This document shows, piece by piece, positions 1 through 64,000 of a stretch of 64,000 nt of DNA. Made by a program: the position numbers and the translations under genes. Origin of the DNA: a virus (lineage: Duplodnaviria > Heunggongvirae > Uroviricota > Caudoviricetes > Herelleviridae). Position 1 is the first letter of the stretch. Every line of letters starts with the position of its first letter. The DNA is taken from IMG/VR virus record IMGVR_UViG_2974502414_000001; one strand, 5' to 3'. The notes beneath the pieces were generated by a model, which made no database searches, was not told where the DNA came from, and worked only from the letters and a program-made list of their open reading frames with translations.

Positions 1-1845
1 GGTGGTAACCCTATGGCAGGTGGAATGCCTAGTGGTGGTGGTTCACCTAAGGGTGGAGGCTCACCTAAAGGTGGGGGCACTCGTTCTACTGGAGGAAAAA
101 TACTTGATAGCGCTAAAGGTCTTGGAGGATTCCTAGTAGGTGGCGCAGGATGGAAAGGTATGTTTGGCGGGGAGTCTAAAGGTAAAGGCTTTAAACAAAC
201 ATCTAAAGAAGCCTGGTCAGGTACTAGAAAAGTATTTAATAGAGATAATGGTAGAAAAGCCATGGATAAATCTAAAGATATAGCTAAAGGTACCGGTAGT
301 GGTCTTAAAGATATCTATAATGATAGTATATTTGGTAAAGAAAGAAGACAAAACCTAGGAGAAAAAGCTAAAGGTTTTGGTGGCAAAGCTAAGGGTCTCT
401 ATGGTAAGTTTGCTGATAAGTTTGGTGACGGAGGTAAAAATGGTATTCTTTCACAATCACCAAAAGCAGGTGGAAGTGGCATAGGGAAACTTGGAAAACT
501 TGCAGGTGGACTTGGAAAAGGAGCCGGAGTTTTAGGTGTTGCTACGTCTGCCTTATCATTAATACCTGCTTTAGCTTCCGGAGATAGTAAAGCTATCGGC
601 GGAGGAATAGGCTCTATGGGTGGAGGAATGGCAGGTGCATCAGCAGGAGCTTCTATAGGAGCTTTATTTGGTGGTGTAGGTGCAATACCTGGAGCTTTAA
701 TAGGTGGAGCTATAGGTTCCTTCGGAGGAGGAGCTGTTGGTGAAAAAGTCGGAGACATGGCTAAAAAAGCTAACACTAAAGAAGGATGGAACCTAGGATG
801 GACTAACGGAGATAAGGATGGTAAGAATAAATTCCAAGATTCTTTATTAGGAAAACCTATATCTAAAGCATGGAGCGGTATAACAGGTCTCTTTGATAAT
901 GACGCTGAAGCATCCGAAGAAGATAGTAAAGATAAGAAAAAAGGTGTTAAAGGCGTTAAAGGAGATACTAAGAAGAAAGAAAAAATGACAGCAGAACAAC
1001 TTAGAGAAAAGAATAACCAATCTGAAACTAAGAATCTTAAAATCTATAGTGATTTACTTGACAGAGCTCAGAAAATTATTGAGAGTGCTAAAGGTATTAA
1101 TATAGATGGAGGAACTTCTGATAGTGGTTCTGATAGTGGAGGCTCTGCATCTGATGTAGGTGGAGAAGGCGCAGAGAAGATGTACAAGTTCCTTAAAGGA
1201 AAAGGACTATCTGATAATCAGGTAGGAGCTGTTATGGGGAACTTACAACAAGAATCTAATCTTGACCCTAATGCTAAGAATGCTTCTAGTGGAGCATTTG
1301 GTATTGCTCAGTGGTTAGGGGCTAGAAAAACAGGATTAGAAAATTTTGCTAAATCTAAAGGTAAAAAATCTAGTGACATGGATGTTCAATTAGATTACCT
1401 ATGGAAAGAAATGCAGTCTGATTATGAAAGCAATAATCTTAAAAATGCAGGTTGGAGCAAAGGTGGAAGCTTAGAGCAGAATACAAAAGCATTTGCTACT
1501 GGATTTGAACGTATGGGAGCAAACGAGGCTATGATGGGTACTCGTGTTAACAATGCTAAGGAATTCAAGAAGAAATACGGAGGCTCCGGTGGCGGAGGTG
1601 GTGGAGGAGCCCTATCCTCTACTTACCAAGAAGCTATGAGTAATCCTGTATTAACTACTGGTTCTAATTATAGGGGCTCTAATGATGCTTCTAATGCTTC
1701 TACAACTAACAGAATAACCGTCAATGTTAATGTTCAAGGTGGAAATAATCCTGAAGAAACTGGAGACATTATCGGAGGAAGAATTAGAGAAGTTCTAGAT
1801 AGTAACATGGATATCTTTGCAAATGAACATAAGAGAAGTTATTAG
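1..1845 (+). CDS. Tape measure protein / tail lysin, C-terminal part (5' truncated by window), ending in a lysozyme-like (lytic transglycosylase) domain
   Basis: Frame open from base 1; Gly/Ala-rich TMP-like sequence; C-terminal GNLQQESNLDPNAKN...GAFGIAQW motif of phage tail lysozymes; directly upstream of tail-tip genes. Confidence 0.88.
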   Translation, partial: GGNPMAGGMPSGGGSPKGGGSPKGGGTRSTGGKILDSAKGLGGFLVGGAGWKGMFGGESKGKGFKQTSKEAWSGTRKVFNRDNGRKAMDKSKDIAKGTGSGLKDIYNDSIFGKERRQNLGEKAKGFGGKAKGLYGKFADKFGDGGKNGILSQSPKAGGSGIGKLGKLAGGLGKGAGVLGVATSALSLIPALASGDSKAIGGGIGSMGGGMAGASAGASIGALFGGVGAIPGALIGGAIGSFGGGAVGEKVGDMAKKANTKEGWNLGWTNGDKDGKNKFQDSLLGKPISKAWSGITGLFDNDAEASEEDSKDKKKGVKGVKGDTKKKEKMTAEQLREKNNQSETKNLKIYSDLLDRAQKIIESAKGINIDGGTSDSGSDSGGSASDVGGEGAEKMYKFLKGKGLSDNQVGAVMGNLQQESNLDPNAKNASSGAFGIAQWLGARKTGLENFAKSKGKKSSDMDVQLDYLWKEMQSDYESNNLKNAGWSKGGSLEQNTKAFATGFERMGANEAMMGTRVNNAKEFKKKYGGSGGGGGGGALSSTYQEAMSNPVLTTGSNYRGSNDASNASTTNRITVNVNVQGGNNPEETGDIIGGRIREVLDSNMDIFANEHKRSY

Positions 1846-1855
1846 TAATTTTGTA

Positions 1856-1884
1856 TTGACACAAGAGTAGTATCATAGTATACT
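1856..1884 (+). promoter_or_regulatory. sigmaA-type promoter TTGACA-N17-TATACT overlapped by an 11-bp inverted repeat (1863-1873/1880-1890)
   Basis: Perfect -35, 17-nt spacer, -10; AAGAGTAGTAT/ATACTACTCTT inverted repeat. Confidence 0.8.
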
Positions 1885-1923
1885 ACTCTTATACATATAA
1901 AAAATAAAAGGAAGTATGTGTAT

Positions 1924-4350
1924 ATGCGTAGAATAAGAAGACCTAAGGTAAGAATAGAAATAGTTACAGATGATAATACATTTACATTGAGATTTGAAGA
2001 TACACGAGACTATAATGGTGATGAGTTTGGAGCTAAACTTTTAGGATTCCAAACTAAAAACTCTATGGAAGATGATAGTTCAGTTTTCCAAATAAATATG
2101 GCAGGAGATACTTATTGGGATAAGCTAGTTATGGCTAATGATATCATAAGAATATTTATTACACCTAATGATGACCCTAACGATAAAGAAGGAAAACAAG
2201 AACGACTTATCCAGGTAGGTATGGTTTCTCAAGTATCAAAAGTAGGTAGTTACGGTAATGACCAAACTCAATTTAGAATAACAGGTCAATCTTTTGTAAA
2301 ACCTTTTATGAAATTTGGATTAGGCGTTATTCAGGAAGTTCAAGCTGTATTACCTGAAGTAGGTTGGCTTATTGATGGTGATGGAGATAATGAAGTAAAA
2401 TTTACTGGTAGCTCAGCTCATGAAGTAATGACTGGTATTATACGTAGATTTATACCTTATATGAAATATAACTATACTGAAAAAACATATAATACAATTG
2501 ATAACTATCTTGATTATGATGATTTAAGTAGTTGGGATGAGTTTGAAAAACTTACAGAAGTTTCAGCCTTTACTAATTTTGATGGGTCATTAAAACAGTT
2601 AATGGATATGGTAACAGCTAGACCTTTTAATGAGTTATTCTTCAAAAATTCAGAAAAAACACCTGGAAAGGCTCAACTTGTATTAAGAAAGACCCCTTTT
2701 AATCCTACTGAGTGGAGAGCTTTAGATATGATTAAAGTACCTACTGAGGATTTTATAGAAGAGGATGTAGGTAAAAGTGATGTAGAGACATATTCTATAT
2801 TTACAGCAACACCTGCAGGTATGTTGAAAGAGCTTAACGGTGATGTATTTTCTAAACCACAATTCCACCATGAATTAACTGATAGATATGGTTATACTAA
2901 ATTTGAAGTAGAAAATATTTATCTTAGTACAAAATCAGGTTCAGCTACTGAGGATTCAGATTCTTCAGGTGATGATAATGGCACAGAACGAGGAACTTAT
3001 TCTAAAATTATGAAAGATTTAAGTAACTATGGAAGAGATAATATATCTAAAGGTATAGATAAGTATACAAGTAAATTATCTTCAAAATATAAAAACTTAA
3101 AAAAAGCCCAAGCTAAAAAAATTATAGAGAAGTTTGTTAAAGAAGGAAAAGTAACAGAAAAAGAATATGAAAAAATAACAGGTAATAAGGTAGATGATGA
3201 ATTAACATCAGATAACAGACCGAAGTTGACAAAAGATAAATTAAAGAGTATACTAAAAGAGAAGTTTAAAACACAAGATGATTTTAATAATTCTAAGAAA
3301 AAGAAAAAAGCTAAGACAGATGCACTTAAAGAATTGACAACTAAATATCGTTTTGGTAATAAAACACATGCTACAACTTTATTAGATGAATATATTAAAT
3401 ATAAAGGAGAGCCACCTAACGATGAGGCTTTTGATAAATATCTTAAAGCTATTGAAGGTGTTAGTAATGTAGCTACAGACACAGGTTCAGATGCAAGTGA
3501 TAGCCCTTTAGTTATGTTTTCTAGAATGCTATTTAATTGGTATCATGGTAACCCTAACTTCTATGCAGGAGATATTATTGTTTTAGGAGACCCTAAGTAT
3601 GACCTAGGTAAAAGATTATTTATTGAAGATAAGCAACGAGGAGACACTTGGGAGTTCTATATTGAATCTGTAGAACATAAATTCGATTATAAACAGGGGT
3701 ATTATACAACTGTAGGAGTAACTAGAGGTTTAAAAGACGCTATTCTAGAAGATGGTAAAGGTAGTCCGCATAGATTTGCAGGATTATGGAATCAATCATC
3801 AGACTTCATGGGAGGTCTTATGGGTGAAGATACTTCTAAAGAACTTAAAGAAAAAGGTGTAGCAGAGAAACAAAGTAGTGGAGATAAAGATGGTGGTTCT
3901 GATAGTGGTGGAGCTCAAGATGGTGGCTCTTTAGATTCACTTAAAAAATATAACGGCAAACTTCCTAAGCATGACCCAAGTTTTGTTCAACCTGGTAACC
4001 GACATTATAAGTATCAGTGTACATGGTATGCTTATAATAGAAGAGGTCAATTAGGCATACCTGTGCCTTTATGGGGGGACGCCGCCGACTGGATAGGTGG
4101 TGCTAAAGGAGCAGGTTATGGTGTAGGTAGAACACCTAAACAAGGTGCTTGTGTTATATGGCAAAGAGGAGTTCAAGGAGGTAGCCCACAATATGGTCAC
4201 GTAGCGTTTGTAGAGAAAGTATTAGATGGAGGTAAAAAAATATTTATCTCTGAACATAACTATGCTACCCCTAATGGATATGGTACTAGAACGATAGATA
4301 TGAGTTCAGCCATAGGTAAGAATGCACAATTCATTTACGATAAGAAATAA
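1924..4350 (+). CDS. Tail-associated lysin / baseplate hub protein with C-terminal CHAP peptidase (808 aa)
   Basis: CHAP motifs QCTWYAYNRR, WGDAADW, YGHVAFVE, ISEHNY; AAGGAAG RBS favours ATG 1924. Confidence 0.88.
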   Translation: MRRIRRPKVRIEIVTDDNTFTLRFEDTRDYNGDEFGAKLLGFQTKNSMEDDSSVFQINMAGDTYWDKLVMANDIIRIFITPNDDPNDKEGKQERLIQVGMVSQVSKVGSYGNDQTQFRITGQSFVKPFMKFGLGVIQEVQAVLPEVGWLIDGDGDNEVKFTGSSAHEVMTGIIRRFIPYMKYNYTEKTYNTIDNYLDYDDLSSWDEFEKLTEVSAFTNFDGSLKQLMDMVTARPFNELFFKNSEKTPGKAQLVLRKTPFNPTEWRALDMIKVPTEDFIEEDVGKSDVETYSIFTATPAGMLKELNGDVFSKPQFHHELTDRYGYTKFEVENIYLSTKSGSATEDSDSSGDDNGTERGTYSKIMKDLSNYGRDNISKGIDKYTSKLSSKYKNLKKAQAKKIIEKFVKEGKVTEKEYEKITGNKVDDELTSDNRPKLTKDKLKSILKEKFKTQDDFNNSKKKKKAKTDALKELTTKYRFGNKTHATTLLDEYIKYKGEPPNDEAFDKYLKAIEGVSNVATDTGSDASDSPLVMFSRMLFNWYHGNPNFYAGDIIVLGDPKYDLGKRLFIEDKQRGDTWEFYIESVEHKFDYKQGYYTTVGVTRGLKDAILEDGKGSPHRFAGLWNQSSDFMGGLMGEDTSKELKEKGVAEKQSSGDKDGGSDSGGAQDGGSLDSLKKYNGKLPKHDPSFVQPGNRHYKYQCTWYAYNRRGQLGIPVPLWGDAADWIGGAKGAGYGVGRTPKQGACVIWQRGVQGGSPQYGHVAFVEKVLDGGKKIFISEHNYATPNGYGTRTIDMSSAIGKNAQFIYDKK

Positions 4351-4363
4351 AGGAGGATAGTCT

Positions 4364-5251
4364 ATGGCAACAGATAAAGAAGCTAAAGATGTTATTGATA
4401 AATTTATAGACAATGTATTTAATTTTGATGTACTTACAAAAGAAAGAATAAAAGAAAAAGATGAAGAAATTAAAAAAATAACTACAGATGATATGTATGA
4501 AAAGGTTGTGTATACACGACCTTATGTTGGAGTAATACAAAGCCTTAACCCTCAGCATGTTCAGTATGAATCATTTTCTAATAATGGTTATGATATAGAG
4601 GCAGAATTAAGTTTCAGGAAAGTAAGTTATTTAGTTGATAAAGGGTCTATACCTACAGATTCTTTATCTACTTTAACAGTTCATTTAGTAGAACGAAATC
4701 AAGAACTATTAATAGATTACTTTGATGAGATACAAGATGTGTTGTATGGAGAATATATGGAAGAAGAATATGTATTTGATGAAGATGTACCATTAAGTAC
4801 GATACTAGCATTAGACTTAAATGATAATCTTAAATCCTTATCAAATATAAAGTATATGTTCAAAGGTGCTCCTAAAGAGAATCCATTTGGAACAGATAAA
4901 GATGTTTATATAGATACTTATAACTTATTATACTGGTTATATTTAGGTGAAGATGAAGAGTTAGCATATCCTATGAATATTAACTACTTCTTTACAGAGG
5001 GAAGATTCTTTACTATATTCGGTAAAGGACATAAGTATAAGGTAGATGTTAGTAAATTTATAGTTGGAGATATATTATTCTTTGGTAGAAGTGATACTAA
5101 TATAGGTATTTATGTAGGAGATGGGGAGTTTATATCTATGATGGGTAAATTCCCTAAAGATGAAACACCTATAGGAAAATATAAACTTGATGATTACTGG
5201 AATGAATTTAACGGAAGAGTTATGAGATTCGATGAAGAGGTGTATATTTAA
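4364..5251 (+). CDS. Tail-tip protein with degenerate NlpC/P60-like C-terminal domain (295 aa)
   Basis: GDILFFG...NIGIYVGDGEFI resembles the NlpC/P60 core; RBS AAGGAGG. Confidence 0.65.
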   Translation: MATDKEAKDVIDKFIDNVFNFDVLTKERIKEKDEEIKKITTDDMYEKVVYTRPYVGVIQSLNPQHVQYESFSNNGYDIEAELSFRKVSYLVDKGSIPTDSLSTLTVHLVERNQELLIDYFDEIQDVLYGEYMEEEYVFDEDVPLSTILALDLNDNLKSLSNIKYMFKGAPKENPFGTDKDVYIDTYNLLYWLYLGEDEELAYPMNINYFFTEGRFFTIFGKGHKYKVDVSKFIVGDILFFGRSDTNIGIYVGDGEFISMMGKFPKDETPIGKYKLDDYWNEFNGRVMRFDEEVYI

Positions 5252-7797
5252 TGGTAGTAAGATTCCAATCTTCCATGGGGAGAAGTTTAAAAAGAGTAGA
5301 TTCGGATGATTTAAATGTAAAAGGATTAGTTTTAGCTACAGTTAGTAAAATTAATTATAAATATCAATCAGTAGAAGTTAAAGTTAACAATTTAACTCTA
5401 GGAAGCCGTATAGGTGATGATGGTAGCTTAGCTGTACCTTATCCTAAATCTTTCATAGGAAGAACACCTGAAGGAAGCGTATTCGGTACAAAACCTCTTA
5501 TTACTGAAGGTTCTGTAGTATTAATAGGGTTTCTAAATGATGATATAAATAGTCCTATTATTTTAAGTGTTTATGGTGATAATGAACAAAATAAAATGAT
5601 TAATACCAATCCTCTAGATGGAGGTAAGTTTGATACAGAAAGTGTTTATAAATATAGTAGTTCACTATATGAAATTTTACCATCTTTAAATTATAAATAT
5701 GATGATGGAGAAGGAACAAGTATTAGGACTTATAATGGTAAATCATTTTTCTCTATGACATCAGGTGAAGAAGAGAAACCTCAGGCAACAGATTTTTATA
5801 CTGGAACTGAGTATCAAGATTTATTTACTTCTTATTATGGTAATAAGACATTAATTGAGCCTAGAATACAAAAGGCTCCTAATATGTTATTTAAACATCA
5901 AGGAGTTTTTTATGATGATGGCACGCCGGATAATCATATAACTACTTTATTTATATCTGAAAGAGGGGATATAAGAGCCTCAGTTTTAAATACAGAAACA
6001 CAGAAAAGAACTACACAGGAAATGTCAAGTGATGGGTCTTATAGAGTTATCAAACAAGATGACGATTTAATGTTGGATGAAGCTCAAGTTTGGATTGAGT
6101 ATGGTATTAGTGAAGATAATAAATTTTATATTAAAAATGACAAGCATAAATTTGAATTTACTGATGAGGGAATCTATATAGATGATAAACCTATGTTAGA
6201 AAACTTAGATGAGAGTATAGCAGAGGCTATGAAGAATTTGAATGAAATACAAAAAGAACTCGATGATATAAACTACCTTCTCGAGGGTGTAGGTAAAGAC
6301 AATTTAGAAGAATTAATAGAGTCTACAAAAGAGTCTATAGAAGCTTCTAAAAAAGCAACTTCAGATGTCAATAGACTTACAACTCAGATAGCAGAAGTGA
6401 GTGGTAGAACTGAAGGTATTATAACACAGTTCCAAAAATTTAGAGATGAGACTTTTAAAGATTTTTATGAAGATGCTTCTACTGTTATTAATGAAGTAAA
6501 TCAGAATTTCCCTACTATGAAAACAGATGTTAAGACCTTAAAGACTAAAGTTGATAACCTAGAGAAAACTGAAATACCAAATATTAAAACTAGATTAACA
6601 GAACTAGAGAACAATAATAACAATGCTGATAAAATAATCTCAGATAGAGGAGAACATATAGGTGCTATGATACAGTTAGAGGAAAATGTCACAGTACCTA
6701 TGAGAAAATATATGCCAATACCATGGAGCAAAGTTACTTATAATAATGCAGAGTTTTGGGATTCTAATAATCCTACTCGATTAGTAGTACCTAAAGGAAT
6801 AACAAAAGTAAGAGTTGCAGGTAATGTTTTGTGGGACTCTAACGCCACAGGACAACGTATGTTGAGAATATTGAAAAATGGTACTTATAGTATAGGATTA
6901 CCTTATACAAGAGATGTAGCTATATCTACAGCACCTCAGAATGGTACTAGTGGAGTTATTCCTGTTAAAGAAGGAGATTACTTTGAGTTTGAAGCTTTCC
7001 AAGACTCAGAAGGTGACAGACAATTCAGAGCAGACCCTTATACATGGTTTAGTATTGAAGCTATAGAATTAGAAACTGAAACTATGGAGAAAGACTTTAT
7101 GCTTATAGGACATAGAGGAGCAACCGGATACACAGATGAGCACACGATAAAAGGATATCAAATGGCTTTAGATAAAGGTGCAGATTATATAGAATTGGAT
7201 TTACAATTAACAAAAGATAATAAGTTATTGTGTATGCATGATTCTACTATAGACAGAACAACAACAGGAACAGGTAAGGTAGGAGATATGACCTTATCTT
7301 ATATACAAACTAACTTTACATCTCTCAATGGTGAGCCGATACCATCTCTTGATGATGTACTAAATCATTTTGGAACAAAAGTTAAATATTATATAGAAAC
7401 TAAACGTCCGTTTGATGCTAATATGGATAGAGAATTATTAACTCAATTAAAAGCAAAAGGATTAATAGGAATAGGTTCAGAGAGATTCCAAGTAATTATT
7501 CAATCATTTGCTAGAGAATCTTTAATTAATATTCATAATCAATTCTCTAATATACCTTTAGCTTACCTAACAAGTACATTTTCTGAAAGTGAAATGGATG
7601 ATTGTTTAAGTTATGGTTTTTATGCTATTGCGCCTAAATATACAACTATAACTAAAGAATTAGTAGATTTAGCTCATAGTAAAGGGCTTAAAGTCCATGC
7701 ATGGACGGTAAACACAAAAGAAGAAATGCAAAGCTTAATACAAATGGGTGTAGATGGATTCTTTACAAACTACCTAGATGAATATAAAAAGATTTAA
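5251..7797 (+). CDS. Central tail spike-type protein with C-terminal glycerophosphoryl diester phosphodiesterase (848 aa)
   Basis: C-terminal IGHRG...HT...GADYIELDLQLTKD...MHD and WTVN GDPD motifs; coiled coil in the middle; gp5/VgrG-like N-terminus (inferred). Confidence 0.85.
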   Translation: MVVRFQSSMGRSLKRVDSDDLNVKGLVLATVSKINYKYQSVEVKVNNLTLGSRIGDDGSLAVPYPKSFIGRTPEGSVFGTKPLITEGSVVLIGFLNDDINSPIILSVYGDNEQNKMINTNPLDGGKFDTESVYKYSSSLYEILPSLNYKYDDGEGTSIRTYNGKSFFSMTSGEEEKPQATDFYTGTEYQDLFTSYYGNKTLIEPRIQKAPNMLFKHQGVFYDDGTPDNHITTLFISERGDIRASVLNTETQKRTTQEMSSDGSYRVIKQDDDLMLDEAQVWIEYGISEDNKFYIKNDKHKFEFTDEGIYIDDKPMLENLDESIAEAMKNLNEIQKELDDINYLLEGVGKDNLEELIESTKESIEASKKATSDVNRLTTQIAEVSGRTEGIITQFQKFRDETFKDFYEDASTVINEVNQNFPTMKTDVKTLKTKVDNLEKTEIPNIKTRLTELENNNNNADKIISDRGEHIGAMIQLEENVTVPMRKYMPIPWSKVTYNNAEFWDSNNPTRLVVPKGITKVRVAGNVLWDSNATGQRMLRILKNGTYSIGLPYTRDVAISTAPQNGTSGVIPVKEGDYFEFEAFQDSEGDRQFRADPYTWFSIEAIELETETMEKDFMLIGHRGATGYTDEHTIKGYQMALDKGADYIELDLQLTKDNKLLCMHDSTIDRTTTGTGKVGDMTLSYIQTNFTSLNGEPIPSLDDVLNHFGTKVKYYIETKRPFDANMDRELLTQLKAKGLIGIGSERFQVIIQSFARESLINIHNQFSNIPLAYLTSTFSESEMDDCLSYGFYAIAPKYTTITKELVDLAHSKGLKVHAWTVNTKEEMQSLIQMGVDGFFTNYLDEYKKI

Positions 7798-7801
7798 TAT
7801 T

Positions 7802-7828
7802 AAAGACCTATTAATTTAGGTCTTTTTT
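7802..7828 (+). terminator. Rho-independent terminator
   Basis: AAAGACCTA-ttaatt-TAGGTCTTT followed by T-run just after the stop codon. Confidence 0.85.
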
Positions 7829-7850
7829 AGTTGTAATTTAAACTAGTTCG

Positions 7851-7860
7851 TGATATATTA
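7851..7860 (+). promoter_or_regulatory. Putative phage late promoter (TGATATATTA)
   Basis: One mismatch to the TGTTATATTA late motif I recall for Kayviruses; no -35; precedes baseplate operon; motif recurs at 14129, 48577, 56033. Confidence 0.6.
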
Positions 7861-7902
7861 GTAGTATGAGATTTATATACATACTGAAAAGGAGAGGATA
7901 AA

Positions 7903-8694
7903 ATGCCACAATCAGATGGAATAAGTAATCTTCATAGAATAGCTTTACGCTTCCCTAAAGAAGGCGGTGGTTATGATATGTATAGATTTAAAGTTAACCC
8001 TGAGAACTACACAATAGATTCACCACAACGTACGACAGCAATTAAAACAAAATCAGATATTGTAATAGAAGATTATGGTAAAGACATAGAAGTTATTAAC
8101 TTCACAGGTACAACTGGTTTTAGACCTGTTAGAGAAGCAGATGGATTAAAAACAGGTAAGCAGAAAATGGAAGAGTTACAAAGTAGAGTTAGTGAATATG
8201 CTATGCAAGGTGGCAGTGGTAATGTAAGTGGTTCTTACTTACAATTTTTTAACTTTACAGATGATAGTTATTATAAAGTTCATTTAGCTCCTCAGGGGTT
8301 AAAGATAACTAGGTCTAAAGATGAACCATTACTTTTTAGATATGAAATAACATTAGTAGTTATTGGTTCATTAACAGAAGCAGATAGAAGTGCTGTAACA
8401 ACAGAAGAGTTTGGTAACGTTAAACCTAATGCTTCTCAAAGAGTAGATGAGGGTATAAAAGAATTAGATAAAAATGCTCGTAAAACGAGAGATAGAAACA
8501 ATCAAGAAATATCTAGAAGAGAAAATACAATACCTAAATCTACAGGAGATAATACGAACGAGGGTAATAGACTTAAGCAAAGCTTCCCTAGTAGTTCTAT
8601 ATATAATCCTAGACAATCTACTAACGGATTAAAAGGTAATATTGACAATATGGCGCTGATAATAGGTTACGGTGATGGAGGTGTATCTAGCTAA
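7903..8694 (+). CDS. Baseplate / tail-tube initiator-type structural protein (263 aa)
   Basis: Strong RBS AAGGAGAGG; position and size in conserved Kayvirus baseplate operon. Confidence 0.6.
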   Translation: MPQSDGISNLHRIALRFPKEGGGYDMYRFKVNPENYTIDSPQRTTAIKTKSDIVIEDYGKDIEVINFTGTTGFRPVREADGLKTGKQKMEELQSRVSEYAMQGGSGNVSGSYLQFFNFTDDSYYKVHLAPQGLKITRSKDEPLLFRYEITLVVIGSLTEADRSAVTTEEFGNVKPNASQRVDEGIKELDKNARKTRDRNNQEISRRENTIPKSTGDNTNEGNRLKQSFPSSSIYNPRQSTNGLKGNIDNMALIIGYGDGGVSS

Positions 8695-9218
8695 TGAATA
8701 ATTTTATACCACAACCTCAAGGTCTACTTAGATTTTTAAATGCCCTAGATACAGATTTAACTTCTTCTCATATGAATTTACTGGATGAAGAGGTATCATT
8801 TGTATCTAAATTTTATACACCACAGCTACAATTAAGTGAATTAGCAAAAAAAGTATTGACAAATATAAAGACAGATGATATACCTGTATTAGAAAGAGAA
8901 TTTAATGATAATACAATTATCCATAAAGCTAACGATACATTACTAAAAGTACAGGCTCCAAGAATGTATATGATTCTACAGTCGATTGTACTTGAAGCAT
9001 ATGCTATTGTTAATTGCTTTGTAGAAAATCCGAGCTCTTTAAAATACTTAACTGAAGAAGATGTTAGTATAACACGGGAAAATTTAAATTATGTAGCTGA
9101 CTACTTAGGTAACTATGATGACTATAATAGTGTTGTCTTAGACTTAAGAGATTTAGACTTATGTTTTAGTGCTATAGAATTACAATTACCTCTAATCAAA
9201 AAGGAGGCTAACGTATAA
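8694..9218 (+). CDS. Baseplate-region structural protein (174 aa)
   Basis: TAATG coupling to both neighbours; RBS GGGAGG. Confidence 0.6.
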   Translation: MNNFIPQPQGLLRFLNALDTDLTSSHMNLLDEEVSFVSKFYTPQLQLSELAKKVLTNIKTDDIPVLEREFNDNTIIHKANDTLLKVQAPRMYMILQSIVLEAYAIVNCFVENPSSLKYLTEEDVSITRENLNYVADYLGNYDDYNSVVLDLRDLDLCFSAIELQLPLIKKEANV

Positions 9219-9922
9219 TGAGATTTAAGAAGCACGTAGTTCAACATGAAGAAACGATGCAAGCAATAGCACAGAGATACTATGGTGATGTGAGTTATTG
9301 GATAGACCTAGTAGAGCATAATAATTTAAAGTACCCCTATTTAGTAGAAACTGATGAAGAAAAAATGAAAGACCCTGAACGATTGGCTTCTACAGGTGAT
9401 ACACTGATTATACCTATAGAATCTGATTTAACAGATGTATCAGCAAAAGAAATTAATTCTAGAGATAAAGATGTACTAGTTGAATTAGCTTTAGGAAGAG
9501 ATTTAAATATTACTGCAGATGAAAAGTATTTTAATGAACATGGTACTAGTGATAATATACTAGCATTCAGCACAAATGGTAATGGAGATTTAGATACTGT
9601 AAAAGGCATAGATAATATGAAACAGCAATTACAGGCACGTTTATTAACTCCTAGAGGTTCTTTAATGCTACATCCTAATTACGGTTCAGATTTGCATAAT
9701 TTATTTGGTCTTAATATACCTGAACAAGCTACATTAATAGAAATGGAAGTATTGAGAACATTAACATCAGATAATAGAGTAAAATCTGCTAATCTAATTG
9801 ATTGGAAAATTCAAGGTAATGTTTATTCAGGTCAATTTTCAGTGGAAATAAAATCTGTTGAAGAATCAATAAATTTTGTCTTAGGACAAGATGAGGAAGG
9901 AATTTTTGCTTTATTTGAATAG
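9218..9922 (+). CDS. Baseplate wedge subunit with N-terminal LysM-like and C-terminal gp25-like domains (234 aa)
   Basis: HVVQHEETMQAIAQRYYG LysM pattern; RLLTPRGSLMLHPNYGS gp25/W-type motif. Confidence 0.8.
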   Translation: MRFKKHVVQHEETMQAIAQRYYGDVSYWIDLVEHNNLKYPYLVETDEEKMKDPERLASTGDTLIIPIESDLTDVSAKEINSRDKDVLVELALGRDLNITADEKYFNEHGTSDNILAFSTNGNGDLDTVKGIDNMKQQLQARLLTPRGSLMLHPNYGSDLHNLFGLNIPEQATLIEMEVLRTLTSDNRVKSANLIDWKIQGNVYSGQFSVEIKSVEESINFVLGQDEEGIFALFE

Positions 9923-9936
9923 GAAAGGATTAAATT

Positions 9937-10983
9937 ATGAAAACTAGAAAATTAACTAACATACTATCAAAATTAATAGATAAGACAATGGCAGGTACAA
10001 GCAAGATAACAGACTTTACTCCTGGTTCAGCTTCTCGTTCATTATTAGAAGCTGTATCATTAGAGATAGAGCAATTCTATATTCTAACAAAAGAAAATAT
10101 TGATTGGGGTATACAAGAAGGTATCATTGAAGCTTTTGATTTTCAAAAAAGACAATCTAAAAGAGCTTATGGTGATGTTACTATTCAATTCTACCAACCC
10201 TTAGATATGAGAATGTATATACCCGCAGGAACAACTTTTACTTCAACACGACAAGAATACCCTCAGCAATTTGAAACATTAGTTGATTATTATGCAGAGC
10301 CTGATTCTACTGAGATTGTTGTTGAAGTTTATTGTAAAGAAACAGGGGTTGCAGGTAATGTTCCTGAAGGAACAATTAATACTATAGCATCAGGTTCTAG
10401 TTTGATTAGAAGTGTTAATAACGAGTATTCTTTTAATACAGGAACTAAAGAAGAGAGCCAAGAAGACTTTAAGCGCAGATTCCACTCTTTTGTAGAATCT
10501 AGAGGTAGAGCAACTAATAAATCAGTAAGATATGGTGCACTGCAGATACCTGATGTAGAAGGTGTTTATGTTTATGAAGAAACAGGACATATTACAGTAT
10601 TTGCTCATGATAGAAACGGTAATTTATCAGATACCTTAAAAGAAGATATAATTGATGCTTTACAAGACTATAGACCAAGTGGTATAATGTTAGATGTTAC
10701 AGGTGTAGAAAAAGAAGAAGTTAATGTTTCTGCTACAGTAACTATATCTAATAAATCTAGAATTGGTGATACATTACAAAAACATATCGAAAGTGTTATT
10801 AGAAGCTATTTAAATAATTTAAAAACTTCTGATGACCTAATAATTACAGACCTTATTCAAGCTATAATGAATATTGATGATGTATTAATATATGATGTGT
10901 CATTTGATAACCTAGATGAGAACATTATAGTACCGCCACAAGGAATTATTAGAGCAGGAGAAATAAAAGTAGAACTAAAGTAA
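9937..10983 (+). CDS. Baseplate J-like wedge protein (348 aa)
   Basis: DFTPGS, GVAGNVPEGTIN, GTKEESQEDFKRR motifs typical of baseplate J. Confidence 0.88.
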   Translation: MKTRKLTNILSKLIDKTMAGTSKITDFTPGSASRSLLEAVSLEIEQFYILTKENIDWGIQEGIIEAFDFQKRQSKRAYGDVTIQFYQPLDMRMYIPAGTTFTSTRQEYPQQFETLVDYYAEPDSTEIVVEVYCKETGVAGNVPEGTINTIASGSSLIRSVNNEYSFNTGTKEESQEDFKRRFHSFVESRGRATNKSVRYGALQIPDVEGVYVYEETGHITVFAHDRNGNLSDTLKEDIIDALQDYRPSGIMLDVTGVEKEEVNVSATVTISNKSRIGDTLQKHIESVIRSYLNNLKTSDDLIITDLIQAIMNIDDVLIYDVSFDNLDENIIVPPQGIIRAGEIKVELK

Positions 10984-11003
10984 AGAGAGGTGAAACTTAA
11001 GTC

Positions 11004-14000
11004 GTGGCTAATTTTTTAAAGAATCTTCATCCATTATTAAGAAGAGATAGAAATAAAAAAGATAATCAAGACCCTAACTTTGCTCTGATAGATGCACTCA
11101 ATGAAGAGATGAATCAAGTAGAGAAAGATGCTATAGAAAGTAAGTTACAATCTTCTCTAAAGACATCTACCAGTGAATATTTAGATAAGTTTGGGGATTG
11201 GTTCGGAGTTTATCGTAAGACCGATGAGAAAGATGATGTTTATAGAGCAAGAATTATAAAATATTTACTCTTGAAAAGAGGAACTAATAATGCTATAATA
11301 GATGCTATAAAAGATTATTTAGGTAGAGATGATATTGATGTAAGTGTATATGAACCTTTTACAAATATTTTCTATACTAACAAATCACATTTAAATGGTG
11401 AAGACCACTTAATGGGATACTATTATAGATTTGCTGTTATTAATGTCTCTATAGGTGATTATTTCCCTGTAGAGATTATAGATGTAATTAATGAATTCAA
11501 ACCTGCAGGTGTAACTCTATATGTCACTTATGATGGGGCTTCTACTATTAGAGGTGGAGCAATTATTAAGTGGTTAGATGGGTTACCTAAAATAGAAACA
11601 TACCAAGAGTTTGATAGATTTACAGGTTATGATGATACATTCTATGGTCATATTAATATGAATCAAAGTAAAGATACTGATAACAGTTCATCAGATATTT
11701 TTAAAACAAACCATAGCTTAATTAATAGTTTAGATGTTTTAACAGGTTCATCTAGTGTAGGGAGACAGTATATTAACTACGGATATGTAACATCATATGT
11801 TTATAATCCAGGTATGACATCTTCTGTAAATCAAATAAGCGCTAGTACAGAAGGTAGAGGTCAAGAAGTACCTACTGACTATTATATGTATACTAGTACT
11901 AAGAATAACAATACAGTAGAACTTAGTATGCAAACTACTTCCGGTGTGTCTTATTTATATAATAACTTTAATTTTAGGGACTATATGAGTAAATATAGAC
12001 CTCAAGTAGATTTACAATCTGATGAGGCTAGAAGAATTGTATCTGATTATATAAAAGAATTAAGTATTGATTACTATCTTAGTGCTGTGATACCTCCTGA
12101 TGAAAGTATAGAAATTAAACTACAAGTTTATGATTTTTCTATTAATAGATGGCTTACAGTATCAATTAATAATTTATCTTTCTATGAAAAAAATATCGGG
12201 AGCAATATAGGATATATAAAAGATTATCTAAACAGTGAATTAAATATGTTTACTAGGTTAGAGATAAATGCAGGTAAAAGAGATTCAGTAGATATTAAAG
12301 TTAATTACTTAGATTTAATGTTTTATTACTATGAACGAGGTATTTATACAATAAAACCGTATAAAGCATTAATAGAAAATTATTTAGATATATCTAGAGA
12401 GACTTATGTAGAAGCATTTAAAATAGCATCATTATCTAATGGAGATATTATAACTAAAACAGGTTTTCAGCCTATAGGGTATTTAAAACTAGTTGGTAAT
12501 TATGAAAATACAATACCTAGCACAATAAATATAGTAGCTAAAGATACAGATAATAACCCTATAGAATCTAATGAATTAGATGTATATAATACAGTAGAGA
12601 ATAGAAATTTATTACAATCTTATAAAGGTGTAAATACGATAGCTAGAGAAATAACTTCTACAAAAGAGTTTACTGTATCAGGATGGGCTAAAGAGATATA
12701 CTCAACTAATTATCTTTCTAAAGTATTAAAACCAGGTAAAGTGTATACGTTATCTTTTGATATGGAAATAACAGGTAATGACCCAACTCTTAAATCTTAT
12801 TCTGATAGTCATGGTATATATTTATACAGTAATACTAAGGGAATTGTTGTTAATGGTGTTAAATCTATGGAACGTACTATAGGTAACAAAGTATCCGTAA
12901 CTCAAACTTTTACAGCCCCTACTATTACTGACCATAGATTACTAATATATACTGGAAGATATACATCTGATGGTAAAGCATCAACTCCTCCAGTGTTCTT
13001 TAATACAGTTAAAATTACGGAATTAAAATTGACTGAGGGTTCTTCTAAGCTAGAGTACTCACCTGCTCCGGAAGATAAACCTAACGTAATAGAAAAAGGA
13101 ATTAAATTTAATAATATCCTAACTAATATACAGACTTTAAGTATTAATTCGGATACTATCTTAAAAAATGTAACTTTATATTATTCTTACTATGGTGATA
13201 GTTGGGTAGAACTAAAGACTCTAGGAAATATTAGTACTGGAGAAACAACAGAAACCAATAACTTAATAGATTTATATGGATTACAGACAGTAGATTATTC
13301 TAATATAAATCCAATGTCTAAAGTATCATTACGTTCCATTTGGAATGTTAAGCTAGGTGAATTGAACAATCAAGAAGGTTCTTTATCTAATATGCCTAAT
13401 GATTACTTTAATGCTGTATGGCAGGATATAGATAAATTATCAGATATTGAGCTAGGTTCTATGAGAATGGTTAAAGACACTGAGGGCGGAGTATTCGATG
13501 GAGCTACAGGTGAAATTATTAAGGCTACTCTATTTAATGTCGGTGCTTATACTGATTTAGATATGTTAGCCTATACTTTGACTAATTATACTGAACCGTT
13601 AACGTTAGGCTCTAGTCGATTAATAATTGAGCTAAAAGAAGAACTACTAACATCAGAATCATTTAATGTCGATAATAGAATTAAAGTAATTGACTCAATA
13701 TATGAGGAGTTACCAAATACAAGCATTATTAAAAATGGATTTGTTGAAAGAGAAGTTACAGGTTCTAAATATTTAGATTACGGTTTATATGAGCCTATAG
13801 AAGATGGTACTAGATATAAACTTATTGTCGAAGGAGAATTTAAAGATAATATAGAATTTATATCTTTATACAATTCTAACCCTAACTTTAATGAAACATT
13901 TATATATCCATCAGAGATAATTAATGGAGTTGCTGAAAAAGAATTTATTGCAAAACCATCTACTGAAGACAAACCAAGGTTAAATACAGATGTTAGAATA

Positions 14001-14063
14001 TATATACGACCTTATGATTCAACTATCTCTAAAGTAAGAAGAGTAGAATTAAGGAAAGTTTAA
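11004..14063 (+). CDS. Large baseplate wedge protein (1019 aa) with internal carbohydrate-binding-like module
   Basis: GTG start behind GAGAGG; N-terminal YLDKFGDWFGVYRK...YRARI and KPAGV motifs of tail-I/gp7-like wedge proteins. Confidence 0.75.
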   Translation: MANFLKNLHPLLRRDRNKKDNQDPNFALIDALNEEMNQVEKDAIESKLQSSLKTSTSEYLDKFGDWFGVYRKTDEKDDVYRARIIKYLLLKRGTNNAIIDAIKDYLGRDDIDVSVYEPFTNIFYTNKSHLNGEDHLMGYYYRFAVINVSIGDYFPVEIIDVINEFKPAGVTLYVTYDGASTIRGGAIIKWLDGLPKIETYQEFDRFTGYDDTFYGHINMNQSKDTDNSSSDIFKTNHSLINSLDVLTGSSSVGRQYINYGYVTSYVYNPGMTSSVNQISASTEGRGQEVPTDYYMYTSTKNNNTVELSMQTTSGVSYLYNNFNFRDYMSKYRPQVDLQSDEARRIVSDYIKELSIDYYLSAVIPPDESIEIKLQVYDFSINRWLTVSINNLSFYEKNIGSNIGYIKDYLNSELNMFTRLEINAGKRDSVDIKVNYLDLMFYYYERGIYTIKPYKALIENYLDISRETYVEAFKIASLSNGDIITKTGFQPIGYLKLVGNYENTIPSTINIVAKDTDNNPIESNELDVYNTVENRNLLQSYKGVNTIAREITSTKEFTVSGWAKEIYSTNYLSKVLKPGKVYTLSFDMEITGNDPTLKSYSDSHGIYLYSNTKGIVVNGVKSMERTIGNKVSVTQTFTAPTITDHRLLIYTGRYTSDGKASTPPVFFNTVKITELKLTEGSSKLEYSPAPEDKPNVIEKGIKFNNILTNIQTLSINSDTILKNVTLYYSYYGDSWVELKTLGNISTGETTETNNLIDLYGLQTVDYSNINPMSKVSLRSIWNVKLGELNNQEGSLSNMPNDYFNAVWQDIDKLSDIELGSMRMVKDTEGGVFDGATGEIIKATLFNVGAYTDLDMLAYTLTNYTEPLTLGSSRLIIELKEELLTSESFNVDNRIKVIDSIYEELPNTSIIKNGFVEREVTGSKYLDYGLYEPIEDGTRYKLIVEGEFKDNIEFISLYNSNPNFNETFIYPSEIINGVAEKEFIAKPSTEDKPRLNTDVRIYIRPYDSTISKVRRVELRKV

Positions 14064-14071
14064 TAAATAAG

Positions 14072-14100
14072 TTGACAGAAAGTTAATAATATGGTATACT
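14072..14100 (+). promoter_or_regulatory. sigmaA-type promoter TTGACA-N17-TATACT
   Basis: Perfect -35, TGG extension, -10. Confidence 0.8.
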
Positions 14101-14128
14101 TATAAAGTAATATTTAGTGGGTATACCA

Positions 14129-14138
14129 TGTTATATTA
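14129..14138 (+). promoter_or_regulatory. Putative late promoter TGTTATATTA
   Basis: Exact match to the recalled Kayvirus late motif, 35 nt before a structural gene. Confidence 0.7.
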
Positions 14139-14158
14139 ATAAAGAAAACAACAGATGA

Positions 14159-14695
<537 letters not shown>

Positions 14696-14715
14696 AGAAA
14701 GGGAGATAATTCTAA

Positions 14716-17700
14716 ATGGCAATTAATTTTAAAGGTTCACCTTATTTAGATAGATTTGACCCGTCTAAAGATAGAACAAAAGTATTATTTAATCCTGATA
14801 GACCTCTACAACAGGCAGAATTAAATGAAATGCAGTCTATAGACCAATATTATTTAAAAAATCTAGGAGACGCTATTTTTAAAGACGGAGATAAACAATC
14901 AGGGCTTGGATTCACATTGTCTGAAGATAATGTATTGACAGTAAATCCTGGTTATGTATATATCAATGGTAAAATAAGATATTACGATAATGACGATTCA
15001 GTTAAAATAACTGGCGTAGGTAAAGAAACTATTGGTATTAAATTAACAGAACGTATTGTTACACCTGATGAAGATGCTAGCCTATTAGACCAAACTAGTG
15101 GAGTACCAAGTTACTTCTCTAAAGGTGCAGATAGATTAGAAGAAAAGATGTCATTAACAGTTAATGACCCGACATCAGCAACTATTTATACTTTCATGGA
15201 TGGGGATTTATATATTCAATCAACTAATGCTGAGATGGATAAAATCAACAAATTATTAGCTGAACGTACTTATGATGAGTCAGGTTCATATAAAGTAAAT
15301 GGTTTTGAACTATTTTCAGAAGGTAATGCTGAAGATGATGACCACGTTTCTGTAGTTGTAGATGCAGGTAAAGCCTATGTAAAAGGTTTTAAAGTAGACA
15401 AACCCGTATCAACAAGAATTAGTGTACCTAAATCTTATGACTTAGGAACAGCAGAAAATGAAAGTACTATCTTTAATAAGTCTAATAACTCTATTAGTTT
15501 AGCTAATAGCCCTGTAAAAGAAATTAGACGTGTTACAGGTCAAGTACTTATTGAAAAAGAACGAGTTACAAGAGGAGCTCAAGGTGATGGTCAAGATTTT
15601 CTTTCAAATAATACAGCATTTGAAATTGTAAAAGTTTGGACTGAAACAAGCCCTGGAGTTACTACAAAAGAGTATAAACAAGGAGAAGACTTCAGATTAA
15701 CAGATGGTCAAACAATTGATTGGTCACCTCAAGGTCAAGAACCTTCAGGAGGTACTTCATACTACGTTTCTTATAAATATAACAAACGTATGGAAGCCGG
15801 TAAGGATTATGAAGTAACAACTCAAGGTGAAGGGTTAAGTAAGAAATGGTACATTAACTTTACACCTTCAAATGGTGCTAAACCTATTGACCAAACAGTA
15901 GTATTAGTAGACTATACTTACTACTTGGCTCGTAAAGATTCAGTGTTTATTAATAAGTATGGTGATATTGCAATATTACCTGGTGAACCTAATATTATGA
16001 GATTAGTTACACCACCATTAAACACAGACCCTGAGAATTTACAATTAGGTACAGTTACAGTATTACCTGATTCAGATGAAGCCGTATGTATTTCATTTGC
16101 AATCACTAGATTGTCTATGGAAGACTTACAGAAAGTTAAAACAAGAGTAGATAACTTAGAGTATAACCAAGCAGTAAATGCTCTAGATGATGGTGCTATG
16201 GAAGGACAGAACCCTCTAACATTACGTTCAGTATTCAGTGAAGGTTTCATTAGTCTTGACAAAGCAGACATTACACATCCTGACTTCGGAATTGTATTTA
16301 GTTTTGAAGATGCAGAAGCTACTCTAGCTTATACAGAAGCAGTTAACCAACCTAAGATTATTCCAGGAGATACAACAGCTCATATTTGGGGTAGATTAAT
16401 TTCAGCACCATTTACTGAGGAACGTACAATCTACCAAGGTCAAGCATCAGAAACATTAAATGTTAACCCTTATAATATTCCTAACAAACAAGGTGTGTTA
16501 AAATTAACACCTAGTGAGGATAACTGGATTGATACTGAAAATGTTACAATCACTGAACAAAAAACTAAAAAAGTAACTATGAAACGATTTTGGAGACATA
16601 ATGAAAGTTACTATGGTGAGACTGAGCATTACTTGTATTCTAACTTACAGTTAGATGCAGGACAAAAGTGGAAAGGTGAAACTTACGCTTATGATAGAGA
16701 GCATGGTCGTACCGGTACTTTATTGGAATCAGGAGGACAACGTACTCTAGAAGAAATGATTGAATTCATTAGAATCAGAGATGTATCCTTCGAAGTTAAA
16801 GGACTAAACCCTAATGATAATAATTTATATTTATTATTTGATGGAGTAAGATGTGCTATAACACCTGCAACTGGCTATAGAAAAGGCTCTGAAGATGGTA
16901 CGATAATGACAGATGCTAAAGGAACAGCTAAAGGTAAGTTTACTATTCCTGCAGGTATTCGTTGTGGTAACCGAGAAGTTACACTTAAGAATGCTAACTC
17001 TACAAGTGCTACAACTTACACAGCCCAAGGACGTAAAAAAACCTCTCAAGATATTATTATCAGAACTCGTGTAACAGTAAACTTAGTAGACCCGTTAGCA
17101 CAATCATTCCAATATGATGAGAATAGAACTATATCATCATTAGGATTATACTTTGCTTCTAAAGGTGATAAACAATCTAATGTTGTTATCCAAATTAGAG
17201 GTATGGGTGACCAAGGTTATCCTAATAAAACAATCTATGCAGAAACAGTTATGAATGCTGATGATATTAAAGTATCTAATAATGCTAGTGCTGAAACTAG
17301 AGTATACTTTGATGACCCTATGATGGCTGAAGGCGGTAAGGAGTACGCTATTGTTATTATTACTGAGAACAGTGATTATACAATGTGGGTAGGTACTAGA
17401 ACTAAGCCTAAAATTGATAAACCTAATGAGGTTATTTCAGGTAATCCATACCTACAAGGTGTATTATTCAGTTCATCAAACGCATCAACATGGACTCCTC
17501 ACCAAAACTCTGACCTTAAATTTGGTATTTATACTTCTAAATTTAATGAGACAGCAACGATTGAATTCGAACCAATTAAAGATGTATCAGCGGATAGAAT
17601 AGTTCTTATGTCTACGTACTTAACTCCTGAGAGAACAGGATGTACGTGGGAAATGAAATTAATTCTAGATGATATGGCATCTTCTACAACATTCGACCAA

Positions 17701-18174
17701 TTGAAATGGGAGCCTATCGGTAACTATCAAGACTTAGATGTTTTAGGTCTAGCAAGACAAGTTAAGTTAAGAGCAACTTTCGAATCTAATAGATATATCT
17801 CACCATTAATGAGCTCTAGTGATTTAACATTCACTACATTCTTAACAGAGTTAACAGGTTCATATGTTGGTAGAGCTATTGATATGACAGAGGCTCCTTA
17901 CAATACAGTAAGATTTAGTTATGAAGCTTTCTTACCTAAAGGTACTAAAGTTGTTCCTAAGTATTCTGCGGATGATGGAAAAACTTGGAAAACATTTACT
18001 AAATCCCCTACAACTACTAGAGCCAATAATGAGTTTACACGCTATGTCATTGACGAGAAAGTAAAATCATCAGGAACAAATACTAAACTACAAGTTAGAT
18101 TAGATTTATCAACTGAAAATAGCTTTTTACGTCCTCGTGTTCGTAGACTTATGGTTACTACTAGGGATGAATAA
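14716..18174 (+). CDS. Adsorption-associated tail/baseplate protein (DUF4815-like, 1152 aa)
   Basis: PYLDRFDPSKDRTKVLFNPDRPLQQAELNEMQS and RTYDESGSYKV motifs; conserved Kayvirus position. Confidence 0.8.
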   Translation: MAINFKGSPYLDRFDPSKDRTKVLFNPDRPLQQAELNEMQSIDQYYLKNLGDAIFKDGDKQSGLGFTLSEDNVLTVNPGYVYINGKIRYYDNDDSVKITGVGKETIGIKLTERIVTPDEDASLLDQTSGVPSYFSKGADRLEEKMSLTVNDPTSATIYTFMDGDLYIQSTNAEMDKINKLLAERTYDESGSYKVNGFELFSEGNAEDDDHVSVVVDAGKAYVKGFKVDKPVSTRISVPKSYDLGTAENESTIFNKSNNSISLANSPVKEIRRVTGQVLIEKERVTRGAQGDGQDFLSNNTAFEIVKVWTETSPGVTTKEYKQGEDFRLTDGQTIDWSPQGQEPSGGTSYYVSYKYNKRMEAGKDYEVTTQGEGLSKKWYINFTPSNGAKPIDQTVVLVDYTYYLARKDSVFINKYGDIAILPGEPNIMRLVTPPLNTDPENLQLGTVTVLPDSDEAVCISFAITRLSMEDLQKVKTRVDNLEYNQAVNALDDGAMEGQNPLTLRSVFSEGFISLDKADITHPDFGIVFSFEDAEATLAYTEAVNQPKIIPGDTTAHIWGRLISAPFTEERTIYQGQASETLNVNPYNIPNKQGVLKLTPSEDNWIDTENVTITEQKTKKVTMKRFWRHNESYYGETEHYLYSNLQLDAGQKWKGETYAYDREHGRTGTLLESGGQRTLEEMIEFIRIRDVSFEVKGLNPNDNNLYLLFDGVRCAITPATGYRKGSEDGTIMTDAKGTAKGKFTIPAGIRCGNREVTLKNANSTSATTYTAQGRKKTSQDIIIRTRVTVNLVDPLAQSFQYDENRTISSLGLYFASKGDKQSNVVIQIRGMGDQGYPNKTIYAETVMNADDIKVSNNASAETRVYFDDPMMAEGGKEYAIVIITENSDYTMWVGTRTKPKIDKPNEVISGNPYLQGVLFSSSNASTWTPHQNSDLKFGIYTSKFNETATIEFEPIKDVSADRIVLMSTYLTPERTGCTWEMKLILDDMASSTTFDQLKWEPIGNYQDLDVLGLARQVKLRATFESNRYISPLMSSSDLTFTTFLTELTGSYVGRAIDMTEAPYNTVRFSYEAFLPKGTKVVPKYSADDGKTWKTFTKSPTTTRANNEFTRYVIDEKVKSSGTNTKLQVRLDLSTENSFLRPRVRRLMVTTRDE

Positions 18175-18177
18175 ACT

Positions 18178-18205
18178 AGAGGGGTTGATTGACCCCTCTT
18201 TATTT
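18178..18205 (+). terminator. Rho-independent terminator
   Basis: AGAGGGGT-tgattg-ACCCCTCT then TTATTT. Confidence 0.75.
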
Positions 18206-18222
18206 AATAAGGAGAGATTTAT

Positions 18223-18381
18223 ATGCCTAGAGAAGTTAGAGACCCTTATTCTCAAGCTAAATTATTTATACCTACAGTTGAGGAAAAATCAATTAAGGAA
18301 TTAGAAAAAACATACAAAGAAAAAATTGATGAAGCTACTAAGTTAATCAATGAATTAAAGAAAGAGAGAGGAGAAAAATAG
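18223..18381 (+). CDS. Small coiled-coil protein (52 aa, MPREVRDPYSQAKLFIP...), missed by ORF track
   Basis: RBS AAGGAGAG; open frame to TAG abutting the next ATG. Confidence 0.8.
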   Translation: MPREVRDPYSQAKLFIPTVEEKSIKELEKTYKEKIDEATKLINELKKERGEK

Positions 18382-20304
18382 ATGGCATTTAACTACACGC
18401 CTCTTACTGAAACACAGAAGTTAAAAGATATGTATCCTAAAGTTAATGATATAGGTAACTTTTTAAAAACAGAAGTTAACCTTAGTGATGTAAAACAGAT
18501 ATCACAACCCGACTTTAATAATATTTTAGCATCTATACCTGATAGTGGTAACTATTATGTAACTAATTCAAAAGGTGCTCCTAGTGGAGAAGCTACAGCA
18601 GGATTTGTAAGATTGGATAAAAGAAATGTAAATTATTATAAAATTTACTATTCACCATATAGCAGTAACAAAATGTATATCAAGACTTATGCTAATGGTA
18701 CTGTATATGATTGGATTAGTTTTAAATTAGATGAAGGTAGCTTATACAATGAAGGTAATACTTTGAATGTAAAGGAACTTACTGAATCCACAACTCAATA
18801 TGCAACACTAGTTAATCCTCCAAAAGAGAACTTAAATACAGGTTGGGTTAATTACAAAGAAAGTAAAAATGGTGTTTCTTCTTTAGTAGAATTTAACCCG
18901 GTTAACTCCACTTCAACTTTTAAGATGATAAGAAAGTTACCAGTACAAGAACAAAAGCCTAACTTATTGAAAGATAGTTTATTTGTTTATCCTGAAACTA
19001 GCTATTCTAATATTAAAACAGATAACTGGGATACGCCTCCATTTTGGGGATATTCTTCTAATAGTGGTCGTTCAGGAGTTAGATTTAGAGGAGAGAATAC
19101 AGTACAGATAGATGATGGGTCTGATACGTACCCTTCAGTAGTTTCTAATAGGTTTAAAATGGGTAAAGAACTTTCTGTAGGTGATACTGTAACGGTATCA
19201 GTATATGCTAAAATTAATGACCCTGCTTTACTTAAAGATAACTTAGTTTACTTTGAATTAGCAGGATACGATACTGTAGATGATACTAGTAAAAATCCTT
19301 ATACAGGAGGACGTAGAGAAATAACAGCAAGTGAGATAACAACTGAGTGGAAAAAATACTCTTTCACATTCACTATACCTGAAAATACAATCGGAGCATC
19401 AGGCGTTAAAGTTAATTACGTATCTTTACTACTAAGAATGAATTGTTCATCTAGTAAAGGTAATGGTGCTGTAGTATACTATGCCTTACCTAAATTAGAA
19501 AAATCATCTAAAGTTACACCATTTATTACACATGAAAATGATGTTCGTAAATATGATGAGATTTGGTCTAATTGGCAAGAATTTATTAGTAAAGATGAAT
19601 TAAAAGGTCACTCCCCTGTAGATATTGAATATAATGATTATTTTAAATATCAGTGGTGGAAATCTGAAGTTAATGAAAAGAGTTTAAAAGATTTAGCTAT
19701 GACAGTACATCAAGGATATCATACATTTTATTGTCAAGGCTCTATTGCCGGGACGCCTAAGGGACGTTCTATTAGAGGAACCATTCAGGTAGATTATGAC
19801 AAAGGTGACCCATATAGAGCTAATAAGTTTGTTAAATTATTGTTTACTGACACAGAGGGTATTCCTTACACATTATATTATGGTGGTTATAACCAGGGTT
19901 GGAAACCCTTAAAGCAATCAGAAACTTCTACTTTACTATGGAAAGGTAGTTTAGATTTTGGGTCTACGGAAGCTGTTAACTTAAATGACTCATTAGATAA
20001 TTACGATTTAATTGAGGTAACTTATTGGACTCGTTCAGCAGGACATTTTTCTACAAAAAGATTAGATGTAAAAAATACATCAAATTTACTGTATATTAGA
20101 GATTTTAATATTTCAAATGATAGTACAGGTTCTAGTGTAGACTTTTTTGAAGGGTATTGCACTTTTCCTACTAGAACATCAGTACAACCTGGTATGGTAA
20201 AATCTATATCTTTAGACGGGTCTACAAATACAACAAAAGTAGCATCATGGAATGAAAAGGAACGTATAAAGGTATACAATATTATGGGAATTAATAGAGG
20301 ATAA
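18382..20304 (+). CDS. Tail fibre / receptor-binding protein with carbohydrate-binding module (640 aa)
   Basis: Fibre-like repeats, PNLLKDS...PKLEKSS CBM-like insert, C-terminal LLWKG...NLNDSLDNY tip domain; corresponds to the first Kayvirus RBP from memory. Confidence 0.75.
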   Translation: MAFNYTPLTETQKLKDMYPKVNDIGNFLKTEVNLSDVKQISQPDFNNILASIPDSGNYYVTNSKGAPSGEATAGFVRLDKRNVNYYKIYYSPYSSNKMYIKTYANGTVYDWISFKLDEGSLYNEGNTLNVKELTESTTQYATLVNPPKENLNTGWVNYKESKNGVSSLVEFNPVNSTSTFKMIRKLPVQEQKPNLLKDSLFVYPETSYSNIKTDNWDTPPFWGYSSNSGRSGVRFRGENTVQIDDGSDTYPSVVSNRFKMGKELSVGDTVTVSVYAKINDPALLKDNLVYFELAGYDTVDDTSKNPYTGGRREITASEITTEWKKYSFTFTIPENTIGASGVKVNYVSLLLRMNCSSSKGNGAVVYYALPKLEKSSKVTPFITHENDVRKYDEIWSNWQEFISKDELKGHSPVDIEYNDYFKYQWWKSEVNEKSLKDLAMTVHQGYHTFYCQGSIAGTPKGRSIRGTIQVDYDKGDPYRANKFVKLLFTDTEGIPYTLYYGGYNQGWKPLKQSETSTLLWKGSLDFGSTEAVNLNDSLDNYDLIEVTYWTRSAGHFSTKRLDVKNTSNLLYIRDFNISNDSTGSSVDFFEGYCTFPTRTSVQPGMVKSISLDGSTNTTKVASWNEKERIKVYNIMGINRG

Positions 20305-20326
20305 AGAAAGGTGGAATAAAAAAACT

Positions 20327-20701
20327 ATGGCTGTTAAATATGATATAGGTAATAATGAGATAGTATTACATTTAAGAGAAGGTAAATATATAACAGGGTT
20401 TACAACAGTAGGAGGGTATGATAAGGAGTTAGGACAAGTAAAAGTTAATAGAGAAATCTTACCTGCTTACTTCTTTGATAATTTTGCCTATGAAAGATAT
20501 TTGTATTATAGTAAACCTGAAGAGGTTATAGAAAATAAAAACTATGTACCACCACAAATCAATGATGATGATGAGGAATCCCAACAAATTACTGTACCTA
20601 AAGAACAATATGATAGTTTAAAAGAAGAACTAGAGCTTATGAGAAAACAACAAGAAGCTATGATGGAAATGCTTCAAAAGCTCTTAGGTCAAAAGGGGTA
20701 A
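20327..20701 (+). CDS. Small tail-fibre-associated protein / putative assembly chaperone (124 aa)
   Basis: Lies between two RBPs; C-terminal coiled coil. Confidence 0.55.
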   Translation: MAVKYDIGNNEIVLHLREGKYITGFTTVGGYDKELGQVKVNREILPAYFFDNFAYERYLYYSKPEEVIENKNYVPPQINDDDEESQQITVPKEQYDSLKEELELMRKQQEAMMEMLQKLLGQKG

Positions 20702-20707
20702 TTATAA

Positions 20708-22084
20708 ATGGCATTAAATTTTACTACAATAACGGAAAACAATGTTATTAGAGACCTGACTACTCAGGTCAATAACATTGGAGAAGAATTAACAAAAGAA
20801 AGAAATATATTTGACATTACCGATGATTTAGTTTATAATTTTAATAAATCACAGAAAATTAAACTAACTGATGATAAAGGATTAACTAAATCTTATGGAA
20901 ACATAACAGCCCTTAGAGATATAAAAGAACCTGGTTATTACTATATAGGTGCTAGAACATTAGCAACATTATTAGATAGACCTGATATGGAATCTCTTGA
21001 TGTTGTTTTACATGTAGTACCTCTTGATACTTCTAGTAAGGTAGTTCAACATTTATATACACTATCTACTAACAATAACCAAATTAAAATGTTATATAGA
21101 TTTGTCTCAGGAAACTCTAGTTCAGAATGGCAATTTATTCAAGGATTACCTAGTAATAAAAATGCTGTTATATCAGGAACTAATATTTTAGATATAGCTT
21201 CACCAGGTGTTTACTTTGTTATGGGAATGACAGGAGGAATGCCTAGTGGAGTAAGCTCCGGATTTTTAGACTTAAGTGTAGATGCTAATGATAATAGATT
21301 AGCTAGACTAACTGATGCTGAAACCGGTAAAGAATATACTAGCATTAAGAAACCTACAGGAACATACACAGCCTGGAAAAAAGAATTTGAGCCAAAAGAT
21401 ATGGAGAAATATCTACTAAGTAGTATTAGAGACGATGGTAGTGCATCATTCCCACTCCTAGTTTATACTAGTGATAGTAAAACATTTCAACAAGCTATTA
21501 TAGACCATATAGATAGAACAGGTCAAACAACCTTTACTTTCTATGTTCAAGGCGGTGTATCCGGTTCCCCTATGTCGAATAGTTGTCGAGGGTTATTCAT
21601 GTCAGACACACCTAATACTTCTAGTTTATATGGTGTTTACAATGCTATAGGTACAGATGGTAGAAATGTAACAGGTTCAGTGGTAGGTAGTAATTGGACT
21701 TCACCAAAAACATCCCCTTCTCATAAAGAATTATGGACAGGAGCACAATCATTCTTATCTACAGGAACTACTAAGAATTTATCAGATGATATTAGTAACT
21801 ACTCTTATGTAGAAGTTTATACTACACATAAGACAACAGAGAAGACTAAAGGTAATGACAATACAGGAACTATATGTCATAAGTTTTATTTAGATGGTAG
21901 TGGAACTTACGTTTGTTCAGGTACATTTGTTTCCGGGGATAGAACCGATACAAAACCCCCTATCACGGAGTTTTATAGAGTAGGTGTATCTTTTAAAGGT
22001 TCTACATGGACTCTTGTAGATAGTGCAGTACAAAATAGTAAAACTCAATACGTTACAAGAATTATAGGTATTAATATGCCATAG
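20708..22084 (+). CDS. Receptor-binding protein (458 aa), wall-teichoic-acid binding in Kayviruses
   Basis: Last gene of tail module; fibre repeats plus ELWTG...NLSDDISNY tip domain; size and sequence match the recalled Kayvirus RBP. Confidence 0.78.
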   Translation: MALNFTTITENNVIRDLTTQVNNIGEELTKERNIFDITDDLVYNFNKSQKIKLTDDKGLTKSYGNITALRDIKEPGYYYIGARTLATLLDRPDMESLDVVLHVVPLDTSSKVVQHLYTLSTNNNQIKMLYRFVSGNSSSEWQFIQGLPSNKNAVISGTNILDIASPGVYFVMGMTGGMPSGVSSGFLDLSVDANDNRLARLTDAETGKEYTSIKKPTGTYTAWKKEFEPKDMEKYLLSSIRDDGSASFPLLVYTSDSKTFQQAIIDHIDRTGQTTFTFYVQGGVSGSPMSNSCRGLFMSDTPNTSSLYGVYNAIGTDGRNVTGSVVGSNWTSPKTSPSHKELWTGAQSFLSTGTTKNLSDDISNYSYVEVYTTHKTTEKTKGNDNTGTICHKFYLDGSGTYVCSGTFVSGDRTDTKPPITEFYRVGVSFKGSTWTLVDSAVQNSKTQYVTRIIGINMP

Positions 22085-22113
22085 ACTAGGAGAAATTTCC
22101 TAGTCTTTTTTTT
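22083..22113 (+). terminator. Rho-independent terminator ending tail module
   Basis: AGACTAGGA-gaaatt-TCCTAGTCT plus T-run. Confidence 0.9.
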
Positions 22114-22114
22114 C

Positions 22115-22143
22115 TTGACTTGAAAAGGATTCTGTGGTATACT
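22115..22143 (+). promoter_or_regulatory. sigmaA-type promoter TTGACT-N17-TATACT for replication module
   Basis: Consensus spacing, TGG extension. Confidence 0.8.
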
Positions 22144-22174
22144 ATAACTCGTGTAAGGATATAAGGAGATTAAA

Positions 22175-23923
22175 ATGAGATTAAGAATTAAGAACTTATA
22201 TACCTATGTAGAATTTGAGGAGGATGATAAATACTTAAAAGATATATTTTTAAAGAGAGTCCATACGACTATAGGAGCAAGACAAGAAGGATTTCAGTAC
22301 AGCCCTGCGTACAAAAGAGGTAGTTGGGATGGTTATGTAGATTTTTATGTTTATGAGGAAGATAAATTCCCCACTGGACTTTTATTTAAAATTGAGTTAT
22401 TATTAGGTGAGCTACAATCAAGGTATAATTTCCAGTTTGAAACAATTGATGAGCGTGATGAAAGTTTCTTATCTGAAGAAGATATTGATGATGAGATAAC
22501 ATTGCTTGATAATAATGTCGGTCAAATTACCTTAAGAGATTACCAATATGAAGCAGTGTACAATAGCTTAACATTTTACAATGGTATTGCTCACTTAGCT
22601 ACTAATGGTGGTAAAACTGAGGTTGCTAGTGGTATTATAGACCAATTATTACCTCAATTAGAAAAAGGTGAGAGAGTAGCATTCTTCACAGGCTCTACGG
22701 AGATATTCCATCAGTCTGCAGATAGGCTCCAAGAGCGTTTAAATATTCCTATTGGTAAAGTAGGTGCAGGTAAGTTTGATGTTAAGCAGGTTACAGTTGT
22801 AATGATACCTACTTTAAATGCAAACCTTAAAGACCCAACACAAGGGGTAAAGGTTACGCCTAAACAAAATATTAGTAAAAAGATTGCTCAAGAGATATTA
22901 CCTAAATTTGAAGGTGGAACAAATCAAAAGAAATTACTAAAAGTATTACTTGATAACACAACACCTAAAACAAAAGTAGAACAAAATGTATTAAGTGCCT
23001 TAGAGATAATTTACCAAAATAGTAAGACAGATGCAGAAGTTTTATTAAACTTAAGAAATCATAATGCACATTTTCAAAAAATTGTTAGAGAAAAGAACGA
23101 AAAGAAATATGATAAATATCAAGATATGAGAGATTTTTTAGACTCAGTTACAGTTATGATAGTTGATGAGGCACACCATTCTAAATCTGATTCTTGGTAC
23201 AATAATTTAATGACATGTGAAAAAGCTTTATATCGAATTGCATTAACAGGGTCTATAGATAAAAAAGATGAATTACTTTGGATGAGATTGCAGGCGCTAT
23301 TCGGTAATGTTATTGCACGAACTACTAATAAGTTTTTAATTGATGAAGGTCATTCTGCTAGACCAACAATAAATATTATACCTGTAGCTAATCCTAATGA
23401 CATAGATAGAATTGATGATTATAGGGAAGCTTACGATAAAGGTATAACAAATAATGATTTTAGGAATAAACTTATTGCAAAACTAACAGAAAAGTGGTAT
23501 AATCAAGATAAAGGTACATTGATTATTGTAAACTTCATTGAACATGGAGACACAATATCAGAAATGTTAAATGATTTAGATGTAGAGCATTACTTCTTAC
23601 ATGGAGAAATAGACTCTGAAACTAGGAGAGAAAAATTAAACGATATGAGAAGTGGTAAGCTTAAAGTAATGATAGCTACATCACTTATTGATGAGGGTGT
23701 AGATATATCAGGTATTAATGCACTAATATTAGGTGCAGGAGGTAAGTCATTAAGACAAACATTGCAACGTATTGGTCGTGCTTTACGTAAGAAAAAAGAC
23801 GATAATACAACACAAATATTTGATTTTAATGATATGACAAATAGATTTTTATATACTCATGCTAATGAGCGTAGGAAAATTTATGAAGAGGAAGATTTTG
23901 AAATAAAAGACTTAGGAAAATAG
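22175..23923 (+). CDS. SF2 (DEAH-box, UvsW-like) DNA helicase (582 aa)
   Basis: LATNGGKT Walker A, VDEAH Walker B, LTGS, EGVDI, QRIGR motifs. Confidence 0.92.
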   Translation: MRLRIKNLYTYVEFEEDDKYLKDIFLKRVHTTIGARQEGFQYSPAYKRGSWDGYVDFYVYEEDKFPTGLLFKIELLLGELQSRYNFQFETIDERDESFLSEEDIDDEITLLDNNVGQITLRDYQYEAVYNSLTFYNGIAHLATNGGKTEVASGIIDQLLPQLEKGERVAFFTGSTEIFHQSADRLQERLNIPIGKVGAGKFDVKQVTVVMIPTLNANLKDPTQGVKVTPKQNISKKIAQEILPKFEGGTNQKKLLKVLLDNTTPKTKVEQNVLSALEIIYQNSKTDAEVLLNLRNHNAHFQKIVREKNEKKYDKYQDMRDFLDSVTVMIVDEAHHSKSDSWYNNLMTCEKALYRIALTGSIDKKDELLWMRLQALFGNVIARTTNKFLIDEGHSARPTINIIPVANPNDIDRIDDYREAYDKGITNNDFRNKLIAKLTEKWYNQDKGTLIIVNFIEHGDTISEMLNDLDVEHYFLHGEIDSETRREKLNDMRSGKLKVMIATSLIDEGVDISGINALILGAGGKSLRQTLQRIGRALRKKKDDNTTQIFDFNDMTNRFLYTHANERRKIYEEEDFEIKDLGK

Positions 23924-23934
23924 GAGGGTAAGAG

Positions 23935-25548
23935 ATGGCAACAAAAACACAAAGAAAGCTATACCAATATCTAGAGGAAAATGCTACAGAAAATAAATTT
24001 CATATTTCTACTAAGAAAGAGCTAGCAGATTCTCTAGGTGTTTCCATCTCTGCTTTATCCAATAACCTTAAAAAGTTAGAAGAAGAAAATAAAGTCGTTA
24101 CTGTTTCTAAAAGAGGAAAAAACGGCGGGGTAATAATAACTTTAGTTAGAGAGTATGACACAGAAGAATTGAAAGAATTCAATAATTCTACAGATAATAT
24201 TATTACTTCCGATTTACAGTATGCTAAGGCATTAAGAGAAAAGCACTTCCCTTCTTATAGATATGAGAGAAAAGAACAACGTAGACGTACTAAGATAGAA
24301 ATGGCACAATACAATGCCATTAAGGATGAGAAGAGAAGAATTATAGCAGATATGAATTTCTATTCAGAAGGTCTTCCTTATCCTTCTAAAGATATTTTTA
24401 ATATGTCCTATGACCCGGAAGGGTTTTATAAAGCGTACATCTTATGTAAGTTATACGACCAATATGCTATTTCTCATATGGATGCTAAACATACAAGTCA
24501 TCTTAAAGCAATGAGTAAGGCAACAACTAAAGATGAATACGACTACCATCAACATATGTCTGAATACTATAGAAATAAAATGATTCAAAATTTACCTAGA
24601 AATAGCGTTAGTGATAATTTCTTTGGTAGTAAAATGTTTAATACTTTTTATAATTTTTATTTAAAAATAAAAGATAAAAATATTAATGTATTTAAGTATA
24701 TGCAAAATGTATTTAAAAATGTAACATTTTATTACGAGAACGGTATGCAACCTAATCCAATACCTTCTCCTAACTTCTTTAGCTCAGATAAGTATTTTAA
24801 AAACTATAATAATTATATTAAAGGAATAAAAAAAGGTGTTAACAGTACTAATAGACACCTAGGTGATACAGACAGCATCATTAATTCATCAGACTATGTG
24901 AAAAACCCTGCTGTATTACATCTACACCAACTATATACTACAGGATTAAATTCTACTTTACATGATATTGATACTATGTTTGAACAAGCCTTAGACCTTG
25001 AAAATGCCTCCTATGGATTATTTGGAGATATGAAACATATTATTTTACTACAGTATAATTCTATGATTGAAGAAGAAATTAAGAATTTACCTAGAGAAGA
25101 AAAGGATATTATTAATAAATATGTAAAACAATGCATAATTAATGATTATTCACCAACAAGTATTTCACCTTCTGCAAGGTTATCAATGTTTACTATGCAG
25201 AAAGAGCATATAGTTTACAATAAGCAGTTAAATAAAGGAATCAAGAGAGAGGATTTATTACCATTAAGTCTAGGAGGTATAGTGAATAAAGATTTATTGA
25301 GTGGTATGGATATACAAAACTTAGAACAGAATGGTAATGAATACCTATATATGAGACAACATACTTCAACTTATTATATATTAAGAATGTTTGGTGACTA
25401 TTTAGGGTATGAGGTAAACTTAAGAGAAGTAAAATATATTGTAGAGAAATATAATTTAATTGATAAAATACCATTGACAAAAGAGGGTATGTTGGATTAT
25501 AATAAACTTATACATTTAGTAGAGGAAGAGGTTAATAACTATGAGTAA
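23935..25548 (+). CDS. Putative replication (Rep-like) protein with N-terminal winged HTH (537 aa)
   Basis: TKKELADSLGVSISALSNNLKKLEEE HTH; between two helicases. Confidence 0.6.
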   Translation: MATKTQRKLYQYLEENATENKFHISTKKELADSLGVSISALSNNLKKLEEENKVVTVSKRGKNGGVIITLVREYDTEELKEFNNSTDNIITSDLQYAKALREKHFPSYRYERKEQRRRTKIEMAQYNAIKDEKRRIIADMNFYSEGLPYPSKDIFNMSYDPEGFYKAYILCKLYDQYAISHMDAKHTSHLKAMSKATTKDEYDYHQHMSEYYRNKMIQNLPRNSVSDNFFGSKMFNTFYNFYLKIKDKNINVFKYMQNVFKNVTFYYENGMQPNPIPSPNFFSSDKYFKNYNNYIKGIKKGVNSTNRHLGDTDSIINSSDYVKNPAVLHLHQLYTTGLNSTLHDIDTMFEQALDLENASYGLFGDMKHIILLQYNSMIEEEIKNLPREEKDIINKYVKQCIINDYSPTSISPSARLSMFTMQKEHIVYNKQLNKGIKREDLLPLSLGGIVNKDLLSGMDIQNLEQNGNEYLYMRQHTSTYYILRMFGDYLGYEVNLREVKYIVEKYNLIDKIPLTKEGMLDYNKLIHLVEEEVNNYE

Positions 25549-26983
25549 GAAGATAAAGGAGCTTATCCTTCATAAATCAATGAAGGATATACATTTTGCA
25601 AGAGAAGTATTAGATAACTTACCTAAGAATCTATTTTCAGCAGAGTCTGAGGACATGGGTTACTTATTTACAGCTATAAAGAGAACAGCACATATTTCCG
25701 ATAAGATGTCAAATGAAGCATTAGCAATTAAAGTAGAACAGCTTATGGGTAATAATAAGGAAGATGAAGAGAAAGTAACCAAGACATTAACTTACTTAGA
25801 AGATTTATATAAAGTAGACGTTAATGAAAAAGATGAATCTGTTAATTATGAAATAGAGAAGTATATTAAAACAGAAATGTCAAAAGAAGTTTTAGTTAAA
25901 TTTATTGCAGAAAATAAACAAGAAGACTCTGATAATCTACATGAACTTGTAGACAAACTAAAGCAAATAGAAGTAAGTGACATCTCAGGAGGTAATGGGG
26001 AGTTTATTGACTTCTTCGAAGATACAGAAAAGAAACAAGAACTATTGAGTAATTTAGCTACAAATAAATTCTCTACTGGATTTACTTCTATTGACAACCA
26101 TATTGAAGGTGGTATAGCAAGAGGAGAGGTTGGATTAATCATAGCTCCTACCGGTAGAGGTAAATCATTAATGGCTTCAAACTTAGCTAAGAATTATGTT
26201 AAAAGTGGATTAAGTGTTTTATATATTGCCTTAGAGGAAAAAATGGATAGAATGGTTTTGCGTGCTGAGCAACAAATGGCAGGAGCAGAAAAGAGTCAAA
26301 TTGTAAATCAGGATATGTCTTTAAATAATAAAGTTTATGATGCAATACAAAATCATTATCAGAAGAATAGAAAGTTATTAGGTGACTTTTATATTTCTAA
26401 ACATATGCCAGGTGAAGTTACACCAAACCAATTAGAACAAATTATTGTCAATACAACAATTAAGAAGGATAAAAATATTGATGTTGTTATTATTGACTAT
26501 CCTCACTTAATGAGAAATCCTTATGCTAAATATCATTCAGAATCAGATGCAGGAGGGAAATTGTTTGAAGATATTCGTAGATTATCACAGCAATATGGAT
26601 TTGTTTGTTGGACGTTAGCTCAAACTAACCGTGGTGCTTATGGTTCAGATGTTATTACAAGTGAGCATGTAGAAGGTTCTCGTAAGATTGTCAATGCTGT
26701 TGAGGTGTCTTTAGCAGTAAACCAAAAAGATGAAGAATTCAAGAGCGGTTTCTTAAGATTGTATTTAGATAAAATTCGTAATAGCTCTAACACAGGAGAA
26801 CGATTTGTTAATCTTAAAGTAGAACCAACTAAGATGATTGTAAGAGATGAAACACCTGAAGAAAAACAAGAGCATATACAATTGCTATCAGATAATGGAA
26901 AAGAAGACACAAGTAAATTTCAAAATAAAGATAATAAAATAGAAGCTATAAATAACACATTCGGAGGATTACCGGGAGTTTAA
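25541..26983 (+). CDS. DnaB-like (SF4) replicative helicase (480 aa)
   Basis: APTGRGKS Walker A, YIALEE, VIIDY, AQTNR, EGSR motifs. Confidence 0.92.
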   Translation: MSKKIKELILHKSMKDIHFAREVLDNLPKNLFSAESEDMGYLFTAIKRTAHISDKMSNEALAIKVEQLMGNNKEDEEKVTKTLTYLEDLYKVDVNEKDESVNYEIEKYIKTEMSKEVLVKFIAENKQEDSDNLHELVDKLKQIEVSDISGGNGEFIDFFEDTEKKQELLSNLATNKFSTGFTSIDNHIEGGIARGEVGLIIAPTGRGKSLMASNLAKNYVKSGLSVLYIALEEKMDRMVLRAEQQMAGAEKSQIVNQDMSLNNKVYDAIQNHYQKNRKLLGDFYISKHMPGEVTPNQLEQIIVNTTIKKDKNIDVVIIDYPHLMRNPYAKYHSESDAGGKLFEDIRRLSQQYGFVCWTLAQTNRGAYGSDVITSEHVEGSRKIVNAVEVSLAVNQKDEEFKSGFLRLYLDKIRNSSNTGERFVNLKVEPTKMIVRDETPEEKQEHIQLLSDNGKEDTSKFQNKDNKIEAINNTFGGLPGV

Positions 26984-27001
26984 TTTTTTAAAATATACCA
27001 C

Positions 27002-27030
27002 TTGACATTTTATATGTTAGGTGGTATAAT
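27002..27030 (+). promoter_or_regulatory. sigmaA-type promoter TTGACA-N17-TATAAT
   Basis: Perfect consensus. Confidence 0.88.
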
Positions 27031-27061
27031 TATTTTATAAAGAATAAAGGAGAGATTAATA

Positions 27062-28099
27062 ATGAAATTTGTATTCTTTACAGATAGCCACTTTCACTTA
27101 TTTACTAACTATGCTAAACCTGATGAGCAGTATGTGAATGATAGATTTAGAGAACAGATACAAGCTTTACAGAAAATGTTTGATATTGCAAGAGAAGAGG
27201 ATGCAACAGTTATATTTGGTGGGGATTTATTCCACAAACGTAACGCAGTAGATACTAGAGTATATAATAAGGTATTTGAAACATTCCAACTTAATAGAGA
27301 TATAGAAGTACTAATGTTAAGAGGTAATCATGATTCAGTTACAAATAGTTTATATACAGATTCTAGTATAGAACCTTTCGGTTACTTACCTAATGTAGAG
27401 GTTTGTAAAAACCTTGATACTTTAGGGTTTTTAGGAGAAGAACAGGATATTAATATTGTTATGGCTCCTTATGGAGACGAGACTGAAGAAATTAAAGAGT
27501 TTATTAAAAATAAATATGTAGAAGATAGAGTAAATATCTTAGTAGGTCATTTAGGTGTAGAAGGCTCTTTGACTGGAAAAGGGTCTCATAGATTAGAAGG
27601 GGCATTTGGATACCAGGATTTATTACCTGATAAATATGATTTCATTTTACTAGGTCATTATCACCGTAGACAATATTTCCAAAATCCGAATCATTTTTAT
27701 GGTGGTTCATTAATGCAACAATCATTTTCTGATGAGCAAGAAGCTAATGGTGTTCATTTAATAGATACAGAAAAAATGACTACAGAATTCATCCCAATCC
27801 ATACACGTAGATTTATTACTATTCAAGGAGAAGATATTCCTGAGAACTTTGAACAGCTAATCGAGGAAGATAATTTTATTAGGGTTATCGGTACAGCAAA
27901 TCATGCTAAGGTTTTAGAAATGGATGACAGTATGAAAGATAAGAATGTTGAAGTTCAAATTAAAAAAGAGTATACTGTAGAGAAACGTATTGATAGTGAT
28001 GTGTCTGATGACCCTTTAACAATTGCTAGTACCTATGCTAAACAATACTCACCTGAATCAGAACAAGAAATACTTGAGTGTTTGAAGGAGGTTTTATAA
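27062..28099 (+). CDS. sbcD: SbcD/Mre11-like nuclease subunit (345 aa)
   Basis: DSHFH, GGDLFH, GNHD, GHLG, LGHYH phosphoesterase motifs; adjacent SbcC. Confidence 0.88.
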   Translation: MKFVFFTDSHFHLFTNYAKPDEQYVNDRFREQIQALQKMFDIAREEDATVIFGGDLFHKRNAVDTRVYNKVFETFQLNRDIEVLMLRGNHDSVTNSLYTDSSIEPFGYLPNVEVCKNLDTLGFLGEEQDINIVMAPYGDETEEIKEFIKNKYVEDRVNILVGHLGVEGSLTGKGSHRLEGAFGYQDLLPDKYDFILLGHYHRRQYFQNPNHFYGGSLMQQSFSDEQEANGVHLIDTEKMTTEFIPIHTRRFITIQGEDIPENFEQLIEEDNFIRVIGTANHAKVLEMDDSMKDKNVEVQIKKEYTVEKRIDSDVSDDPLTIASTYAKQYSPESEQEILECLKEVL

Positions 28100-28476
28100 T
28101 GAAAAAATATAGAGAATATCTAAATAAGACAGATGCAGAAAATTTAGCAGAGGATTGGGAGAAAGTAACCGAAGATTTATGGAAAGTGTTTAAAGATATG
28201 AAACCTAAAATTAATACATTAGATATCAGTAATGTAGTAAGTAAAGACTTAGATAAAAGTAAACCTATTTTACAATTCCAAGATTCAGATGGAGTAATAG
28301 AGAATATTTGTAATGTTGAAGGTTTAGAAGATGGTCTAAGTAAAATGAAAAAGATTTTTGATGATAGTAATTTTGAAAAGCATTATTACAATAGAGTAGT
28401 AGACCATGATGAGTATTACTGGATTGATTATGGCTCTCATCATTGTTTCTTTAGAGTTACGAAAGGGGATAAGTAA
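28099..28476 (+). CDS. Hypothetical protein (125 aa) between sbcD and sbcC
   Basis: RBS AAGGAGG favours ATG 28099; TAATG overlaps on both sides. Confidence 0.75.
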   Translation: MKKYREYLNKTDAENLAEDWEKVTEDLWKVFKDMKPKINTLDISNVVSKDLDKSKPILQFQDSDGVIENICNVEGLEDGLSKMKKIFDDSNFEKHYYNRVVDHDEYYWIDYGSHHCFFRVTKGDK

Positions 28477-30395
28477 TGGTTGTATTTAAACAAGTAGAAG
28501 TTAATAATTTTTTAGCAATTAAAGAAGCTACGCTAGAGTTAGACAATAGAGGATTAATTCTAATTGAAGGTGAGAATAAATCTAATGAGTCATTTCATTC
28601 AAACGGCTCAGGAAAATCAACTTTAATATCTGCCATTACTTACGCTTTATATGGTAAAACTGAAAAAGGACTAAAAGCAGATGATGTAGTAAATAATATT
28701 GAGAAGAAAAATACATCTGTTAAACTTAAGTTTGATATTGGGGAAGATAGTTATTTAATTGAACGTTATCGTAAAGATAAAGAGAATAAGAATAAAGTAA
28801 AATTATTCGTTAATGAAAAAGAGATTACAGGTTCAACAAATGACGTTACCGATAAACAAATACAAGATTTATTTGGTATTGAGTTTAATACTTACGTTAA
28901 TGCCATCATGTATGGTCAAGGAGATATCCCTATGTTCTCTCAAGCAACAGATAAAGGTAAGAAAGAAATTCTTGAATCTATTACTAAGACAGACGTATAT
29001 AAACAAGCACAAGATGTAGCAAAAGAGAAAGTTAAAGAAGTGGAAGAACAACAAAATAACATAAGACAGGAAATCTATAAACTAGGTTATCAGTTATCGA
29101 CAAAAGATGAGTACTTTCAAAGAGAAATAGAGCAGTACAATCAATATAAAGAACAATTGGTTCAGATAGAAAACAGTAATAAGGAAAAAGATAGATTAAG
29201 AGAACAAGAGGAGAAGCAAATAGAAGCTCAAATAGAGCAACTAGCTTCACAGATACCAACAATACCTGAAGATGAATTTAAGCACTCAGAGGAGTATAAT
29301 AAAGCCTCTCAAAGCCTAGATTTACTTTCTAATAAATTAACGGAGTTAAATCAAGTTTACTCAGAGTATAATACCAAAGAACAAGTACTAAAATCTGAAA
29401 TAGCTACATTAAGCAATAGTCTAAATCAGTTAGATACAAATGACCATTGTCCTGTTTGTGGCTCCCCTATAGATAATTCTCATAAATTAAAAGAACAGGA
29501 AAATATCAATAATCAGATTGAGAATAAGAAACAAGAGATTACTAGTGTATTAGAAATGAAAGATACGTATAAAGAAGCTATTGATAAAGTAAAAGATAAA
29601 TCACAAGAAATTAAAGATAAAATGTCACAGGAAGACCAACAAGAACGAGAGCACAATAATAAGATTAACAGCATAATTCAAGAGGCTTCTAGGATTAAAT
29701 CAGACATTAGTTCATTAGAGAATAATAAAACGTATTTAAAAGTTAAATATCAACATCAATCTGTTCAAGGATTAGAGAGAGAAGAACCAAGTAAAGAAAA
29801 ACATGAGGAAGATAAGAAAGAATTACAAGAATCTATTGACAAACATGAAGAGAATATAGTACAATTAGAAACTAAGAAAGGTAAATATCAGCAAGCTGTA
29901 GATGCTTTTAGTAATAAAGGTATACGTTCAGTAGTGTTAGACTTTATTACACCATTCTTAAATGAAAAAGCAAATGAGTACCTTCAAACTTTATCAGGTT
30001 CAGATATTGAAATAGAGTTCCAAACTCAAGTGAAGAATGCTAAAGGAGAACTAAAAGATAAGTTTGATGTTATTGTTAAGAATAGCAAGGGCGGAGGTTC
30101 GTACAAATCCAATTCAGCAGGAGAACAAAAACGTATTGATTTAGCAATTAGTTTTGCAATTCAGGATTTAATTATGAGTAAAGATGAGATATCTACGAAT
30201 ATTGCACTTTACGATGAGTGTTTTGATGGATTAGATACTATCGGTTGTGAAAACGTGATTAAATTATTAAAAGATAGACTTAATACAGTAGGAACAATAT
30301 TTGTAATTACTCATAATACCGAGCTTAAACCACTGTTTGAACAAACAATTAAAATCGTAAAAGAAAATGGAGTATCAAAACTGGAGGAAAAATAA
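28476..30395 (+). CDS. sbcC: SbcC/Rad50-like SMC ATPase (639 aa)
   Basis: NGSGKS Walker A, coiled coils with CPVC zinc hook, SAGE signature, YDECFDGLD Walker B. Confidence 0.92.
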   Translation: MVVFKQVEVNNFLAIKEATLELDNRGLILIEGENKSNESFHSNGSGKSTLISAITYALYGKTEKGLKADDVVNNIEKKNTSVKLKFDIGEDSYLIERYRKDKENKNKVKLFVNEKEITGSTNDVTDKQIQDLFGIEFNTYVNAIMYGQGDIPMFSQATDKGKKEILESITKTDVYKQAQDVAKEKVKEVEEQQNNIRQEIYKLGYQLSTKDEYFQREIEQYNQYKEQLVQIENSNKEKDRLREQEEKQIEAQIEQLASQIPTIPEDEFKHSEEYNKASQSLDLLSNKLTELNQVYSEYNTKEQVLKSEIATLSNSLNQLDTNDHCPVCGSPIDNSHKLKEQENINNQIENKKQEITSVLEMKDTYKEAIDKVKDKSQEIKDKMSQEDQQEREHNNKINSIIQEASRIKSDISSLENNKTYLKVKYQHQSVQGLEREEPSKEKHEEDKKELQESIDKHEENIVQLETKKGKYQQAVDAFSNKGIRSVVLDFITPFLNEKANEYLQTLSGSDIEIEFQTQVKNAKGELKDKFDVIVKNSKGGGSYKSNSAGEQKRIDLAISFAIQDLIMSKDEISTNIALYDECFDGLDTIGCENVIKLLKDRLNTVGTIFVITHNTELKPLFEQTIKIVKENGVSKLEEK

Positions 30396-30991
30396 TGAAA
30401 TTAAAGATTTTAGATAAAGATAATGCAACACTTAATGTGTTTCATCGTAATAAGGAGCACAAAACAATAGATAATGTACCAACTGCTAACTTAGTTGATT
30501 GGTACCCTCTAAGTAATGCTTATGAGTACAAGTTAAGTAGAAACGGGGAATACTTAGAATTAAAAAGATTACGTTCTACTTTACCTTCATCTTATGGTTT
30601 AGATGATAATAACCAAGATATTATTAGAGATAATAACCATAGATGTAAAATAGGTTATTGGTACAACCCTGCAGTACGCAAAGATAATTTAAAGATTATA
30701 GAGAAAGCTAAACAATATGGATTACCTATTATAACAGAAGAATATGATGCTAATACTGTAGAGCAAGGATTTAGAGATATTGGAGTTATATTCCAAAGTC
30801 TTAAAACTATTGTTGTTACTAGATACCTAGAAGGTAAAACAGAAGAAGAATTAAGAATATTTAACATGAAATCAGAAGAGTCACAACTGAATGAAGCACT
30901 TAAAGAGAGTGATTTTTCTGTAGATTTAACTTATAGTGACTTAGGACAAATTTATAATATGTTGTTATTAATGAAAAAAATTAGTAAATAG
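30395..30991 (+). CDS. Anti-sigmaA factor (phage G1 gp67 type, 198 aa)
   Basis: Sequence, length and position recognised as G1 ORF67, which binds sigmaA region 4 (from memory). Confidence 0.8.
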   Translation: MKLKILDKDNATLNVFHRNKEHKTIDNVPTANLVDWYPLSNAYEYKLSRNGEYLELKRLRSTLPSSYGLDDNNQDIIRDNNHRCKIGYWYNPAVRKDNLKIIEKAKQYGLPIITEEYDANTVEQGFRDIGVIFQSLKTIVVTRYLEGKTEEELRIFNMKSEESQLNEALKESDFSVDLTYSDLGQIYNMLLLMKKISK

Positions 30992-31005
30992 TAAGGAAGG
31001 ATATT

Positions 31006-32073
31006 ATGAGGTTTGAAGACTTTTTAACCCAAGAATTAGGAGAACCAAAAGAAAATACTATAGGTGAGCTAAGATACTGTTGTCCGTTTTGTGGAGAAAA
31101 AAGTTATAAGTTCTATGTTAAGCAAGCCCTAGACTCTAGTAATGGTCAGTATCATTGTAAAAAATGTGATGAATCAGGTAACCCTATTACATTTATGAAG
31201 ACTTATTATAACATTACAGGTAAACAAGCTTTTGATTTATTAGAGTCTAAGAATATAGATATAGAGAGAGCCCCTTTACTTACGACCAATAATAAGGATT
31301 TGACAGAATCAGAGAAACTTATATTAATGCTTAGAGGTGTGCACCAAGATAAGGGAACTGCTAGTATTAAACCTCCTAGATTACCTGAAGGATATAAATT
31401 ATTAAAAGATAACTTAAATAATAAAGAGATTATACCTTTTTTAAAATACTTAAAAGGCAGAGGTATAACTTTAGAACAAATCATTAATAACAATATAGGT
31501 TATGTTATTAATGGGAGCTTTTATAAAGTTGACGGGGAATCCAAAGTATCATTAAGGAATAGTATTATATTTTTTACTTATGATAATGATGGAAACTACC
31601 AGTACTGGAATACAAGAAGTATAGAGAAGAACCCTTATATTAAATCTATTAATGCTCCTGCTAAACAAGATGAAGTAGGGAGAAAAGATGTCATATTTAA
31701 TTTGAATATAGCAAGAAAGAAAAAGTTCTTAGTTATAACTGAGGGTGTATTTGATGCTTTAACCTTCCATGAGTATGGAGTAGCAACATTAGGTAAACAA
31801 GTAACCGAGAATCAAATAAAAAAAATAATTGATTATGTTAGTATAGATACATCAATATATATTATGTTAGACACTGATGCACTAGATAATAATATAGACT
31901 TAGCTTATAAGTTAAAAACACATTTTAATAAAGTTTACTTTGTACCTCATGGTGATGAAGATGCAAATGATATGGGGACAAGGAAAGCCTTTGAGTTATT
32001 AAAACAGAACCGGGTGTTAGTAACACCTGAAAGTATACAGAGTTACAAAATACAACAAAAACTTAAACTTTAG
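31006..32073 (+). CDS. DNA primase (355 aa)
   Basis: CPFC...YHCKKC zinc finger; TEGVFDA and DTD TOPRIM motifs. Confidence 0.92.
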   Translation: MRFEDFLTQELGEPKENTIGELRYCCPFCGEKSYKFYVKQALDSSNGQYHCKKCDESGNPITFMKTYYNITGKQAFDLLESKNIDIERAPLLTTNNKDLTESEKLILMLRGVHQDKGTASIKPPRLPEGYKLLKDNLNNKEIIPFLKYLKGRGITLEQIINNNIGYVINGSFYKVDGESKVSLRNSIIFFTYDNDGNYQYWNTRSIEKNPYIKSINAPAKQDEVGRKDVIFNLNIARKKKFLVITEGVFDALTFHEYGVATLGKQVTENQIKKIIDYVSIDTSIYIMLDTDALDNNIDLAYKLKTHFNKVYFVPHGDEDANDMGTRKAFELLKQNRVLVTPESIQSYKIQQKLKL

Positions 32074-32075
32074 GC

Positions 32076-32104
32076 TTGACCTTAGAGAAGTTTTATGTTA
32101 TACT
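32076..32104 (+). promoter_or_regulatory. sigmaA-type promoter TTGACC-N17-TATACT
   Basis: Consensus spacing, TG extension. Confidence 0.75.
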
Positions 32105-32139
32105 AGTAATTAAGTAATTAATAAAGGAGAAAAAAAATA

Positions 32140-32478
32140 ATGTCAAATAATAAAAAAGATATTTTAGAATTTGTAGATGAATACATTACAGCTTTAAGAG
32201 TTGGTAATGAGCAACGACAACATCAATTAGAAGAAATGGGTAAAGAAGAAACAGCAACATTAACAGATGTAGCTAAAGCTATTACTAACCTTATGTTAGG
32301 TGTTAATGAGCAGATGACAGACTTAGAATATAATAATGAGTTAAACTTAAATATTTTAATTGACGCTTTATATAAAGCAGAGCTTATTAATGAAGATGTA
32401 TTAGACTACATTCAAGAATCAATTGATAAATCACAAGAAGAACCTAAAAATGAAGAAGAAAAAGGAGAACAAGAATAA
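32140..32478 (+). CDS. Hypothetical acidic helical protein (112 aa)
   Basis: RBS AAGGAG; coupled to next gene. Confidence 0.75.
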   Translation: MSNNKKDILEFVDEYITALRVGNEQRQHQLEEMGKEETATLTDVAKAITNLMLGVNEQMTDLEYNNELNLNILIDALYKAELINEDVLDYIQESIDKSQEEPKNEEEKGEQE

Positions 32479-32930
32479 TGGAAAAAAATATTAGCACACA
32501 CACAAAAGGTATTAGTCAAGCAGACATGGAGAAATGGATTGAAGCTGTAGTACAAGGAACTGTTGATGGTAAACAAGTTGATGAGAAAACAGCTAAACAA
32601 TTATATAGAATTGGTTCACGTAGTGTTTCTTTAGAAGAAGCAACTCGTATTGCTAAAGTTCTTAATGCTGTAACAGCTCAAGAGGTTACAGGAGACTTTA
32701 ATGATGCATTTAATGCAATTGACTTAATGATGATTATCATGGAAGATGAGTTAGGAGTAACTCAAGAAAAAGTAGGGAAAGCTAAAGATAAACTAAATGA
32801 AAAACGAGAAGCTTACCTAAAAGAGAAACAAGAAGAATTACGTCAAAAACAACAAGAAGAGGCACAGAAAAAAACTGAATCTGACAGCAATGAAAAAGTA
32901 ATTCAGTTGAAGAAAAATGACGAACAGTAA
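32478..32930 (+). CDS. Hypothetical coiled-coil protein (150 aa)
   Basis: TAATG overlap, RBS AAGGAG. Confidence 0.75.
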   Translation: MEKNISTHTKGISQADMEKWIEAVVQGTVDGKQVDEKTAKQLYRIGSRSVSLEEATRIAKVLNAVTAQEVTGDFNDAFNAIDLMMIIMEDELGVTQEKVGKAKDKLNEKREAYLKEKQEELRQKQQEEAQKKTESDSNEKVIQLKKNDEQ

Positions 32931-33525
32931 GAAAAAAGGGGATACATTCGAACGTAAAATAGCTAAAGAATTAACTTCTTGGTGGGGATACCAATTCAAT
33001 AGGTCTCCTCAATCAGGTGGTGCTTCATGGGGTAAAGATAATAATGCTGTCGGAGATATAGTAGTACCTCAGGAAGCTAATTTTCCTTTAGTAGTAGAAT
33101 GTAAACATAGAGAAGAATGGACTATAGATAATGTTCTTCTAAACAACAGAGAGCCACATACATGGTGGGAGCAAGTCATTAATGATAGTAGCAAGGTGAA
33201 TAAGACACCTTGCTTAATATTTACTAGAAATAGAGCTCAGAGTTATGTTGCTTTACCTTATGATGAAAAAGTATATGAAGATTTAAGAAATAATGAATAC
33301 CCTGTCATGAGAACAGATTTTATTATTGATAATATTAGAAAAGATAAATTTTTTTATGATGTCCTTATAACTACCATGAATGGGTTGACCTCATTTACAC
33401 CTTCTTATATTATATCTTGCTACGACAAAAAAGATATAAAACCATACAAGAAGGTCGAGTCTAATTTATCTGAGGTAAGTAAGCATGAAGATGAATTGAT
33501 TAATGACCTTCTTAGTGATATATAA
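32917..33525 (+). CDS. Holliday junction resolvase (PD-(D/E)xK, Hjc-like; 202 aa)
   Basis: KKKGDTFERKIAKEL...GDIV...VVECKH motif. Confidence 0.8.
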   Translation: MTNSKKKGDTFERKIAKELTSWWGYQFNRSPQSGGASWGKDNNAVGDIVVPQEANFPLVVECKHREEWTIDNVLLNNREPHTWWEQVINDSSKVNKTPCLIFTRNRAQSYVALPYDEKVYEDLRNNEYPVMRTDFIIDNIRKDKFFYDVLITTMNGLTSFTPSYIISCYDKKDIKPYKKVESNLSEVSKHEDELINDLLSDI

Positions 33526-33541
33526 GGAAGGTAAGATAAGT

Positions 33542-33934
33542 ATGACAAGTAAAGAAAGACCATTAATCGTATATTTTTCAGGTACAGGACAAACAGAAAG
33601 ATTAGTAAACAAAATTAATATTAATAATTCATTTGAAACATTTAGGGTTAAGAGTGGAAAAGAAAAAGTAAATAAACCTTTTATACTAATAACACCTACT
33701 TATAAGAAAGGTGCAATACCTAAACAAATAGAAAGATTCCTAGAAATTAATGGGAGCCCTAAAGAAGTTATTGGTACAGGAAATAAACAATGGGGCTCTA
33801 ATTTCTGTGGAGCAAGTAAAAAGATTTCAGAGATGTTTAAGATTCCTTTAATTGCTAAAGTAGAGCAATCAGGACACTTTAACGAGATACAACCAATATT
33901 AGAACACTTTAGTAATAAATATAAAGTAGCGTAA
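33542..33934 (+). CDS. nrdI: NrdI flavodoxin (130 aa)
   Basis: VYFSGTGQT, LITPTY, GTGNKQWGSNFC; upstream of nrdE. Confidence 0.9.
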   Translation: MTSKERPLIVYFSGTGQTERLVNKININNSFETFRVKSGKEKVNKPFILITPTYKKGAIPKQIERFLEINGSPKEVIGTGNKQWGSNFCGASKKISEMFKIPLIAKVEQSGHFNEIQPILEHFSNKYKVA

Positions 33935-33948
33935 AGGATGAGAGATAT

Positions 33949-36063
33949 ATGGCAACATATGGAAAATGGATTGAGTTAAATAATGAAATAACTCAATTAG
34001 ATGACAATGGAAAAAATAAACTCTATAAAGACCAAGAAGCTTTAGATGAGTATTTAAAATATATTGAAGACAATACAAGAAAGTTTAATAGTGAAGTAGA
34101 AAGAATTAGAGTATTGACAAAAGAAGGAACATATGATAAAATATTTGACAAGGTTCCTGACACTATTATTGATGAAATGACTAAGTTAGCTTACAGTTTT
34201 AATTTTAAATTCCCTAGTTTCATGGCAGGGCAAAAGTTTTATGAATCTTACGCATCAAAACAGTATGATGAAAACAAAAAACCTATTTTTGTTGAAGACT
34301 ATGAACAACATAATGTTCGAGTAGCTTTATATTTATTTCAAAATGACTATGTAAAGGCTAGAGAATTACTAGTACAACTTATGGAGCAAACATTCCAACC
34401 ATCTACACCTACGTATAACAATTCAGGGCAAGCTAATAGAGGTGAACTAAGCTCATGTTATCTATTTGTAGTAGATGATTCAATTGAGTCTTTAAACTTT
34501 GTTGAAGATAGCGTAGCTAATGCTAGTTCTAATGGTGGCGGAGTTGCAATTGATTTAACTAGAATTAGACCTAAAGGAGCTCCAGTACGTAATAGACCTA
34601 ATTCAAGTAAAGGTGTTATTGCTTTTGCCAAAGCTATTGAACATAAAGTTAGTATTTATGACCAGGGTGGTGTAAGACAGGGTAGTGGTGCTGTTTATCT
34701 AAATATATTCCATAATGATATCCTGGATTTATTAAGTTCTAAGAAAATCAATGCTAGTGAGTCTGTTAGACTCGATAAATTATCTATTGGTGTTACAATC
34801 CCTAACAAATTTATGGAGTTAGTTAAAGAAGGTAAACCTTTCTATACTTTTGATACTTACGACATTAATAAAGTGTACGGTAAGTATTTAGATGAGCTAA
34901 ACATTGATGAATGGTATGATAAGTTACTAGATAATGATAGTATCGGTAAAGTAAAACATGATGCTAGAGAAGTTATGACAGATATTGCTAAAACGCAATT
35001 AGAATCAGGCTACCCTTATGTATTCTATATTGATAATGCTAATGATAATCACCCATTGAAAAACCTAGGTAAAGTTAAAATGAGTAACTTATGTACAGAA
35101 ATTTCACAATTACAAGAGGTATCAGAAATTTATCCGTACTCTTACAGTAATCAGAATGTTATTAATAGAGATGTTGTCTGTACATTAGGTTCTCTTAACT
35201 TGGTTAATGTGGTTGAAAAAGGTTTATTGAATGAATCTGTAGATATTGGTACAAGAGCATTAACAAAAGTTACTGATATTATGGATTTACCTTACTTACC
35301 TAGTGTTCAAAAAGCAAATGATGATATTAGAGCTATCGGTTTAGGTTCAATGAATTTACATGGACTTTTAGCTAAGAATATGATTAGTTATGGTTCTAGA
35401 GAAGCATTAGACCTAGTAAACAGTTTATATAGTGCTATTAACTTCCAATCTATTAAGACATCTATGTTAATGGCTAAAGAAACAGGAAAACCATTTAAAG
35501 GCTTTGAGAAGTCCGATTACGCTACAGGTGAATACTTTGTAAGATACATTAGAGAATCCAATCAACCTAAGACAGATAAAGCTAAGAAAGTCTTAGATAA
35601 GGTTTATATTCCAACACAAGATGATTGGGATGAATTAGCTAAAGCAGTGAAAGTACATGGTTTGTATAATGGTTACCGAAAAGCAGAAGCACCTACTCAA
35701 TCTATATCTTATGTACAGAATGCTACAAGTTCTATTATGCCAGTACCTAGTGCTATAGAGAATAGACAATATGGAGATATGGAGACATATTACCCAATGC
35801 CTTACCTAAGTCCTATAACTCAGTTCTTCTACGAAGGAGAAACAGCTTATAAGATTGACAATAAACGTATTATTAATACAAGCGCAGTTGTTCAGAAACA
35901 TACAGACCAAGCAGTGTCTACAATACTTTATGTAGAGTCAGAAATACCTACTAATAAACTAGTATCATTATACTATTATGCTTGGGAACAAGGATTAAAA
36001 TCATTATACTATACACGTTCACGTAAACTTTCTGTTATTGAATGTGAAACATGTTCGGTTTAG
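33949..36063 (+). CDS. nrdE: Class Ib ribonucleotide reductase large subunit (704 aa)
   Basis: FQPSTPT, SSCYL, SNLCTEI, APT, C-terminal CETC; no ATP cone; intronless. Confidence 0.95.
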   Translation: MATYGKWIELNNEITQLDDNGKNKLYKDQEALDEYLKYIEDNTRKFNSEVERIRVLTKEGTYDKIFDKVPDTIIDEMTKLAYSFNFKFPSFMAGQKFYESYASKQYDENKKPIFVEDYEQHNVRVALYLFQNDYVKARELLVQLMEQTFQPSTPTYNNSGQANRGELSSCYLFVVDDSIESLNFVEDSVANASSNGGGVAIDLTRIRPKGAPVRNRPNSSKGVIAFAKAIEHKVSIYDQGGVRQGSGAVYLNIFHNDILDLLSSKKINASESVRLDKLSIGVTIPNKFMELVKEGKPFYTFDTYDINKVYGKYLDELNIDEWYDKLLDNDSIGKVKHDAREVMTDIAKTQLESGYPYVFYIDNANDNHPLKNLGKVKMSNLCTEISQLQEVSEIYPYSYSNQNVINRDVVCTLGSLNLVNVVEKGLLNESVDIGTRALTKVTDIMDLPYLPSVQKANDDIRAIGLGSMNLHGLLAKNMISYGSREALDLVNSLYSAINFQSIKTSMLMAKETGKPFKGFEKSDYATGEYFVRYIRESNQPKTDKAKKVLDKVYIPTQDDWDELAKAVKVHGLYNGYRKAEAPTQSISYVQNATSSIMPVPSAIENRQYGDMETYYPMPYLSPITQFFYEGETAYKIDNKRIINTSAVVQKHTDQAVSTILYVESEIPTNKLVSLYYYAWEQGLKSLYYTRSRKLSVIECETCSV

Positions 36064-36076
36064 AAAGGAAATAGAT

Positions 36077-37126
36077 ATGGATATTACACAAAAAGTAAAA
36101 CAACATAATAAAAATGCTGTATTAAAAGCAACAAACTGGAATATTGAAGATGACGGGATGTCTGATATTTATTGGGAGCAAGGAATCTCCCAATTTTGGA
36201 CTCCTGAAGAGTTTGATGTATCAAGAGATTTAAGTTCTTGGAATAGTTTAACTGAAAGTGAAAAGAACACTTATAAGAAAGTCCTTGCAGGGCTCACAGG
36301 GCTCGATACAAAGCAAGGAGGAGAAGGTATGAACTTAGTATCCTACCACGAACCAAGACCTAAATACCAAGCTGTATTTGCGTTTATGGGTGGTATGGAA
36401 GAGATACATGCTAAATCGTATAGTCATATCTTTACAACATTACTAAGTAATAAAGAAACAAGTTATTTATTAGATACTTGGGTAGAAGAAAACGACTTTT
36501 TAAAAGTAAAAGCTCAGTTTATCGGATATTACTACGACCAACTATTAAAACCTAATCCTACTATATTTGATAGATACATGGCTAAAGTAGCTAGTGCCTT
36601 TTTAGAAAGTGCATTATTCTACTCAGGATTTTATTATCCTTTACTTCTTGCAGGAAGAGGTCAGATGACACAATCAGGAGCTATTATTTATAAAATTACT
36701 CAAGATGAAGCTTACCATGGTTCGGCAGTAGGATTAACAGCTCAATATGATTATAATCTTCTAACAGAAGAAGAGAAAAAACAAGCAGATAAAGAAACTT
36801 ATGAATTATTAGATATTCTTTACACTAATGAAGTAGCGTATACACATAGTCTATATGACCCACTAGAATTAAGTGAAGACGTAATTAACTATGTTCAGTA
36901 TAATTTTAATAGAGCTCTTCAAAACCTTGGAAGAGAGGACTATTTTAATCCTGAACCTTATAACCCTATTGTAGAAAATCAAACTAATGTAGACAGATTA
37001 CGAAATGTTGATTTCTTTAGTGGTAAAGCAGACTATGAAAAATCTACAAATATCAAAGATATTAAAGATGAAGATTTCTCATTCTTAGATAGTAAAGAAT
37101 ACAGTACTGCCAAGGAATTCCTATAA
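36077..37126 (+). CDS. nrdF: Class Ib ribonucleotide reductase small subunit (349 aa)
   Basis: WTPEE, EEIHAKSY, DEAYH diiron ligands; RBS AAGGA favours ATG 36077. Confidence 0.95.
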   Translation: MDITQKVKQHNKNAVLKATNWNIEDDGMSDIYWEQGISQFWTPEEFDVSRDLSSWNSLTESEKNTYKKVLAGLTGLDTKQGGEGMNLVSYHEPRPKYQAVFAFMGGMEEIHAKSYSHIFTTLLSNKETSYLLDTWVEENDFLKVKAQFIGYYYDQLLKPNPTIFDRYMAKVASAFLESALFYSGFYYPLLLAGRGQMTQSGAIIYKITQDEAYHGSAVGLTAQYDYNLLTEEEKKQADKETYELLDILYTNEVAYTHSLYDPLELSEDVINYVQYNFNRALQNLGREDYFNPEPYNPIVENQTNVDRLRNVDFFSGKADYEKSTNIKDIKDEDFSFLDSKEYSTAKEFL

Positions 37127-37143
37127 AAAGGAGAAAAGATATT

Positions 37144-37473
37144 ATGGATAGAAAAGAAGCAATGGATTTACTAAGTAAAGCAGAAATATTATTTAAAAAA
37201 CATGATGAGTTTTCATGTGTAAGTGATATCAATGACCCTATGAAGTTATTCAGTAACTCTAAAGATGCTAAAGCTGATGATACGTCTAAGTCTTTTCAGC
37301 TAGAGTTTATGCATGATATGACCATGTATACTTTATCTTATGGCTCAGGACAGTTAAAACTTATTGATTTAGCAGAAGGTTATGAAGCACAAAAAGCTAC
37401 AGTAGTTAACTCATTTCCCGAAATTATTAAAACATTAGAAAAGGATGATTCAGAAGATGGAAAAAATGAATAG
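37144..37473 (+). CDS. Hypothetical protein (109 aa)
   Basis: RBS AAGGAG. Confidence 0.75.
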   Translation: MDRKEAMDLLSKAEILFKKHDEFSCVSDINDPMKLFSNSKDAKADDTSKSFQLEFMHDMTMYTLSYGSGQLKLIDLAEGYEAQKATVVNSFPEIIKTLEKDDSEDGKNE

Positions 37474-37777
37474 TTTAGTAGATTTAAATACAGCAATTAG
37501 ACAAAAGAAAGATGTTATTGTCATGATTACACAAGATAATTGTGGTAAGTGTGAGATTTTAAAAAGTGTAATCCCTATGTTTCAAGAGTCAGGTGACATT
37601 AAAAAACCTATCTTAACATTAAATCTAGATGCTGAAGATGTAGATAGAGAAAAAGCTGTTAAGTTATTCGATATCATGAGTACACCAGTATTAATTGGGT
37701 ATAAAGGTGGTCAGCTAGTTAAAAAGTATGAAGACCAAGTTACACCTATGCAATTACAAGAATTAGAGTCACTTTAA
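37457..37777 (+). CDS. Thioredoxin/NrdH-like redoxin (106 aa)
   Basis: CGKC active site and STP cis-proline motif; RBS AAGGA favours 37457. Confidence 0.88.
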   Translation: MEKMNSLVDLNTAIRQKKDVIVMITQDNCGKCEILKSVIPMFQESGDIKKPILTLNLDAEDVDREKAVKLFDIMSTPVLIGYKGGQLVKKYEDQVTPMQLQELESL

Positions 37778-37786
37778 TTTGGAATT

Positions 37787-37835
37787 TCCTACTATCTGTG
37801 CTATACTATAATAGTACAAGGTAGTAGGATTTTTT
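37787..37835 (+). terminator. About 18-bp hairpin with T-tail enclosing an extended -10 (TGcTATACT, 37799-37807)
   Basis: TCCTACTATCTGTGCTAT pairs with ATAGTACAAGGTAGTAGGA (two G-U pairs, one bulge); weak -35 TTGGAA at 37779. Confidence 0.65.
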
Positions 37836-37983
37836 AATGGAAGGAAGATGACATATCGCAAAGAATAAAACATTAACGATATATAATAGTGATAGATATT
37901 TTAATATACACACAAAAGATAAAGATAAAATTAATGAGGCTATTAAAGTAACACACGGTAATGAAGAAGAAATTGAAAAGAAT

Positions 37984-38580
37984 ATGGATGAATTAATATC
38001 TAAGTCTAGAAGATATATCATGAGGGATGAAAAGCATTACATGCTATTTAATGAGAAGTACAATAATGATAGGCTTATAGAAAAAGTATGTAAACACGGT
38101 GGTAAAGTTACATACTATACTGATTCAGTATTACCTTACTATGTTTTAAAAGACTTATCTAGTCACCCTGACTCAGAAGTTGTTTATCGTATGCGCAACG
38201 GTTTTACTGCAAAAGAAGTAGATAATATAGCTTTATCATTCATGGGTACAAAAGTTATTATTGATATTTCTGTAGTATTTCCTTATGTAAACCCTTATGA
38301 TATTATTAGAAGTTTACATGATATTAAAACAAATGTAGATGAAGTTCATTTATCATTTCCACGAATATTAGGGGTAGATGAAAAACAAGAAAAGTTTTAT
38401 TTCTTTGATGGTGAAGCTTATGATTTAAAACCCGAATATAAAGTCGATTTTGCAGATAAAATTAGAGTATCTTTATCAGTATGGAAAATGTATATCTATA
38501 TCTTAACAAGTAGTCGTGATTTTGAGGATGTAGACAATGTAATTACGAAATTAAAACAACAACGAAAGATTAAGATATAA
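37984..38580 (+). CDS. Hypothetical protein (198 aa from ATG; frame open back to 37852)
   Basis: Long ORF; ATG 37984 lacks a clear RBS, true start probably upstream. Confidence 0.7.
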   Translation: MDELISKSRRYIMRDEKHYMLFNEKYNNDRLIEKVCKHGGKVTYYTDSVLPYYVLKDLSSHPDSEVVYRMRNGFTAKEVDNIALSFMGTKVIIDISVVFPYVNPYDIIRSLHDIKTNVDEVHLSFPRILGVDEKQEKFYFFDGEAYDLKPEYKVDFADKIRVSLSVWKMYIYILTSSRDFEDVDNVITKLKQQRKIKI

Positions 38581-38589
38581 GGTGATTAT

Positions 38590-38895
38590 ATGAGTACAGC
38601 AAATAGAAGAGATATAGCAAGAAAGATATCAGAGAATACAGGTTACTATATCCAAGATGTAGAGGAAATACTAAGTGCAGAGACAGATGCTATTTCTGAC
38701 TTGCTAGAAGAAGGGTATACTAAAGTAAAGAATCATAAATTTATGCAAATAGAAGTTATTGAAAGAAAAGGTAAAAAAGCGTGGGATGGTCTGAATAAAG
38801 AATACTTCCATTTACCTAATAGAAAAGCTATAAAATTCAAACCACTAAAAGAACTAGAAGAGGTTATTGATAGACTTAATGAAGAAGAGAAATAA
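38590..38895 (+). CDS. HU/IHF-like DNA-binding protein (101 aa)
   Basis: RRDIARKISENTGY...F..IEVIERKGKK...KFKP HU fold pattern. Confidence 0.85.
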   Translation: MSTANRRDIARKISENTGYYIQDVEEILSAETDAISDLLEEGYTKVKNHKFMQIEVIERKGKKAWDGLNKEYFHLPNRKAIKFKPLKELEEVIDRLNEEEK

Positions 38896-38910
38896 TTCTC
38901 TTCTTTTTTT
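38882..38910 (+). terminator. Rho-independent terminator
   Basis: AAGAAGAGAA-ataa-TTCTCTTCTT plus T-run. Confidence 0.85.
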
Positions 38911-38911
38911 A

Positions 38912-38940
38912 TTGACAAGGTTTAAAATATATGGTATAGT
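38912..38940 (+). promoter_or_regulatory. sigmaA-type promoter TTGACA-N17-TATAGT for DNA polymerase
   Basis: Consensus with TGG extension. Confidence 0.82.
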
Positions 38941-38970
38941 ATTATTAAGTTAAAAAAGGAGAGGAATTAA

Positions 38971-39837
38971 ATGAAAGTATTAATCTTATTTGACCACATT
39001 AGAGAAGAGCATTTTTCTGTAAGTAAAGATGGGAGTGTGAAATCTAATGTACTAAATACACCTAACGGAAAAACACTTAAGAAATTACTTGAGAAGTGTT
39101 CTAACTTAAAGAGAGATAAAACAAACAGAGATTATGATATTGATTTTCTCTACAATGCAGTACCTACACCTATTAGAAATGACTACGGTAAAATCATTAA
39201 ATACCAAGATGTTAAACAAGCAGAAGTAAAGCCATACTATGAGAGAATGAATAATATTATTATTGATAATTCTTATGATATGGTAATTCCTGTAGGTAAA
39301 CTAGGTGTTAAATACCTATTAAATGTTACAGCTATTGGTAAAGTAAGAGGTGTACCAAGTAAAGTAACTATTGAAAATGGAACATCTTCTCATGATGTGT
39401 GGGTATTACCTACTTATAGCATTGAATATACTAATGTAAATAAAAATAGTGAACGTCATGTAGTATCAGATTTACAAACAGTTGGTAAGTTTGTAGAGCA
39501 AGGAGAAGAGGCATTTAAACCTAAGGAAGTATCTTACGAGTTGGTAGATAACATTGAAAGAGTAAGAGAAATATTCAATAAGGAAGTAAAGAATGATAAT
39601 TATGATGGGGTAGATATTACCGCATGGGACTTAGAGACTAACTCATTAAAACCTGATAAAGAAGGAAGTAAACCTTTAGTACTATCTCTATCATGGAGAA
39701 ATGGTCAAGGTGTAACTATACCCTTATACAAATCAGACTTTAACTGGGAAAACGGTCAAGATGATATTGATGAAGTCTTAGAATTGCTTAAGAATTGGTT
39801 AGCTAGTAAAGAAGATATTAAAGTAGCACATAACGGT
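38971..39837 (+). CDS. polA: Family A DNA polymerase exon 1 (289 codons; UDG-like domain plus start of 3'-5' exonuclease)
   Basis: WDLETNSL ExoI; ends AHNG, continuing KYDIKFL at 40636; spliced product 289+454+329=1072 aa. Confidence 0.9.
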
Positions 39838-40635
39838 AAATGATTTGCTGTTGTAAAATCCCTCTCATATCGGGCATAGCTTTAAGTAGCTGATAAGAGA
39901 ACCTAAGTCCTGTAATAAGGATAGTGGTAATCCCGAGCTTACATTATTGGTGACAATAGATGGGGTGTAGAGACTGAGCCGAGGTTTTGTAGACCAAGGT
40001 GAGACATAGTGTATCGACTTAATAGAGGTGGTACAGTGAAAAAAGATTATATGACATCAGTTAAAAATAACAAAAAAGTATGTAGAAGATGCAACGAAGA
40101 ATTAGATTTATCTAACTTTAAAACATATAAGAAGAATGATAAAACTTATTATCAAAGTATGTGTATACCTTGTCGGAAGGAATATAATAAGTTAGATAAA
40201 ACTAAAAATACTATTAAAAAATGTTATGAGAAAAACGGAGATAAATATAGAAGACAAAGTAATGAGTATAATACTTCTGACAGAGGTAGAGAGCTTAATA
40301 AAAATAGGTCTAGGAAATACAGAGAAAACAATTCTTTAAAATCGAAAGCTAGAAGCTCTGTAAGAACCGCATTAAGAAATGGTTCTCTCATAAGACCTGA
40401 TAAGTGTTCAGAGTGTAATAAAGATTGCATACCTGAAGCTCACCATCCTGATTATACTAAACCTTTAGAAATAAAATGGTTATGTAAATCCTGTCATGAA
40501 GATACTCATCATAAAAAATAATCACACTATGTAAATGAGGGACATCAAGCCCATTTAGGTAACTACAAACAAACCTAATGGTAAGGGCTTATGAAGGTAT
40601 AGTCCGTTCTATATAGAAATATATAGGCTAAAACG
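39838..40635 (+). mobile_element. Group I intron 1 in polymerase gene (798 nt; pol-I2 type)
   Basis: P1: exon AACGGU pairs with GCUGUU (39847-52) with U-G at splice site; R-like AGAGACUG (39969), S-like AAGGUAUAGUCC (40594); terminal G; splicing restores the HNGKYD ExoII motif. Confidence 0.92.
40036..40521 (+). CDS. Intron-encoded homing endonuclease (I-KsaII type; Zn-finger plus HNH-like), GTG start, 161 aa
   Basis: CxxC pairs, CSEC...HHPDYTKPLEIKWLCKSCH; RBS GAGGTG before GTG 40036; lies between intron R and S elements. Confidence 0.8.
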   Translation: MKKDYMTSVKNNKKVCRRCNEELDLSNFKTYKKNDKTYYQSMCIPCRKEYNKLDKTKNTIKKCYEKNGDKYRRQSNEYNTSDRGRELNKNRSRKYRENNSLKSKARSSVRTALRNGSLIRPDKCSECNKDCIPEAHHPDYTKPLEIKWLCKSCHEDTHHKK

Positions 40636-41997
40636 AAATATGATATTAAGTTCTTAATGAGTACTGAAAACTTTAAAGATTTTGAGAGTATTCAGGATAC
40701 TAAAGTAGGTTGGTACCTAGCTGTTACCCAAGAAGTTAAAGAATCTTTAAGATTATCTGATTTAGCTTATGAGGTTACAGATGTCGGAGGCTATGATAAA
40801 CCATTAGAAGACTTTAAATTATGGTTTGTTACTAAGTTATTAAGATTCTTCTCAGATAAAATTAAAGAGATACAGAAAGAAAATAAAAAGATTGCTAAGA
40901 AAGAGTATGATGTTAAAGCTCCTGAATATAAAGAATGGTTAGAGAATAAATTAAATGAAACAGTAGTAGAACTAGATGATACTGAGAAAAAATTTAGAGT
41001 TAGTGAATTAGAGAAAAAGTATATTCAACTAGGTCTTTCACCTGAAATTGTAAATATGAATTTAGTTATGGATAATGATGAATTCATAAATATTGCAGAA
41101 CAATCACCTGAGTACATGGGGTTATCTGACTACGCTAAGTCTTACACGTTAAATACTGCAATTAATTTAATTAATGAGTATAGAGATGTAAAAGATGTAG
41201 TTAATGATATTGACGGAGGTAACTTTAATTATGATTGGTTCCCTATTGAGTTAATGCATCCATACGCATCAGGAGATACTGATGTATGTAGAAGAATTTA
41301 TTGTGATGTAATTAAGAAACTTAAAGAACAAGATAGACCTAAGTCAATGCATTTATTAGAAGTTAATTACCCAAGACTTACTAAGTCTTTAGCTAGAATT
41401 GAATCAAATGGTTTATATTGTGACTTAGATTATATGAAAGAAAATGATGAGTCATACGAGTCTGAGATGGCTAAGAACCATGCTACAATGAGAGAGCACT
41501 GGGCTGTTAAAGAATTTGAAGAATACCAATACAATCTTTACCAAATGGCGTTAGAAGAACATGAGAAAAAGCCAAAAGATAGAGATAAAGATATCCATCA
41601 GTACAGAGATAAATTTAAAGATGGTAAATGGATGTTTTCCCCAAGTTCCGGAGACCATAAAGGTAGAGTAATTTATGATATTCTAGGAATTCAATTACCT
41701 TATGATAAAGAATATGTCAAGGAAAAACCATTTAATGCTAATGTTAAAGAAGCAGACCTTACTTGGCAGGACTATAAAACAGACAAGAAAGCTATTGGTT
41801 ATGCGTTAGATAATTTAGAATTAAAAGATGATGTTAAAGAGCTTCTTGAATTACTTAAATATCATGCTAGTATGCAGACAAAACGTAATTCATTTACTAA
41901 GAAATTACTTAATATGATTAATAAACAAAAACGAACATTACATGGTTCTTTTTCTGAGACAGGCACAGAGACATCAAGACTAAGTAGTAGTAACCCT
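40636..41997 (+). CDS. polA: DNA polymerase exon 2 (454 codons)
   Basis: KYDIKFL..., YASGDTD ExoIII, ends TSRLSSSNP. Confidence 0.92.
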
Positions 41998-43079
41998 TAA
42001 ATTGGGGTTGTAAAACTTTGTTAACTGCGGGAAGAGACTCGTTAGGTCTTAACTACTAACTTATAATGGAAACATATATAAGGGCAAACAGTAACGTGTT
42101 TGATATAGTAAAAAGGTTAAGAATAGAGAGAATCCGCATCCAAGACCCTGAAAGTATATAAAAGTATGGGTAAGGTTCAACGACTAGGTGTTGAGACAAT
42201 ACAATCAATACACACCCACGAAAGCAAAGGTATTATTTCTGTGGTAGGGAATAATAAGGAGAGTTATATGAAAGAGATTTGGAAGAAAGTAGTAGGATTT
42301 GAAAACTACGAGGTAAGTAATAAAGGAAAAGTAAGGAATATAAAAACTAACTATATTTTAAAGCCGTGGATAATAAATTCCGGATATGAGCAAGTATCTA
42401 TAGGTATTGCTAATGTATTAGTACATAGATTAGTGGCTATGACATTTATACCTACCGACAGCTATAGTATAGTTAACCATATTGATAATAATAAATTAAA
42501 TAACTGTGTTGAAAATTTAGAATGGGTAAGTTACAAAGGTAATAGTGCTCACGCTAATAAGCAAGGAAGATTGAATACTTATAGTGCAAGAGAAAAACTT
42601 AGTTCTGTATCTAAGAAAGCCATTTATCAAAAAGATATGGAAGGTAACATCATTAAGTTATGGGATTCACCAAGTGAAGCTGAAAAAGAATCTAATGGGT
42701 ACTTTAAAAGTACTAAGATTAGTTCCGTTGCTCACGGTAAACGTAAGCATCATAGAAGTTATACTTGGGAATACGTATATAAGGATTCAAAGAGAAGTTT
42801 AAATAAGTCTATTAATATGTATGATTTAAATAATAATTTATTATATGAAGATTTGACAATGAATAAAATTATGGGTATACTAGAAATGAATAATCATAAA
42901 ACATTAAGAGATAAACTAAGAAATACAGATGACTTTGTTGAATACAGAGGATATAAATTTAAAAATAATAATTAAAACCTACCACAGAAATGATATATGA
43001 TATAGTCTACTCAATAGTGAGAGCTATTGTGTTACCTAAACAGTAACAGATTGTAAACTAAAAAGCTTACAAATTATAG
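41998..43079 (+). mobile_element. Group I intron 2 in polymerase gene (1082 nt; pol-I3 type)
   Basis: P1: exon AACCCU pairs with GGGGUU; R GUUCAACGACUA (42175), S UGAUAUAGUCU (about 42998); ATTTCTGTGGTAGG/CCTACCACAGAAAT helix flanks the ORF; terminal G; splicing restores SSSNP-NLQNLP. Confidence 0.93.
42268..42975 (+). CDS. Intron-encoded HNH homing endonuclease (I-KsaIII type; NUMOD4-HNH-NUMOD1/IENR1), 235 aa
   Basis: EIWKKVVGFENYEVSNKGKVRN, VHRLVA, VNHIDNNKLNNCVENLEW; RBS AAGGAG before ATG 42268. Confidence 0.9.
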   Translation: MKEIWKKVVGFENYEVSNKGKVRNIKTNYILKPWIINSGYEQVSIGIANVLVHRLVAMTFIPTDSYSIVNHIDNNKLNNCVENLEWVSYKGNSAHANKQGRLNTYSAREKLSSVSKKAIYQKDMEGNIIKLWDSPSEAEKESNGYFKSTKISSVAHGKRKHHRSYTWEYVYKDSKRSLNKSINMYDLNNNLLYEDLTMNKIMGILEMNNHKTLRDKLRNTDDFVEYRGYKFKNNN

Positions 43080-44069
43080 AATTTACAAAACTTACCTGCA
43101 CACACATCAGATGTAAATAAGTTTGATTACAAACATCCAATTAAACGTTCATTTGTTTCTAGATTTGAAAATGGAGTACTGCTAGGGTCCGACTATAGCG
43201 CCCTAGAGATGCGTATTATCGGATTATTTACTAAAGACCCTGATATGCTACAATCATTCTTAAATGGGGAAGATATCCATAAGGCTACTGCAAGTATTGT
43301 TTACAATAAACCAGTAGAAGAAGTAACTAAAGAAGAACGACAAGCAACTAAAGCAGTTAACTTCGGATTAGCCTTTGGTGAATCACCCTTCTCATTTGCA
43401 GGTAAAAATAATATGGAAGTAAGTGAAGCAGAAGAAATATTTGAAAAGTATTTCCAAACAAAACCAAGTGTAAAAACTTCTATTGACAATGTACATGAGT
43501 TTGTGCAACAATATGGTTATGTTGATACAATGCACGGACATAGAAGATTTATCCGTTCAGCCCAATCAACAGATAAAAAGATAAAAAATGAAGGTCTAAG
43601 ACAGTCATTTAACACTATCATCCAAGGTTCAGGTAGTTTCTTAACAAACATGTCTTTAACTTACTTAGATGATTTTATTCAATCTCGTAATTTAAAATCA
43701 AAAGTTATTGCCACAGTACATGATAGTATCTTAATTGATTGTCCTCCTGAAGAAGCTAAAATTATGGCTAAAGTGACAATTCATATTATGGAAAACTTAC
43801 CATTTGATTTCTTAAAAGCAGAAATTGATGGAAAAGAAGTACAATATCCTATTGAAGCCGATATGGAAATTGGGTTAAACTATAATGATATGGTTGAATA
43901 TGATGAGGAAGAAATAGATACATTTAATTCTTACCAAGGTTATATTAAGTATATGATGAATTTACAGACCTTAGAAGATTATAAAGAGTCAGGTAAACTA
44001 ACAGATGAACAATTTGAAAAGGCTACTAATGTTGTTAAAAGTGAAAAACATATTTATCAAGAAATTTAA
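43080..44069 (+). CDS. polA: DNA polymerase exon 3 (329 aa)
   Basis: NLQNLP, DYSALEMR (motif A), RQATKAVNFGLAFG (motif B), TVHDS (motif C). Confidence 0.95.
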   Translation, partial: NLQNLPAHTSDVNKFDYKHPIKRSFVSRFENGVLLGSDYSALEMRIIGLFTKDPDMLQSFLNGEDIHKATASIVYNKPVEEVTKEERQATKAVNFGLAFGESPFSFAGKNNMEVSEAEEIFEKYFQTKPSVKTSIDNVHEFVQQYGYVDTMHGHRRFIRSAQSTDKKIKNEGLRQSFNTIIQGSGSFLTNMSLTYLDDFIQSRNLKSKVIATVHDSILIDCPPEEAKIMAKVTIHIMENLPFDFLKAEIDGKEVQYPIEADMEIGLNYNDMVEYDEEEIDTFNSYQGYIKYMMNLQTLEDYKESGKLTDEQFEKATNVVKSEKHIYQEI

Positions 44070-44077
44070 TAAAAGTA

Positions 44078-44106
44078 TTGACAATATAGTTAACTTATGT
44101 TATACT
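44078..44106 (+). promoter_or_regulatory. sigmaA-type promoter TTGACA-N17-TATACT
   Basis: Consensus. Confidence 0.82.
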
Positions 44107-44137
44107 ATATAAGTAATAAATATAAGGAGGAAAAAGA

Positions 44138-44380
44138 GTGAATACAGGGGAGATTAGATTTAATCGTTCTATGGATGAATGGATTATAACAAGCATGTAC
44201 CAGGATGAGCTAGGTGGGATGAATATTGTTGTTACATTCTATAATAGAGAAGAAAATAAACATGGTTCTACAGTTTTACCAACAGAGTCATCTACTGGAG
44301 AAGTAACAGAGGAATTGGCAAGTCTTGAAGAAGAATATCCTTTAGCTTTACCTTTAAGTAGTATCTCAGTTAATATTTAA
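44138..44380 (+). CDS. Hypothetical protein (80 aa, GTG start)
   Basis: RBS AAGGAGG. Confidence 0.75.
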   Translation: MNTGEIRFNRSMDEWIITSMYQDELGGMNIVVTFYNREENKHGSTVLPTESSTGEVTEELASLEEEYPLALPLSSISVNI

Positions 44381-44396
44381 AAGGAGGAACTGATAA

Positions 44397-44879
44397 ATGG
44401 AAATACACATTGATTCCCTAGATTTTACAAACTTTACTATTAAAGATAGAAATGGGAACTCACAAGAGTTTGATATTACAGATGAGTTAAGAATTACAGA
44501 GTATACAATACAAGAGGATTTTATGCAACAATCAGCTAAATATGCTTTTTGGGCTTCTATATTAGAGAAGGTAAGAGCATATTCTGAAATGGAACAAAGA
44601 AACCTAGAAACAATTGGTAGTAAGCTAAACCTTACAATTAGACAAGAGTACGAACAACAAGGTAAAAAGCCTACTAAAGATATGATTGAATCTAGTGTTT
44701 ATATTCACGATTCTTATCAACAACAACTTAAAGTTGTTGAGGCTTGGAATTATAAAGTTAAACAACTTCAATATGTTGTAAAAGCTTTTGAGACAAGAAG
44801 AGATATGATGATTCAATTAGGTGCAGAATTACGACAAACAAATAAAAATGGTGGAATTACTAATCCATTTTCACATTAA
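44397..44879 (+). CDS. Helical protein, putative UvsY-like recombination mediator (160 aa)
   Basis: RBS AAGGAGG; all-helical pattern; upstream of SSB and RecA. Confidence 0.45.
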   Translation: MEIHIDSLDFTNFTIKDRNGNSQEFDITDELRITEYTIQEDFMQQSAKYAFWASILEKVRAYSEMEQRNLETIGSKLNLTIRQEYEQQGKKPTKDMIESSVYIHDSYQQQLKVVEAWNYKVKQLQYVVKAFETRRDMMIQLGAELRQTNKNGGITNPFSH

Positions 44880-44900
44880 AAAATAAAGTAAAGAATATAA

Positions 44901-44929
44901 TTGACAAATATAAAAAACTATGTTATAAT
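44901..44929 (+). promoter_or_regulatory. sigmaA-type promoter TTGACA-N17-TATAAT
   Basis: Perfect consensus with TG. Confidence 0.88.
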
Positions 44930-44965
44930 AAATAAGTAAATTAATTAAAAGGAGAAAAGATAATT

Positions 44966-46237
44966 ATGGATTTCAATCAATTTATTAACAATGAGGCAAG
45001 CAAATTAGAAAGCAATAACAGTTCTTTTAACAATAATGTAGAGAGCTACAAACCTAAAAACCCTGTACTACGTTTAGGTAATATTAAAGATGCAAACGGA
45101 AATAAGGTTGTTAAAGAAAATGCTTTTGTACGAGTATTACCTCCTGCACAAGGAACAAATGTTTTCTTTAAAGAATTTAGAACAACAGGTATTAACTATT
45201 CTAAGAAAGATGGTTCTCAGGGATTCACAGGGTTAACATTACCTGCAGAAGAGGGTTCATCTGTCCTTGACCCATACATTCAGGATTGGATAACAAATGG
45301 TGTTCAGTTCAGTAGATTCCCTAATAAACCAGGAGTACGCTATTACATTCATGTTATTGAATACTTTAATAACAATGGTCAAATTCAACCAAAAACGGAT
45401 GCTCAAGGAAATGTAATGATTCAACCTATGGAATTATCTAATACAGGATATAAAGAATTATTAGCTAACTTAAAAGACACTATGTTAAAACCATCACCTA
45501 ATGCACCTCATAGCTTTATCTCAGCAACTGAAGCATTCCTAGTTAATATTGTTAAAGCTAAGAAAGGTGAAATGTCATGGAAAGTAAGTGTTTATCCTAA
45601 TGCCCCTTTAGGTGCGTTACCTCAAGGTTGGGAACAACAATTATCTGACTTAGACCAATTAGCAAAACCAACAGAAGAACAAAATCCTAATTTTGTTAAC
45701 TTCTTAATCAATAACGTTAATAACACAGAGTTAAGTCATGATAACTTTAAATTTAACCGTGAAACAAATGTCTTAGGTGAAGAACCTTCAGAGCCTAAAC
45801 AAGCACCCACACAACAAGATGTAGATAGTCAAATGCCAAGTAATATGGGAGGACAACCTAATCAGCCTCAGCAAGGTCAAGTAGGTCAGTATGCACAACA
45901 AGGTCAAAGTAATGGTCAAGGACAGCAGTTACAAGGTACACAACAACCTATCAATAACACTCAATTTGGTCAAGGAACTCCTTCAGGACAACAACCAAGT
46001 AACACAGGTTCTGTTGATTGGGATAACTTAGCGCAACAACAATCACAACCTGATTCAAACCCATTCAATGATTTTGATGTTAGCAGTGTTGATGATTCAC
46101 AGGTACCTTTTGAGACACAACCTCAAAATACACAACAAGCACCTGAACCACAACAAACTACACAAGAGCCTCCAAAACAAAAACAAACGCAAAGTATTGA
46201 CGATGTATTAGGTGGTCTAGACTTAGATAACCTATAA
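44966..46237 (+). CDS. Putative single-stranded DNA-binding protein with long Q/P/N-rich tail (423 aa)
   Basis: gp32-like VRVLPPAQG, low-complexity C-terminus ending in acidic DDVLGGLDLDNL; precedes recA. Confidence 0.6.
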   Translation: MDFNQFINNEASKLESNNSSFNNNVESYKPKNPVLRLGNIKDANGNKVVKENAFVRVLPPAQGTNVFFKEFRTTGINYSKKDGSQGFTGLTLPAEEGSSVLDPYIQDWITNGVQFSRFPNKPGVRYYIHVIEYFNNNGQIQPKTDAQGNVMIQPMELSNTGYKELLANLKDTMLKPSPNAPHSFISATEAFLVNIVKAKKGEMSWKVSVYPNAPLGALPQGWEQQLSDLDQLAKPTEEQNPNFVNFLINNVNNTELSHDNFKFNRETNVLGEEPSEPKQAPTQQDVDSQMPSNMGGQPNQPQQGQVGQYAQQGQSNGQGQQLQGTQQPINNTQFGQGTPSGQQPSNTGSVDWDNLAQQQSQPDSNPFNDFDVSSVDDSQVPFETQPQNTQQAPEPQQTTQEPPKQKQTQSIDDVLGGLDLDNL

Positions 46238-46242
46238 GATAT

Positions 46243-46267
46243 AGAGTGCCTTAGAGCACTCTTTTAT
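46243..46267 (+). terminator. Rho-independent terminator
   Basis: AGAGTGC-cttaga-GCACTCT plus TTTATTT. Confidence 0.75.
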
Positions 46268-46296
46268 TTGAGATATAATTACTAGGAGGATATTAA

Positions 46297-47553
46297 ATGG
46301 CAAGAGCAAAAAAAGGTAAAGAAGTCGATTTAACAGATTTAAATACAATTGATTTAGGTAAAGAATTAGGATTAACATTGCTATCAGATACAAACAGAGC
46401 AGATATTAAAAACGTTATACCTACAATGGTTCCTCAGTATGACTATATTTTAGGTGGAGGTATTCCATTAGGTCGGTTAACAGAAGTTTACGGTTTAACT
46501 GGCAGTGGTAAATCTACTTTTGCAGTTCACTTATCTCGAATTGCAACACAATTAGGTGTTATCACTATTTGGATTGATATTGAAGGAACAGCAGATAACA
46601 ATCGTATGGAGCAACTTGGTGTAGATGTTTCAAAACTATTCTCTATTCAATCAGGAGAAGGTAGACTTAAAAATACAGTAGAATTATCTGTAGAGCAAGT
46701 AGGTAAAGAATTAGAGTACTGGATTGACACTTTCAATGAAAAGATTCCGGGAGTACCTATTGTATTTATTTGGGACTCATTAGGGGCTACAAGAACTCAG
46801 AAAGAGATTGATGGCGGTATTGATGAGAAGCAAATGGGTCTTAAGGCATCAGCTACCCAAAAAGTAATTAATGCAGTAACACCTAAACTAAATGATACAA
46901 ACACAGGGTTAATTGTTATTAACCAAGCCCGTGATGATATGAATGCAGGTATGTATGGTGACCCTATTAAATCTACAGGTGGTAGAGCTTTTGAACATAG
47001 TGCTAGTTTACGTATTAAGGTTCATAAAGCATCTCAGTTAAAACAGAAAAGTGAGTTAACTGGTAAAGATGAATACCATGGTCACATTATGCGTATTGAA
47101 ACTAAGAAATCTAAACTATCACGACCAGGGCAAAAAGCTGAAGCAGACTTACTATCTGATTATATGGTAGGTAAAGAAGATGACCCTATCTTATTAAATG
47201 GTATCGACTTAGAACATACTGTATATAAAGAAGCAGTTGAAAGAGGTTTAATTACCAAAGGAGCATGGAGAAACTATGTTACATTGAATGGTGAAGAAAT
47301 TAAACTTAGAGATGCTGAATGGGTTCCTGTACTTAAAGATAATAAAGAGTTATATCTAGAATTGTTTAGTAGAGTTTATGGAGAACACTTCCCTAATGGT
47401 TACTCACCATTACTTAATAACAAAGTAATCGTAACTCAATTAGAAGAGTATCAAGCTCTTGAAAACTACTATAAAGAATGGGCTACAGATAATAAACAAG
47501 AGGAACAAGAGGAAGAACTAAAAGGAGAATCTCAAGAAAAGGATTCTGAATAA
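46297..47553 (+). CDS. recA: RecA/UvsX-like recombinase (418 aa)
   Basis: LGGGIPLGRLTEVYGLTGSGKS, WIDIEG, IWDSLG, INQAR, TGGRA. Confidence 0.93.
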   Translation: MARAKKGKEVDLTDLNTIDLGKELGLTLLSDTNRADIKNVIPTMVPQYDYILGGGIPLGRLTEVYGLTGSGKSTFAVHLSRIATQLGVITIWIDIEGTADNNRMEQLGVDVSKLFSIQSGEGRLKNTVELSVEQVGKELEYWIDTFNEKIPGVPIVFIWDSLGATRTQKEIDGGIDEKQMGLKASATQKVINAVTPKLNDTNTGLIVINQARDDMNAGMYGDPIKSTGGRAFEHSASLRIKVHKASQLKQKSELTGKDEYHGHIMRIETKKSKLSRPGQKAEADLLSDYMVGKEDDPILLNGIDLEHTVYKEAVERGLITKGAWRNYVTLNGEEIKLRDAEWVPVLKDNKELYLELFSRVYGEHFPNGYSPLLNNKVIVTQLEEYQALENYYKEWATDNKQEEQEEELKGESQEKDSE

Positions 47554-47556
47554 TAG

Positions 47557-47910
47557 ATGGATAATTTAATAGATAAAAACATGAATCAGGTAAAAGAATC
47601 TTTGGGGAATGCAAATTCCTCAGATGTTCTTCCTTTACCTTATAAAGATATAGCAAAGAAATTTGAAGAAGTAAAAGAAAAAGGTGAATCAATTATCATT
47701 GAAGAAGGTGGATTCCCTTATACAGATTCTACAGTGATGTATATAGAACATGTAACAGATAGATGGGCAGGAGGATATTCCTTAATTAGACATGAAGGTG
47801 AAGAAGTTAAAGTACCTAAGACTATCCATTTCTCTGATATATATGTTAAAGATAAATCACACAAAGTAAGAATAATCTTCGAGGGGGCTAATCCTTATGA
47901 AGAAAGCTAA
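47557..47910 (+). CDS. Hypothetical protein (117 aa)
   Basis: ORF in operon between recA and sigma factor. Confidence 0.7.
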   Translation: MDNLIDKNMNQVKESLGNANSSDVLPLPYKDIAKKFEEVKEKGESIIIEEGGFPYTDSTVMYIEHVTDRWAGGYSLIRHEGEEVKVPKTIHFSDIYVKDKSHKVRIIFEGANPYEES

Positions 47911-48559
47911 TAATGGTAATAGATATGTAATAGATATAGATGGTATACCTGTTGATTTTGAAAGGGATTTAGATAGTTTACTTAATAGGTATAAAAACCT
48001 TAGATGGTCGTTATATCATAGGTACGCAGGGATTTTATCTAATGATTTTGAAAGACAAGAACTAAGAGAATATATTGATGAGCAATTTATTAAATTAGTT
48101 AAAGAATATAATATTAGAAGTAAAGTGGATTTTCCTGGATATATTAAAGCTAAACTAACTTTAAGAGTTCAAAATAGTTATGTTAAGAAGAATGAAAAAT
48201 ATAAACGTACTGAAATTATCGGTAAAAAAGATTATACAGTAGAGTCTTTAACAGAAGATTTAAATGAAGACTTCGAGGATAATCAAATTATGAGTTATGT
48301 ATTTGATGATATAGAATTTACAGAGGTTCAAAGTGAGTTACTTAAAGAATTACTTATTAACCCTGAAAGAGAAGATGATGCCTTTATCGTTTCTCAAGTA
48401 GCGGAAAAGTTTGATATGAAAAGAAAAGAAGTAGCAAGTGAGTTGACAGAACTCAGAGACTATGTTAGATTTAAAATAAATGCATACCATGAGTACTATG
48501 CTAAGAAAGAATTAAATAACCATAGAGTTAATACTGAAAATCATATTTGGGAAAACTAG
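47897..48559 (+). CDS. Phage RNA polymerase sigma factor (220 aa), probable late sigma
   Basis: Region 2-like ELREYIDEQFIKLVKEYN...VDFPGYIK; C-terminal HTH VAEKFDMKRKEV; late motif immediately downstream. Confidence 0.78.
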   Translation: MKKANNGNRYVIDIDGIPVDFERDLDSLLNRYKNLRWSLYHRYAGILSNDFERQELREYIDEQFIKLVKEYNIRSKVDFPGYIKAKLTLRVQNSYVKKNEKYKRTEIIGKKDYTVESLTEDLNEDFEDNQIMSYVFDDIEFTEVQSELLKELLINPEREDDAFIVSQVAEKFDMKRKEVASELTELRDYVRFKINAYHEYYAKKELNNHRVNTENHIWEN

Positions 48560-48566
48560 TTACAGT

Positions 48567-48627
48567 GCCTTCCTTGTGTTATATTATTATCGAGAATTCA
48601 ATAATAAAGCATAGGGAAGGCTTTTTT
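48567..48627 (+). terminator. About 21-bp terminator hairpin containing late promoter TGTTATATTA (48577-48586)
   Basis: GCCTTCCTTGTGTTATATTATT pairs with AATAATAAAGCATAGGGAAGGC, then T6. Confidence 0.75.
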
Positions 48628-48686
48628 CTATGTCTTATAGAATGCTTTAAAATAGATTACTAAAATAAAGATTGGAGATTAAGCTT

Positions 48687-49319
48687 ATGGCTAAAAAGAA
48701 TGTTAATGATGTATTACAACAAGAATCTGTTACAGTAGCAGATAAGTATTTACAAGTTAAAGTTAACCGTGACGGTTATACTCGTACACATGAAGGACAA
48801 TATGCGTACAAAGTAGTTTCAGAGGGAGAAGAATTATTCTTATACCCTGTACAAACAGATGGTAAAGGTACATTAAATGTAATGAAGAAATCACCTATTG
48901 CTTACACTGATGGAGACAATATCCATTTCGTAGTAAACACAGTAGTAGACCCTTATAATCACTCATTTATCCGTACTGAAGATATTAAAGGATTAGATAA
49001 AGGTAAACAACTTATTCAAGCTTTCTTAGCTTTCGTTGAAGACCGTTTCAAATTTGGTGTTTATAACGTATTTGTTGCAAACAACAAAGAGGATGTATTA
49101 TCTATTGTAGACCCTACAGATAATGATGCAGATGAAGTTAAAGATAGTTTAGAGCACGCACATGAAGATGTAATTGCGGATTTCCCTGCTAGCCCTGCTC
49201 GTAAGGACGTTAAAGGCGTAGATTCAGGAGAAGGTCAAGGAGACACTTCAGAACCATCAGCACCTAAGAACGTTCAAGTTACTCCTAAGGAAGACGGAGC
49301 AGACGTATCAGCAGAATAA
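48687..49319 (+). CDS. Virion accessory protein (210 aa) ending in FN3 strands A-B
   Basis: RBS GGAG, ATG 48687; C-terminal PSAPKNVQVTPKEDGADVSAE. Confidence 0.7.
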   Translation: MAKKNVNDVLQQESVTVADKYLQVKVNRDGYTRTHEGQYAYKVVSEGEELFLYPVQTDGKGTLNVMKKSPIAYTDGDNIHFVVNTVVDPYNHSFIRTEDIKGLDKGKQLIQAFLAFVEDRFKFGVYNVFVANNKEDVLSIVDPTDNDADEVKDSLEHAHEDVIADFPASPARKDVKGVDSGEGQGDTSEPSAPKNVQVTPKEDGADVSAE

Positions 49320-49341
49320 TATATAGATAAGGATGGTAAAT

Positions 49342-49854
49342 TTGGCTAAGTTAAATTTATACAAAGGTAATGAGTTACTAAACAGCGTAGAAAAAACAGA
49401 AGGAAAATCAACAATCACGATTGAGAATTTAGATGCTAATACGGATTACCCTAAAGGTACTTTTAAAGTATCATTCTCAAATGATTCAGGAGAGTCAGAG
49501 AAGGTCGATGTTCCTCAGTTTAAGACAAAAGCAATTAAAGTTATTTCAGTTACCCTTGACGTTGATAGTTTAGACCTTACAGTTGGAGATACTCACCAAC
49601 TATCAACAACTATCACGCCTAGTGAAGCATCTAACAAAAATGTGTCATTTGAATCAGACAAATCAGGTGTTGCTAGCGTAACATCAGAAGGCTTAATTGA
49701 AGCAGTTAGTGCAGGAACAGCTAATGTTACTGTAACTACTGAAGATGGTAGTCACACTGATATTGTTGCTGTAACAGTTAAGGAACCTATTCCTGAAGCA
49801 CCTGCAGACGTAACAGTTGAACCTGGTGAAAATAGCGCAGATATTACTGTATAG
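49342..49854 (+). CDS. Tail accessory Ig protein (170 aa): FN3 strands C-G, Big_2 domain, FN3 strands A-B
   Basis: TTG start after AAGGATGG; VTLDVDSLDLTVGDTHQLSTTITP...GLIEAVSAGTANVTVTTEDG Big_2 pattern. Confidence 0.8.
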   Translation: MAKLNLYKGNELLNSVEKTEGKSTITIENLDANTDYPKGTFKVSFSNDSGESEKVDVPQFKTKAIKVISVTLDVDSLDLTVGDTHQLSTTITPSEASNKNVSFESDKSGVASVTSEGLIEAVSAGTANVTVTTEDGSHTDIVAVTVKEPIPEAPADVTVEPGENSADITV

Positions 49855-49868
49855 GAGGACAATAAAGA

Positions 49869-50096
49869 ATGGAAAAGACATTAAAAGTTTATAGTAATGG
49901 TGAAGTTGTGGGCTCTCAAGTAGCTAATAACGATGGAGCTACTACAGTATCTATTACAGGCTTAGAAGCCGGAAAAACTTATGCTAAAGGAGATTTTAAA
50001 GTAGCATTTGCTAATGATTCAGGTGAATCAGAAAAAGTAGATGTTCCTGAATTTACAACTAAAACTCCTACTGAAGAACCTTCAGGAGACGCATAA
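49869..50096 (+). CDS. Tail accessory protein (75 aa), FN3 strands C-G only, paralog of preceding N-terminus
   Basis: RBS AGGAGG; shares NDSGESEKVDVP with 49342 gene. Confidence 0.8.
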   Translation: MEKTLKVYSNGEVVGSQVANNDGATTVSITGLEAGKTYAKGDFKVAFANDSGESEKVDVPEFTTKTPTEEPSGDA

Positions 50097-50101
50097 TAAT
50101 T

Positions 50102-50129
50102 AAGACCAACTAAAAAGTTGGTCTTTTTT
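50102..50129 (+). terminator. Rho-independent terminator
   Basis: AAGACCAACT-aaaa-AGTTGGTCTT plus T-run. Confidence 0.88.
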
Positions 50130-50130
50130 A

Positions 50131-50159
50131 TTGACAATTTATAATATCTATGATACACT
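50131..50159 (+). promoter_or_regulatory. sigmaA-type promoter TTGACA-N17-TACACT
   Basis: Perfect -35, TG extension. Confidence 0.72.
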
Positions 50160-50190
50160 ATATAAGAATTAAGAAAAGGAGGGGAAAGTA

Positions 50191-50451
50191 ATGGATATTC
50201 CAACAATATTATTTAGAAATCCATATGATTATACGAAAGTAAAAAAATTAATGGAAAACAAAGAGCAGTATATTGTAGTAAAGTTTGATTCTGTTTCTGT
50301 TCATAATTTAAATGTTCAAGGTATGATGAATGTCATCCAAGATTACCTACACATCTATGGTTACAGAGTTAAAGAGTACGGACAAGAAAATTCTTCTAAA
50401 GATGATGAAAGAGACGTTAAAGGCTACTTATATGAAAGAGTAGGTGAGTAG
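50191..50451 (+). CDS. Hypothetical protein (86 aa)
   Basis: RBS AAGGAGGGG. Confidence 0.75.
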   Translation: MDIPTILFRNPYDYTKVKKLMENKEQYIVVKFDSVSVHNLNVQGMMNVIQDYLHIYGYRVKEYGQENSSKDDERDVKGYLYERVGE

Positions 50452-50454
50452 GGT

Positions 50455-51210
50455 ATGGGAATTATAGTAAACTCCAACCATATTCAATCAGACACTTTAT
50501 ATGAGTATGATAGCTTTTTTGATATTGAGAAAGTAGATACATTTGAAGAAGGATTGCTTTCAATACAGGATGAGCCAACTGTTTTAGCAGGATTCATCTA
50601 TGATGATATCACATTTAATAAGGTCATTAATTCTAATTCAGATATTGATGATTATATTAAGAATAATGATATTTATTATGTCTCTGATATAGGATTACTT
50701 CCTGATACTTTTATCACTGTTGATTCTGATAGAAAATATTATTCATTATTACAACAGATAACTGAGTTAAGTAAAGACCCTTTTCCTAAATGGGTAGAGG
50801 ATGATGCAAAAGGTTTAACTAAGTATTATAACTTTCAAGATTTTGAAGATGTATTTGATTTAAATAGTTTTTACAAAAAAGAAGTTGACATGGTAAGAGA
50901 AAAGTGCTATAATAATGGTAATGTATATTTATTATATGAGGTTCTGCCTGATTATAAATTACCTCTAGCTTATAGTTTACTTTCAAACAAGGAGCATGGT
51001 ATTGTTATTATCGGTTCACAGACACGTTCTAATAATGATATACTGACTTTTTATGTTAAAGGTATGGATGCTAAGGCAATAGCTAGTATGTTCAATGTAG
51101 AACATGATTATGATTCTAATATTTTCCATACATTTGTAAACAGTCACATTAATATTTTAGGAAATCAAATAACTAAGTTTATAAGAGAGAAAGGAAGCAG
51201 TTATGAGTAA
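50455..51210 (+). CDS. Hypothetical acidic protein (251 aa)
   Basis: Long ORF overlapping next gene. Confidence 0.75.
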   Translation: MGIIVNSNHIQSDTLYEYDSFFDIEKVDTFEEGLLSIQDEPTVLAGFIYDDITFNKVINSNSDIDDYIKNNDIYYVSDIGLLPDTFITVDSDRKYYSLLQQITELSKDPFPKWVEDDAKGLTKYYNFQDFEDVFDLNSFYKKEVDMVREKCYNNGNVYLLYEVLPDYKLPLAYSLLSNKEHGIVIIGSQTRSNNDILTFYVKGMDAKAIASMFNVEHDYDSNIFHTFVNSHINILGNQITKFIREKGSSYE

Positions 51211-52453
51211 CTATAAAACAATAGAAGAAGTACAAGCAGTTATTATTGGGGTATTATTTAAAGATGAAGGTAAAATTGTAACATCTAAGTTTAATAAAAT
51301 TACTAAAGAGTTTGGTTTAGATAGAATCGGTAAAGATGACCTTAAAGAAATTGTAGAGGATATTAGACAAGACGCTTATCTAAATGAACTTAAAAACAAA
51401 GCAATTAAAGGTAAAGTAACGTTAGGTGATTTAAAAGATGTTGCAGATAACCAAGTATTCGAAGGTAATAACTACCATGAAGAAGTATCTACTTATGTAG
51501 TAGCTAAAGAAAAAGAATTGTCTCACTTAAGAGAACAGCGTAAGCACAATAGGCATACTGCATACCCTCAAATTATGTTTGATGAACTTAAAGAACATAT
51601 GGTTAAGGAATTACAAGGGGAAACATTAGTAGAACATCACGGAAGTAAAGCTAATATTAATGATACAGAGCTAATTGTGTTACTATCAGATTTCCATATT
51701 GGAAGTATTGTATCTGATATGACTAATGGTAAATATGATTTTGAAGTTCTTAAATCAAGATTAAATCATTTTATTAATACAACAGTTAAAGAAATTGAAG
51801 ATAGGGAAATTTCTAATGTAACTGTTTACTTTGTTGGGGACTTAGTAGAACATATTAATATGAGAGATGTTAACCAAGCATTTGAAACAGAGTTTACTTT
51901 AGCAGAACAAATCTCTAAAGGTACTCGATTACTTATTGATATCCTAAATGTACTATCTAATGTAGTTTCAGGAGAACTAAGATTTGGTATTATTGGTGGT
52001 AACCATGACCGTATGCAAGGTAACAAGAATCAGAAGATTTATAATGATAACATTGCTTATGTAGTGTTAGATTCTTTATTGTTATTCCAAGAACAAGGGC
52101 TATTAAATGGTGTAGATATTATTGATAATCGTGAAGATATTTATACTATTAGAGATACCTTTGGCGGTAAATCTATTATCATTAACCACGGAGATGGGTT
52201 AAAAGGTAAAGGTAATCATATCAATAAATTTATCTTAGATAGTCATATTGACTTATTAATTACAGGTCATGTACATCATTTCTCAGTAAAACAAGAAGAT
52301 TTTAATAGAATGCACATCGTAGCTTCATCTCCGATGGGATATAATAACTATGCTAAAGAGTTACATTTATCAAAAACTAAACCTTCACAGCAGTTATTAT
52401 TTGTAAATAAGGAAAATAAAGATATTGATATTAAAACAGTATTTTTAGATTAA
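51203..52453 (+). CDS. Calcineurin-like metallophosphoesterase (416 aa)
   Basis: SDFHIG, GDLVE, GNHDR, NHGDG, GHVHH. Confidence 0.85.
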   Translation: MSNYKTIEEVQAVIIGVLFKDEGKIVTSKFNKITKEFGLDRIGKDDLKEIVEDIRQDAYLNELKNKAIKGKVTLGDLKDVADNQVFEGNNYHEEVSTYVVAKEKELSHLREQRKHNRHTAYPQIMFDELKEHMVKELQGETLVEHHGSKANINDTELIVLLSDFHIGSIVSDMTNGKYDFEVLKSRLNHFINTTVKEIEDREISNVTVYFVGDLVEHINMRDVNQAFETEFTLAEQISKGTRLLIDILNVLSNVVSGELRFGIIGGNHDRMQGNKNQKIYNDNIAYVVLDSLLLFQEQGLLNGVDIIDNREDIYTIRDTFGGKSIIINHGDGLKGKGNHINKFILDSHIDLLITGHVHHFSVKQEDFNRMHIVASSPMGYNNYAKELHLSKTKPSQQLLFVNKENKDIDIKTVFLD

Positions 52454-52466
52454 GGATGGTTAATAA

Positions 52467-52835
52467 ATGGATACAATTTTTATTATAGGTGTAGCGTTTA
52501 TAACTTTTGCAACATTTAACATAGTCTTTAGATTATTTGATTTATGGACTACAGAGAAAAAAATGGTAAGTCAAGGACAACCTCCACTAAGTAACTTTGA
52601 GTACTATCATGTGATAGTACCTTACTTAGTAGGTGTTATTGTTATTATACTGAGTATTATTTTTAGGGATTCCTTGTATTCCGCACAATCAGGGTTCGGT
52701 GTTATTATTACAAGCTTTATTTACATGCTAGTTTATGTTATAATTGGTCTTGTAGGGTCATTTGTACTTACAATATTCCAAGCTAGAAAAGCTAGACAGT
52801 ATCAAACACAGGAGGATAATAATGAAGTTCAATGA
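52467..52835 (+). CDS. Membrane protein (122 aa, about 3 TM segments)
   Basis: Three hydrophobic stretches; RBS AAGGATGG. Confidence 0.75.
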   Translation: MDTIFIIGVAFITFATFNIVFRLFDLWTTEKKMVSQGQPPLSNFEYYHVIVPYLVGVIVIILSIIFRDSLYSAQSGFGVIITSFIYMLVYVIIGLVGSFVLTIFQARKARQYQTQEDNNEVQ

Positions 52836-53133
52836 TATTTATGAGCAATTAATTAAAAATGATACAGTACAAAACATTCATGAGTCTCAAGATGACAAAG
52901 GAAATATTTATACAATACAGTTTGATAAAGGTAATGATAAGTATTTATTTAATGTTATTAATGATGGATTCTTGAAAGAAATGACAAATGGTATGGTAGA
53001 CCATCCTGAAGGTCAGCCATATTCAGTAAGTTTAATCAATAAAGAAACACCTAGTATGTCAGTGAAACAATATTTAACAGATGTAGAAGATATTGTACCT
53101 ACTATTAGAAAAATGGAAAAGGATTTCTTATAG
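52822..53133 (+). CDS. Hypothetical protein (103 aa)
   Basis: RBS AGGAGG favours ATG 52822. Confidence 0.75.
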   Translation: MKFNDIYEQLIKNDTVQNIHESQDDKGNIYTIQFDKGNDKYLFNVINDGFLKEMTNGMVDHPEGQPYSVSLINKETPSMSVKQYLTDVEDIVPTIRKMEKDFL

Positions 53134-53176
53134 AGTCAAGTCTTTACTTGACTCTTTTTACTATATATGGTATATT
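53132..53176 (+). promoter_or_regulatory. Composite terminator/promoter: hairpin AGAGTCAAG-N6-CTTGACTCT whose 3' arm is the -35 (TTGACT-N17-TATATT)
   Basis: Direct reading; second copy at 59126. Confidence 0.78.
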
Positions 53177-53196
53177 AATATAGAGGTGACTTAAAA

Positions 53197-53733
53197 ATGG
53201 ATTTTAATTTTAGTGCTTTTGATAATAGCTCATTAGCAATGAGAATTAGTGAGGGTGTATACTATTTCAATGATACGCCTTATTACTTTATTGAGCATGT
53301 AGAAGAAGAAATGTCTGAGTATGTTATTGTATATGACATACATGACAGAGAGGAAAAAGAAAATCCTCAGAAGAAATATAGAATAGAACCTTACCAACGT
53401 ACAATACCGGGAGGAACACCTCTTAGTAATTTAATTAAGAGTATGATGCCTCAACGTAAGTATCCTAAGAAGGTTACAGAAGACCCTATATTTGTAGCTA
53501 ATGTTATTCCTTTAGGAACAGATACAGTAACAGGTAAAACCGGTAAAGGATTTTTTGAAAGAGATAAGGATAGAACTATCTATTCTCAAAAGGAACCAAC
53601 TAAAGTCGTTCATGGTCAATACACAGGTGTTTTTATAGGTCTAACAAGTGTTAAGTGGAATAGAACATATACCCCCTTAGAAAGTGTTGTTGAGTACTAC
53701 AAAAGGGTTAAAGGAGATAGGTTAAATGTCTAA
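53197..53733 (+). CDS. Hypothetical protein (178 aa)
   Basis: RBS GAGGTG. Confidence 0.75.
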   Translation: MDFNFSAFDNSSLAMRISEGVYYFNDTPYYFIEHVEEEMSEYVIVYDIHDREEKENPQKKYRIEPYQRTIPGGTPLSNLIKSMMPQRKYPKKVTEDPIFVANVIPLGTDTVTGKTGKGFFERDKDRTIYSQKEPTKVVHGQYTGVFIGLTSVKWNRTYTPLESVVEYYKRVKGDRLNV

Positions 53734-54493
53734 TGATGTAGTTAAGTTCTATGAAAAAGATATTAAAGACCTTATCAGAACTAAAAAACACATGTTCAAA
53801 GACGATGAAATAACTAGTGATATAAACGATATACGAATCTTCAATGAGAAAGTCATTTGTCAAGGTAAATGTAGAACAGATTGTTTAGTGTTAGACCGTA
53901 ATGGTACAGTAATGGGTATAGAGATAAAAACAGAACGAGACTCTACACAAAGATTAAATAACCAATTAAAATATTATAGTCTAGTATGTAAGTATGTATA
54001 TGTAATGTGCCATGACAAACATGTACCTAAAGTAGAACAAATACTTAAAAGGTACAAACATAATCATGTAGGTATAATGAGTTACATTAGTTTTAAAGGC
54101 AAACCTGTTGTAGGTAAATACAAAGATGCTACACCATCACCACATAGAAGCCCTTATCATACAATGAATATATTATGGAAGACAAACTTAATGACAATAC
54201 TTAGATTGATTAGAGACCCTCATACGTATAGAACAGGGTATAGCTATAATGCTAGTGGTAGATATAGTGGAGGGGAAGGTAATTTCTCCCAAACAACTCA
54301 AAGTAAAAGAATGAAAAAACCTGCTATTATTAACCAAATAATTCATTATGTAGGGGTAGATAATACTTATAAACTCTTTACAAGAGGTGTTATCTATGGT
54401 TATAATAATAGGTGGGAAGTTATAGAAGAAGATTTCTTTAATACTATGAAGAATGGGGTAAGAGTAATTAATGAGCAAAGACAAACCAAATAG
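53726..54493 (+). CDS. sce7726-like PD-(D/E)xK nuclease-fold protein (255 aa)
   Basis: CRTDCLVL...GIEIKTERDSTQRLNNQLKYY matches the RAD...EIKSERDSL.RL..Q..Y pattern. Confidence 0.65.
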   Translation: MSNDVVKFYEKDIKDLIRTKKHMFKDDEITSDINDIRIFNEKVICQGKCRTDCLVLDRNGTVMGIEIKTERDSTQRLNNQLKYYSLVCKYVYVMCHDKHVPKVEQILKRYKHNHVGIMSYISFKGKPVVGKYKDATPSPHRSPYHTMNILWKTNLMTILRLIRDPHTYRTGYSYNASGRYSGGEGNFSQTTQSKRMKKPAIINQIIHYVGVDNTYKLFTRGVIYGYNNRWEVIEEDFFNTMKNGVRVINEQRQTK

Positions 54494-54917
54494 ACGTAAA
54501 GAGATACAGCATCAACCTGTTAACTTTGCCCCTACGAATACTTTAACAGGAGCTAATAATAGTTTCTTTGCTAAAAAGCCTTCAGAGCCTAAAGATGCAA
54601 CATCTGTTATTGAATATCGTATACTATTTATTAAAAGATTTGATAACGTAACAAGTACAGATGTGAAATTACAGAAAAAGTATGCACTAAATCTTATTAG
54701 TGAAGCACTTGATGTTAAAGAAACTTACTTGTCTCTTAAGCAAAAAGGAAAAAAAACAGAATCTATTTTGCATACAGATAGAGTTTATTATGTTCATAGA
54801 GGTAAAAAACTTATTGGAAAGTGTAGTATCAGAGAACAAAGAACATTTAAGGGTAAACATTTGATATTTATATTCAAAACAAGACATAGAGTTAAAGCAG
54901 AAAGGAAAGATAAATAA
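54471..54917 (+). CDS. Basic hypothetical protein (148 aa)
   Basis: K/R-rich ORF coupled to neighbours. Confidence 0.72.
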   Translation: MSKDKPNRRKEIQHQPVNFAPTNTLTGANNSFFAKKPSEPKDATSVIEYRILFIKRFDNVTSTDVKLQKKYALNLISEALDVKETYLSLKQKGKKTESILHTDRVYYVHRGKKLIGKCSIREQRTFKGKHLIFIFKTRHRVKAERKDK

Positions 54918-55780
54918 TGTTAAAAGGATTTTCAGAACATGTAGACAAACCTACAACTATTAAGACCTTATACAAGACCTTAACAAGTGGTAAAGTAGAA
55001 TTACTAGGTGTATCCTACGATAGTGATTACTTCCCTTCAGGTGTTACAGTACAATCTTACATTGAGGATATAGGTAATGAAGATGAGGGTCTACAGTTTG
55101 TTAATAAGGTAAATGTAGTAGAATCAATGAAACAGGCTGTAGTAGGTATGAATAATCAATTAGGTTCTTCAGGTCTTGGCTATGTGAGAACTGAACAACT
55201 TAAAAAAGAGTTGGAAGAGACTGGACTAATGACAGATTTACTTGCTAGAGGTACTAACTTAACCTCTACTAAGAAAGTAGATATTGTAAGTACTTTTATT
55301 GAGCCTGAGGTAACATACCAAAATATTACTATAGCTAAAGATATTAAACTACGTTTGTATAAAGTAGAAGAAGAATCACCATTAAATGGTTACACTCATA
55401 TTGTATACTTACTTACTACAGAAAAACTATATGATGGTCAAACACTCTTCGGTATGCTCTCTAAAAAAGATAAGTTATCTAAAGGAGATACTGATAAATT
55501 ATTAGCATTCTTCAGAAACAATAGTTTAATAAGTAAAAGTGTATTTTGTGTTAAGTTATTAAGTAAAGACTACTACTTTAATTTATATAATACACATGAG
55601 ACAGGGATATTCTTTTTAGAAGACACAGATGTTATTACTATTGCTTGTGGTCAGTCATATGTTAAAGTTAACACTAAAGATATTAAGTCTAGTTATGTTA
55701 AAATTGAAGATAAGACTCATAAATTAACTGAGCTAGTAATTAACCTAAAGGGTGACGACACATTAACTATTTTATTCTAG
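54917..55780 (+). CDS. Hypothetical protein (287 aa)
   Basis: TAATG coupling, long ORF. Confidence 0.78.
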   Translation: MLKGFSEHVDKPTTIKTLYKTLTSGKVELLGVSYDSDYFPSGVTVQSYIEDIGNEDEGLQFVNKVNVVESMKQAVVGMNNQLGSSGLGYVRTEQLKKELEETGLMTDLLARGTNLTSTKKVDIVSTFIEPEVTYQNITIAKDIKLRLYKVEEESPLNGYTHIVYLLTTEKLYDGQTLFGMLSKKDKLSKGDTDKLLAFFRNNSLISKSVFCVKLLSKDYYFNLYNTHETGIFFLEDTDVITIACGQSYVKVNTKDIKSSYVKIEDKTHKLTELVINLKGDDTLTILF

Positions 55781-56151
55781 GAAAATGTTATAAATATGTG
55801 ATAATTAAGTATAAATATACGTTATATAAGAAGTTTTCATAATGTTTTTAATACAGAAACTAGTTAAGTTTTTTCTACTTGCTCTAGTTTCTGTGAAATT
55901 ATATTTATGAAAAGTTAAAATATCTTTTAGGTAAAGGCTTTGTAAATAGTTAAAAAATATATTAAAATTTTATACAAAGTAGTTAATAAAATTATATTAC
56001 ATTTATATATTATGAAATAATAACAGAAATTGTGATATATTATATAGTGTAACCTTGAAACAGTTGATGTTGTAGGGTTTGTTTATGTTCGTTAAACTGG
56101 TTTCAGAACATCAGTTACCATAAATAAATGACAGTTAAGGAGAGCTATATA
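55781..56151. other. Largest intergenic region (371 nt), very AT-rich, with extended hairpin and structured leader
   Basis: No ORF; inverted repeats at 55834-55913 and 56049-56118. Confidence 0.6.
56033..56042 (+). promoter_or_regulatory. Putative late promoter TGATATATTA
   Basis: Identical 10-mer to 7851; no -35. Confidence 0.55.
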
Positions 56152-56883
56152 ATGGCTAGAAAAAAGAATTTAAGAAATAAAAACAGTGATATAAAAGTTG
56201 TTCCTGATAAAGAAAAAGAAAGTATATTATCTAAGTTATACCATAATAAGTTACTACGTTCAAAGGTAGATAATGCATTAGATGAAGATATGAGTTATGA
56301 TGATATTATAGAATTATGTAAAGAATATGATTTAGAATTGTCTAAATCAGCTATTACAAGATATAAAAGTAAAAGAAAAGAAGCTATTGAAAATGGTTGG
56401 GATTTAGGAGAATTAATTGATAAACGTAAAAAAACAAGTGTAAAAGATATTAAGGAAAAAGAAACTCCTATATTAGAAGAGGAGCAACTTTCTCCATTCG
56501 AACAATCAAAACATCACACACAAACAATTTATGATGATATTCAAGTACTAGATATGATTATTTCTAAAGGTGCAAAAGGATTAGAGTTTGTGGAAACTTT
56601 AGACCCTGCTTTAATGATACGTGCAATGGAAACTAAAGATAAGATTACCGGAAATCAATTAAAAGGTATGTCATTTATTGGACTTAGAGAATTACAATTA
56701 AAACAAACAGCTCAAGATACAGCTATGAGTGAAGTATTATTAGAATTTATACCTGAAGAGAAACATGAAGAGGTATTACAACGATTAGAAGAACTACAAA
56801 ATGAATTCTACAAAAATCTAGATTTAGATGAGGAAAGTAGAAAATTAAAAGAAGCTCTTGATAGAGTAGGCTATACAATTTAG
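56152..56883 (+). CDS. HTH-containing protein (243 aa), DUF3486/Mu gp27-like pattern
   Basis: MSYDDIIELCKEYDLELSKSAITRYKS HTH followed by helical region; RBS AAGGAG favours ATG 56152. Confidence 0.6.
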   Translation: MARKKNLRNKNSDIKVVPDKEKESILSKLYHNKLLRSKVDNALDEDMSYDDIIELCKEYDLELSKSAITRYKSKRKEAIENGWDLGELIDKRKKTSVKDIKEKETPILEEEQLSPFEQSKHHTQTIYDDIQVLDMIISKGAKGLEFVETLDPALMIRAMETKDKITGNQLKGMSFIGLRELQLKQTAQDTAMSEVLLEFIPEEKHEEVLQRLEELQNEFYKNLDLDEESRKLKEALDRVGYTI

Positions 56884-56900
56884 ATAGTGAGGTTAGAGTA

Positions 56901-57359
56901 ATGGCAGATGAGATTAGTTTAAATCCAATACAAGATGCTAAGCCAATTGACGATATAGTAGATATCATGACATACTTAAAAAACGGGAAAGTACTGAGAG
57001 TTAAACAAGACAACCAAGGAGATATCCTTGTTAGAATGAGTCCAGGGAAACACAAATTTACTGAAGTATCTAGAGACTTAGATAAAGAATCATTCTACTA
57101 TAAAAGGCATTGGGTTCTCTATAATGTATCTGTTAACTCTCTTATAACATTTGATGTTTATCTAGATGAAGAATATTCAGAAACAACTAAGGTTAAGTAT
57201 CCTAAAGATACTATTGTAGAATATACAAGAGAAGACCAAGAAAAAGATGTTGCTATGATTAAAGAAATACTTACAGATAATAATGGTAATTATTTCTATG
57301 CACTTACAGGGGAAACAATGCTCTTTGATGAAAATAAATTAAATAAAGTTAAAGATTAG
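56901..57359 (+). CDS. Hypothetical protein (152 aa)
   Basis: RBS GAGG. Confidence 0.75.
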   Translation: MADEISLNPIQDAKPIDDIVDIMTYLKNGKVLRVKQDNQGDILVRMSPGKHKFTEVSRDLDKESFYYKRHWVLYNVSVNSLITFDVYLDEEYSETTKVKYPKDTIVEYTREDQEKDVAMIKEILTDNNGNYFYALTGETMLFDENKLNKVKD

Positions 57360-57361
57360 GG

Positions 57362-57390
57362 TTGACAGCTCCTATAGTTTATGATATAGT
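57362..57390 (+). promoter_or_regulatory. sigmaA-type promoter TTGACA-N17-TATAGT
   Basis: Consensus with TG. Confidence 0.8.
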
Positions 57391-57423
57391 ATATGTATAC
57401 TAAAAGTAAAGGAGCTAACAATT

Positions 57424-57867
57424 ATGTTTATTTCATTAAATCAAGAAGAGAAAGAATTATTAACTAAAGAGGAAAGTAAATACACACCATTAGAAACATC
57501 AAGAGAGTTTAACACACCTAAAGAAGAATTCATTGTAACAAGCTATAATGAAGGTAAACCTTTAGATTACATTGCAAAAGAAGCTAAGGTAAGTATGGGA
57601 TTAATTTACACAGTTCTAAACTACTATAAAGTAGGTAAGCGTAATAAGAAATCACCTGTAGAAGAAAGAATTGCACATATCTTAAAAGATAAAAACTTAG
57701 TCAAAGAGATTATTAAGGATTACCAATATATGAATTTACAGGACATTTATAGTAAATATAATCTTCATAAGAATGGTTTATATTACATCTTAGATTTATA
57801 CCATGTGGAGAGAAAATCTGAACTTAAGGACAAAGCATTAGAAGAGGATAATATTGTCGTTGAGTAA
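57424..57867 (+). CDS. Tandem-HTH putative DNA-binding protein (147 aa)
   Basis: SYNEGKPLDYIAKEAKVSMGLIYTVL and a second similar MNLQDIYSKYNLHKNGLYYIL unit. Confidence 0.6.
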   Translation: MFISLNQEEKELLTKEESKYTPLETSREFNTPKEEFIVTSYNEGKPLDYIAKEAKVSMGLIYTVLNYYKVGKRNKKSPVEERIAHILKDKNLVKEIIKDYQYMNLQDIYSKYNLHKNGLYYILDLYHVERKSELKDKALEEDNIVVE

Positions 57868-57883
57868 GTAAAGAGGTTATAAT

Positions 57884-58588
57884 ATGAGAAATAAAAAATC
57901 ATTTCAAGAGCAGTTAAATGACATGCGTAATAAAGAGAAATGGGTATCTGAAGAGGAGTTCACTGAAGAAGTGGCTCCTCCTGAAGAACCTGAAGTAGAA
58001 GAAGAAAAACTATATACTTTAAATGAGTTAAAAGAGAGCTTACTAGATGCTCAAGGATTAAAAGATGTTGTAGCTGATTTTCCTGCATCTAAAGATTTAT
58101 ATGAACCTAATAAGTTATATATCTGTACAATACCTAAAGGATATCAGTCTACCGAAGTACAACCAGGACAATATATTGGTATTAGTACTGGATTATTATC
58201 AGAGTCAGAAGACTTCAGCCATTTAAGAGGTCAAATGCCTAGAAACTTATATGAAACTTCTCATGTTTTAAAACCTTTGATACGTATTAATAATACAAAT
58301 ATTGAATACCAACAACATGAGTTACTTGAAGACATTAAGGATGACAAAAAGATATATGATGTAGAGTTAGAAGACTTAAGATTAGCAACAGGAGAAGAAG
58401 TTTCTCATTTAGAAATTGTTGATAATAAGTTTTTTGAAAGTCGTATTAATGAAGTTCTTGACCGATACACTGAACTAACGGATTCCAATGATTTACTTAA
58501 GTACTATAGTAAATTACGAGAATTAGTAGGTAGTGACAAAATGATTTATTGTTCACTCCTCGATAAATGTGTTAAAATTATAGATTAA
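57884..58588 (+). CDS. Hypothetical acidic protein (234 aa)
   Basis: RBS GAGG. Confidence 0.75.
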   Translation: MRNKKSFQEQLNDMRNKEKWVSEEEFTEEVAPPEEPEVEEEKLYTLNELKESLLDAQGLKDVVADFPASKDLYEPNKLYICTIPKGYQSTEVQPGQYIGISTGLLSESEDFSHLRGQMPRNLYETSHVLKPLIRINNTNIEYQQHELLEDIKDDKKIYDVELEDLRLATGEEVSHLEIVDNKFFESRINEVLDRYTELTDSNDLLKYYSKLRELVGSDKMIYCSLLDKCVKIID

Positions 58589-58593
58589 TAGTA

Positions 58594-58632
58594 GTCTCCT
58601 CTTATATTATAATTGTAAGAGGGGACATTTTT
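58594..58632 (+). terminator. 13-bp hairpin with T-tail enclosing TCTTATATTA and TATAAT promoter motifs
   Basis: GTCTCCTCTTATA pairs with TGTAAGAGGGGAC. Confidence 0.65.
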
Positions 58633-58649
58633 GTATAGAGGTGTTAATT

Positions 58650-59048
58650 ATGTCAAGAAAAGCAAGTATATTCTATATACTAGTGGTTATTGTTTTGGCT
58701 TTCTCTATCTCATCTTATTATATATCTTCTTTCATGTATCACGACAAAGCAAAAAATGAAGTCTCTACTGAGTTATCGAACACAGGAAAGATTAAAGAAG
58801 AAAAGAACGTAGAATTTGTCGGTGACTACACATTGAAAAAAGTGGAAGATAATAAAGCTTATTTTATGGAAACATTACCTACTTACCTACCAGGTAGAAC
58901 AGGAGATAACAGCATAGATATGAGGTACTACAAAACAAGTAGATTTAAGGAAGGGGTAAATTTCAAGCTTATTAGGGTATATACTGAAGATGGAGAAGAT
59001 AATCCAATTCATAAGTATAGGTTTGAAGCAGTACCAACCAAAAAGTAA
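58650..59048 (+). CDS. Membrane-anchored protein (132 aa)
   Basis: N-terminal MSRK plus hydrophobic anchor; RBS GAGGTG. Confidence 0.75.
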   Translation: MSRKASIFYILVVIVLAFSISSYYISSFMYHDKAKNEVSTELSNTGKIKEEKNVEFVGDYTLKKVEDNKAYFMETLPTYLPGRTGDNSIDMRYYKTSRFKEGVNFKLIRVYTEDGEDNPIHKYRFEAVPTKK

Positions 59049-59064
59049 TAAGGAGGTGACTTAA

Positions 59065-59127
59065 ATGACAACATTAATTGTCGTCATCTTTATTGCTATC
59101 ATTTATTACTTATGGAACAGTGATTGA
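59065..59127 (+). CDS. 20-aa hydrophobic miniprotein MTTLIVVIFIAIIYYLWNSD (missed by ORF track)
   Basis: Strong RBS AAGGAGGTG; single TM-length helix; stop runs into terminator. Confidence 0.65.
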   Translation: MTTLIVVIFIAIIYYLWNSD

Positions 59128-59169
59128 GTCAAGTTAATTCTTGACTCTCTTTTTGTTTTATGGTATATT
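59126..59169 (+). promoter_or_regulatory. Composite terminator/promoter GAGTCAAG-N6-CTTGACTC with TTGACT-N17-TATATT
   Basis: Second copy of the 53132 cassette. Confidence 0.78.
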
Positions 59170-59194
59170 AATATATAGAAAGGAGAGATTAACT

Positions 59195-59437
59195 ATGGAA
59201 ATGGCAGATTTAGAAAGATTTGATGCATTTGTAAGACTAATTTCAGATGATGAGCTTTCGGAGGAAAGAATACTGGAGTTAAGCGTAGACTTACTAAACC
59301 CGATACTAGAAGGAGGTACAGCTTACAAGGCTAAAAAACGTATTAAGAGTAAATTTGGTAAGTTAGAAGCAAAAAATTTTAAACGAAACTATAAATTCTT
59401 ACTTAAGTCGATAGCTCAAATAGACCAAAGGAGATAG
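59195..59437 (+). CDS. Hypothetical helical protein (80 aa)
   Basis: RBS AAGGAGAG favours ATG 59195. Confidence 0.75.
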   Translation: MEMADLERFDAFVRLISDDELSEERILELSVDLLNPILEGGTAYKAKKRIKSKFGKLEAKNFKRNYKFLLKSIAQIDQRR

Positions 59438-59441
59438 GACA

Positions 59442-59772
59442 ATGACAGAAAGGGAAAAATTAATTAAAGATATTGAAGAGGCTAATAGAGACATACAGTT
59501 ACAGTTAAAAGAAGTAGATAATTATAAGGACAGCATACGTTCTAAAGGAACAAGAAATTATATTTCTACAAAGGTATTAGATTCTATTATGGTTGGTTTC
59601 ATATGATGAAGTAGATATTGTATCAAAACATAACTTAAGACAAATAACTTTTAGTGAGATTAATATACTTCATCTTAAATATATGAGATATAATAAGGCA
59701 GTAGAACAACATACTAAATTATCTAAAGAACTTTTTAAAAAAGATAAAGAAACTGTTGACAAGAACAAATAA
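59442..59772 (+). pseudogene. Probable internally deleted/frameshifted gene: 54-aa ORF (59442-59606) plus startless 55-codon frame (59605-59772)
   Basis: ORF ends abruptly at the start of a hydrophobic segment (IMVGFI*); shifted frame DEVDIVSKHNL...ETVDKNK* is open with no RBS-linked start. Confidence 0.6.
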
Positions 59773-59784
59773 GTGTAGTATAGT
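59756..59784 (+). promoter_or_regulatory. sigmaA-type promoter TTGACA-N17-TATAGT
   Basis: Consensus. Confidence 0.8.
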
Positions 59785-59807
59785 ATTACTAAAGGAGGAG
59801 AGATATT

Positions 59808-59984
59808 ATGGTTATACCTAGTATTAAAGCACAAAACAAATTCAAGAATGAGTTAGAGTATTATAAACAAGGTCACATTAGTGAAAGTAAAATGTTAGAA
59901 TTAGCTTTTGATTACATCCAAGAATTAGAACAAAATAACGAATACGTTACTAACTTGCTAGAAGAGGAGAGATATGGTGAGTAA
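59808..59984 (+). CDS. 58-aa protein, probable host DNA sliding-clamp inhibitor (G1 ORF240 type); missed by ORF track
   Basis: RBS AAGGAGGAG, own sigmaA promoter; function from recollection of the 58-aa Kayvirus clamp inhibitor, not verified. Confidence 0.55.
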   Translation: MVIPSIKAQNKFKNELEYYKQGHISESKMLELAFDYIQELEQNNEYVTNLLEEERYGE

Positions 59985-60507
59985 ATTTATCGGAGTGTAC
60001 TTATTTAATTTACTAATAGCTATTATTTTAACTTTAACCTTAATAGGTACTATTACTGACTCAATTGAGAGTACTTTAGCCCAAATAATCGTAGGGATGT
60101 TCATAATCATTACTATATATGGAATCCTATCAGCGTTAATACCTATTCTAGTTCATAAAGCTGTATCACCGGGATGGAGCTATACTGAATGGAATGAATC
60201 CTATTACATCAGATTACCTGGAGAAGAGAACTACAAGTACTATAGTAAATGGTATTTAGATTTATTAGGAGTTAAAGAATTTTACTATAAGAGAGACAAT
60301 GGAGAAGAAGTAAAAGAAAAAAATATATCATGGGCTTTTCAAGCTGAAGTAAAAAGACCTGAAGATGTTAACCACTGGAAAAACCAATTGCTTACTAATA
60401 GACCTTTAACAATTTTAGAATATAAAAAATTAAAGAAATTAGATAAGGAAAGTGAAATTAGGAAACAAGAAGATTTAGAAGAATATAAACAATACAATAG
60501 TAATTAA
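59974..60507 (+). CDS. Membrane protein (177 aa, 2 N-terminal TMs)
   Basis: Two hydrophobic stretches; RBS GAGGAG. Confidence 0.75.
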   Translation: MVSKFIGVYLFNLLIAIILTLTLIGTITDSIESTLAQIIVGMFIIITIYGILSALIPILVHKAVSPGWSYTEWNESYYIRLPGEENYKYYSKWYLDLLGVKEFYYKRDNGEEVKEKNISWAFQAEVKRPEDVNHWKNQLLTNRPLTILEYKKLKKLDKESEIRKQEDLEEYKQYNSN

Positions 60508-60521
60508 AGAGGTGGAAAGCA

Positions 60522-60770
60522 ATGATAAGCTCATTTGATAGTATACTACTTGTCATATACATTATTATAGCTTTTGCAGTAGCTATGGCAATTATCTACT
60601 TAGTATTTAAAGGTATGACTATTCTACTAGATAAGCTAATGATGTTATTATTAAGTAAAACTACATTAGATGTAGAAGCTTGCTCTATGATAATGGCAGT
60701 CATCAGTACAATTGTGTTTGGAATTATTGTACTTTTAATATGGCTAGCAGTAAATAATATTTTACTATAA
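60522..60770 (+). CDS. Membrane protein (82 aa, 2 TMs)
   Basis: Hydrophobicity; RBS GAGGTGG. Confidence 0.72.
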   Translation: MISSFDSILLVIYIIIAFAVAMAIIYLVFKGMTILLDKLMMLLLSKTTLDVEACSMIMAVISTIVFGIIVLLIWLAVNNILL

Positions 60771-60781
60771 GGAGATTTACT

Positions 60782-60958
60782 ATGGATTTTAATGACTTTA
60801 TAAACAGTGAATCGGATAGGGTAGGTAAGCCTAAACAAAAGAAGAAGGTAGAGAATAAGCTACCTTCTTCTACTCCTATTGAAGAGAAAGAAAAAATGTT
60901 GAAAAGAATAAGGGAAAAATCATTATACATTGATTTAAGGAGAAAAAGAAATGACTAA
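60782..60958 (+). CDS. Basic hypothetical protein (58 aa, MDFNDFINSESD...), missed by ORF track
   Basis: RBS AAGGAG; stop overlaps next start. Confidence 0.72.
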   Translation: MDFNDFINSESDRVGKPKQKKKVENKLPSSTPIEEKEKMLKRIREKSLYIDLRRKRND

Positions 60959-61247
60959 AGAAACAAATGTACTTTACAAAGATAAGTATAGAGATTATAC
61001 TATAGTTGTAAGACTAGCAGGGAATATTATTGTTACTGAAGTAGATAAGAAACATAAAACAGCATTTACACCTATTATATTTGACAATGGTGTAGAAGGC
61101 GTAGAGCTTGTAATGCGTATAGGTTCTGTAGAGCTTAACATGACAGATTTACGTGAGTTCACAAAAGAAGTATCTACGGCTCAGAAAGCTTTAGAATATT
61201 TTAATAAAAAACTTTACATTAAAGGCTTGACAGATGAAGCATTTTAA
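60951..61247 (+). CDS. Hypothetical protein (98 aa)
   Basis: RBS AAGGAG. Confidence 0.75.
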   Translation: MTKETNVLYKDKYRDYTIVVRLAGNIIVTEVDKKHKTAFTPIIFDNGVEGVELVMRIGSVELNMTDLREFTKEVSTAQKALEYFNKKLYIKGLTDEAF

Positions 61248-61255
61248 TATATACT
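61227..61255 (+). promoter_or_regulatory. sigmaA-type promoter TTGACA-N17-TATACT inside 3' end of the 98-aa gene
   Basis: Consensus. Confidence 0.75.
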
Positions 61256-61294
61256 AAAAGTATAAATAAAATAAAGAAAAGAGGAATGATTATT

Positions 61295-61477
61295 ATGTTA
61301 TTAGGAATTTTATGGTTTATATGGGGATTTGTATCATACTTTGTATTGATGTTTGGAATTGAGTTTTGGAAAGATAGATGGATGCCAGGTGTTATCGGAG
61401 CAGGAGCCTTACTACTATTCTTATTTTGGATTATGAAATCTATCCATAATGCTATGACAGTAGTATACTTGTATTAG
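61295..61477 (+). CDS. Small membrane protein (about 60 aa, 2 TMs)
   Basis: Hydrophobic; RBS GAGGA (alternative start 61286). Confidence 0.7.
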   Translation: MLLGILWFIWGFVSYFVLMFGIEFWKDRWMPGVIGAGALLLFLFWIMKSIHNAMTVVYLY

Positions 61478-61489
61478 GAGGTTGTATAG

Positions 61490-61858
61490 ATGGATATACT
61501 AATTATTCATTATAAAGAAACAAATAAACGGGTTTTAAAAGAAACAATACAAACAATACAAAATCATTTAAATGATGAACATGGTTTGGTTAAGATGACA
61601 GCAACAAAACTTAGCAGAGAGAATATAGAGAAAAGATTTAATAACTATAATATAGTCATTGCAGAAGATGACCCTGATAATTCTTATCATTACGGTGAAG
61701 CTGTAGAAGACGCAGATTTTATTATAGACATACCAATTTCATATTTAGATATACATGCAGGAATAGAATGGGATGTTGATAATCCTGTAGATATGCTAGA
61801 TAGGAATCCTGATTTTATAGAAGCTGTAAATAAACTAAATGAAGACTTAATGTTATAA
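61490..61858 (+). CDS. Hypothetical protein (122 aa)
   Basis: RBS AGGAGG. Confidence 0.75.
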   Translation: MDILIIHYKETNKRVLKETIQTIQNHLNDEHGLVKMTATKLSRENIEKRFNNYNIVIAEDDPDNSYHYGEAVEDADFIIDIPISYLDIHAGIEWDVDNPVDMLDRNPDFIEAVNKLNEDLML

Positions 61859-61871
61859 GGAGGAAAGTAGA

Positions 61872-62219
61872 ATGCTAAATGAAAAACTAAAAAACCTGGA
61901 AGATACAAAAGTATACATGATTAATAGTATTGCAAGTTTACTAAGCGCAAGTACAGGAAAATCAAGTAAAGTATTTTTTGATGAAGGGACTATTAAAATT
62001 GTAAGTGGTGAAACAAAAGCAGTAGAAGTCATTGATAACTTAGTTCACCCTCACTCAGGACGTTTACCTATTAAAACAACAGAACGTATTGCGCTAGGTA
62101 GATTAACAGATTCTTTACAGTTTGTTATTTCAGAAATAGAAGTAGTTAAAGACCAAATTATAGATGAAGAAAATGAAGCTTACATTGATTTTGTGATGGA
62201 AGACTGGAACTGGGATTAA
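61872..62219 (+). CDS. Hypothetical protein (115 aa)
   Basis: RBS AAGGAGG. Confidence 0.75.
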   Translation: MLNEKLKNLEDTKVYMINSIASLLSASTGKSSKVFFDEGTIKIVSGETKAVEVIDNLVHPHSGRLPIKTTERIALGRLTDSLQFVISEIEVVKDQIIDEENEAYIDFVMEDWNWD

Positions 62220-62497
62220 TGCCTATGGACTTATTAACTATTGCTTCTGTTGCTTTTATAGCTGTAGTCATTATTGATTTGATTAATGATGATATGAGCT
62301 ATATGCTTACTGGTACTGCAATCTTAATAAATATTTGGGCAGGATTTTATGGATGGTTTTTCTTACTGCAAGCAGGAATGTTACTTTTCTTACTATTAGC
62401 TAGGAAAGTTAAAGATGATAAGGAGTCAATACTATATTCCAGTGCTTCATTAATATGTGCACTAGGAATGATAATAAATCTTCTTTCATTTTCTTAA
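62219..62497 (+). CDS. Membrane protein (92 aa, about 3 TMs)
   Basis: Hydrophobicity; TAATG coupling. Confidence 0.7.
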   Translation: MPMDLLTIASVAFIAVVIIDLINDDMSYMLTGTAILINIWAGFYGWFFLLQAGMLLFLLLARKVKDDKESILYSSASLICALGMIINLLSFS

Positions 62498-62506
62498 AAA
62501 TAAGTA

Positions 62507-62535
62507 TTGACACCTTTGTACTTTTGTATTATACT
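62507..62535 (+). promoter_or_regulatory. sigmaA-type promoter TTGACA-N17-TATACT
   Basis: Consensus. Confidence 0.8.
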
Positions 62536-62566
62536 TAGTATATAACAAGTACAGGAGATGATTACT

Positions 62567-62872
62567 ATGAGTAAAGAAACAATTAGAAGACAATTTTCAA
62601 ATGCAATTGAGATTATGGCAACAACTAAAGAATGGTGGAACTTCCCTAAAAGTTTTGATACGAATAAAGAATTTAAAATTAAAACTTTTAAAAATGATAC
62701 ACTTGTATTTGAAGTCAGAGAAGGCAGTAGAAATTTAGGAAGCTTTGTAGTTTTTACAAACATTGATTTTGATTATGATAAACTAGAAGGAACTTCAACA
62801 CAATATATGATTAATTACTTTGCTAAGAAATTAACTAAAGATATGTTTAACTATCATAAATTACAATTATAG
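62567..62872 (+). CDS. Hypothetical protein (101 aa)
   Basis: RBS AGGAG with 9-nt spacing to ATG 62567. Confidence 0.72.
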   Translation: MSKETIRRQFSNAIEIMATTKEWWNFPKSFDTNKEFKIKTFKNDTLVFEVREGSRNLGSFVVFTNIDFDYDKLEGTSTQYMINYFAKKLTKDMFNYHKLQL

Positions 62873-62886
62873 TAGGAGGTGGAAAG

Positions 62887-63237
62887 ATGAGAGAAGAGTT
62901 AAAACCTTTTAATAGGAAACAAGTTAATGTTAAGGGTTACTTAGATGATGTTAAGTATTCAAAGCGTAGAAGACATAAAGGTAATCAACATGGGTGTGTT
63001 AAAATCACAGTTACTGATGTAAAGATTAATGGTATACCTATTGACCACGTTAACATTGAAGTTGGTATCTCTTTCTATGAAAAACTAAAGGAGCTTCAAG
63101 GAAAGAGAATTCAATTTGTAGGTACTGTTTATAAGTATGTTAAACATGCTAGGGGGCGCAAAGGTAGAATTAAAGGATTTTATAAAGAGGATTATAGCGT
63201 AACTTTAGATAAGAAGTTACAAAAGGAGGAAAAATAA
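62887..63237 (+). CDS. Basic OB-fold-like hypothetical protein (116 aa)
   Basis: RBS AGGAGGTGG; beta-rich, K/R-rich. Confidence 0.7.
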   Translation: MREELKPFNRKQVNVKGYLDDVKYSKRRRHKGNQHGCVKITVTDVKINGIPIDHVNIEVGISFYEKLKELQGKRIQFVGTVYKYVKHARGRKGRIKGFYKEDYSVTLDKKLQKEEK

Positions 63238-63839
63238 TGATTAAAAGAAGAAAACATTTAGACCACTCATTACAGCCTGAGAAAGGATGGAGAACAGTAC
63301 CTTTTAATGGGTATTATGAAGCGCATCCTACGGGTTTAATTAGAAATAAAGTAACGAAAAAGTTAATTAAAGGTACACAGACAAGAAAGAACCATCCTAA
63401 GTGGACTGCTCATGAGATTGTATACCTAATTAACCCTAAGAAAACAAGTTATTCTAGGGGAGTAGTTATTGCACATACATTCCCTGAAATGATTAGTCAA
63501 TCACGAGGAGACCTTAAGAACGGTCATGTGTGTTTTAAAGATGGTGACCGAAGTAATTGTCATGTAGACAATATGTTTATTGGTAAAGGTAATGTTAACA
63601 AAAATATCTATAAATTAAATGATTCTTATTTAACTAGAAAAGATATTGAAGAGGATGTTAATAATTTAGTTAATGAAAGATTATTCTCTCAATTAGAATT
63701 ATTGATTAAGAAAAATGAACCGGAAAGAATTACACCTAGTAATCACTTTATTAAAAGAGATAATAATGTGTTCAGTATCACAGATTTATCTAAAAACTCA
63801 CTAGTAGAGTTTGAGTTAGAAATCAAGAATATTAAGTAA
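63237..63839 (+). CDS. Degenerate NUMOD4-HNH-like protein (200 aa)
   Basis: GWRTVPFNGYYEAHPTGLIRN NUMOD4-like; VCFKDGDRSNCHVDNM HNH-like. Confidence 0.6.
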   Translation: MIKRRKHLDHSLQPEKGWRTVPFNGYYEAHPTGLIRNKVTKKLIKGTQTRKNHPKWTAHEIVYLINPKKTSYSRGVVIAHTFPEMISQSRGDLKNGHVCFKDGDRSNCHVDNMFIGKGNVNKNIYKLNDSYLTRKDIEEDVNNLVNERLFSQLELLIKKNEPERITPSNHFIKRDNNVFSITDLSKNSLVEFELEIKNIK

Positions 63840-63852
63840 GGTGGTTATATAA

Positions 63853-64000
63853 ATGAATGAGTGGTATGCTTTATGTTATTATAACAAAATAGGTAAAAAG
63901 AAAATACCTAGACAAATTAAAGCTCACAGGGATGTATCTGTATTAGAGGATTTAAAAGATAGATTAGAAGAACAAAATCCTAAAGAAGAATACAAGATTA
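63853..64000 (+). CDS. Small hypothetical protein, 3' truncated by window (MNEWYALCYYNKIG...)
   Basis: RBS AAGGTGG; open to window end. Confidence 0.7.
   Translation, partial: MNEWYALCYYNKIGKKKIPRQIKAHRDVSVLEDLKDRLEEQNPKEEYKI

What the first reader, a model, noticed from the sequence alone, without database searches (positions are those of the whole stretch)
48687..50096. FN3 domain split twice across three adjacent genes: candidate strand-complemented, self-extending Ig chain on the virion
Seen: gene 1 (210 aa) ends PSAPKNVQVTPKEDGADVSAE and gene 2 (170 aa) ends PEAPADVTVEPGENSADITV; both match the first two FN3 strands (P.AP.NL.V....TS..VSW). Gene 2 begins, and gene 3 (75 aa) consists of, the remaining FN3 strands (KVY...TITGLEA...Y...F.V...NDSGESE...T), with a Big_2 domain in the middle of gene 2. 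Each gene has its own RBS. Stops lie upstream in the downstream frames (TAG 49324, TAA 49863), so a simple frameshift at the stop cannot fuse them. Inference: the domains fold in trans, giving anchor[A-B] + ([C-G]-Big_2-[A-B])n + cap[C-G]. This would be a pilus-like donor-strand chain whose length depends on the gene2:gene3 ratio. From memory, a similar break point occurs in staphylococcal siphovirus tail genes.
Basis: partly seen in the sequence, partly recalled or inferred. Interest (0 to 1): 0.82.

Follow-up and report, generated by a model that had tools for sequence, protein, structure and literature searches.

The report
Split FN3 domain joins virion proteins
Three neighbouring virion genes of this Staphylococcus kayvirus each carry a piece of a fibronectin-type (FN3) domain cut at the same loop, and the proteins most likely hold together on the particle by completing each other's fold, a plug-and-socket attachment shared by many phages of Gram-positive bacteria but apparently not yet described in print.

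Summary
The window is a phage K-like kayvirus. Gene 1 (48687-49319) and gene 2 (49342-49854, TTG start) each end in a 20-21-residue tail. That tail aligns with strands A-B of intact FN3-like domains in relatives. Gene 2 begins with strands C-G, and gene 3 (49869-50096) consists of them.

Published MALDI masses of intact kayvirus virions (23,069, 17,718 and 7,818 Da) equal the three separate ORF products, so there is no translational fusion. The same three-gene cut is kept in Twortvirus, Silviavirus, Baoshanvirus and phage S2G3. The frame offsets at the junctions vary, and each gene has its own ribosome-binding site.

In staphylococcal siphoviruses the A-B tag lies in the +1 frame after a CCC-stop at the end of the tail-tube gene, and a separate gene starting with C-G follows. 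Other phages show the same layout after the capsid gene.

Of 130 protein clusters holding the C-G fragment, 86 start with it. AlphaFold2 folds a natural in-frame tail-linker-cap relative as one confident FN3 domain. Assembly in trans is therefore well supported, though only indirectly. A self-extending chain with more than one gene 2 unit is untested.

Earlier notes of this scan report the same split tag on other phage DNA. I found no paper describing it.

The parts
48674..48677 (+). Ribosome-binding site (GGAG) of gene 1, 9 nt before ATG 48687
48687..49319 (+). Gene 1, the anchor protein (210 aa). It has an N-terminal virion-binding domain (about residues 1-140), an acidic/Gly-rich linker and a C-terminal A-B tag. 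Residues 2-175 are identical to the chains of PDB 9rox/9roz.
   Evidence: virion mass 23,069 Da equals the product without Met (PMC5923470)
49254..49316 (+). A-B tag of gene 1 (last 21 residues): FN3 strands A and B, the donor
   Evidence: A-B profile hit at the exact C-terminus, E 4e-12; alignment to intact domains
49329..49333 (+). Ribosome-binding site (AAGGA) of gene 2, 8 nt before TTG 49342
   Evidence: the TTG start is confirmed by the virion mass 17,718 Da
49342..49854 (+). Gene 2, the middle unit (170 aa): FN3 strands C-G, a Big_2 domain, then an A-B tag
49342..49530 (+). C-G head of gene 2 (FN3 strands C, C', E, F, G), the acceptor
   Evidence: 49% identical to gene 3; profile E 9e-41
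49540..49761 (+). Big_2 (bacterial Ig-like group 2) domain of gene 2
   Evidence: Pfam PF02368, E 8.6e-14; PDB sequence matches
49792..49851 (+). A-B tag of gene 2 (last 20 residues), the donor
   Evidence: A-B profile E 2e-10 at the exact C-terminus
49853..49859 (+). Ribosome-binding site (AGGAGGA) of gene 3. It overlaps gene 2's TAG stop and lies 9 nt before ATG 49869.
49869..50096 (+). Gene 3, the cap (75 aa): FN3 strands C-G plus a short acidic tail, with no A-B tag
   Evidence: virion mass 7,818 Da equals the product with Met
50102..50133 (+). Intrinsic terminator (10-bp stem plus a T run) that closes the three-gene unit
   Evidence: the homologous terminator is annotated in phage Remus

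Best explanation
Genes 1, 2 and 3 are made as three separate late virion proteins. They assemble non-covalently by fold complementation.

The C-terminal 20-21 residues of gene 1, and again of gene 2, are a beta-hairpin that corresponds to FN3 strands A and B. The N-terminus of gene 2, and all of gene 3, is the five-strand remainder (C, C', E, F, G), whose hydrophobic core is open until the hairpin is inserted. The result is a 'nicked' Ig-like stalk: anchor domain, linker, FN3 (gene 1 tag plus gene 2 head), Big_2, FN3 (gene 2 tag plus gene 3 cap).

Shown: the split, separate translation, and presence of all three unfused proteins in purified virions. Inferred: the pairing itself and its order.

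Because a gene 2 tag could also accept another gene 2 head, longer chains are possible. However, the weak TTG start of gene 2 against the strong ATG and Shine-Dalgarno site of gene 3 suggests early capping and mostly short chains.

The likely role is the usual one of phage Ig-like decorations, namely weak adhesion to cell-surface polymers. A possible further role is docking other proteins that start with the same C-G head.
For: 1. Homology. Intact FN3-like domains in relatives align strands A-B to the tails and strands C-G to the heads. The gene break falls in their 8-12-residue B-C loop.

2. Separate proteins in virions. MALDI-TOF of intact K, 812, K1/420 and 131 virions gives 23,069, 17,718 and 7,818 Da (PMC5923470). 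The window's products compute to 23,068.1 (-Met), 17,717.2 (TTG start, -Met) and 7,817.4. All three Remus homologues are annotated as MS-confirmed structural proteins. Gene 3 is little more than a C-G fragment, yet it stays on CsCl-purified particles, so it must bind something.

3. Conservation of the cut. The same three-gene layout is found in Twort, Remus, Golestan101 and S2G3. Junction frame offsets are 1,2,0,0,2 and 2,2,1,1,1, each gene has its own Shine-Dalgarno site and start, and the in-frame cases have second stops.

4. The same donor-acceptor adjacency in other contexts. In 16 of 17 siphoviral loci a CCC-stop ends the tail-tube gene, a 21-residue A-B tag lies in the +1 frame, and a Shine-Dalgarno site plus ATG then starts a C-G gene. 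Three loci show the same layout after the major capsid gene.

5. Phage 47. The predicted +1 product is 25,205.7 Da (2+ ion 12,603.4). It fits unassigned peaks at 25,208 and 12,598 that Triavirus phages share. The separate 15,871-Da Ig protein is also seen.

6. Distribution. 86 of 130 clusters (at 50% identity) holding the C-G fragment begin with it. At least 11 of these also end in an A-B tag, including five minimal 86-93-residue C-G plus A-B units.

7. Co-loss. Gene 1 homologues whose tails have lost the A-B pattern (P0276, P0277, P0281) have no gene 2 or gene 3 downstream.

8. Structure prediction. AlphaFold2 was run on a natural in-frame readthrough (tag, 7 residues, cap) from the related locus L011. 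It gave pLDDT 89.9 and pTM 0.78 with the strands in FN3 order. All top 50 PDB matches are whole FN3 domains. BFVD matches include SPP1-type 264-residue tail proteins over 100 columns.
Against: - No direct evidence of binding was obtained: no multimer model, pull-down or map density.
- The fold test used a homologue about 50% identical with an artificial covalent linker, and its alignment contained intact domains, so a closed FN3 was favoured.
- BFVD's model of the free Remus cap superposes on the C-G part (TM 0.90). Predictors therefore also give the fragment a stable-looking shape alone.
- PDB 9rox/9roz hold only residues 2-175 of gene 1, so the tag and anything bound to it are not seen there.
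- Sepunavirus keeps an A-B-like tail without genes 2 and 3 beside it, although a protein with a C-G head lies elsewhere in that genome.
- Pfam fn3 scores are below threshold.
Confidence: 0.68

Rival explanations
1. The three ORFs are joined during translation (frameshift, hop or readthrough), so intact FN3 domains are made in cis, as in SPP1 gp17.1*.
For: Ig-like and FN3 extensions are often added to phage structural proteins by programmed frameshifting (PMC5009743, PMC6316719). Siphoviral relatives do use a +1 shift to add the tag.
Against: Virion masses equal the three unfused products to within 1-2 Da. Stops block every frame at both junctions. Frame offsets differ between genera. Every junction has its own Shine-Dalgarno site and start. 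In the siphoviruses the +1 extension also stops after the tag, and the C-G gene is separate. A minor fused species cannot be excluded.
Confidence: 0.03
2. There is no pairing. The C-G fragments are self-sufficient small beta domains. The A-B-like tails are flexible linkers or scars of module shuffling at a recombination hot spot, and genes 2 and 3 reach the virion by other contacts.
For: Predictors give the free cap a compact shape. Proteins with a C-G head exist without an adjacent tag gene, such as the GDSL hydrolase. Sepunavirus keeps a tail without adjacent genes 2 and 3. Pfam fn3 scores are sub-threshold.
Against: The tails keep a strand-like alternating pattern across genera, while the preceding linker drifts. 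They decay exactly where genes 2 and 3 are missing. Siphoviruses spend a conserved CCC-stop +1 shift on making just this 21-residue peptide next to a C-G gene. Gene 3 has no other domain to bind with.
Confidence: 0.17
3. Complementation occurs, but with another topology. Gene 2 closes on itself (its own tail completes its own head), and gene 1's tag takes gene 3. This gives two separate species and no chain.
For: Tags and heads look interchangeable. Siphoviral tail-tube tags that end like gene 1's tag pair with heads like gene 3's.
Against: In FN3 the end of strand G and the start of strand A lie at opposite poles. Gene 2's tail follows Big_2 by about 6 residues. The spacers in split units equal the inter-domain linkers of intact tandem arrays such as P0097. 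Minimal C-G plus A-B units have only about 7 residues between G and A. This geometry argument was not modelled.
Confidence: 0.08
4. The split is decay: a once single multi-domain decoration gene broken by mutations and on its way out.
For: Relatives carry single-chain versions of the anchor plus Big_2 (Listeria LP-124, Enterococcus 156).
Against: The identical cut is kept across at least five diverged lineages with intact ORFs, good start signals and abundant virion products. Both cuts fall in the same loop. 86 independent clusters start at the C strand.
Confidence: 0.02

Closest known systems
Bacillus phage SPP1 tail-tube proteins gp17.1 and gp17.1* (+1 frameshift at CCCUAA adds an 87-residue FN3 motif; PMC6316719)
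   Same: An FN3-type decoration hangs from the C-terminus of a structural protein. The siphoviral relatives found here use the same CCC-stop +1 site. BFVD shows a 264-residue Bacillus-phage tail protein matching the whole tag-plus-head model.
   Different: In SPP1 the whole FN3 domain is made in cis on one chain. Here the chain stops after strand B and the other five strands come from a separate gene. In the kayvirus no frameshift is used at all.
Listeria phages PSA, A118 and A500: Cps-L and Tsh-L made by +1 or -1 frameshifts (CCC_UGA); Lactobacillus phage A2 (PMC5009743)
   Same: Short C-terminal additions to capsid and tail-tube proteins are made by recoding at the stop. The capsid and tail contexts found here look the same.
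   Different: Those extensions are described as cis extensions. Pairing with a separately encoded partner is not part of the description in that review.
Donor-strand complementation in chaperone-usher pili (established knowledge, from memory)
   Same: An incomplete Ig-like fold is completed by strand(s) from the neighbouring subunit, which allows head-to-tail chains ended by a cap.
   Different: Pili lack one strand (G), and it is donated by an N-terminal extension with a periplasmic chaperone and usher. Here two strands (A-B) would be donated by a C-terminal tail, no chaperone is evident, and the fold is FN3.
Anchor-plus-Ig capsid decorations: T4 Hoc and T5 pb10 (PMC10385173, PMC5292684; seen only as titles and abstracts)
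   Same: A virion-binding domain carries a string of Ig-like domains on a flexible stalk. Single-chain relatives of gene 1 (anchor plus Big_2) exist in Listeria and Enterococcus phages.
   Different: Hoc and pb10 are single polypeptides. The kayvirus stalk would be three polypeptides held together by split domains.
Earlier notes of this scan on 'split FN3 docking tags' in Enterococcus, Limosilactobacillus and other phages
   Same: The same 21-residue A-B tag and a separately encoded C-G partner.
   Different: Those cases add the tag by frameshift to capsid and tail-tube proteins. The kayvirus hard-codes the tag on a dedicated anchor and on a middle unit, giving a two-step relay. These are AI notes and not independent evidence.

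Membership tests
Fibronectin type III domain (Pfam fn3 PF00041 / fn3_2 PF16893) | Sequence match to the family profile above the curated cut-off | tested here: not met
   Gene 3 versus PF00041: 13.5 bits against a cut-off of 25. Gene 2 versus PF16893: 15.6 bits against 27. Both cover only the second half of the profile.
Fibronectin type III domain (Pfam fn3 PF00041 / fn3_2 PF16893) | Seven-strand A-B-E / C-C'-F-G beta sandwich | tested here: met
   Met for tag plus head only, and in silico. The AlphaFold2 model of the L011 tag-linker-cap has pLDDT 89.9. All top 50 Foldseek PDB hits are FN3 domains aligned over 93-117 columns.
Fibronectin type III domain (Pfam fn3 PF00041 / fn3_2 PF16893) | All strands on one polypeptide | tested here: not met
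   Strands A-B and C-G lie on different gene products.
Bacterial Ig-like domain group 2 (Big_2, PF02368) | Profile match above the cut-off | tested here: met
   Gene 2 residues 70-143 (173-aa numbering): 51.7 bits against a cut-off of 22.8.
Frameshift-appended Ig/FN3 extensions (SPP1 gp17.1*, PSA Tsh-L type) | Slippery site at or near the stop, with the extension in a shifted frame of the same mRNA | tested here: not met
   Not met in the window: the tags are in frame with genes 1 and 2, and the next genes have their own starts. Met in the siphoviral relatives, where CCC-TAA/TAG/TGA occurs in 16 loci.
Frameshift-appended Ig/FN3 extensions (SPP1 gp17.1*, PSA Tsh-L type) | The extension encodes a complete domain in cis | tested here: not met
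   The extension stops after 20-22 residues (strands A-B) in all loci examined.
Donor-strand complementation polymers (chaperone-usher pilus type) | Subunit fold lacks strand(s) that a neighbouring subunit supplies | tested here: inconclusive
   Sequence and model evidence fit this feature, but no complex was modelled or measured.
Donor-strand complementation polymers (chaperone-usher pilus type) | Dedicated chaperone and usher; N-terminal donor extension | tested here: not met
   The donor is C-terminal and has two strands. No chaperone-like gene lies in the three-gene unit.
Herelleviridae anchor protein family (PHROG 1240 / 215; PDB 9rox) | N-terminal ~140-residue domain shared with Listeria, Enterococcus and Lactobacillus herelleviruses | tested here: met
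   PHROG 1240, E 7e-55. tblastn finds it in 365 phage records. Residues 2-175 are identical to the 9rox/9roz chains.

The most novel reading that the evidence does not exclude
The A-B tag and the C-G head form a general, exchangeable plug-and-socket system of Gram-positive phages. Any structural protein given the 21-residue tag, either hard-coded or added by frameshift to a set fraction of copies, can capture any protein that starts with the head. Such proteins include enzymes (GDSL esterase, hexosaminidase-like and glycosidase-like proteins in staphylococcal myoviruses). Units that carry both head and tag, such as gene 2 and the minimal 86-93-residue units, build chains of variable length.
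Probability: 0.3. Interest if true: 0.85.

Novelty: new variant of a known kind. Interest (0 to 1): 0.72.

Why it matters
It would explain three things. First, how three abundant kayvirus virion proteins, long mislabelled 'major tail protein' or 'tail morphogenetic protein', are held on the particle. Second, why so many phage 'Ig-like' ORFs begin in the middle of a domain. Third, what the very short frameshift extensions on capsid and tail-tube proteins are for.

Kayviruses are the main therapeutic staphylococcal phages. A natural 21-residue tag with a 65-residue socket that loads proteins onto virions after translation would be a ready-made display handle. It would also be a new natural example of assembly by fold complementation.

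Tried and rejected
- Finding what PDB 9rox/9roz is. No paper cites the code. The phage 812 neck and baseplate papers do not mention this protein by name. The gene 1 AlphaFold2 model was mediocre (pLDDT 65), and the Foldseek PDB copy did not return 9rox. The virion location therefore stays unknown.
- A first alignment for folding the full 338-residue L011 readthrough put all caps on the N-terminal head. A second put the caps on Big_2. Both were discarded, and the 105-residue tag-linker-cap construct was used instead.
- The window's own gene 1 tail plus gene 2, or gene 2 tail plus gene 3, could not be folded as one chain. No multimer option exists.
- Readthrough or hopping at the window junctions was rejected on stops in all frames, on the absence of matching take-off and landing codons, and on the MS masses.
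- Literature searches for strand complementation or a split FN3 in phages found nothing relevant.
- The window's own assembly is not held. The nearest whole kayvirus (G001) was scanned instead.
Full report
IDENTITY AND ANATOMY

The region is 98-99.9% identical to Staphylococcus kayviruses of the phage K, 812 and LM12 type. It lies after the recA-like recombinase and sigma-factor genes. Three + strand ORFs sit between an upstream hairpin and an intrinsic terminator at 50102-50133:
- gene 1, 48687-49319, 210 aa;
- gene 2, 49342-49854, 170 aa from a TTG start;
- gene 3, 49869-50096, 75 aa.

Each ORF has a Shine-Dalgarno site 8-9 nt before its start.

Pfam sees Big_2 in the middle of gene 2. It gives only sub-threshold fn3 hits, and these cover just the second half of the fn3 profiles, at gene 2's N-terminus and in gene 3. 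PHROG 341 ('major tail protein') begins with that fragment. PHROGs 1240 and 215 hold the N-terminal domain of gene 1.

IS THE SPLIT REAL?

Gene 2's N-terminal ~63 residues and gene 3 are 49% identical. The last 20-21 residues of genes 1 and 2 resemble each other.

In a six-frame scan of the whole window, a profile of the C-G fragment hits only those two places. A profile of the tails hits only the exact C-termini of genes 1 and 2 (E 4e-12 and 2e-10; next best 3.9).

A profile search of 1.8 billion cluster representatives found 130 clusters with the C-G fragment. In 86 of them it starts at the first residues of the protein, and 84 of those begin with Met. In the other 44, mostly very long repeat proteins, it is internal. 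The internal copies (P0097, P0098, P0136, P0221, P0128) are preceded by two strands that align with the tails. They are then followed by an 8-12-residue loop at the position where the split genes have stop, spacer and start (A5). The tails are therefore homologous to strands A-B, and the cut lies in the B-C loop.

ARE THE PROTEINS FUSED DURING TRANSLATION?

No. Štveráková et al. 2018 (PMC5923470, Table 3) measured intact virions of K, 812, K1/420 and 131 by MALDI-TOF. They assigned 23,069, 17,718 and 7,818 Da to the three annotated proteins. The window's sequences give 23,068.1 (gene 1 without Met), 17,717.2 (gene 2 from TTG 49342 without Met; the ATG 49333 start would give 18,044) and 7,817.4 (gene 3 with Met). 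Twort's gene 3 homologue also fits (7,638).

In phage Remus all three homologues are annotated as structural proteins confirmed by ESI-MS/MS, with a promoter before and a terminator after the trio.

CONSERVATION

Twort, Remus (Silviavirus), Golestan101 (Baoshanvirus) and S2G3 have the same three genes cut at the same places. S2G3's gene 1 carries an extra Big_2 before its tag.

Junction frame offsets are 1,2,0,0,2 (gene 1 to gene 2) and 2,2,1,1,1 (gene 2 to gene 3). Every junction has a Shine-Dalgarno site and a start, and the two in-frame junctions have a second in-frame stop. A conserved recoding signal is therefore excluded. Gene 2 starts with TTG in four of the five lineages.

More distant herelleviruses have single-chain relatives of gene 1 without any FN3: Listeria LP-124 (anchor plus Big_2), Enterococcus 156 (anchor plus two Big_2, and anchor alone) and Lactobacillus SAC12B.

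Gene 1 homologues whose C-termini have lost the A-B pattern (P0276, P0277, P0281) are followed directly by the homologue of the window's next gene, with no gene 2 or gene 3. Sepunavirus keeps an A-B-like tail without adjacent genes 2 and 3. It does, however, encode a 113-residue protein with a C-G head elsewhere.

THE SAME CUT IN OTHER VIRION CONTEXTS

Homologues of gene 2 in Mammaliicoccus and Staphylococcus prophages start with the C-G fragment and sit right after the tail-tube gene.

In 16 of 17 such loci the tube gene ends in CCC followed by a stop. The +1 frame then encodes a 21-residue A-B tag and a stop, and 20-70 nt further on a strong Shine-Dalgarno site and an ATG start the C-G gene. 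CCC-stop is the +1 site documented for SPP1 (CCCUAA, where it adds a whole 87-residue FN3 motif in cis; PMC6316719). It is also the site documented for Listeria phages PSA, A118 and A500 (PMC5009743).

In S. aureus phage 47 (Triavirus) the site is CCC AGC TAA. A +1 slip on CCC predicts a long form with [M+H]+ 25,205.7 and a 2+ ion at 12,603.4. This fits two peaks, 25,208 and 12,598, that six Triavirus phages share and that the authors left unassigned. The same spectra show the short tube protein (23,295) and the separate Ig protein (15,871). The assignment is my inference.

Three further loci have the tag in a shifted frame after the major capsid gene, followed by a C-G gene.

Some units carry both head and tag with no Big_2 between them (P0102, P0137, P0145, P0167, P0181; 86-93 aa). 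They look like one repeat of a tandem FN3 array cut out of register.

STRUCTURE PREDICTION

The window's pieces cannot be handed to the fold tool as one chain. In the related metagenomic locus L011, however, the middle gene and the cap happen to be in frame. Reading its two stops as Gly gives tag, 7 residues, then cap.

With an alignment of caps, heads and intact domains (A5), AlphaFold2 gave mean pLDDT 89.9 and pTM 0.78, with strands in FN3 order. The tag scored among the best-predicted parts. All 50 best Foldseek PDB matches are whole FN3 domains. BFVD matches include the free Remus cap over the C-G part only (TM 0.90) and 236-264-residue Bacillus-phage tail and FN3 proteins over about 100 columns.

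This shows compatibility, not binding. The linker is covalent, and the alignment contained intact domains.

LOCATION ON THE VIRION

PDB entries 9rox and 9roz ('Putative Ig-like protein', 10 chains) are identical to gene 1 residues 2-175. The anchor has therefore been solved, and the tag region is absent from those chains. I could not retrieve the entry titles or a paper, so head, neck or tail remains open. The database labels 'major tail protein' and 'tail morphogenetic protein' for genes 2 and 3 appear to come from similarity to the siphoviral Ig genes next to tube genes.

MECHANISM AND RIVALS

The best reading is a non-covalent relay: gene 1 tag into gene 2 head, then gene 2 tag into gene 3 cap. 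This gives a nicked anchor-FN3-Big_2-FN3 stalk (confidence about 0.68).

Chain extension by gene 2 on gene 2 is possible in principle. Tags and heads look interchangeable between contexts, and minimal head-plus-tag units exist. It is untested, though. The weak TTG start of gene 2 against the strong start of gene 3 argues for early capping (inference).

The rivals are:
- no pairing at all (0.17);
- self-closure of gene 2, with gene 1 taking gene 3 (0.08);
- translational fusion (0.03);
- decay (0.02).

NOVELTY

The following are known: Ig-like decoration of virions, frameshift-added Ig/FN3 extensions, and donor-strand complementation in pili. I did not find in the searchable literature a split FN3 whose halves sit on different virion proteins, nor this kayvirus relay.

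Earlier AI notes of this scan describe the same tag and partner on Enterococcus, Limosilactobacillus and other phage DNA, and first-reader notes flag the same trio in other kayvirus genomes. So within the scan this is a recurrence. The kayvirus case adds three things: hard-coded tags, a two-step relay, and direct published MS proof of separate virion proteins.

Noticed in passing
G001:C1:12955-14844 (- strand; locus L040), nearest whole kayvirus genome, outside the window: A third protein starts with the FN3 C-G head (E 9e-13) and continues into a GDSL/SGNH lipase-acylhydrolase domain (PF13472, 5.7e-20). No tag-bearing gene lies next to it. In other staphylococcal phages the same head is joined to other C-terminal parts (annotated glycosidase, hydrolase, tail spike; BFVD lists a hexosaminidase). 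Genome-wide, G001 has two terminal tags (genes 1 and 2) and three heads.
   Followed up: partly
L034:3356-3460 (Staphylococcus phage 47, NC_007054 7355-7459): The tail-tube gene ends CCC AGC TAA. The +1 product (...SLP-ANPQNV...SAE) is predicted at 25,205.7 Da. It matches unassigned peaks (25,208 and 12,598) shared by Triavirus phages in PMC5923470.
   Followed up: yes
L035:2390-2500, L036:2390-2500, L037:2410-2500: An A-B tag lies in a shifted frame directly after the major capsid gene, followed by a gene that starts with the C-G head. The shift sites differ: a possible -1 slip on A AAA TAA, a possible AAA G site, and CCC AGC. In L036 a cap gene precedes a head-plus-tag unit.
   Followed up: partly
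L011 (ENA metagenome contig, 5,060 bp): The contig has siphovirus-type connector and tail-tube genes upstream of the Ig genes, but herellevirus-type genes (83, 124, 72 and 242 aa, as in Golestan101) downstream. It is either a real mosaic at the shared module or an assembly chimera.
   Followed up: no
L049:2601-2942 (Sepunavirus BE07): A 113-aa protein with a C-G head lies behind a terminator and a TTATATTA late-promoter-like box. It is a possible partner for the Sepunavirus gene 1 tail, which has no adjacent gene 2 or gene 3.
   Followed up: partly
G001:C1:56657-58429 (+): A 591-aa ORF has an internal weak match to the A-B tag profile (residues 279-297, E 6e-5). It is not at a terminus and was not examined further.
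   Followed up: no
window 49333-49344: Many database records start gene 2 at ATG 49333 (173 aa). The virion mass and the Shine-Dalgarno spacing show that TTG 49342 is used (170 aa).
   Followed up: yes
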